From a virus (Duplodnaviria; Caudoviricetes), in the IMG/VR virus record IMGVR_UViG_3300025353_000016, positions 1 to 30,663 of that record: 30,663 nucleotides of DNA, one strand, 5' to 3'. Below the pieces are notes generated by a model that was not told the origin of the DNA, made no database searches, and worked only from the letters and a program-made list of their open reading frames with translations. Below, one piece after another: positions 1-30,663 of the stretch (the first letter of the stretch is position 1; each line of letters begins with the position of its first letter). The translations under genes were made by a program, and so were the position numbers.

Positions 1-81
1 ATGGTGATTGACTCGTATGCACCGGCAATCGGCACTGCTGATTATGCCGGGGCAACTGCATCCGGAACGGGCAAATATTAA
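1..81 (+). CDS. 3' end of probable major capsid protein (DUF4043/N4-gp56-like), truncated by window edge
   Basis: Frame 1 reads MVIDSYAPAIGTADYAGATASGTGKY*. 'VIDSYA' resembles the terminal strand of DUF4043-type capsid proteins, and the position just upstream of decoration and adaptor genes fits. Only 26 codons are visible. Confidence 0.5.
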   Translation: MVIDSYAPAIGTADYAGATASGTGKY

Positions 82-123
82 AACCAACCACGGTGCGGAA
101 GTGCCATTTAGGAGTTAAAGATC

Positions 124-897
124 ATGTCAAAATATTATCAAATGGGCGCTTCTATTGGACAGCCCATTTATTCTGGCGAGGACTCGTCAGGCGCGACATT
201 TGCTGGTTATGCAAAATTATCAAGTTATTTCAATTCTCTTACGTTGGTTTCCGGCGATACGATTGAAATACCACTTGTTGAAATTCCGCAAGGTGTCCGG
301 TTGCAAGAGGTTTCTTTGCAAACTGATCAGGCGTTATTATCAGGCGGAACATCGGCGACGGTTCAGTTTTGTTTGCGTCTTAAAAACAATTCCATTTTTG
401 TCGGCAATTCGTCCGGTGCGTATGGTGTGGCTGCAAATTTACCGGACATCATTTTACAGGCCGGTGCAGTTCCGCCATCTGGTGGAACAGTAACCAATCA
501 GTATGTAAGTGCCGCGACTGCAACATTGGCGCAAGCACAAACCCTGGTTAACCAACAAGCAGTCTTTCCTTCAGTTGCAACTGTCCCATTTAGTGTTTTG
601 GCGGGTACGGGTGCAGTCGGAGGCGCAAGCAACACCACCACTCCGGCATATCCGATACCAAACACCCAATTAGTCTTGGCGGGTGGAATGAACAATGAAT
701 GGTTTCAGACATTCCCACAAGCCGTAGAAAACTATACGTCTGTTGCAAACCAATTGGCACAAAGGTCGACATTGCAAAATTCCTATTATTTGGGGATTTT
801 GATCACCGCCGGAACATCGACAACGACACCTGCGGCCTCCACGGCATGTGCCAATATTGGCATAATGGTTGATGGTGAATTTGCCGGTACGCTGTAA
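124..897 (+). CDS. Putative capsid decoration/cement-like structural protein (257 aa)
   Basis: SD TAGGAG at 109-114. The motif 'SGDTIEIPLVEIPQGVRLQEVSLQTD' is typical of beta-sandwich proteins encoded right after podovirus capsid genes. The protein is A/T/G/V-rich. Confidence 0.55.
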   Translation: MSKYYQMGASIGQPIYSGEDSSGATFAGYAKLSSYFNSLTLVSGDTIEIPLVEIPQGVRLQEVSLQTDQALLSGGTSATVQFCLRLKNNSIFVGNSSGAYGVAANLPDIILQAGAVPPSGGTVTNQYVSAATATLAQAQTLVNQQAVFPSVATVPFSVLAGTGAVGGASNTTTPAYPIPNTQLVLAGGMNNEWFQTFPQAVENYTSVANQLAQRSTLQNSYYLGILITAGTSTTTPAASTACANIGIMVDGEFAGTL

Positions 898-1133
898 TGA
901 AAAAAGTCACGCTTGCTATACGGGAAGATATGCAAGAGCCAATGCCTGTTTATGTGGATGGAGTTTGTGTCGCCACGTTAAGCCAGTACAGCCCTTGTAT
1001 TGAGCTTGACGAGGCGGATGCCGATAAAGTGTTGTCAGGACAGGCGTATGCTGGCATTTTTTCTGTTGTTGCCGAGCGTGAAGAAACAAAGCCATCCGTA
1101 ATGGTTAAGACGCGCACGGTGCGCCGTGGCTGA
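897..1133 (+). CDS. Small hypothetical phage protein (78 aa)
   Basis: TAATG coupling to the upstream stop, overlap with the next gene start, and protein-like composition. Confidence 0.7.
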   Translation: MKKVTLAIREDMQEPMPVYVDGVCVATLSQYSPCIELDEADADKVLSGQAYAGIFSVVAEREETKPSVMVKTRTVRRG

Positions 1134-1917
1134 TTACACCACGTTTTATGACGATGTGGTGATGGATTGCCCCGGTGTTCCGATACCGCTGGTGCAACGG
1201 GCGGTGCGCGAGGCGTTCAGGACATTTTGCAAGGACACTACGGCTTACCGTTACACGCTCAACCCCGCCACTGACTTGAGTTATTCTGTATCAAGCAATG
1301 TGGCTACGGATGTCAGCACGGGGATTTACACCATCGTCGTGCCTACCGGATTCCAGTTGGACAGCGTCATATCACCGATGCTGTTCAATGGCAGTTACAC
1401 CGTTTATTTTTTCACGGACGGTTCGGAAAGCACATCACCGACACCGCCGACGGGTTACGACTTGGACTATTCGAATGAGTACCAGATATTCAACAATCTT
1501 GTCCAAGGTGCAAGCCAGCAATGGCTGGACAAGAATGTACCGGGATGGCGGCAAGACCAGTCTGACGATTATGTGCAGTTCTTCTGCTGCCTTACCTCAA
1601 ACACGTTCCAGATCACGCCGGACAGCGGAATAGACAGATCGGCCTACCTGACTGTCAACGTGTCAATGATGCCGGACAGGAGCGCATTGCCGACACTGGA
1701 CAATGAGTTCTGCAACCGCTGGTTTGACCATATCACCGCAGGTTCAAAGTTCCTGCTGATGGCACAACCCAATGCCGAATGGAGCAACCCTGATTTGGCG
1801 CAATTCTACAAAGCCAAATTTGATGCTGGCATAGATGAGGCCAAGCGTTACATCAAGACAGGATTAAGGAATCCAACCGCTGACGGGATTAGCCACGTCA
1901 CGCTTTATTACCGATAG
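1126..1917 (+). CDS. Head-tail adaptor protein (263 aa)
   Basis: N-terminal 'FYDDVVMDCPGVPIPLVQRAVREAFRTFC' and C-terminal 'ITAGSKFLLMAQPNAEWSNPDLAQFYKAKF' match the pattern of podovirus adaptor proteins. Confidence 0.7.
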   Translation: MADYTTFYDDVVMDCPGVPIPLVQRAVREAFRTFCKDTTAYRYTLNPATDLSYSVSSNVATDVSTGIYTIVVPTGFQLDSVISPMLFNGSYTVYFFTDGSESTSPTPPTGYDLDYSNEYQIFNNLVQGASQQWLDKNVPGWRQDQSDDYVQFFCCLTSNTFQITPDSGIDRSAYLTVNVSMMPDRSALPTLDNEFCNRWFDHITAGSKFLLMAQPNAEWSNPDLAQFYKAKFDAGIDEAKRYIKTGLRNPTADGISHVTLYYR

Positions 1918-1933
1918 ATTTTAGGGGTTATCC

Positions 1934-4276
1934 ATGTCATTGACACCACCTTCCAGTTTTAGCCCTGTTTTGCGTGGCTCGGCAAGCAACACCGGGCTTA
2001 CGACCACACAAATTGACGGTAACTTTAGCGGTATTGCAACCAACGCCAACTGGAGCGTGTCATCCATAGCAAGCCTAATTTCAAGCGCGGGTGCGGCGCT
2101 GATAGGCATTATCCAAACAGGCGCTGGTGCAGTGGCCAGAAACGTGGCCGCCAAACTGGGCGAAACGGTTTCAATAACCGACTATGGCGCAGTGCCTAGC
2201 ACATCCGGGGCGGCGGCGGCGTTCCTTGCGGCGATGAACAGCCTAGGCAGTACGGGTGGAAAGATCATCATACCTCCCGGTACATGGTTATGGGAATCAC
2301 AGATAACCAGCACCAAGGACTATGTTCATGTTGACGTGCAGGAAGGCGCGGTGGTCACGCAAACCGGCACATTCGCCACCATGCTGTACATCTCCAACAA
2401 CTACTGGGCCATTTCAGGCAATGGCGTGTTTGACGGCGCAAATTTGTCGCCAAGCAACGGGGCAAACATAGCGTGTTGGGGCAACTACTGCTCATTCAGG
2501 AATTTTGAGACACGCAAAAGCGGCGGTCAAGGTCTTGGGCTATGGGGCGCGTCATCCAGCAATTGGCTGACGGGATGCAGTGTCAACAAAGTCAATTCGC
2601 ACAACAATGGCGCGGTCGGTTTGCTGATGTCAGAAGCGCGTTATTGCCGCATCACCTCCAATATCCTGATAAGCAACGGCTTGGAAGGCATCACCGTTGA
2701 CAACCAATCCGGTTACAACACCATTGACGGCAACATAGGGCTAAGCAACTGCACCAGCGGCGGCACGGGCAATATCGGTGCCGGCTTGTTGGCTAACCAT
2801 AACGTGTTCACCAACAACATCCTGCAAGGTGCGCAGAACGGTTGCCACGGCCTGTTTTTGCAAGGCCAAAACAATGTAGTGGAAAACAACGTGTTCACCG
2901 CCAACACAGGTTATGGCCTCTACCTTGACGGCTCTTGTGTCGCAAACCTTGTTGGCTCTAACGAATACGACGCAAACACACTGGGTGCGCGTTACCTTGG
3001 CGTTGGCAGCCTGAACAATATAATCGGGTCTGAATCGCTATCAAGCGGCGGCGTTATGGACTTAGGCGGCAACTTTTACACCTCTCAGCCGATAGATAAC
3101 AAGTTCGGTTTGTGTTACTTAAGGGCCGTTCGGCTTAAACTACAACGCATTGCATTGGGGCTTGCCAGTTACACCAACACATCAAGCATCACCACCACAT
3201 CACAACTGGTGATAGCCTGTATTGGCGACTCCTACACCCAATGGGCAGCCATTTGGACTAGCCCCTTGTTGGGCAAGCTTTGGGGATCATACGGCAACGC
3301 AGGTATGGGATGGTTCGGTTTCGGCTTCCAAACCCCATACAATTCCGCCCCGTGGACGACAGGCAACCAGCCGATATATTCGGGCGGCGGTTCAACATGC
3401 GATCTGGGCGCGTCATGGGGGCTAACGGGCGGCATATCCCTGTTTCAAATCATCGGTTCATGGGTGTGTTCATACAACAACGCCAGCGGCAACGCGCCAT
3501 CCTTGTCCACTATTGCCAGCTCAACTGCAAATGACTATGTGCGTTTGGGATTCCCGGCAAACCAGACAGCCGCCATCCTGTACTATTCGGGCAACGGCAC
3601 GGGCGTTATTGCCGTGTCATGGAACGATGGGTCAACCTATGGCGGCAACATCTCCCTAAGCACAGTGGGCGCGGGGCATATTACACTGAGCGGCATACCC
3701 GGAACTGCCAACACCTTACGCATTAAAGTGGTGTCCGGCACAGTCACACTGGCAGGGATAGACCTGCAAAGCTCGGCCAATGGCGTCAGGCTGCATAAAA
3801 TAGCCGGGGGCGGCTCATATACCCAACAATGGGCCAATGTCACACAAGCGGCATGGGCGGCAAACCTGCAAGCCCTTAACCCTGATGTTGTCACCCTGCT
3901 GTTTGGCGGAAACGAGCAGATCAACGGCTACAGCCCCATGCAATATGGCGTGTACCTGCAAACCATCATAGCCAATATACGTTCGGTATTGCCGGAGTGT
4001 GACATCCTGCTGATTTCCCCGGCGGAAAACCAACGCAACACCAACGCTTACCCTATGACGGCTTTTGCCCAAGTCATGCGTAAAATCGCAACGGACAACG
4101 GTTACTCGTTCATCGACATGCAAGGCTATTTTGGGCTACCCAACAACAACGCCTCGGCCTATGCCTTCACCAATGCCTACTGCCCTTGGTATTACAGCGA
4201 CGGCATCCATCCCGACCCCAATACGGGCGGCGTTATCATGACAGACGCCATTTACCGCGCCTTGGTGACCATGTGA
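1934..4276 (+). CDS. Tailspike/depolymerase: right-handed beta-helix plus C-terminal SGNH esterase (780 aa)
   Basis: N-terminal 'LTTTQIDGNF' anchor-like motif. 'GAVARNVAAKLGETVSITDYGA...GGKIIIPPGTW' is a pectate-lyase-3-like start, followed by Asn/Gly-rich beta-helix rungs. SGNH blocks are GDS (3224-3232), GGNE and DGIHP. Confidence 0.8.
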   Translation: MSLTPPSSFSPVLRGSASNTGLTTTQIDGNFSGIATNANWSVSSIASLISSAGAALIGIIQTGAGAVARNVAAKLGETVSITDYGAVPSTSGAAAAFLAAMNSLGSTGGKIIIPPGTWLWESQITSTKDYVHVDVQEGAVVTQTGTFATMLYISNNYWAISGNGVFDGANLSPSNGANIACWGNYCSFRNFETRKSGGQGLGLWGASSSNWLTGCSVNKVNSHNNGAVGLLMSEARYCRITSNILISNGLEGITVDNQSGYNTIDGNIGLSNCTSGGTGNIGAGLLANHNVFTNNILQGAQNGCHGLFLQGQNNVVENNVFTANTGYGLYLDGSCVANLVGSNEYDANTLGARYLGVGSLNNIIGSESLSSGGVMDLGGNFYTSQPIDNKFGLCYLRAVRLKLQRIALGLASYTNTSSITTTSQLVIACIGDSYTQWAAIWTSPLLGKLWGSYGNAGMGWFGFGFQTPYNSAPWTTGNQPIYSGGGSTCDLGASWGLTGGISLFQIIGSWVCSYNNASGNAPSLSTIASSTANDYVRLGFPANQTAAILYYSGNGTGVIAVSWNDGSTYGGNISLSTVGAGHITLSGIPGTANTLRIKVVSGTVTLAGIDLQSSANGVRLHKIAGGGSYTQQWANVTQAAWAANLQALNPDVVTLLFGGNEQINGYSPMQYGVYLQTIIANIRSVLPECDILLISPAENQRNTNAYPMTAFAQVMRKIATDNGYSFIDMQGYFGLPNNNASAYAFTNAYCPWYYSDGIHPDPNTGGVIMTDAIYRALVTM

Positions 4277-4310
4277 TGCCTTTTGACTGACAAAAAACAT
4301 AGGCCCAGCC

Positions 4311-5048
4311 ATGCTCAATTATTCTGTTGACGGGTACAGTTCGGACGGTTATTTTTATGATTTTTCAATAACGATAGAACCGTCCTACCGGACGGATGCC
4401 GTATCAATAATTAACGATGCGTCGGTGCTTTTGAATGATGTCGCATTTTCACGCTGGACACAAAGTGAACTGTTGTCGTGGCTTAATGCCGGACAACTTG
4501 AGGTGGCAACACAGGTTGTCAATTCAAATGCCAACACACAACAAATACAATTGGTTGCGGGCAGCCTGCAATCATCCCCGGAGGACTCTATCCGCATTGT
4601 CGAGTTTGTCCGCAATATGGGAGTAGACGGAAAGACACCGGGCGCGGCAATAAGGCAAATAGACAGAAAAACAATGGACAGGTTTTATCCGTCATGGACT
4701 AGCGATGTCCCATCCGGATCGGTTGTCCATGTAATGTATGATGCAGTGGACAACAACTCGGCATTTTATGTTTGGCCACCACAACCCAATTACCCGCAAT
4801 ACATTGAAATAATATACGCGCAGATACCACAACAGATAACCAATTGTGCAATAGGCGAAAAGATAACAATAATGCCGTATTACCGCAATGCGTTGCTGGA
4901 TTATGTGTTGTACCGTGCATTTGCCAAAGATTCAGACAGCGCCAACCAAGCGCAGCGCAGCCAAGCGCATTACCAGATGTTCATGCAGGCGATTGGCGGA
5001 AAGTTCAGCGGAGACACCAATGCCAACAATGACAAGGCAATGCAATGA
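4311..5048 (+). CDS. Second adaptor-type virion protein (DUF6682-like, 245 aa)
   Basis: Motifs 'IINDASVLLND...RWTQSELLSWLNAGQ', 'FYVWPP' and 'ALLDYVLYRAFAKD...RSQAHYQMF'. Confidence 0.7.
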   Translation: MLNYSVDGYSSDGYFYDFSITIEPSYRTDAVSIINDASVLLNDVAFSRWTQSELLSWLNAGQLEVATQVVNSNANTQQIQLVAGSLQSSPEDSIRIVEFVRNMGVDGKTPGAAIRQIDRKTMDRFYPSWTSDVPSGSVVHVMYDAVDNNSAFYVWPPQPNYPQYIEIIYAQIPQQITNCAIGEKITIMPYYRNALLDYVLYRAFAKDSDSANQAQRSQAHYQMFMQAIGGKFSGDTNANNDKAMQ

Positions 5049-6655
5049 GCATCAGCATAGGCCAGTTTGGCGGCATAGCCCCTAAAGTCAACCCGCCGCT
5101 GCTGGACACCAATATGGCCACCGTGGCGCAAAACCTACGTGTTGACCGTGGTTCTATCAGGCCATTGAACGGTTTGACCCAGGTGGCGGCTTCCCCATCC
5201 GGCACATTGGGCTATGTGCCTTCCACCATTTACAAATATTCATCACCACCTTGGTTGTATTGGGATTCGCCTAATGTCGATGTTGCAATGGGCCCTGTCC
5301 CGGCTGATTTGTATGGCAGGGTTTATTACACCGACCCTTCAAAGGGCTATCCTGAATACACGTTTACGGGAAGGCCGTCGGGGAATGGAACACCAAATGG
5401 CTACAGGCTGGGCATACCGCAACCTTCGGACGGGAAAATAGCCAGCGCGGTTGTTTCCGGCACTGGCACAGGAACGGCCTATGAGCGGTTTTACACATTC
5501 ACTTATGTGTCGCCGTTGGGCGAGGAAGGGCCGCCCATGAAAACCCCGGTGGCTGTCATTTCCGTACAAAACGGGCAAACCGTGACGCTGGGTTTCAGTA
5601 CGGAAACGCTCATCAATTACAACCTTAGCACAGGTTTAAGGCGAATTTACCGCACCGCACAAGGAACTAACAGCACCACGTTTGAGTTTGTTGCCGATGT
5701 TGCCATAGGCACGTTGTCGTATGCCGACAGCATTTCCGACACTGCATTGGGCGAAACATTGCCATCAAACAACTGGTTTGCGCCGCCCGCCGCAATGATT
5801 GGCCTAAAGTCAACGGGCAGCGGGTTTTTTGTCGGTTATTACGGCAACACCTTGTGTGTCAGCGAACTGTTCATGCCCCATGCATGGAATCCCAACAATG
5901 AGCTTGCGTTTCCGTTCCTGATAACGGCATTGGCGGTCACAACGGATTCTATTGTGGTGTTCACACAGGGAAACCCTTACCTTGTCACCGGCACATCACC
6001 TGACTTGCTGACGGCAATCAAGATTGACAGCGCACAATCCGTACCGTTCCGCAAAAGCTGTGTGGACATGGGCGGCTATGTTATGGCGGCTTCACCGGAC
6101 GGTCTGATTGCCATACAGCAGGCGCAAATTGATGTCGCCACCTTGGATTTTTATACCTTACCGCAATGGCAAGCGGCGTTCCCTCCGGCGGCCTTGTACG
6201 GGTTTTACTATGAAGGCGTTTATGTTGGGTTTTCCGGCGCAAACGGGTTCATGTTTGACATGCGCAAAAGCCCCCCGGTGCTGACGACATTAAGCGGTTT
6301 GCCTACGATTGTTGGCGGCTACAATGATCTGTCAACCGACACGCTGTATTTGCTGGACAGCACCGGCATTATTTGGAGCTGGGAGACCGGCAATGCAATG
6401 ATGTTCACATGGAAGAGCAAGCCTGTCCGTGTGCCTATGCCCATATGCCCGGCTTGTGGGCGTATCTATGCCAGCGGGGCGGTGACATTGCAGTTATGGG
6501 CCGACGGATACCCGGTGTTCAGTGCGGCGATAAGCGACAACAATGTTTTTAGGCTGCCTTCCGGCTACCGTGCCAAGGAATTTTATGTGCAGTTGTCAGG
6601 CACGAGTTCCGTTGATTCAATATCCATTGCCAACAGTGTTGGGGAGTTGTCATGA
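5045..6655 (+). CDS. Tail nozzle / tail tubular protein (536 aa)
   Basis: ATGA overlap. N-terminus 'ISIGQFGGIAPKVNPPLLDTNMATVAQN' and motifs 'YTFTYVSPLGEEGPP', 'SELFMPHAW', 'FTWKSK', 'FRLPSG' are typical of podovirus nozzle proteins. Confidence 0.7.
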   Translation: MSISIGQFGGIAPKVNPPLLDTNMATVAQNLRVDRGSIRPLNGLTQVAASPSGTLGYVPSTIYKYSSPPWLYWDSPNVDVAMGPVPADLYGRVYYTDPSKGYPEYTFTGRPSGNGTPNGYRLGIPQPSDGKIASAVVSGTGTGTAYERFYTFTYVSPLGEEGPPMKTPVAVISVQNGQTVTLGFSTETLINYNLSTGLRRIYRTAQGTNSTTFEFVADVAIGTLSYADSISDTALGETLPSNNWFAPPAAMIGLKSTGSGFFVGYYGNTLCVSELFMPHAWNPNNELAFPFLITALAVTTDSIVVFTQGNPYLVTGTSPDLLTAIKIDSAQSVPFRKSCVDMGGYVMAASPDGLIAIQQAQIDVATLDFYTLPQWQAAFPPAALYGFYYEGVYVGFSGANGFMFDMRKSPPVLTTLSGLPTIVGGYNDLSTDTLYLLDSTGIIWSWETGNAMMFTWKSKPVRVPMPICPACGRIYASGAVTLQLWADGYPVFSAAISDNNVFRLPSGYRAKEFYVQLSGTSSVDSISIANSVGELS

Positions 6656-7338
6656 CAAGGAAAGTGCCGTCAGTACCCAATGTTAGCGACCCGATATTAA
6701 AGAACTTTTTGTCGGCGGTGCGCGAGGGTGTCAATTCATTCACACAGATGACATCGGAATCTGTGAACAATATCATAACCAACCTAATGATATTAAATGC
6801 ACTGGGTTACACGCCTGAAAACACGGCAAACAAAAGCAACAATCAAGATGATAGCTCAAGCATGTCCTTGTTCCCTTCGTGGTCTGCTGTTTCCGCATTT
6901 GTTGCCGCCCAAGGATTTGCCAGCGTTTCTTATGTGGCAAGCCAACTGTCAAGTTATGCCACTTTGACTTATGTAGCAAGCCAACTGTCAAGTTATGCCA
7001 GTTCAGCAATAACATTCACAAACAAACGCAACACAAGGCGTGTGATACAGGTTGCGTCAACGGCTACGCCTTCCGTCAACACTGACAATTGTGACATATT
7101 CCAAATTAGGGGATTGGCGGTTGCAATAACCGGGTTCACCATGACGGGAACACCCAATGAAGGCGATGCGTTGTTGATTGAAATAACGGGTACGGCGGCA
7201 CGGGCAATCACATGGGGTAGCGCATTTGAGGCAAGCACGGTGGCATTGCCGACAACCACTGTTTCCACCAACAAGCTGACGGCCAGTTTTTTATATAATG
7301 GCGTGACAAGCAAGTGGCGTTGCATAGGGGCGGTATGA
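6652..7338 (+). CDS. Short tail fibre / tail-tip protein (228 aa)
   Basis: ATGA overlap. N-terminal 'DPILKNFLSAVRE' anchor-like helix, 'ALGYTPEN.ANK' and 'YAT..YV' fibre motifs, and a beta-rich C-terminal head ending 'FLYNGVTSKWRCIG'. Confidence 0.6.
   Translation: MTRKVPSVPNVSDPILKNFLSAVREGVNSFTQMTSESVNNIITNLMILNALGYTPENTANKSNNQDDSSSMSLFPSWSAVSAFVAAQGFASVSYVASQLSSYATLTYVASQLSSYASSAITFTNKRNTRRVIQVASTATPSVNTDNCDIFQIRGLAVAITGFTMTGTPNEGDALLIEITGTAARAITWGSAFEASTVALPTTTVSTNKLTASFLYNGVTSKWRCIGAV
6929..7000 (+). repeat. 39-bp-period tandem duplication encoding YVASQLSSYA x2
   Basis: CTTATGTGGCAAGCCAACTGTCAAGTTATGCCA (6929-6961) and CTTATGTAGCAAGCCAACTGTCAAGTTATGCCA (6968-7000) differ by one synonymous base. 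Confidence 0.95.
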
Positions 7339-7730
7339 CATTCGGGCGTTTTGAGTTGTGTGACATTCGGCAAGTATGGGATGCCATAAAGCCGTTTGTG
7401 GAAGAGATACAGGGTTTGGGCATGGACTGGAAGCCCGAGGACGTTTACGCGCAATGCCTGATGGGCAGGGCATTCTGCTATACATGCAAAGATGGCTTTG
7501 TCGTTGTTCAACCACAGGAAAACCCTTACACATTGGCTAAGGAGCTTTTTGTCTGGCTATGTTACAGTATGGCGGATGACGGCTTGGAAACGTACCGCGA
7601 GGATATTGCCCTGATTGCAAAATCCATCCATGCCACCTCGATAGTTTTCCGATCGCCCCGTGAGGGGTTCAGGCGCGTCGCCAAGAAAAACGGCTGGCAA
7701 TGCGTCAGCGAATATAAAATTGCAATTTAG
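7335..7730 (+). CDS. GNAT-like virion-module protein (131 aa; ATG 7335 preferred over the ORF-track start at 7314)
   Basis: ATG 7335 overlaps the upstream TGA (ATGA), with GGGG upstream. 'DGFVVV...KELFVWLCYS...IVFRSPREGFRRVAKKNGW' fits the acetyltransferase-like genes that precede podovirus ejection proteins. Confidence 0.6.
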   Translation: MTFGRFELCDIRQVWDAIKPFVEEIQGLGMDWKPEDVYAQCLMGRAFCYTCKDGFVVVQPQENPYTLAKELFVWLCYSMADDGLETYREDIALIAKSIHATSIVFRSPREGFRRVAKKNGWQCVSEYKIAI

Positions 7731-7740
7731 GCAGGTAATT

Positions 7741-8034
7741 ATGGGAAGCAGCTCTATTATAAGTGGTGACAACGCATTTGAAAATTATCAAAAACACATG
7801 GACGACAAAAAAACGCCGTTTGAATGGCAAAGCGAACTTAACAAGGCGGTTGCCGAGTTGGAAAGGACAAAAATATTAAATGGTTTGCTTTGTAAGGGAA
7901 CTGTCACGGTTGAAGAGGCATATTTGTTGAACATGCATTATAGCGATTCTCATGTCAGGCAACTTGAACACCGATTGGAATCCATCAAAAAACGTATGGA
8001 AGAAAGGGGTATCAAGGTAAACCATGATACTTAA
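7741..8034 (+). CDS. Hypothetical helical protein (97 aa; likely start ATG 7741)
   Basis: The start follows the upstream stop by 10 nt, with AGGCAGG upstream. The sequence is AT-richer and coiled-coil-like, with no recognisable family. Confidence 0.6.
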   Translation: MGSSSIISGDNAFENYQKHMDDKKTPFEWQSELNKAVAELERTKILNGLLCKGTVTVEEAYLLNMHYSDSHVRQLEHRLESIKKRMEERGIKVNHDT

Positions 8035-8041
8035 GTAAATA

Positions 8042-8122
8042 TTAGTTTGCCCGGTAAACTCAGGGTTTACAAGGCAAGCACTGAGTTTACGCCGTAAACT
8101 AAGACTAACGCCGAGAGGGCGT
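8042..8122 (+). promoter_or_regulatory. Structured intergenic element with repeated GTAAAC/GTTTAC units
   Basis: Perfect 10-bp inverted repeat GTAAACTCAG (8054-8063) / CTGAGTTTAC (8081-8090), plus additional overlapping hairpins (see findings). Confidence 0.6.
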
Positions 8123-8134
8123 AAGGAAACCCGT

Positions 8135-8749
8135 ATGAAGGTTAAGAACCTATGGCCTTTTTGCCTGTTATTGCCCGTCAAGTTTTATGGCGGCGGTGGC
8201 GGAGGCTCCCAGATTGTCAACCAAGACAACCCGCAACAACGCGCATTGGCAAATGTCGCCAACCAAAAGTGGCAGTATTACCAGCAAAAGTATGTCCCGC
8301 TGGAAAACCAATGGATGAACCAAGTCGCCAACATGGACAGCCAAGGCAACCATGACACGGCGGCTGGTATGGCAGCGACCACGCTTAAGCAAGCCAATGG
8401 GCCGCAAACAGGCAATGTGGGCGCGTCTATGGGTGGGCAACGGCTTGGCATGGGCGATTATTTGCCGGAAGCCGCAAGCGAGGCGAACGCCACCAACACC
8501 GCCAACCAAGGCGTGACTAACCGGATGCTGCAAGGTGAACAAGGCATTGTGGCGATGGGGCAAGGACAGTCTACAGGGGCGATACAAGGCCTAAGTTCGG
8601 TTGCCCAACAGTCAGTGACGGGGCAGCAACAAAACGCCGGAAATGCCTTTGAGCAGCAGCAGAACAATCTTGCCATACCCGGAACGGTTGCGGGGATGGG
8701 CATGGCGGCGCTCACCAATAAATACATCAACCAAAATGCGGGGGCGTGA
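8135..8749 (+). CDS. Internal virion (ejection) protein 1 (204 aa)
   Basis: SD AAGGA. A leader is followed by GGGGGGS, then 'WQYYQQKYVPLEN'. The body is Q/A/G/N-rich with a C-terminal 'GTVAGMGMAAL'. It lies after the GNAT-like gene. Confidence 0.7.
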   Translation: MKVKNLWPFCLLLPVKFYGGGGGGSQIVNQDNPQQRALANVANQKWQYYQQKYVPLENQWMNQVANMDSQGNHDTAAGMAATTLKQANGPQTGNVGASMGGQRLGMGDYLPEAASEANATNTANQGVTNRMLQGEQGIVAMGQGQSTGAIQGLSSVAQQSVTGQQQNAGNAFEQQQNNLAIPGTVAGMGMAALTNKYINQNAGA

Positions 8750-9174
8750 TGGGCAGTTCAGCACCTAGCCAGATACCCTCTTCCATTGACACGGTGGCTT
8801 CAAACGCCAATGCCGACCTGATCAACAACCAATGGCAGGACTACCAGAACCGTTTCGAGCCTCAGGAAAACAATCTTATCAGCCAGATGGGAACGGGATT
8901 GCAAACTACATTCTTGCCGCAAAGCCTTAAAAACGCACAGACGGGCGTGAACAATGCCTATGCCAGCGCGGCGGGGCAGCAGTCACGCGACTTGTCACGT
9001 TTTGGGCAAGGCATGAACGCATTGCAAAGCCAAGCCTTGGCAACCAACACGGGCATTTCAAACGCGGCGAGCAATGCGAACGCCAACAATTCAACCGTAC
9101 AGGCCGACCAAGACCTTAAGAATGCCGTGATGAGCGGCGGATTGGGCGCAGCGGCGACAGTGGGGCAAAAATAA
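8749..9174 (+). CDS. Internal virion (ejection) protein 2 (about 141 aa)
   Basis: TGATG coupling, motifs 'QWQDYQNRFEPQENNLI' and 'RDLSRFG', and Q/A/N-rich helical composition. Confidence 0.7.
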   Translation: MGSSAPSQIPSSIDTVASNANADLINNQWQDYQNRFEPQENNLISQMGTGLQTTFLPQSLKNAQTGVNNAYASAAGQQSRDLSRFGQGMNALQSQALATNTGISNAASNANANNSTVQADQDLKNAVMSGGLGAAATVGQK

Positions 9175-9824
9175 TGAACAATTTGCTTGAGACAGGACGG
9201 CTAAACTTAGAAGGTGCGCTGAATGCCAGCGATCAGGCAACACAGCTTGCCAACCAGCTACAGGCGGCACGGGCTAATATGACGATGGCTAACCGCTCGG
9301 CAAAAGCACAGGCGCAAGGGCAGATGGCGGGTTCACTGGGCGCGTTGGGCATAGCGGCCTACCCGCAGATTTCCAGTTACCTTTCAGGAGCTGGAAAAGC
9401 GGCTTCGTTAGGTGCGCCTGGAAACGCCGCCGCAGTTTCTTCAATAACACCGGAAATGTCCACCTTGGCAAGCGGCGCACCTGCAACAAGCCTGTCCGGC
9501 ACAGTTGGTGGCTTGTCAGGCAGCGGTTCTGGTTTGTCAGGTGCAGGAATGGGGGTGATTGGTTCTTCCGGTACTGGCGCATTGGGCGCATCCGGTACAG
9601 CGGCGGCAACAGAATCATTGACACCGGAACTGGCATCGCTTGCGCCCGATGCAACCGTGGCAGGAGGCGAGGCATTGGGGGAAGGCGCATTGGCAACTGG
9701 AGGCGAAGCGGCTGGTGAAACTGGCTTGATGGCTTCAATGCCTGAACTTGGGGCGTTAGGGCCGATCGGCCTTGGCATAGGTGCGGCGGCGGCGATTGCC
9801 GGTTTGTGCGGATTGTTTAACTAG
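9174..9824 (+). CDS. Internal virion (ejection) protein 3, Gly/Ala-rich with hydrophobic segments (216 aa)
   Basis: TAATG coupling. The glycine-zipper-like stretches 'GQMAGSLGALGIAA' and 'ALGPIGLGIGAAAAIAGLCGLFN' are consistent with membrane-channel ejection proteins. Confidence 0.7.
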   Translation: MNNLLETGRLNLEGALNASDQATQLANQLQAARANMTMANRSAKAQAQGQMAGSLGALGIAAYPQISSYLSGAGKAASLGAPGNAAAVSSITPEMSTLASGAPATSLSGTVGGLSGSGSGLSGAGMGVIGSSGTGALGASGTAAATESLTPELASLAPDATVAGGEALGEGALATGGEAAGETGLMASMPELGALGPIGLGIGAAAAIAGLCGLFN

Positions 9825-9832
9825 GGGGATTT

Positions 9833-11335
9833 ATGTCATTTGCTGACGGGTTTGCACAAGGTTACGGCATGGTGAACGAAACCATGAAGGCCAAGCGTGA
9901 GGAAGAGGAACGGAAGGCGGCGGCGGAACGGCAGGACAAGCAGTTCCAGCAGACGTATGGCTTGCAGAACGCCACCTTGAACGAGGTTAAGTCACAACAT
10001 GCGGCGGAAAGCAAGTTTAAGCAAACTGAACTGGACACAAAAGATGCCAACGAGGATGCCGACAGGGCAATAAAAGATGCCACACAAAAGGCTGAAGCGC
10101 AATATAGGAATGGTATATTGTCCGTCGCCCAATCCAATGCCGCCAGTGAACAGGCAAGGGCAAATGCGGCAATAAATGCCTCTGAAGAAGCGGCAAAAAA
10201 TGCCAGATATGAAAGGGATCAAGCGGTAAAAAAACAAAAGATAGAAGAAGCAAACCAACGGCTGCAAAATTATTTTGATGACGGAAAATTTATTCCGCCA
10301 ACAAACAAACAAGGCTTAGACCAACTGCACAATGATTTGTTAACCGCCAAAAGCTTTAATTTATATGACGTTTACGATAACCCTGACAAATATCATTATG
10401 CCGCACAAACGCTGCAAGACACCCTAAAAAACTATCAGGGTGGCGACATAACAAGTAAAAACAATCCGCAAGCCATAGATGCGTTCAACACGATATTTAA
10501 GCACCATATAAATAATGGCGTGGATGGCAAAGAAGTGTTGGATAAAAAGGTTGAAGGCATTTTTCCGATAAATGACGGGCAGGGAAAACCTACTGGCAGG
10601 TTTGGCATTCATTTGGCAGTCACAAAACAAGGTGGAGCTATCGAGCCCGCCGTTATGACAACTGACAGGCATCCATTAAAACCGGACTACAGCAATATTG
10701 CTGCTTTTTCAGGCGATGATATTGCCAATGAGATCAACGGGCATACCGCATTGATTGATGAACTGAACAGCAACCCGCAGATAAGGTCGCATATCAGTTC
10801 TCTTATCAATCAGGGCAAAAAGCTTGAAAAAACAAATGAGTGGGTAAATGTAAAAATACCAGTTTATGACCAATATGGTAAAAAAGCAACAGATGCAGAT
10901 GGAAAGGAAGTTACACAAGAAGCACGGTTTAATCCAAGAACAAACCAAGTGGTTACTGCTGAACAGATTGCAGGCATGGCAAACCAACAAGAAACACAAA
11001 GCATGTTTAGCCGCACAAATGAAAAACCAGGCTTGAATGTTTTGACCAATAATAAACCTTCAGAAGAAGCCAATACTTTGCAAGAAGAAGCCCATCCTTA
11101 TCAAGACATTTGGGATGCGGCAAAAGGCTATGGCAAATCGGTAAAAGACAATCTTTTAGGAAAAGACAAACAAAAAATGTACATGGAACAGGCACAAGGG
11201 ATATATAACACTTATAACCAAAAAACTGAGCCTAATTTAGAAATTAAAAGAATAATGGATAGCAAGAAATATAATAAAGAAGAAAAACTTAAGTTATTAG
11301 CGGAATTAGTTCCTCGCCAACAAAAAAATCAATAA
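9833..11335 (+). CDS. Internal virion (ejection) protein 4 (500 aa)
   Basis: SD AGGGGG. 'MSFADGFAQGYG' N-terminus followed by a long charged coiled coil. It lies immediately before the giant protein. Confidence 0.7.
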   Translation: MSFADGFAQGYGMVNETMKAKREEEERKAAAERQDKQFQQTYGLQNATLNEVKSQHAAESKFKQTELDTKDANEDADRAIKDATQKAEAQYRNGILSVAQSNAASEQARANAAINASEEAAKNARYERDQAVKKQKIEEANQRLQNYFDDGKFIPPTNKQGLDQLHNDLLTAKSFNLYDVYDNPDKYHYAAQTLQDTLKNYQGGDITSKNNPQAIDAFNTIFKHHINNGVDGKEVLDKKVEGIFPINDGQGKPTGRFGIHLAVTKQGGAIEPAVMTTDRHPLKPDYSNIAAFSGDDIANEINGHTALIDELNSNPQIRSHISSLINQGKKLEKTNEWVNVKIPVYDQYGKKATDADGKEVTQEARFNPRTNQVVTAEQIAGMANQQETQSMFSRTNEKPGLNVLTNNKPSEEANTLQEEAHPYQDIWDAAKGYGKSVKDNLLGKDKQKMYMEQAQGIYNTYNQKTEPNLEIKRIMDSKKYNKEEKLKLLAELVPRQQKNQ

Positions 11336-11343
11336 ATTTAATA

Positions 11344-11357
11344 ATGTCGGGAGACAT
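11344..11357 (+). promoter_or_regulatory. GGGA-tetraloop hairpin containing the SD of the giant gene
   Basis: ATGTC-GGGA-GACAT, 5 nt before ATG 11363. The 13-mer TGTCGGGAGACAT recurs at 23368-23380. Confidence 0.6.
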
Positions 11358-11362
11358 AGAAA

Positions 11363-14300
11363 ATGGCCATAGACTTAAATTATGCCAGACAAATAAACCC
11401 TAGCCTTTCCGGAAAATCAGACGAAGAGCTGATGCAGGATGCCAGAAGGCGCGGCTATACGGGTGATTTTGTAGGTCTTAAGCCTGAAGAACCCAAACCG
11501 GAAGAAGCGGGGGATTTTAGGAGCTATGTTTCTATACCGATGCTTAAAGGGGTTTCCGATGCCAGCAGCTTGGCTAGCATGGGTCTTAATGCCTTGGGCG
11601 CAGATAAGGTGTCGCATTTATTAGAAGAGTCAAACCGCAGGGTTAATGACACATTGACGGCACGGCAATCGCAAGCCGCGCAAGAGGACGCGCAAAAAAC
11701 GATTGAGGACAAGGACGGGAATTATGGCGGTTACAACTTAGGCACTGCCATACAGGACATATCCGGATCAGTCCCAGGCATGGTGACTATGATGGCCCCG
11801 GGTTATGGTTTGGCGCATGTTGCCACTGGCATGGCAAAAGCGGCAAAGCTTGGCGAAGGCATAGCCAAGATAGCCAGTACGGGCGTGTTGGGCAAAGGCT
11901 TGGCTGAAGGCGTGGCAAGCCATATAAACCCAGCACACATAAGCACGGCGATAGGTTCGGCGGCGGGCTTTTCCGCGTCTGAAGGTATCTACTCGGGCGC
12001 AAGCAATGCCGCGCAAGTGCAGGATGAGATACGTCAAACGCCACTGGACAAGCTTGCCGAACATCCTATGTTCAAGGATGTTTACCATAACGAAACCGAC
12101 AAGAACCTGTCACCGGAAGAACGCCTTTACCAGACACGGGACATCTTGTCTAAAAAGGCCGCCAATGATGTGTTTGCCAAGACGGCAATACGCACGGGGC
12201 TTATCAGCATGGCGACTGGTGGAGGTGCAATGGGCCTGTTGCGTAACAGGGCCGTCAATGGTACAGAAGATGGTTTGTTGAAAACCATAGGCAAAGGCTT
12301 TGCCACAGAAGGATTACAGGAAGGCCTGCAATCGGCATGGGAACAGCGTGTGATGAACGAGGCGCGGCGCGATTATGCCAACCCCAACCAAGACGTGAAT
12401 GAAGGCGTGACCAATGCCGGCATACAGGGCGGTATTGCCGGTGGCGTGATGGGCGCGTCGATGGGTGGTGGTGCGCATTTGTTGCAGCCTAAGAAAACAG
12501 AAGATGCCGGAAAACAGGATGCCGATAATTCAGAAACGCCGCAAAATTCCCAGTCCGGCCATTACAAACCAGTTACGAAAGACACCATTGTTTTTGATGA
12601 CGGCTCACAGATAAATGCACATGAATTTTACCAAGACAGGCTGGCGGAACATGGCGATCCTGTAAAGGCAAAGCGTGAAATGTACATGGCTCTCAACGGC
12701 AATCCCAAGCCCGTGATAGGCATACCGAATTTGATAGCAACCGCTGATGGTACGTTGCATAACCGTAACGAGCTTATCAAAGGCTTTACGGAAAATGGCG
12801 CAAGCGAGCAGGACGGGCTGGACTTTGTTAAAAAAATAATTGAAATACCATTAAAAGAGCGCACCAATAAAATTATTCATGGCATGTATTTTAAAGCGCT
12901 GAACGACGCGCTTATGAAAATAACTTATGCCCCGTCAACATCAGAAAACAACACCAAAACAACTGAAAGCAATGCCGATCATGAAGCAACGCAACGCGCG
13001 AGAGAGAACGGCAAATTTATATTTAAAATAAATCAAGGAACATCAGAAAACAATGCCGAAACAACAAAACCAGCACCTGTTGCGGAAGCAGCTCAAGGAA
13101 GCGCTGGAGAACATAAAGATGCAACGGGAGGCCAAGCGGAATTCACGCCAACGCATGAGCTGAATGACGGGACGCCTGTCATCAAAACAGACGAAAACAC
13201 CTATGTTGACCAGCATGGTGAAGAGTGGAAAGCGGATGATGCGACACCGATTGAACCGGAAAAACCAAAATTGGTTAAGTTCAGGAACAAGGCCAACGGC
13301 ATGTTGGTGCATATCAGCCAAGACGAGTTGGACAGCGGCAAAGACAAGTTGAACGGATATAAGGCAAGGAATGGCGAGCCGTTAAAAATACCCGTGCGCC
13401 GCGAAGATTTAGTGCCTGAAGAAACCAATAACCCCTCTAACGAGGCCACCACAACCACGGAGAACACCGATGAAAAAGCAAAAAGCACCAGCGAAAGCGC
13501 CGATGCCAGCGAAGGGCAAAAAGGATCGCTGCTGATGGATGCCGCGCCGGTTCAGGCTGGCGCGGAAACCAAGCCTGTTGACGCACAAGCACAAGCCCTG
13601 TTTGACATATATTTGAAGGATGGCCCCAATACTGCACATGGATATTACAACAAGATCGTTAAAGAAAAAAAGCTGTCAAAAGCGGCGGCGGCAATATTGC
13701 ATGAAAAATTTGTTGATTTAGTTAACAAAAACAGAAAGGAGTATGAGCATAATGGCACACGCATTTATGACGATGCGCGGGGTATAAAGCATTATGTTGA
13801 GACAAGCGAAAATAGGGAAAGGCGTTTAAAAGGCGAGCATGGTATTGGTGGAGATGCTGTTTTTTTTAACCTTTATGAAGCAAGGAAATATGCAGACCAA
13901 CAAAATGCGGAAGAAGCGGAAGCATCCAAGCGCAAAAAAGAACAGGATAAAAAACAGGCGGAACAGGACAAAAAAGACGCTGAGAAAAAAGCCGAGATGC
14001 AGGACATCGACGGGTTTGGTGAAAACCTTAAGCCGCATGTCAAGGCTACCGTTGTAAAACGGCTTTCTGAGCGCATGAACATTGGCGGTGTAACCGACAC
14101 ACTAAAAAACCATGTAAAGCGATTGGTTGACAATGGCGCAACAACGCAAGTGCATGAAGAACACAAAATAAAAGACAAGTCACGCAATGAACGGAATCGC
14201 ATGACAAATGAGGAACAGGACGAGTTCAACAAGAAACAAAAATTAGCTGGCGTAAAACACAATTACACCGTAGGGGATATTAATCTGGGAAAAATAGCCT

Positions 14301-17300
14301 ATGACTATGCCAACCACCTGATAGCCAAAAAACAGGCTGAAACCAAGCCAGTTGACATAAAACCGGAAACCAAACCCAACAATGAGCCTGTCATTATGGG
14401 GCAAGACAAGCCACATGAGCTTACAGAAAAAGAAAAGTTGGATGCAGAACTGGATGATGTGCTTAGCGAACTTGGCGATTACTTTAGGGATTTGAACTCA
14501 TTTAAAGCCGTTCCTGAACATGATGATGTCAAGCTGTTCCCTATCATGGTTAAGCTGATAGATGTGGCGATCATGAAAGGTTATTACCAATTTAAGGATG
14601 CAGCAAAGTATGCGCTGGACATTATCCGCGCAAAGTTTGGCAATGACGCGGCTGATTCGATACAAATAGAGCAATTGCATGGTGCATATATTGCAGTCCA
14701 TAAAAAATATCTTGGATTGGGCGCAAATAAGCCCAGTGATGTTCTTGGCGTAGAACATATTGATGAAATCAATAAACATAAGGCTGTAAACCATAGCGAA
14801 AAACCTAAGCCAAAAGAAAATATAATTGAAAATAAGCCAGGATCATTGAATGAAAAAACAGGAAATGAAAAAAACAAAACAGAAACCACCGGAATCAATG
14901 ATGGCGATCACACTGGAAACACGCTATCAGAAAATAATATAGGCGAAATTATCAGGAAATTGGCTCATCCTATAGCCGAAACATTCATTGGCATGGGGCA
15001 TTTAAAAGCCAGTGAGATGTTGAATAGGCTGGCAAAGGAAAACCATTTGACGGGCGATGCCATAGAAAAATTAAAAGCGCGTGTCAATTATTTGGTGAAT
15101 ACGGAAAAATCCAAAATCATTGTTGGTAATCGTTTTGGGCTTCCTATTTTTGAAGGAAAAAATCTGGTTGCGTGGATAAATGGTTTTATAAACAAAGGGA
15201 ATATGTCGTTCCCGTCCGATGAAATCATAAAAATAGCAAGAAAGAAACGCCTGAAAGGAAAAACAAAGCTGTACCGTGTAAAAACCAACAATGAAAATGA
15301 TGGTCGATTGCAGTTATGGACAAAAAGCAAAGAACAAGCCGATGCTTGGGCGGAAAAGTCGAAAGGCGAAGTCATAGAAAAGACGTTTGTTCCAAGCCAG
15401 TCATTGTTAGATTATTCAAGGATTGACAAAAAACGAAATGAAGTCATTGTCATTTATGGTTCGGCAAAAAATTATATTAATGATGTTGGCAAGATAAACA
15501 CGGATGCCACTCACAACGTGGACGCAAATGACAGTAGCAAACTTGCAGCGAAAAATGCATTTGATAAGGATTCGGACATTGCTATGGGAATTCCAACATT
15601 CAAAGGCAACAAACGCACCATGTTAAGCATGGCTGTCAATGCACTGAATGCACTTGCCCATAGGCTGGACATTACCCATATTGATGATTGGTTTGGTGGC
15701 GGCGGCATGTGGAGTACGTCATTGGCGAACGCAGTGCTGCCCAACGTGAAAACCATCCGCATAGGCGATCTTAACCCGCTGCGCATCAAGCGCATCGAAT
15801 GGATGCATGAAAGGGGAGACAAGTTTTATGAGGATTTGAAGCGCACCGGCGCATTGGACGTGTACCGTAAACTGCTGGAAGAGTTCAGGCTCAACAAGGT
15901 CACGGTTAAGGAAGATGGTGTTGATGTGCAAAAGTCAAAACCCATCGTGTCGCCATCCGCATTGGCGGATATCGTTGACGCGCTGGAGGGTACGGGTAAG
16001 ATTATAAATGCTGCTAGCATTAGAGCATGGACATCAGGCGCGGACAAGTTATCCGAAGAAGGCAAAGTTTTACTATCGGCACTGGGCGACCTCGCCTTCA
16101 ACAACCGGCGCTTAAAAATACACGAACCCTCAAACATGGTGCTGCCAGACGGCACGGTTGCCGATCAGTTTTTGGCAAAAGTCATCACCGAAATGGCCGC
16201 AGCGCACAAACAGGCGCAAGTATTCAAAAAGCGTGGCGGAAGTTATGAATACCTGCCAGCCGCAAGCAGTTACGACACAGTCGCCAGCAAAGGCATTAAG
16301 GGCAAGCACGTGCTATCGTTGGTAGACCCCCCTTACTACAACACCACCGGCTACAAAGGAACGGACGATTTTTCCACGGGCGACAAATGGAACGCTGAAG
16401 GCTACCAAAAAACATATGATTTGCTGAAAACGCTCGTTGCCAACGAAAACCACATCCTCTACACTGACGAAGCCTGGTGGCGAAAAACCGATCAATTGGG
16501 CGATGTGCAACAGGCAAACGGTATCCTTAAAAACATCAATGACTTAATCAGCCATCTAAAGGTGGCCCCTAACAAAATAGGCGATCGATATGAGCAACTT
16601 GGAATCCATGACCCCAACACCGGAAGGCGCAGCAATGATGGCGGCAATAGCGGCGAAGTTTACGCAAGAGGAGGCTCTAAAGGAACTGACGGACAACGAA
16701 ATGAACATAGTGTACTTCATTCCGAAGGAACACTGGCCGGACGGACTGGAAGCGAAAGTGGAAGCCCTGCTGAATCGGTAGAAAATAAAGGGGGGCAAAG
16801 CGATGTCTTTAACCCCCTGTTCAGCAAGTCTCAAAAAGTGGCGAACCCGCACGGCACGGCAAGCTTGCGTGAGGCTTTGTCACGCGCGATGGACAGGGTG
16901 TTTGGTGCGGGTTGGTTCGGCAGGCTGGAGGCGACGGGCAAGTTTAAGGTTATCAGCCGTGCTGATGCGGTAAAACTTATCGGAAATCATATTAAGCCGA
17001 GTTTTGCTGGCGAATCGGCTATTGGCGCGGACACAAAAGCGTTAGAAAAAGCCAAGGCATTGTTGGCGCAAGGTTTAAGCCGTGATGCCATACATGATGA
17101 GACGGGTTGGTTTTATGGTGCTGACAAGCAGTGGCGTTATGAGATAGGGGATGAGGGCGCGTCATTAAAAATGCCTATTGACCAGTTGGAAGAGTCTAAG
17201 AATTTTCAACCAGATATTCCTTATCGGTTGGGTGATGTTGTCGATCACCCCAAGCTGTTTTCCGCTTACCCACATTTGGCGGACATTCCTTTGGTAAAAC

Positions 17301-20300
17301 GCAGTGGGATGTTTGATTTTGGCGGATTGCAAGGGTGGTTTGGTGATAATGGGATAGGCATCACGCCTTATGTGAAAGATGCCCTTAGTACAATACTGCA
17401 TGAATTGACACATGCTGTACAAAAACATGAAAAATGGGCGTCAGGTGGTAATGCTGATTCTGTCATAAATAATTTACCAGAGCATGAAATTATGGCTTTG
17501 GTAAAAAAAGCATTTGACAATGCAAGTAAAAATTTACAAGAAACTACACGGATAGTTGATACATTAGAATTTTTAAAGAAAAATCCAGTTGCTGAAAATT
17601 TCATTAAAACGGAAGAAATAGCAGCAAAGGCTGGTCGTGAATGGCGTGATAAAGGTCGGAAAAGTAATGATAAATATGATATTGCCTACACAGATGCATT
17701 AGAAGCGGAAAAAAATGCCGAGAAAAAATTAACCGAAGAATTAATAAAATATGATGATAGTTATAAGCATTTTGGAAAGCTTTATGAAATTAAGAAAGCA
17801 TTACGAGCTGGTATTGATGAATCGTTAAAAAAATATTTAAACATTTTTTTAACAGAAACAGAAGATGTGCTTGGCATACAAACAGGCGATAAAAATGTAA
17901 TTAAAAAATATGTGGACACAAATGGGCTTTACAAACGGTTAGCGGGTGAAACCGAAGCCCGTAATGTGCAATCACGCATGAGGATGACGGAAAAAGAACG
18001 GGGCGAATCTAAACCGTGGGAAACCCAAGAATACCCTGACGCTGAACAATTCGTGCTTAGGGAAAGCCAGCCTGACATGCTGTACAGCAAGAACGGTGAT
18101 GTGGTGGCGTTCTACAACCCGAAGGACGACACGACTTATTTTGTGGCGGACAACATCAGCAAACACGCCACGGACAGCCATTTGTTGGGCTTGGTGCTGC
18201 ATGAGGTGGGTGTCCATGCCCTGAACATGGGTAAGAACAATTCTGATTTCAGGCTGTTGCTGAGACGCTTTGAGGGGATGCAGAAGAACAACCCGGCCGT
18301 TAAGGCGGCGTTTGCACGGGCGAAAGAAGCGGGTACGCCTGACGAACACATGACAGAAGAGGCATTGGCGTATTTCTTGGAGGCGAACCCGAAGGCTAAC
18401 CTTGCACAACGGGTGATGGAGATGTTCCGGCAGTTTGTGCGGGCTATCGGCAACACGCTGAAGGGCATGGACAAGTTGAAGTTCATGAAGTGGGCGAATG
18501 CGCTGACGGAGCAGGAGCTTCGCAATATGGCAATGAAGGCGTTGCGCGGCGCACCGGACAGTTTGCAGTTCGACAATGCGGGGAGGCAGTCGGGTAATGC
18601 AATGGCAACCGAACCGGCGGCAAGGTTCTATTCGTCTTTGAAGCGGGCGATTGGGAGCGCGCCGGCTAAGGTGTTCGGCAATGCCAACCAAGTGAAGTTG
18701 TGGCTGGCGGGGAACTCGGCTAAGTTTGATGTGAAAAAGGATGAGATTTACTGGAGCGGCATCAATGACTGGCTTGACATGCAGGATAAGGTGACACGGG
18801 GAGATGTGGAAGCTTTCTTGGCGGCTAATGGGGTTAGGGTTGAGGATGTGGTGCTGGGCAGAAAGTTCGGCGACCTTAGCAAGGAAGAAATGAATAGGTT
18901 TGACTATTTGTTGGCTAAATCAGAAGAAGATAGGACAGTAGATGAAGAGAACGAACTTCGTATACTTTCAGAAAAGCATTGGGACACATCAAAATACAAC
19001 ATGGAAAAACTGACATTGCTCGGTGGAAAGGATTACAAAGAGCTGGTGGTGACAATCCCCACGGTTGAGAAGTATAACGAGGATGACAGCTACCATTTTG
19101 GCGATGTGGGCAAAGGCAAACAGATTGCTTGGCTGAGGCTTAACACGCGCACCGATGGGCAAGGGCGCAGGGTGTTGTTCTTGGAGGAAGTGCAAAGCCA
19201 GCGCGGGGCGGATGGGCGGAAAAATGGGTTTGTATCGCCTATGACGGATGCTGAAATTAAACAAAGGGGTGATGGTGTCCATCCTGCACCGTTCATTACC
19301 GATGCCAACAACAAGGCCACGAATGCCTATATCAGCCTGTTGATGAAGAAGGCAATCAGTGAAGCCATTGACAACGGGCAGGGGGTAGTGGCTTGGACGA
19401 CGGGCGGGCAACAGGCAGACAGGTATAATTTGAGCAAGCATTTCGATTCTGTCATGTACAAAGAATCGAATGGCAGGTTGATGGCGTTTAATGGTTCGTC
19501 TACCGTGATTAAAAAAAACGGTGTCCGCCCTGATGAACTTGCCGGTTATTTGGGCAATGAAATTGCCGACAAGCTGCTTAATTCGCCATTGAACCAAGAG
19601 GGGGCGCACCATATTGAAGGGGATGATTTAAAAACCCAACCGGCTTGGACACAGGCCATGTACGGTGACGGGAACGGCATGAACGTGCAGGGCAAGCCGT
19701 CTTTGGTGATGCAGGCGGCGATGGAGATTGCCCGCAGGATGGGCGGCATGGTGGGTAGTGTGGACATTGGGCATGGGATGCAGCCAGCCTTGATTATCAC
19801 GCCCAAGATGCGGCAGAAGGTGCTGGATGAGGGGATGCCGTTGTTTGCCAAGTCTGCCAATATCAACCAACACCTAGCCCCGAACGGCGAGCCTTCCAAC
19901 CTGAATGCGGAAAGCGACACGGGGGCGTTTTCTGCTGAGGACAACGACATCCGTTACAGCAAGCTGTCTGATTCGATGGCTAACCTTGCCGAGGCGGCGA
20001 CGGGCTTCATTGAAAACCGCAAGGACAATCCGAAGGTGTTCAACCTATGGCATAGGACGGTGGGCTCTCAGCCGCACAAGGCGACGGTGGATGAGCATTA
20101 CAAGGCGGTGGTGGATAAGTCGATGGATTACGAGGAGGACGCGGCGCGGTTCATGAACGAGCAGGCGGACGAAGCCCCGTTGTGGTTGCCGAAGCTTGAC
20201 ACGCTGGGCGACACGGCAAACGAGCTGGTGAAGCGCAGGGCGTGGAAGCGGCTGAAGGATGCCAAGGCAGTCAGTAAGGCCATTTTTGACACGACGCTGA

Positions 20301-22528
20301 ATGACAAGCCGATGACGGATGCGGAACTGGTGCGTGACGGTTATACGCCCATGCAGGTGGCGATGTACCACCAGTTTTTTGCGGCGGTGAACCGGAGCAT
20401 GGATGACTTGGCAAAGTCGGAGATGTTCCGCATGGGGCGGGTGATGAAGCTGTTGCCTGCCAGCCGTGACATGGATTTGATGGATACCGCACACCACTAT
20501 GCCAGTCAAGTGGCGGATGCCGAGAAAGCGGCGGCTTTCATGGCTAAGGCGGCAACCATCCTGAAGCTGCAAAAGCAGGGCTACGCGCCGTTGATGCGGT
20601 TCGGCAGGTACACGTTGGATGTCAAGGAAACGTTGCCCGGTGGCGATGAAAAGCGGGTGTTTTTCGGCATGTTTGAAACGGTGTCGGAAATGAACCAGAT
20701 GGCGCGGGCGTTCCGTGAAACAGACCCGAACTACACCGTGACAACTGGAACAATGTCGCAAAAAAGCTGGAAGCTGTTCAGTGGCGTGACACCGGAAACG
20801 ATGGAGGTGTTTGCCAACATGATGGGCGTTGAGCAGGACAAGGCGTTTCAGGAATATTTGAAGATGGCGGTAAACAACCGTTCGGCCTTGAAGCGGCTGA
20901 TACACCGCAAGAAAATGCCGGGGTTTTCGCAAGACGCACAACGGGTGTTGGCCTCGTTCATTCAAAGCAATGCCAAGATGTCAGCCAAGAACATGCACCT
21001 TGGCGATATGGTGCAAGCCATTTCTGCCATACCCAAGGAAAAGGGTGATGTGATAGATGAGGCGATGGACTTGTACGACTATGTGCAGAACCCGTCAGAT
21101 CAGGGCGCGGGCATACGCAATGTGCTGTTTGCGTGGTATTTGGGCGGTTCGGTGGCTTCTGCGATGGTAAACCTGACACAAACCTTAACCACCACCAGCC
21201 CGTATTTGTTGCAGTACGGAAATACAAAACAAGTGGGTGCTATCCTGTCCAAGGCGATGAGGCTGGCGGCGCAAAGAACAGGTGACATAGGCGGCGAATT
21301 GGGCGCGGCACTGAAGCTGGCGGACGAGGAAGGCATCACCGCACCACACGAAACGCACATGATGGCGAGCGAGTCACGGCGCACGGGCGGCATGTTGCAG
21401 TCGCAAATGCTGAGGCCGCTGACTAAGGCTTGGGGTTCGCTGTTTTCGCTGGCTGAGGCGTATAACCGCAAGGTGGCGTTCATAGCCGCCTACCAGTTGG
21501 CGAAAGCCACCAACAAGCCGGATGCGTTCGGGTTTGCGCGGCAAGCGGTGAACGACACGCAATTTGTCTACAACAAGACGGCGCGGCCCAATTGGTCACG
21601 CGGTACGGTGGGTTCGATGCTGTTCACGTTCAAGACGTTCACGGTTAATTACATTGAGTTTTTGGTGCGTTTGCCGCCAAAAGAGCGGGTTATTGCCTTG
21701 GGTGTGCTGTTGGTGCTGTCCGGTTTGGGCGGTATGCCCGGTGCGGACGATGCGGACGATGTGATAGACACATTGGGGCAGTCGTTGGGTTACAACACAA
21801 ACGCAAAGGAATGGAAAGAAGATGTGCTGTCAGACATGTTCGGAAAGACAATAGCCGATGCGGCCTTGCATGGCGTGTCCGCCGGATTGCCGTTTGATGT
21901 GTCGCAACGGTTGGGCGTGGGTAATGTGTTCCCCGCCACCGGACTGCTGAAGCGTTCCGAAACTGACAAGACAAGGCAGGTGATGGAACTGGCGGGGCCG
22001 GTGGGTGGCTTGCTGGAAAAAGGCATCGACGCATGGGGCGCGGCACAAACCCGCAAAGACGCGGCACACAAAGCCGCCGCCATGCTTAAGGCAGGTATGC
22101 CCAAGGCGTTTGCAGACGCTTGGCAAGCGTTGGATATGCTGAACACGGGGCAATACAGCGACGCACGGGGTCGCAAGGTGGCGGACACCAATGGCATTGA
22201 TGCGTTGTCCAAGTTCTTGGGATTCCAGCCCACTGATGTGGCGGAAAAACGCCGTGAGGACAGGTACAAAAATCAAGCGGTGCAGCTTACTAAAGCGGTG
22301 GAGGGCGACATTGCCTCGCTATGGGCGGCTGGCATGAACGAGAAAAAGCTTGAGAAAGTGCAGGAAGCCAAGGATTTGCTGAAAGACTGGAACGAAAAGA
22401 ACCCTGAAACGCCTATCAGGATTAGCCATTCGCAAATTGTCCGGCGGGTTAAGCAAATGAAGATGACGGCGCACCAAAGGCTGTTAAAATCCACGCCAAA
22501 AGAGCTGCGTAACTTTGTGGGCGGTTAA
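11363..22528 (+). CDS. Giant polyvalent virion/ejection protein (3721 aa) with Dam-like N6-MTase, LPD23-like region, two zincin-type peptidase motifs, PLxRFG and LPD39-like C-terminus
   Basis: Uninterrupted ORF. Motifs: FKGNK, DWFGGGG (within 15683-15706), GDLN, DPPY (16325-16336); 'TGWFYGADKQWRYEIGD'; HELTH (17399-17413); HEVGVH (18200-18217); GYAPLMRFG (PLMRFG at 20588-20605); 'WYLGGSVASAMVNLTQ'. Confidence 0.85.
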   Translation: MAIDLNYARQINPSLSGKSDEELMQDARRRGYTGDFVGLKPEEPKPEEAGDFRSYVSIPMLKGVSDASSLASMGLNALGADKVSHLLEESNRRVNDTLTARQSQAAQEDAQKTIEDKDGNYGGYNLGTAIQDISGSVPGMVTMMAPGYGLAHVATGMAKAAKLGEGIAKIASTGVLGKGLAEGVASHINPAHISTAIGSAAGFSASEGIYSGASNAAQVQDEIRQTPLDKLAEHPMFKDVYHNETDKNLSPEERLYQTRDILSKKAANDVFAKTAIRTGLISMATGGGAMGLLRNRAVNGTEDGLLKTIGKGFATEGLQEGLQSAWEQRVMNEARRDYANPNQDVNEGVTNAGIQGGIAGGVMGASMGGGAHLLQPKKTEDAGKQDADNSETPQNSQSGHYKPVTKDTIVFDDGSQINAHEFYQDRLAEHGDPVKAKREMYMALNGNPKPVIGIPNLIATADGTLHNRNELIKGFTENGASEQDGLDFVKKIIEIPLKERTNKIIHGMYFKALNDALMKITYAPSTSENNTKTTESNADHEATQRARENGKFIFKINQGTSENNAETTKPAPVAEAAQGSAGEHKDATGGQAEFTPTHELNDGTPVIKTDENTYVDQHGEEWKADDATPIEPEKPKLVKFRNKANGMLVHISQDELDSGKDKLNGYKARNGEPLKIPVRREDLVPEETNNPSNEATTTTENTDEKAKSTSESADASEGQKGSLLMDAAPVQAGAETKPVDAQAQALFDIYLKDGPNTAHGYYNKIVKEKKLSKAAAAILHEKFVDLVNKNRKEYEHNGTRIYDDARGIKHYVETSENRERRLKGEHGIGGDAVFFNLYEARKYADQQNAEEAEASKRKKEQDKKQAEQDKKDAEKKAEMQDIDGFGENLKPHVKATVVKRLSERMNIGGVTDTLKNHVKRLVDNGATTQVHEEHKIKDKSRNERNRMTNEEQDEFNKKQKLAGVKHNYTVGDINLGKIAYDYANHLIAKKQAETKPVDIKPETKPNNEPVIMGQDKPHELTEKEKLDAELDDVLSELGDYFRDLNSFKAVPEHDDVKLFPIMVKLIDVAIMKGYYQFKDAAKYALDIIRAKFGNDAADSIQIEQLHGAYIAVHKKYLGLGANKPSDVLGVEHIDEINKHKAVNHSEKPKPKENIIENKPGSLNEKTGNEKNKTETTGINDGDHTGNTLSENNIGEIIRKLAHPIAETFIGMGHLKASEMLNRLAKENHLTGDAIEKLKARVNYLVNTEKSKIIVGNRFGLPIFEGKNLVAWINGFINKGNMSFPSDEIIKIARKKRLKGKTKLYRVKTNNENDGRLQLWTKSKEQADAWAEKSKGEVIEKTFVPSQSLLDYSRIDKKRNEVIVIYGSAKNYINDVGKINTDATHNVDANDSSKLAAKNAFDKDSDIAMGIPTFKGNKRTMLSMAVNALNALAHRLDITHIDDWFGGGGMWSTSLANAVLPNVKTIRIGDLNPLRIKRIEWMHERGDKFYEDLKRTGALDVYRKLLEEFRLNKVTVKEDGVDVQKSKPIVSPSALADIVDALEGTGKIINAASIRAWTSGADKLSEEGKVLLSALGDLAFNNRRLKIHEPSNMVLPDGTVADQFLAKVITEMAAAHKQAQVFKKRGGSYEYLPAASSYDTVASKGIKGKHVLSLVDPPYYNTTGYKGTDDFSTGDKWNAEGYQKTYDLLKTLVANENHILYTDEAWWRKTDQLGDVQQANGILKNINDLISHLKVAPNKIGDRYEQLGIHDPNTGRRSNDGGNSGEVYARGGSKGTDGQRNEHSVLHSEGTLAGRTGSESGSPAESVENKGGQSDVFNPLFSKSQKVANPHGTASLREALSRAMDRVFGAGWFGRLEATGKFKVISRADAVKLIGNHIKPSFAGESAIGADTKALEKAKALLAQGLSRDAIHDETGWFYGADKQWRYEIGDEGASLKMPIDQLEESKNFQPDIPYRLGDVVDHPKLFSAYPHLADIPLVKRSGMFDFGGLQGWFGDNGIGITPYVKDALSTILHELTHAVQKHEKWASGGNADSVINNLPEHEIMALVKKAFDNASKNLQETTRIVDTLEFLKKNPVAENFIKTEEIAAKAGREWRDKGRKSNDKYDIAYTDALEAEKNAEKKLTEELIKYDDSYKHFGKLYEIKKALRAGIDESLKKYLNIFLTETEDVLGIQTGDKNVIKKYVDTNGLYKRLAGETEARNVQSRMRMTEKERGESKPWETQEYPDAEQFVLRESQPDMLYSKNGDVVAFYNPKDDTTYFVADNISKHATDSHLLGLVLHEVGVHALNMGKNNSDFRLLLRRFEGMQKNNPAVKAAFARAKEAGTPDEHMTEEALAYFLEANPKANLAQRVMEMFRQFVRAIGNTLKGMDKLKFMKWANALTEQELRNMAMKALRGAPDSLQFDNAGRQSGNAMATEPAARFYSSLKRAIGSAPAKVFGNANQVKLWLAGNSAKFDVKKDEIYWSGINDWLDMQDKVTRGDVEAFLAANGVRVEDVVLGRKFGDLSKEEMNRFDYLLAKSEEDRTVDEENELRILSEKHWDTSKYNMEKLTLLGGKDYKELVVTIPTVEKYNEDDSYHFGDVGKGKQIAWLRLNTRTDGQGRRVLFLEEVQSQRGADGRKNGFVSPMTDAEIKQRGDGVHPAPFITDANNKATNAYISLLMKKAISEAIDNGQGVVAWTTGGQQADRYNLSKHFDSVMYKESNGRLMAFNGSSTVIKKNGVRPDELAGYLGNEIADKLLNSPLNQEGAHHIEGDDLKTQPAWTQAMYGDGNGMNVQGKPSLVMQAAMEIARRMGGMVGSVDIGHGMQPALIITPKMRQKVLDEGMPLFAKSANINQHLAPNGEPSNLNAESDTGAFSAEDNDIRYSKLSDSMANLAEAATGFIENRKDNPKVFNLWHRTVGSQPHKATVDEHYKAVVDKSMDYEEDAARFMNEQADEAPLWLPKLDTLGDTANELVKRRAWKRLKDAKAVSKAIFDTTLNDKPMTDAELVRDGYTPMQVAMYHQFFAAVNRSMDDLAKSEMFRMGRVMKLLPASRDMDLMDTAHHYASQVADAEKAAAFMAKAATILKLQKQGYAPLMRFGRYTLDVKETLPGGDEKRVFFGMFETVSEMNQMARAFRETDPNYTVTTGTMSQKSWKLFSGVTPETMEVFANMMGVEQDKAFQEYLKMAVNNRSALKRLIHRKKMPGFSQDAQRVLASFIQSNAKMSAKNMHLGDMVQAISAIPKEKGDVIDEAMDLYDYVQNPSDQGAGIRNVLFAWYLGGSVASAMVNLTQTLTTTSPYLLQYGNTKQVGAILSKAMRLAAQRTGDIGGELGAALKLADEEGITAPHETHMMASESRRTGGMLQSQMLRPLTKAWGSLFSLAEAYNRKVAFIAAYQLAKATNKPDAFGFARQAVNDTQFVYNKTARPNWSRGTVGSMLFTFKTFTVNYIEFLVRLPPKERVIALGVLLVLSGLGGMPGADDADDVIDTLGQSLGYNTNAKEWKEDVLSDMFGKTIADAALHGVSAGLPFDVSQRLGVGNVFPATGLLKRSETDKTRQVMELAGPVGGLLEKGIDAWGAAQTRKDAAHKAAAMLKAGMPKAFADAWQALDMLNTGQYSDARGRKVADTNGIDALSKFLGFQPTDVAEKRREDRYKNQAVQLTKAVEGDIASLWAAGMNEKKLEKVQEAKDLLKDWNEKNPETPIRISHSQIVRRVKQMKMTAHQRLLKSTPKELRNFVGG
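13470..13535 (+). CDS. Candidate nested +1-frame basic peptide MKKQKAPAKAPMPAKGKKDRC
   Basis: GGAG at 13459-13462 with a 7-nt spacer. It lies in a low-complexity linker of the giant gene. Confidence 0.4.
   Translation: MKKQKAPAKAPMPAKGKKDRC
16590..16781 (+). CDS. Candidate nested +1-frame gene (63 aa) overprinted on the linker after the MTase domain
   Basis: The sequence is globular-looking and amphipathic with gene-like codons, while the host frame is a G/S/R/E-rich linker. AGG lies 8 nt upstream. Confidence 0.55.
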   Translation: MSNLESMTPTPEGAAMMAAIAAKFTQEEALKELTDNEMNIVYFIPKEHWPDGLEAKVEALLNR

Positions 22529-23211
22529 TCGCCTACTGTGGCGTTGTGCCATGCCCTGATATGTTCGCTGGGCTTTTTGCGTAGTTCCATCCTCAGCAGT
22601 CGGTTAACATCCGCTGCGCCGTATGTTGCGTGATAGTCGGATTCCGGATTGCTTCTGTTCAGGTTGGTTTCAATCTGGCGGGTGAATTCTGATTGCTTCG
22701 CCTTGTTAAACGGGTATTGCAACCGTGCTATCCGCTTGGCTCTTAGGGCGGCCGGGAAAAAATAGTGGGTGTTTTTGGAAACATCAAGCCCCAACGTTTG
22801 CGCCGCGCTCAACCGCGCCTCTTTTCGCATTAGGGTTTCGGGTGGGTTAGGTTTAACGGCTTGTCTCATGCCGTAGGGCAACAGGGTGTAATAACATCTT
22901 TGGTTGTATTCATCCAATGCTAAAACAAGTTCAGTCAATGTCCATTTTTTTGAACGTTCTTCTAACCACTTACTAAGATAGTTTATTTCTATGCACAAGT
23001 CGTCCCTGAATTTAAGTGACAGGCTGTCGATGTGTTTATCCTGAACTTTCGGGTTGATGTAATGGGCAAGTTTTGCGGCCTTTTCAGGTGTGATTTTTTT
23101 ATTTCTCGCCCAGTAATCCCAATCTATCAAGCCGCCCAAGCCGCCATTGATTAAACACTCTTTAACGCCGCTGACTTCTTCCGGCTTTCCATCAGGCAGC
23201 AAATTGTTCAT
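22525..23211 (-). CDS. Convergent accessory (moron-like) hypothetical protein (228 aa)
   Basis: This is the only long ORF in the gap, and its stop shares TTAA with the giant gene's stop. 'IDWDYWARNKKITPEKAAKLAHYINP' resembles a motif in uncharacterised prophage proteins. Confidence 0.7.
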   Translation of the reverse strand: MNNLLPDGKPEEVSGVKECLINGGLGGLIDWDYWARNKKITPEKAAKLAHYINPKVQDKHIDSLSLKFRDDLCIEINYLSKWLEERSKKWTLTELVLALDEYNQRCYYTLLPYGMRQAVKPNPPETLMRKEARLSAAQTLGLDVSKNTHYFFPAALRAKRIARLQYPFNKAKQSEFTRQIETNLNRSNPESDYHATYGAADVNRLLRMELRKKPSEHIRAWHNATVGD

Positions 23212-23264
23212 TGGATTTTATATTTTTTAGGTGTGAATATGTGGTAGGCCGTCAGGGTTTTCAT
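23208..23264 (-). CDS. Candidate 18-aa leader ORF MKTLTAYHIFTPKKYKIQ coupled to the 228-aa gene
   Basis: The minus strand reads AAGGAAACCCAAC-ATG, and its TGA overlaps the downstream ATG (ATGA). Confidence 0.4.
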   Translation of the reverse strand: MKTLTAYHIFTPKKYKIQ

Positions 23265-23381
23265 GTTGGGTTTCCTTGGTGGTTTATGGATGTTTGATTT
23301 TAATATGCTTTGCGGTAAATAGTTGGTTTTTTTGTGAATTGATGTAAAATCATTATGTAGTTTTTATTGTCGGGAGACATT

Positions 23382-23462
23382 ATGAAAAGATTGTTTTTAT
23401 GGGCTTTTATGTCCTTTTTTTGGGTTTCCACACTCTTGTGTTTCTCAGGGGTGGGCTTATGA
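23382..23462 (+). CDS. Unannotated 26-aa hydrophobic peptide MKRLFLWAFMSFFWVSTLLCFSGVGL
   Basis: SD GGGAG inside the repeated hairpin, a single-TM-like sequence, and a stop overlapping ATG 23459 (ATGA). Confidence 0.5.
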   Translation: MKRLFLWAFMSFFWVSTLLCFSGVGL

Positions 23463-23650
23463 ACCATGACAGCTTTTTTGGGTGGGCATCCACGGCAATC
23501 GTTTCTGGGTGGTTGGTGCTAATTGACCACACCGAACATTTTTTGACCACCAACGGGCAGCTAATAGCGTTGGTCTGCACGATTATCAGCTCAAGCTGCA
23601 CCTTCCTTAATTATAGGATAAATGCAAAACGCATGGAAGGTGAAAAATGA
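23459..23650 (+). CDS. Small holin-like membrane protein (63 aa; start 23459 preferred over 23399)
   Basis: Two hydrophobic segments and a charged C-terminal tail 'NYRINAKRMEGEK'. ATGA coupling at both ends. Confidence 0.55.
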   Translation: MNHDSFFGWASTAIVSGWLVLIDHTEHFLTTNGQLIALVCTIISSSCTFLNYRINAKRMEGEK

Positions 23651-25413
23651 CTGTTCCTTTCAAGTTTGCATCTTGCAATACTGCCAGTACGTCACATCTT
23701 GATGATAATTTTTCCTATTTTGACAAAATAGCACAAAAAAATTATGCCTCGCTCGATTTGGCTTTTGCCGATGCGGCATTAGGCAATATTTCACTCAATT
23801 CAAACGTCACTATTGCCGGTGAAATATATAACTATTACGGCAAATATTTCAAGGACACCAGCGGCAAGTATTACTTCAACTACCTGCCCAGCTTTGCCGT
23901 CGTGGGCGCGTCTATGGGGGCGCACGGCAGCACCAGCTACGGGTTTAGCGGCACATATACAGGCACATACAGCGTTCCGATTGTGGGTTCAAAATCGGCA
24001 ACCTTTACGTTCAGCATTTCAGGCCAAACCACCAGCGTTCCCAACGTGTCAATAGGCCAGCGCATTTACATGGGCGGTGCAAGCCAATCCGAATTTAACG
24101 GCTGTTTCGTGGTCACAGGCATAACATCCGGCACGGTACAATATGACACCATAACATTTACCCTAGCCAAACCGGCCACCGTGACAACGCCAACTTCTGT
24201 AAGCGCTAACGTGTTTATTACTATGTACGCCATGCAGCAGGTCAACGACCTGAATTTCTGGTGTGTGGGCGAGGCGATTGCATCGGCGGCGCGTGGCTCA
24301 AAAGTGATGCGTTACCTTGGAAATTACAGTGTGACGGGTTCGACATCCGCCATGCATACAACATTTGTGGCGGACGCGCTAAACCCCGCCAACAACGACT
24401 ATGGGCTTGTCCCTGATTTCGTCATGCTCGATACGGGCGGCAACGATGTTTTAAGTTTGGCGACCTTCACGCCCGCAGGCGTAGCCGCTTTGTTGGCTAC
24501 CATGAAAACCAACGTGACGGTTTTGATAAACATGATTATTGCGGCGGGTTCAATACCGGTTGTCGGAAGCTTGCCCCCGTTTGCGCACACCGCCGGTTCA
24601 TACAATATGGCTATGAGGGTGTTAGGCGAGCAGTTTAACCAATGGTTGGCGTATCTTGCGAACCAAAACACTATCATTTTTAACAACACCAACCCGTCAT
24701 TAACCGACCAGACAAGCTCTTATCTCGATTATGTCAGCACCTATTCTTTTGATGGAATCCATCCCGTCAAATTGGGCGCTTATGTCATGGGGAAAACCAC
24801 CGCCACCAACCTATTTGCCAACATCATAGGCAAGGACACACGATTGGGGGCGGACATATCGCCCAACCCACAATTCCTGGTCACATCGGGCGGCACATTG
24901 TCCGGGGCGACAGGTGCGGCGGTGGGCGGTGTCACTTTAACGGGCGGCAACACCGCAACCGTTGTGGGCGCAGTCAATGGCATAGCCAACAACGGTTCGG
25001 GAATTGGGCAAAACATAGCGTTCACCGCATCGGCAACAAGTGACTGGGTGGGCTTGTCCGCCCAATTGTCCGGCAGTGTTACGGCAGGAGACAAGATTTA
25101 TTTTCAGGTAAAAATACACCAGCTTGACGCGGCGGCGGTTGCCAACCTTCAAGCCGTTGTGGTTGCCATTTTCTGCACGGTCAACGGCATAGCACAAAGC
25201 ATATCCCTGCCAGCCATAAGCGCCAGCATCAACACGCTAAACAACGGCGATTTCCCAAACCCGATAGATTTCCTGTTTGAAACGCCGCTGTACGTTGTAC
25301 CCGCAAACACCACATCACTACAACCGTTTGTCCGTTTCATTGCCGCAGGTATCATGACAACAGCCAATCTGGTGATAAGCAATTTTGTCGTCAAGAAATG
25401 GACGGGGAACTGA
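23647..25413 (+). CDS. Tail-associated SGNH esterase with beta-sandwich C-terminus (588 aa)
   Basis: N-terminal 'MTVPFKFA...SHLDDNF' anchor-like motif. SGNH blocks are VVGAS (Ser at 23911-23913), GST, DTGGND and DGIHP (24751-24765). Confidence 0.75.
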   Translation: MTVPFKFASCNTASTSHLDDNFSYFDKIAQKNYASLDLAFADAALGNISLNSNVTIAGEIYNYYGKYFKDTSGKYYFNYLPSFAVVGASMGAHGSTSYGFSGTYTGTYSVPIVGSKSATFTFSISGQTTSVPNVSIGQRIYMGGASQSEFNGCFVVTGITSGTVQYDTITFTLAKPATVTTPTSVSANVFITMYAMQQVNDLNFWCVGEAIASAARGSKVMRYLGNYSVTGSTSAMHTTFVADALNPANNDYGLVPDFVMLDTGGNDVLSLATFTPAGVAALLATMKTNVTVLINMIIAAGSIPVVGSLPPFAHTAGSYNMAMRVLGEQFNQWLAYLANQNTIIFNNTNPSLTDQTSSYLDYVSTYSFDGIHPVKLGAYVMGKTTATNLFANIIGKDTRLGADISPNPQFLVTSGGTLSGATGAAVGGVTLTGGNTATVVGAVNGIANNGSGIGQNIAFTASATSDWVGLSAQLSGSVTAGDKIYFQVKIHQLDAAAVANLQAVVVAIFCTVNGIAQSISLPAISASINTLNNGDFPNPIDFLFETPLYVVPANTTSLQPFVRFIAAGIMTTANLVISNFVVKKWTGN

Positions 25414-25464
25414 TTTATTTATTTTTTTATGGTCGTTTATATTAAATCGTAAGCAGGAAAAAAT

Positions 25465-25830
25465 ATGGCAGCCGCAACCGTAAATTTGCCGCCGATTGAG
25501 AAATACGCCAGCTACAATGTGCCAATCACTCTGTACAGTGATTTTTCAGGTGGTACGCCTATTGACCTGACAAGCGTCACGGCTGCTGACATGATGCTAC
25601 GATCGTCTTATACGGGCAGTTCTGTTCTTGAATTGAGCATGGCAAACGGGCATATAACATTCCCCGCTCCAGCCAGCGGCGGCATGAACCTTGTCTTGAC
25701 TCCAACCATTACTGGCGCGTTGACGGCAGGCACTTACATTTATGATTTGTTGTTGACGTATTCAAGCGGTCTAGTGACACGGCTCATTCAAGGAAGTGTG
25801 CCTGTCAATGACGGAGTGACCCATGCCTAA
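25465..25830 (+). CDS. BppU-N-like tail/fibre adaptor (121 aa)
   Basis: SD AGGA and the pattern 'PIDLT...MMLR...LELSMANGHI...YIYDLLLT..GLVTRLIQG.V.V..GVT'. Confidence 0.65.
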   Translation: MAAATVNLPPIEKYASYNVPITLYSDFSGGTPIDLTSVTAADMMLRSSYTGSSVLELSMANGHITFPAPASGGMNLVLTPTITGALTAGTYIYDLLLTYSSGLVTRLIQGSVPVNDGVTHA

Positions 25831-25927
25831 TGTTGTTTCGCCACAAGAAACTATAATTGTTGCGGTCACGGAGCAGCCTCCCTTTCCGGTGACGGTTGGC
25901 GTTAATGCAATCAATGGGGTTATTTAA
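25823..25927 (+). CDS. Unannotated 34-aa ORF in frame with the following tailspike gene
   Basis: GGAG at 25813-25816. It reads MPNVVSPQETIIVAVTEQPPFPVTVGVNAINGVI*, fills the gap exactly, and its TAA abuts GTG 25928. Confidence 0.55.
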   Translation: MPNVVSPQETIIVAVTEQPPFPVTVGVNAINGVI

Positions 25928-28900
25928 GTGGTTCAGCCAGTGGTGATGATGAACGAAACCAACATTATTGCATTGACAGTTGGCGTGCAAGGGCCGCCGG
26001 GGGTTGATGGCATACAATTTTCTGATTTATCGGCGAATGCGCCACTAAATTACAACCCGTCAACGGGTGCTTTTTCGTTGCAGAAAGCGTCCATTACAGA
26101 AGACGGTTATTTGTCTGCTACGGATTGGGCGGCGTTCAATAGCGGTGGCGGTGGCGGGGTGTATTACAAAAACCTGCAAACGGATTTTGGCGCTCAGTCG
26201 TTGCCGCTACAGAATTACACCGGGAACGGCGTTGCTAACAGCAGCAGTTCCGGTGCTTACAATATGACAACTCAGCAGATATTGTCGATGGCGTTGGCGA
26301 ACACGGTTTGCTTGGCTATTGCGTTGGCGTATTGTTCAAACAACGGCGTTTCGTTGTTTGTACCGGATGGCGTTTTTTGGTTTTGCAATTCGCCACTGGA
26401 TTCATATTTTTATTACCAAAACAGCGCATTACCACAAAACGGGCAAGACCCGCTAAATATCCCTGTGATGAAAGGGTTCACCATTTTTGGCAATGGTTGT
26501 AGCTCGGTTTTAAGGGCCATTGGCACACACGGAATACGCCTGACTTCGGCGAACAATGACAATGTGATGACCATCCGCAATGTGTGGATGCAGCCGGGGA
26601 TGTTGCCTTATCCATACACAACCGGGTTTTCAAATTATTATTGGACGTATTACGCCGGAACAAACTATGGTTTTTGGCTGGAAAACACTTACTCTAGCGT
26701 TGCGGCACAAGGTACTCGTGGGCCACAAGGTGGGCAGATCATCAGCAGTAGTGTGTCGGGAAGCACGGTAACAGGCACGTTGTCTTACCCTACGGATTTG
26801 CCGATTTTTGGCAAATTGAACAATATAACCAGTGTGTTAACTAATGGTTATTTGTTTTACCAGAATATTTTGGTGCTGCCGTTCACAAATGCGTTTTCAC
26901 AATCTTCGGGCAGTTCGGCTTATGCGGCGTATCAAGCGGCTTATCTGGCTGACGTGGCAACCGCCAAGGCCAGCATTTGGGGCGCGTCGCTGCCGTTGTT
27001 CAAAACCAGCGTTACTAATGGCGTTACTGGCCCATATCAGTTTATTGGTTACATACTGCCAGCGTTCAGTTCGTTGTCGGTTGGTGACACAATCTATTAC
27101 ATTCCTGACCGCTATAAATTTGTTTACCAGAATACGGGCGGCGTGGCGGCTTTCCTTGCGCCAAATGGCACGGTTGCGACCAATGGCACTATAACGCTGA
27201 ACACGCCGTTACCGGGCGTTTATGCCAATTGCTGGTTAAAACTGCCATCGGGGGCTGTGGCGGGTGGCGTAGCTGGTCTTTATTATTGCCAAATGACTTC
27301 AACAACCACGGGAACGGTTTTAAAATCTTCTAGTGGAAGCAACCTTTGTTTTGTGGCGGACAATTCCACGGGTGACAGCACATTTGAGCCGACAATTCCA
27401 ACGGGAACGCTTGTTGGTGTGCATGGTTCTAACGTTGCCTATACCGCTTCGACAATATTTAATGCGATGTTTTTGCTTGCCGGAACGGGCGTTAATGCAC
27501 CTTTAGTGTCAACAATGGTGAGCGCGGGGCATGGTTCTGGGGCTAACACTACGTTGTTTGTCGAAAATATCAATTTTGCGGTCGATAATGACATTCTTAA
27601 CGAAAGTTACAGACGCGACCAGGCTTATTGTTATTTTATTGAGCTGTTGCATGTTAAAAATGTGCCGATAGGGCGGATTAAACATATTAACGGCAATGGT
27701 TTGGGAAACCCAAACTATATGACCCAGCAATTTTCATCGACCTATGCGGTGTATGTTGACAACCAATGCACTGTAATTTCAGTTGATGATGTTGTAACTA
27801 ACCAATGTGACACTGGAGTTTATTGTGGCTCTACGGAATTTAGCCGTATTGTTGCTATTGAATACAACAACTCGACCGGGTTAGTGACGGTCAAATATTC
27901 AAGCAATGGTCACTATCTAAATACAACGGTTGGCGGCAGTTATGCAAATGCTGTTATCGCCGGAATGGGTGCGGCATGGATGAATACCCAGTCAACCACA
28001 ATAACGGTGGTTGATGCATATACACTTACCTATCAATTGGCGGCGGGGCTTGCAGACGCTAACATCATGCATGTTAGTGTGTCGGCGGCGGGGGTATTGA
28101 CTATAACGCCGCCAAATTCATCCATCAATTACACCAATGGGGTTTCCGGTGCGAATAACGTAACCACCACTAACCAAGGCGGGCCATGTCCTTGGATTTA
28201 TTTGCCTGCCGGTGCGATAGTGGGGCAACCAGCCGGGTGGTATTACAATACGGGCGGTTTTGTTTACACTAACTATAACGCCAAATATGGGGTTACATTG
28301 CCCCAAGCCCCCGGCAGCAATTTGTTGACAACTTTAGCGGTGGGCGACGGAAACACCTATTATGTGTGCAATGACCATTCTAATAACTTGTCTTCTGCTT
28401 TTGGTGACCCAAAAACCGATTATAAAATAATTGGGGATATTTATATCCCGTATAACTGGGATTTGCAGCGTGTAGGCTCTCAGTTTGCCGATTGGTCTGA
28501 AGCGTTGACCATAAACAATATAAATTCATCCCTGACAAATTCTTGCGTGGTTATTGATTATCCTGTAACGCAGCCAGGCCACCAATTAACCAACATAAAT
28601 GGCGCGTCAAGGAATGATAATCTTGTAATAACAACCGGAAATTATTGTTATGTTGACAGGACAATATCAAACAAATTCAAATTGACCGCACAAGGCACAA
28701 GCGGAATTTATTTGGGGTCTTGTGGCAGCAGCACGTTTACTAATGTGAAATGCGTTTCTCAGGATGATAGTTATGTGGATATTGGGATAGAGTTTGGTAG
28801 CCATTATGAGACCGTGCTTAATTATATCGCGTCGACTGATGCTGTTTCACGGGCGGCGAACGGTGCGCAAAATAATAGGGTAAACGGGCTTGATTGTGTT

Positions 28901-30118
28901 CTGATAAATTATTTTGTCCAGTTTGGCCCGATTGCTTATGGCAATTCCATAGGGGATTTTTTGCTTGGGCCTAGGAAATCAGGCCAAATTTCAAATAATG
29001 GGCTTCAATCCCGGGTTATCGCTGATTACACGACGGTTGGCTCAAACAACTATTACCCCTCTGGCGGCTTAGTGCAGGCTTGCACTTTAACGCTATCGGA
29101 AACAACACAATCAATCCCTAGTGGTACGGCGACGGCGGTTGCATGGGATGGCAGCACTGATGGCACGTCTGGAACGTATATATCAAAATTTACTGATTTT
29201 ATTTCAATCAAAAGTGTTAAATCAACTGCATCAACAATAACTTTTACCACCACTGATTATCATGGTTTAGTCACGGGTCAGTATGTAAAAATATACGGAA
29301 TTACAGACAGCGGTTATACCAATGCTAATTATTTTTATCCGGTGGCGATACCTGCAAGTTCCGCCACGGTAACTAGCCCGACAACATTTACTGTTCCAAA
29401 TACCAATTACAGCGCGTCAAACCCAGCAAATGGAACATGGCCGGCTTCAGTAGTATCCACCATTTGTTGCATTGCCGCTGGCTACGCAACAATACCTGCC
29501 AGCTCTACAACTGCCGCCACATTTACAACTGATTTATTATATCCTTTATATGGCTCTTATACAGACACGCCTTATAATTCAAATTTTAAATTAGGAACTG
29601 TATATTTTGACATTTATGATAATAGTTCACCGCCGCAATTTAAAGGGACATATTATTCAGTAACAACCGCAAATGGCGGTTCGTCAAATGTTTTTGTGAT
29701 GTCTATTAGACCATCAATTTTAACAGATTTGACAACAACGGGTTATTTTGCAGTTGTCTATCAGCCAACGGCATTAAGAATACCTAATTCGACATTGCAT
29801 CAATTCCAAATTGGTGCAAGCATCATGTGGGATGTTTCAAGTGCGGGAGCGCCATTAAACCAAACTGAAATTTTATTTATTTTGAATGGCAACACGGGAA
29901 GCTCTATAGCCGATGGGCCAGTAAACACGTTGTCTGCAACAAAAACGACGGTTCAAACGCTTTTAAATGATCTGTTTAACTCGGGGCAGAATTTATATGA
30001 GCTGTATGTTTATCAAAATACTGGAGCGGCTCTAAATATTTTAAAAAACGGTAATACAAATACAATATCGGGCTATGGAAAAAGCTCAAGCTATATGACA
30101 ATTAAACAAGTTTCTTAA
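25928..30118 (+). CDS. Large tail fibre/tailspike with beta-helix-like core and inserted domains (1396 aa)
   Basis: 'VGVQGPPG' and 'GYLSATDWAAFN' fibre motifs, a pectate-lyase-3-like start 'NLQTDFGA...SLFVPDGVF', and T/S/G/N/Y-rich beta composition. Confidence 0.75.
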   Translation: MVQPVVMMNETNIIALTVGVQGPPGVDGIQFSDLSANAPLNYNPSTGAFSLQKASITEDGYLSATDWAAFNSGGGGGVYYKNLQTDFGAQSLPLQNYTGNGVANSSSSGAYNMTTQQILSMALANTVCLAIALAYCSNNGVSLFVPDGVFWFCNSPLDSYFYYQNSALPQNGQDPLNIPVMKGFTIFGNGCSSVLRAIGTHGIRLTSANNDNVMTIRNVWMQPGMLPYPYTTGFSNYYWTYYAGTNYGFWLENTYSSVAAQGTRGPQGGQIISSSVSGSTVTGTLSYPTDLPIFGKLNNITSVLTNGYLFYQNILVLPFTNAFSQSSGSSAYAAYQAAYLADVATAKASIWGASLPLFKTSVTNGVTGPYQFIGYILPAFSSLSVGDTIYYIPDRYKFVYQNTGGVAAFLAPNGTVATNGTITLNTPLPGVYANCWLKLPSGAVAGGVAGLYYCQMTSTTTGTVLKSSSGSNLCFVADNSTGDSTFEPTIPTGTLVGVHGSNVAYTASTIFNAMFLLAGTGVNAPLVSTMVSAGHGSGANTTLFVENINFAVDNDILNESYRRDQAYCYFIELLHVKNVPIGRIKHINGNGLGNPNYMTQQFSSTYAVYVDNQCTVISVDDVVTNQCDTGVYCGSTEFSRIVAIEYNNSTGLVTVKYSSNGHYLNTTVGGSYANAVIAGMGAAWMNTQSTTITVVDAYTLTYQLAAGLADANIMHVSVSAAGVLTITPPNSSINYTNGVSGANNVTTTNQGGPCPWIYLPAGAIVGQPAGWYYNTGGFVYTNYNAKYGVTLPQAPGSNLLTTLAVGDGNTYYVCNDHSNNLSSAFGDPKTDYKIIGDIYIPYNWDLQRVGSQFADWSEALTINNINSSLTNSCVVIDYPVTQPGHQLTNINGASRNDNLVITTGNYCYVDRTISNKFKLTAQGTSGIYLGSCGSSTFTNVKCVSQDDSYVDIGIEFGSHYETVLNYIASTDAVSRAANGAQNNRVNGLDCVLINYFVQFGPIAYGNSIGDFLLGPRKSGQISNNGLQSRVIADYTTVGSNNYYPSGGLVQACTLTLSETTQSIPSGTATAVAWDGSTDGTSGTYISKFTDFISIKSVKSTASTITFTTTDYHGLVTGQYVKIYGITDSGYTNANYFYPVAIPASSATVTSPTTFTVPNTNYSASNPANGTWPASVVSTICCIAAGYATIPASSTTAATFTTDLLYPLYGSYTDTPYNSNFKLGTVYFDIYDNSSPPQFKGTYYSVTTANGGSSNVFVMSIRPSILTDLTTTGYFAVVYQPTALRIPNSTLHQFQIGASIMWDVSSAGAPLNQTEILFILNGNTGSSIADGPVNTLSATKTTVQTLLNDLFNSGQNLYELYVYQNTGAALNILKNGNTNTISGYGKSSSYMTIKQVS

Positions 30119-30136
30119 ACAATTTTGGAGATTGAT

Positions 30137-30562
30137 ATGTTTGGAATAGATGATGCAATAGCGGCTGGTGCGAACCTGATCACTAAGATTTTGGACAAGG
30201 TCGCACCGGACGCGGATGAAGCGGAAAAAAATAAATTGACGTTGGCTTTGACTGAAATGCAGAACGAGTATGCCGCCACTTTGAAACAGATAGACGTTGA
30301 CAACACTGAAGCGGCTAACCCGCACTGGTTTGTGGCCGGATGGAGGCCGTTTATCGGTTGGGTGTCAGGATTGGGGATTGGCTACCAAGTGCTTTTGTCG
30401 CCTATCCTGAACGGTATATTGGGTACTTTTGGCATACCCGCCCCGTTCCCGTTGGTTGATACCAGCTTGCTGCAAACACTGATTGGCGGCATGTTGGGTC
30501 TTGGTCTGGCGCGTAGTTATGACAAATCCAAGGGCATTGACACAACAGGATTAACAAAATGA
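30137..30562 (+). CDS. 3TM holin family protein (GTA-holin/DUF3154-like; 141 aa from ATG 30137)
   Basis: GGAG at 30127-30130 and the family signatures 'WFVAGWRPFIGWV' and 'GGMLGLGLARSYDK.KG'. Confidence 0.8.
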   Translation: MFGIDDAIAAGANLITKILDKVAPDADEAEKNKLTLALTEMQNEYAATLKQIDVDNTEAANPHWFVAGWRPFIGWVSGLGIGYQVLLSPILNGILGTFGIPAPFPLVDTSLLQTLIGGMLGLGLARSYDKSKGIDTTGLTK

Positions 30563-30663
30563 GAACAATAGCAACTTTAATTGTATGTTTATTTTTTAAT
30601 GTTTCTTTTGCAGAAACAAAATTAGGCATAAATATTCAGGGTGCGTGTGATTGGTGTTGCGAC
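30559..30663 (+). CDS. 5' end of a secreted protein (signal peptide), truncated by window edge
   Basis: AGGA SD and ATGA overlap. It reads MRTIATLIVCLFFNVSFA-ETKLGINIQGACDWCCD..., with an SPase-I-like VSFA site. Confidence 0.6.
   Translation, partial: MRTIATLIVCLFFNVSFAETKLGINIQGACDWCCD

What the first reader, a model, noticed from the sequence alone, without database searches (positions are those of the whole stretch)
16590..16781. Protein-like 63-aa gene overprinted in the +1 frame directly after the methyltransferase domain
Seen: just as the MTase ends, the giant protein turns into a G/S/R/E linker (HDPNTGRRSNDGGNSGEV...). The +1 frame there reads MSNLESMTPTPEGAAMMAAIAAKFTQEEALKELTDNEMNIVYFIPKEHWPDGLEAKVEALLNR*, with amphipathic helices, an aromatic core and ordinary codons (GCG, CTG, GAA, CCG). 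The ORF starts and stops within or at the edges of the linker. Inference: the linker is the off-frame shadow of a real nested gene, which may be a partner, inhibitor or chaperone that travels with the MTase cassette.
Basis: partly seen in the sequence, partly recalled or inferred. Interest (0 to 1): 0.82.

Follow-up and report, generated by a model that had tools for sequence, protein, structure and literature searches.

The report
Hidden gene riding a phage methylase
A small protein gene sits in a shifted reading frame right behind the DNA-methylase-like domain of a giant phage protein, recurs at that spot in 26 of 28 related loci and also stands alone in bacterial genomes, and its product likely binds and restrains the methylase.

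Summary
Confirmed. The +1 ORF at 16590-16781 is very likely a real gene (about 95%). It starts in the last strand of a Dam/DpnM-fold adenine methyltransferase domain inside a 3,721-aa phage protein. An ATG-started +1 ORF follows this methyltransferase in 26 of 28 distinct loci (1.3 expected), although the flanking host proteins differ. Selection acts on the +1 frame: pooled pN/pS is 0.70 against 1.20 for the linker, and one paralogue pair shows 21 silent and 5 replacement changes against 1 and 24. The acidic helical product has an invariant Trp and matches no Pfam, PHROG, NCBIfam or PADLOC family. Eight free-standing copies lie in seven bacterial genomes where no such methyltransferase was found; two loci adjoin type I restriction genes, and two copies keep a remnant of the methyltransferase end. 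Best reading (45%, untested): a cognate inhibitor or chaperone of the virion-delivered methyltransferase, kept by hosts as orphan immunity. Main rival: an independent anti-defence or defence factor. Co-folding was unavailable and no expression data were listed. This scan has noted similar hidden genes on other DNA, beside DarB-type methyltransferase-helicases; no sequence look-alike of this one was found there.

The parts
11363..22528 (+). Host gene: 3,721-aa multidomain (polyvalent-type) phage protein in the virion gene block; virion packaging and injection are inferred
   Evidence: ORF; LPD23 at aa 1880-1936, E 1e-17; C-terminal match to DarB-like phrog_10089, E 9e-34; upstream genes match SU10 adaptor and virion-protein families
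15560..16618 (+). Dam/DpnM-fold N6-adenine methyltransferase-like domain (aa about 1400-1752); activity and target untested
   Evidence: AlphaFold model pLDDT 85.5; best Foldseek matches EcoDam E 6e-6, DpnM 4e-5, T4Dam 3e-4; conserved GxK, DxFxGxG, DPPY, YTDxAW; no match to a methyltransferase family in Pfam, NCBIfam or PADLOC
15686..15706 (+). AdoMet-binding motif DWFGGGG
   Evidence: sequence; conserved columns D43 F45 G47 G49
16325..16336 (+). Catalytic motif DPPY
   Evidence: sequence; present in 26 of 27 rows of A5, DPPNY in L037
16578..16589 (+). In-frame (+1) TAG three codons before the start, and a weak Shine-Dalgarno-like AGG 8 nt before the ATG, written in the Ile-Gly codons of the methyltransferase end
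   Evidence: sequence; AGGT or AGGA at this place in L002, L003, L012, L013, L031; SD-like 4-mers in 20 of 26 loci against 146 of 831 other +1 ATGs; the window's own AGG did not meet that pattern
16590..16781 (+). Nested gene, +1 frame, 63 aa, net charge -6, helical (H11-23, H26-32, H35-43, H53-61)
   Evidence: (pLDDT 87.5)
16734..16736 (+). Invariant Trp49 codon of the nested gene
   Evidence: Trp in 26 of 27 nested ORFs while the main-frame residue varies (GTG 15, CTG 8, ATG 3); Trp in 37 of 37 rows of A6, which omits the one exception L035
16619..16790 (+). Main-frame G/R/S-rich linker, the off-frame shadow of the nested gene
   Evidence: pooled pN/pS 1.20; a profile of 20 other linkers does not find it
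17000..17170 (+). LPD23 domain of the host protein, downstream of the cassette; not part of the cassette in most relatives

Best explanation
This is a two-part mobile cassette inside giant phage proteins: a Dam-fold methyltransferase domain in the main frame, and behind it, in the +1 frame, a conserved gene for a small acidic helical protein that likely binds that methyltransferase and holds it inactive or folded in the cell that builds the virions. Shown: the ORF, its recurrence behind the methyltransferase in unrelated host proteins, selection on the +1 frame rather than on the linker, conserved start signals, and free-standing copies. Predicted: the two folds. Inferred: ribosomes initiate internally on the late mRNA, so the partner is made whenever the giant protein is; the giant protein is packaged and injected without the partner, so the methyltransferase acts on incoming phage DNA and shields it from restriction. 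Nesting lets the pair move as one in-frame module without breaking the host gene. Bacteria that keep the small gene alone would hold orphan immunity: blocking the injected methyltransferase would leave phage DNA open to restriction. I put the gene being real at about 0.95; the confidence below is for the partner mechanism.
For: Linkage: 26 of 28 distinct methyltransferase loci (23-100% identity) have an ATG +1 ORF of 55 codons or more starting 0-18 codons from the last-strand anchor, against 1.3 expected. The flanks fall into 14 unrelated groups upstream (24 loci) and 14 downstream (28 loci). Homology without circularity: a profile of 20 nested ORFs from outside the window's clade ranks this ORF first of 546 six-frame segments (E 1.2e-5; next 1.2), and a profile of their main-frame linkers finds nothing. 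Selection: 86 of 375 changed codons are silent in +1 against 35 of 380 in the main frame, P 3e-7; pN/pS 0.70 against 1.20, with 0.40 for the methyltransferase and 1.07 for its own +1 shadow; L009/L015 20:12 against 3:25; L057/L058 21:5 against 1:24. Partner-like anatomy (inference): net negative in 26 of 28, and a helix at residues 14-22 that is hydrophobic in 26-35 of 37 rows at seven of nine positions. Orphans: 8 copies in 7 genomes with no match to this methyltransferase. L059 and the first L063 copy keep the methyltransferase's last codons. Two loci adjoin type I restriction genes, and three lie next to or within a few kb of recombinases. Precedents: phage DNA-modifying enzymes are harmful to the host and tightly controlled (PMC3299994, passages); orphan immunity genes occur in recombinase-linked arrays (10.1101/471110, abstract and opening).
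Against: The small gene stays intact and under purifying selection where the methyltransferase is damaged or gone: L058 has lost about 630 nt including DPPY, L037 has DPPNY and no recognisable N-terminal half, and the free-standing copies give pN/pS 0.33-0.71 against their nearest nested copies. A strictly cognate partner might be expected to decay there. One copy is fused to the C-terminus of RsfS, far from any methyltransferase (L074, E 3e-5). Two methyltransferase loci lack the ORF by my criterion: L038 has none, and L022 has a later 73-codon ORF that the profile does not match. The selection signal is uneven: 2 of 9 pairs have +1 pN/pS above 1, the window against its 96% relative L012 shows 0 silent and 6 replacement changes, and all-against-all the +1 frame outscores the main frame in only 177 of 300 pairs, with mean identity 0.26 against 0.29. 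Methyltransferase activity, its target and virion packaging are untested. Five of the 7 orphan loci have no restriction gene next to them in the stretch fetched, and those genomes may be incomplete.
Confidence: 0.45

Rival explanations
1. The small protein is a real but independent conflict factor, for example an acidic inhibitor of host restriction or a superinfection-exclusion protein. It rides with the methyltransferase because both serve anti-restriction and because the methyltransferase's last codons supply its start signal.
For: It persists and stays under selection without the methyltransferase. It is small and acidic. It occurs in integrative and defence islands, as tandem doubles (L072, P0019) and fused to RsfS. 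Small phage proteins that bind restriction enzymes (Ocr, ArdA) are described in PMC5512222 (passage).
Against: In every nested case with upstream sequence it follows this one methyltransferase family, and no other domain of the window's giant carries such an ORF. A restriction inhibitor is hard to square with retention beside the host's own type I genes. Orphans are only mildly acidic (-1 to -7). No PADLOC or PHROG match.
Confidence: 0.3
2. It is an assembly chaperone or adaptor for the giant protein as a whole, helping folding or loading into the capsid, and not a regulator of methylation.
For: It would be co-expressed with a virion-block gene, and it has a strongly hydrophobic first helix.
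Against: It tracks the methyltransferase across unrelated host proteins of about 670 to several thousand residues, and is kept in bacterial islands with no giant gene.
Confidence: 0.1
3. It is a degenerate XRE-type helix-turn-helix regulator, like the controller proteins of restriction-modification systems, and controls expression of the methyltransferase.
For: The top structural rows are XRE-type domains: CapH-N Z 5.3 (rmsd 2.8, 55 aligned), C.AhdI Z 5.2 (3.5, 57), HipB Z 5.2 (4.1, 62); Aca1 at E 1.3.
Against: All Z scores are under 8, which the tool treats as a common arrangement for helical bundles. The helix 26-32 that makes the window's model look like a helix-turn-helix is an insertion: positions 27-30 are gaps in 33-34 of 37 rows. 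The would-be recognition helix has conserved acidic, not basic, residues. The gene lies at the 3' end of an internal domain.
Confidence: 0.07
4. The ORF is not separately initiated but is an alternative C-terminus reached by +1 frameshifting at the end of the methyltransferase, giving a shortened giant protein.
For: It begins exactly at the domain end; in 12 of 26 loci the +1 frame is open for more than 5 codons upstream of the ATG.
Against: A stop lies within 5 codons upstream of the ATG in 14 of 26 loci, 3 codons in the window. ATG and SD-like signals are conserved. Free-standing copies have their own starts. I saw no shared slippery sequence, but did not search for one formally.
Confidence: 0.04
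5. It is an untranslated by-product of linker composition, inherited with the linker.
For: The window/L012 pair shows no silent excess in +1. G/R/S-rich linkers leave the +1 frame open more easily. The loci are related, so they are not 26 independent trials.
Against. Copies survive where the host frame has stops (2 each in L064, L072, L073, L074). Relatives of 59-88 aa were called as separate genes in public collections.
Confidence: 0.04

Closest known systems
Same-strand nested genes: comS within srfA of Bacillus subtilis and GndA within gnd of E. coli (PMC11230408, passages seen); lambda Rz1 within Rz (recalled, no call)
   Same: A small protein gene wholly inside a larger gene in another frame, with its own start; comS sits in a giant gene.
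   Different: Here the nested gene has taken over the DNA: the host frame is an unconstrained linker. It moves with one domain between unrelated host genes and also exists free-standing. No sequence relation was found.
Polyvalent proteins and the DarB methylase-helicase dyad (PMC5512222; section 14 read whole, other passages seen)
   Same: Giant multidomain phage protein with LPD23 and an adenine methyltransferase, proposed there to be injected and to protect incoming DNA.
   Different: That paper's methylases are mostly gamma-class NPP(Y/F) enzymes fused to LPD36 and a SWI2/SNF2 helicase. This one has DPPY, motif I before motif IV and a Dam/DpnM fold, and no helicase or LPD36 was found in the window's giant. 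The main text has no occurrence of 'overlap'; its supplementary files were not seen.
Dam/DpnM/T4Dam adenine methyltransferases
   Same: Predicted fold and motif order.
   Different: Only 11-16% identity, TM-score about 0.4 by query length, a divergent recognition region, and embedded in a larger protein. The eight stand-alone Dam-like genes fetched as weak hits simply end in a stop.
Phage Mu com-mom and FluMu com-hin1523 (PMC3299994, passages seen)
   Same: A small phage gene coupled to a DNA-modifying enzyme whose expression harms the host.
   Different: Com is a four-cysteine zinc-finger translational activator; this protein has no cysteine, lies at the 3' end of the enzyme domain and is nested.
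Orphan immunity arrays, AID and rAID (10.1101/471110, abstract and opening seen)
   Same: Small partner genes kept without their enzyme, on mobile elements, some beside recombinases.
   Different: Those neutralise type VI secretion toxins and were tested. Here the target would be a phage-delivered methyltransferase, and neutralisation is untested.

Membership tests
Nested (same-strand, out-of-frame) protein-coding gene | Open frame with start and stop inside a longer ORF, conserved in relatives | tested here: met
   26 of 28 loci against 1.3 expected; the 0-18 codon and 55-codon limits were set after seeing the loci
Nested (same-strand, out-of-frame) protein-coding gene | Purifying selection in the nested frame | tested here: met
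   not seen in the window/L012 pair or in 2 of 9 pooled pairs
Nested (same-strand, out-of-frame) protein-coding gene | Translation shown by peptide or ribosome profiling | not testable with these tools
   no RNA holder was listed, and reads would not show translation
Dam/DpnM-type N6-adenine methyltransferase (host domain) | Motif order GxK, FxGxG, then DPPY, on a Dam-like fold | tested here: met
Dam/DpnM-type N6-adenine methyltransferase (host domain) | Methylates DNA adenine; GATC specificity | not testable with these tools
   GATC is under-represented in the window (70 against 153 expected), as are GGCC and GACC, so this says nothing on the target
DarB methylase-helicase dyad | Gamma-class NPP(Y/F) methylase fused to LPD36 and a SWI2/SNF2 helicase | tested here: not met
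   motif is DPPY after FxGxG; Pfam scan of the giant gives only LPD23; definition from PMC5512222 section 14
TnpV (PF14198), named for other hidden genes in this scan's notes | Match to the Pfam profile | tested here: not met
   0 of 27 nested proteins match it at E 0.05
XRE helix-turn-helix / R-M controller proteins | Helix-turn-helix fold | tested here: inconclusive
   Z up to 5.3, rmsd 2.8, 55 aligned; Foldseek E 1.3 or worse
XRE helix-turn-helix / R-M controller proteins | Conserved two-helix motif with a basic or polar recognition helix, and an HTH profile match | tested here: not met
   positions 27-30 are gaps in 33-34 of 37 rows and helix 35-43 is acidic; no HTH family in 27 scans
Com (Mu com-mom) | Four-cysteine zinc finger | tested here: not met
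   no cysteine in the 63 aa; definition from PMC3299994
Immunity / cognate inhibitor proteins | Encoded directly behind the cognate enzyme domain, with orphan copies elsewhere | tested here: met
Immunity / cognate inhibitor proteins | Binds and neutralises the enzyme | not tested

The most novel reading that the evidence does not exclude
Giant injected phage proteins carry enzyme-plus-inhibitor modules in which the inhibitor gene is written into the interdomain linker, and bacteria steal that hidden gene as orphan immunity: it disarms the phage's injected methyltransferase so that neighbouring restriction systems can cut the incoming DNA.
Probability: 0.2. Interest if true: 0.92.

Novelty: new variant of a known kind. 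Interest (0 to 1): 0.74.

Why it matters
Linkers of giant phage proteins are usually read as filler; here the linker is the coding sequence of another gene, which gene callers will tend to drop wherever the host ORF is intact. The locus offers a complete, small test system (a 353-aa domain and a 63-aa protein) for how a phage keeps a packaged DNA-modifying enzyme in check. It also shows an overlapping gene leaving its host gene: two free-standing copies still carry the methyltransferase's last codons. If the protein inhibits the methyltransferase, it is a new protein inhibitor of Dam-fold enzymes and a candidate defence factor. With the scan's unchecked notes on other methyltransferase linkers, it suggests a recurring design, not a single oddity.

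Tried and rejected
Searches that found nothing for the 63-aa protein: word-index homologue search; single-protein scan of viral contigs; ESM Atlas for it and for the L027 copy; Pfam, PHROGs, NCBIfam and PADLOC; PDB sequence profiles, whose best hits (calmodulin E 0.05, a designed protein E 0.085, Cas9 E 0.3) I treat as chance; Foldseek against PDB and BFVD, no match at E 0.001. Two of the 9 hits (P0015, ankyrin/NACHT; P0016, ricin-B lectin repeats) were dropped as chance. Three methyltransferase queries found nothing in 50,697 annotated phage records and one found nothing in plasmids, so no cultured, annotated example was available. No RNA holder was listed; this is no evidence. Co-folding with the methyltransferase was not available, so binding stays open. 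Profile searches gave no new place in 401 genomes of the class of G003, 171 of its family (where G003's own copy also fell below the cut-off with A6) or 55 of the order of G1045. A promoter-like site at 16437-16465 (9 of 12; 6 sites found against 1.8 +/- 1.3) is too weak to use. A second ATG at 16608 was rejected as the main start because L002, L003 and L013 lack it. Other +1 ORFs of the giant (12006, 13164, 13839, 19905, 21564) score as shadows. Nine literature searches showed no paper on a gene nested behind a methyltransferase domain of a giant phage protein; one search returned only irrelevant papers, and subscription journals are largely missing.
Full report
Observation. The window is a 30,663-base virus record holding a virion gene block, a 3,721-aa ORF at 11363-22528 and a holin. 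Under a codon model from 14 other genes of the window it is the only one of 15 long +1 segments of the giant that looks coding, and the main-frame stretch over it is the least gene-like 50-codon window of the giant (-0.19 bits/codon, median 0.38). A second model that included the giant ranked it first of 31 off-frame ORFs in 15 genes and the only positive one.

The host domain. Residues about 1400-1752 (15560-16618) match no methyltransferase profile in Pfam, NCBIfam or PADLOC. Their model (16-row alignment, pLDDT 85.5) matches EcoDam (E 6e-6), DpnM and T4Dam, and GxK, DxFxGxG, DPPY and a last strand R-x-E-x-L-G are conserved. This is a Dam-fold enzyme, not the gamma-class methylase-helicase of DarB described in PMC5512222 (section 14 read whole). 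Activity and target are untested. The nested ATG lies inside that last strand. The closest genome hit (94%, L030) is titled a Methylococcaceae bin, so a methanotroph host is likely but inferred.

Recurrence. Methyltransferase searches of viral, metagenome and genome contigs gave 28 distinct loci, the window included, with sequence past the domain end. Left out before counting: L001, L005 and L030 (end too early); duplicates or near-duplicates (L006, L007, L008, L011, L012, L014, L016, L017, L023, L024, L029, L046, L048, L049); and nine weak hits, eight of them stand-alone Dam-like genes ending in a stop and one another methylase. In 26 of 28, an ATG +1 ORF of 55 codons or more starts 0-18 codons from the last-strand anchor; 1.3 are expected from other positions of the same host ORFs. 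I set those limits after reading the loci, and the loci are related, so this is not 26 independent trials. The misses are L038 (no ORF) and L022 (the script took a wrong anchor there; read by hand it is still a miss, with a 73-codon ORF some 40 codons later that the profile does not match). The 300 residues on either side fall into 14 unrelated groups upstream (24 loci) and 14 downstream (28 loci), so the methyltransferase and the hidden ORF move together between host genes.

Which frame is selected. In nine disjoint pairs, differences in the overlap fall most on main-frame position 1, the wobble of the +1 frame (229, 209, 170 of 562), the reverse of the methyltransferase just upstream (172, 129, 314 of 675). 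Silent changes are 86 of 375 in +1 and 35 of 380 in the main frame (P 3e-7). Pooled pN/pS is 0.70 for +1, 1.20 for the linker, 0.40 for the methyltransferase and 1.07 for its own +1 shadow. Two paralogues in genome G002 differ at 6, 0 and 22 sites by +1 codon position, 21 silent to 5 replacement in +1 and 1 to 24 in the main frame. A profile of 20 nested ORFs from outside the window's clade finds this ORF first of 546 segments (E 1.2e-5); the matching linker profile finds nothing. Trp49 is kept in 26 of 27 while the main-frame residue varies among Val, Leu and Met, always with G in the third place. Against: the window and L012 (96%) show 0 silent and 6 replacement changes in +1; two of the nine pairs have +1 pN/pS above 1; all-against-all the +1 frame scores higher in only 177 of 300 pairs and has lower mean identity (0.26 against 0.29), which the linker's low complexity may inflate.

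Initiation. SD-like 4-mers precede the start in 20 of 26 loci against 146 of 831 other +1 ATGs. Part of this comes from the conserved glycine codon and from my choice of starts, and the window's own AGG is weak. A +1 stop lies within five codons upstream in 14 of 26 loci, which argues against a frameshift product. Translation is not shown.

The protein. The model has four helices (pLDDT 87.5, 10 rows). Across 37 rows the conserved core is a hydrophobic helix at 14-22, L-[TP]-[DP]-x-E, then P-x-x-x-W-P-x-x-L-x-x-K. It is net acidic in 26 of 28 (median -6). No family library matched. Structural rows are XRE-type helix-turn-helix domains at Z up to 5.3, but the helix that gives this look is an insertion of the window's subgroup and the would-be recognition helix is acidic. 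Seven of the nine hits and the nine (three shared) are public gene calls of this family, mostly 59-88 aa; P0019 holds two copies.

The reverse test. Searching genomes with the small-protein profile recovered six known nested places and ten new ones. One follows an internally deleted methyltransferase (L058), one lies at a contig end in a giant-type frame with its 5' end replaced (L062), and eight are free-standing in seven genomes: L059, two in L063, L064, L065, L072, L073, L074. One genome is of the family of G001 and six are of the family or class of G005, whose locus is titled Kiritimatiellae. None of the seven gave a match to the methyltransferase profile, while controls G005 and G002 did; they may be incomplete. 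L059 and the first L063 copy keep the methyltransferase's last codons, which shows the direction nested to free for those two. The host frame has two stops over L064, L072, L073 and L074, and pN/pS against the nearest nested copy is 0.33-0.71 (protein-guided alignment favours low values). L072 lies divergently next to hsdM-hsdS-AbiP2-like RT-PDC-M24-hsdR, a few kb from a tyrosine-recombinase-like gene. The L063 copies follow a type I hsdR with unknown genes between. L059 and L073 follow serine recombinases, L065 is near tRNA-Tyr, L064 near a WYL gene, and L074 is fused behind RsfS.

How it most likely works. Shown: a conserved, selected nested gene tied to one methyltransferase family, with orphans. 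Inferred: internal initiation makes the small protein whenever the giant is made; it binds the methyltransferase and keeps it quiet or folded until the giant is packaged; the injected enzyme then methylates the incoming genome; hosts that keep the gene alone could block that step. This follows the logic of strictly controlled phage modification enzymes (PMC3299994, passages) and of orphan immunity arrays (10.1101/471110, abstract and opening). I give it 0.45. The main rival, an independent anti-defence or defence factor (0.30), explains the survival of the gene beside broken or missing methyltransferases (L037, L058, orphans) at least as well, but not its fixed place behind this domain.

Comparison and novelty. 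Nested same-strand genes are known (comS, GndA; PMC11230408, passages; Rz1 recalled), and so are polyvalent proteins with methylases. Nine searches (listings only, apart from the four papers named) showed no report of a gene nested behind a methyltransferase domain in such proteins. The supplements of PMC5512222 were not seen and may list this methyltransferase family. The scan's own unchecked notes describe hidden genes beside DarB-type methyltransferase-helicases on other DNA, one with free-standing relatives near defence systems. Look-ups by the sequence of this protein and of this methyltransferase found no look-alike there, and this family is not TnpV. Verdict: a real, new small-protein family in a new variant of a known arrangement; interest 0.74.

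Noticed in passing
L058 (G002:C320), minus strand: Paralogue of L057 whose methyltransferase has lost about 630 nt including DPPY, in frame, while the nested ORF keeps its ATG and 80 of 85 residues; its stop is changed, so the ORF runs on.
   Followed up: yes
L074:128-682 minus (G1231:C2): The small domain is fused to the C-terminus of the ribosome silencing factor RsfS, downstream of nadD; it may be an accident of an insertion or a recruited module.
   Followed up: partly
L059 (G223:C54), minus strand; proteins P0013, P0021, P0022: A copy 91% identical to the L002 nested protein is in frame with an upstream membrane-protein-like ORF, after a large serine recombinase; the 213-aa gene call may be a fusion of two genes.
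   Followed up: partly
L075:8788-17796 (G1045:C24): Defence island next to the double-domain orphan: type I hsdM, hsdS, AbiP2-like reverse transcriptase, PDC-M24 A/B, hsdR.
   Followed up: partly
L022:4205-4426: A 73-codon +1 ORF with a GGGAG upstream, starting about 40 codons after the methyltransferase end and holding a Trp near its end; not matched by the family profile, possibly a diverged or replacement nested gene.
   Followed up: partly
L067:2908-5577: Two orphan copies alternate with genes of no known family behind hsdR; a 190-nt, 78% repeat covers the 3' part of both copies.
   Followed up: partly
window 22525-23211, minus strand: A 228-aa gene on the opposite strand, convergent with the giant and overlapping its stop by 4 bases; no Pfam or PHROG match.
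   Followed up: no
window 17363-17960 and 14660-15560: Low-GC patches inside the giant gene (31-39% against about 50%), on both sides of the cassette region, suggesting recently swapped domains.
   Followed up: no
window 1934-4276 and 23647-25413: Two GDSL/SGNH hydrolase-domain proteins, the first with a beta-helix, probably tail-associated.
   Followed up: no
whole window: GGCC, GACC/GGTC, GATC and CTAG occur at 37-51% of expectation, as under restriction pressure.
   Followed up: no
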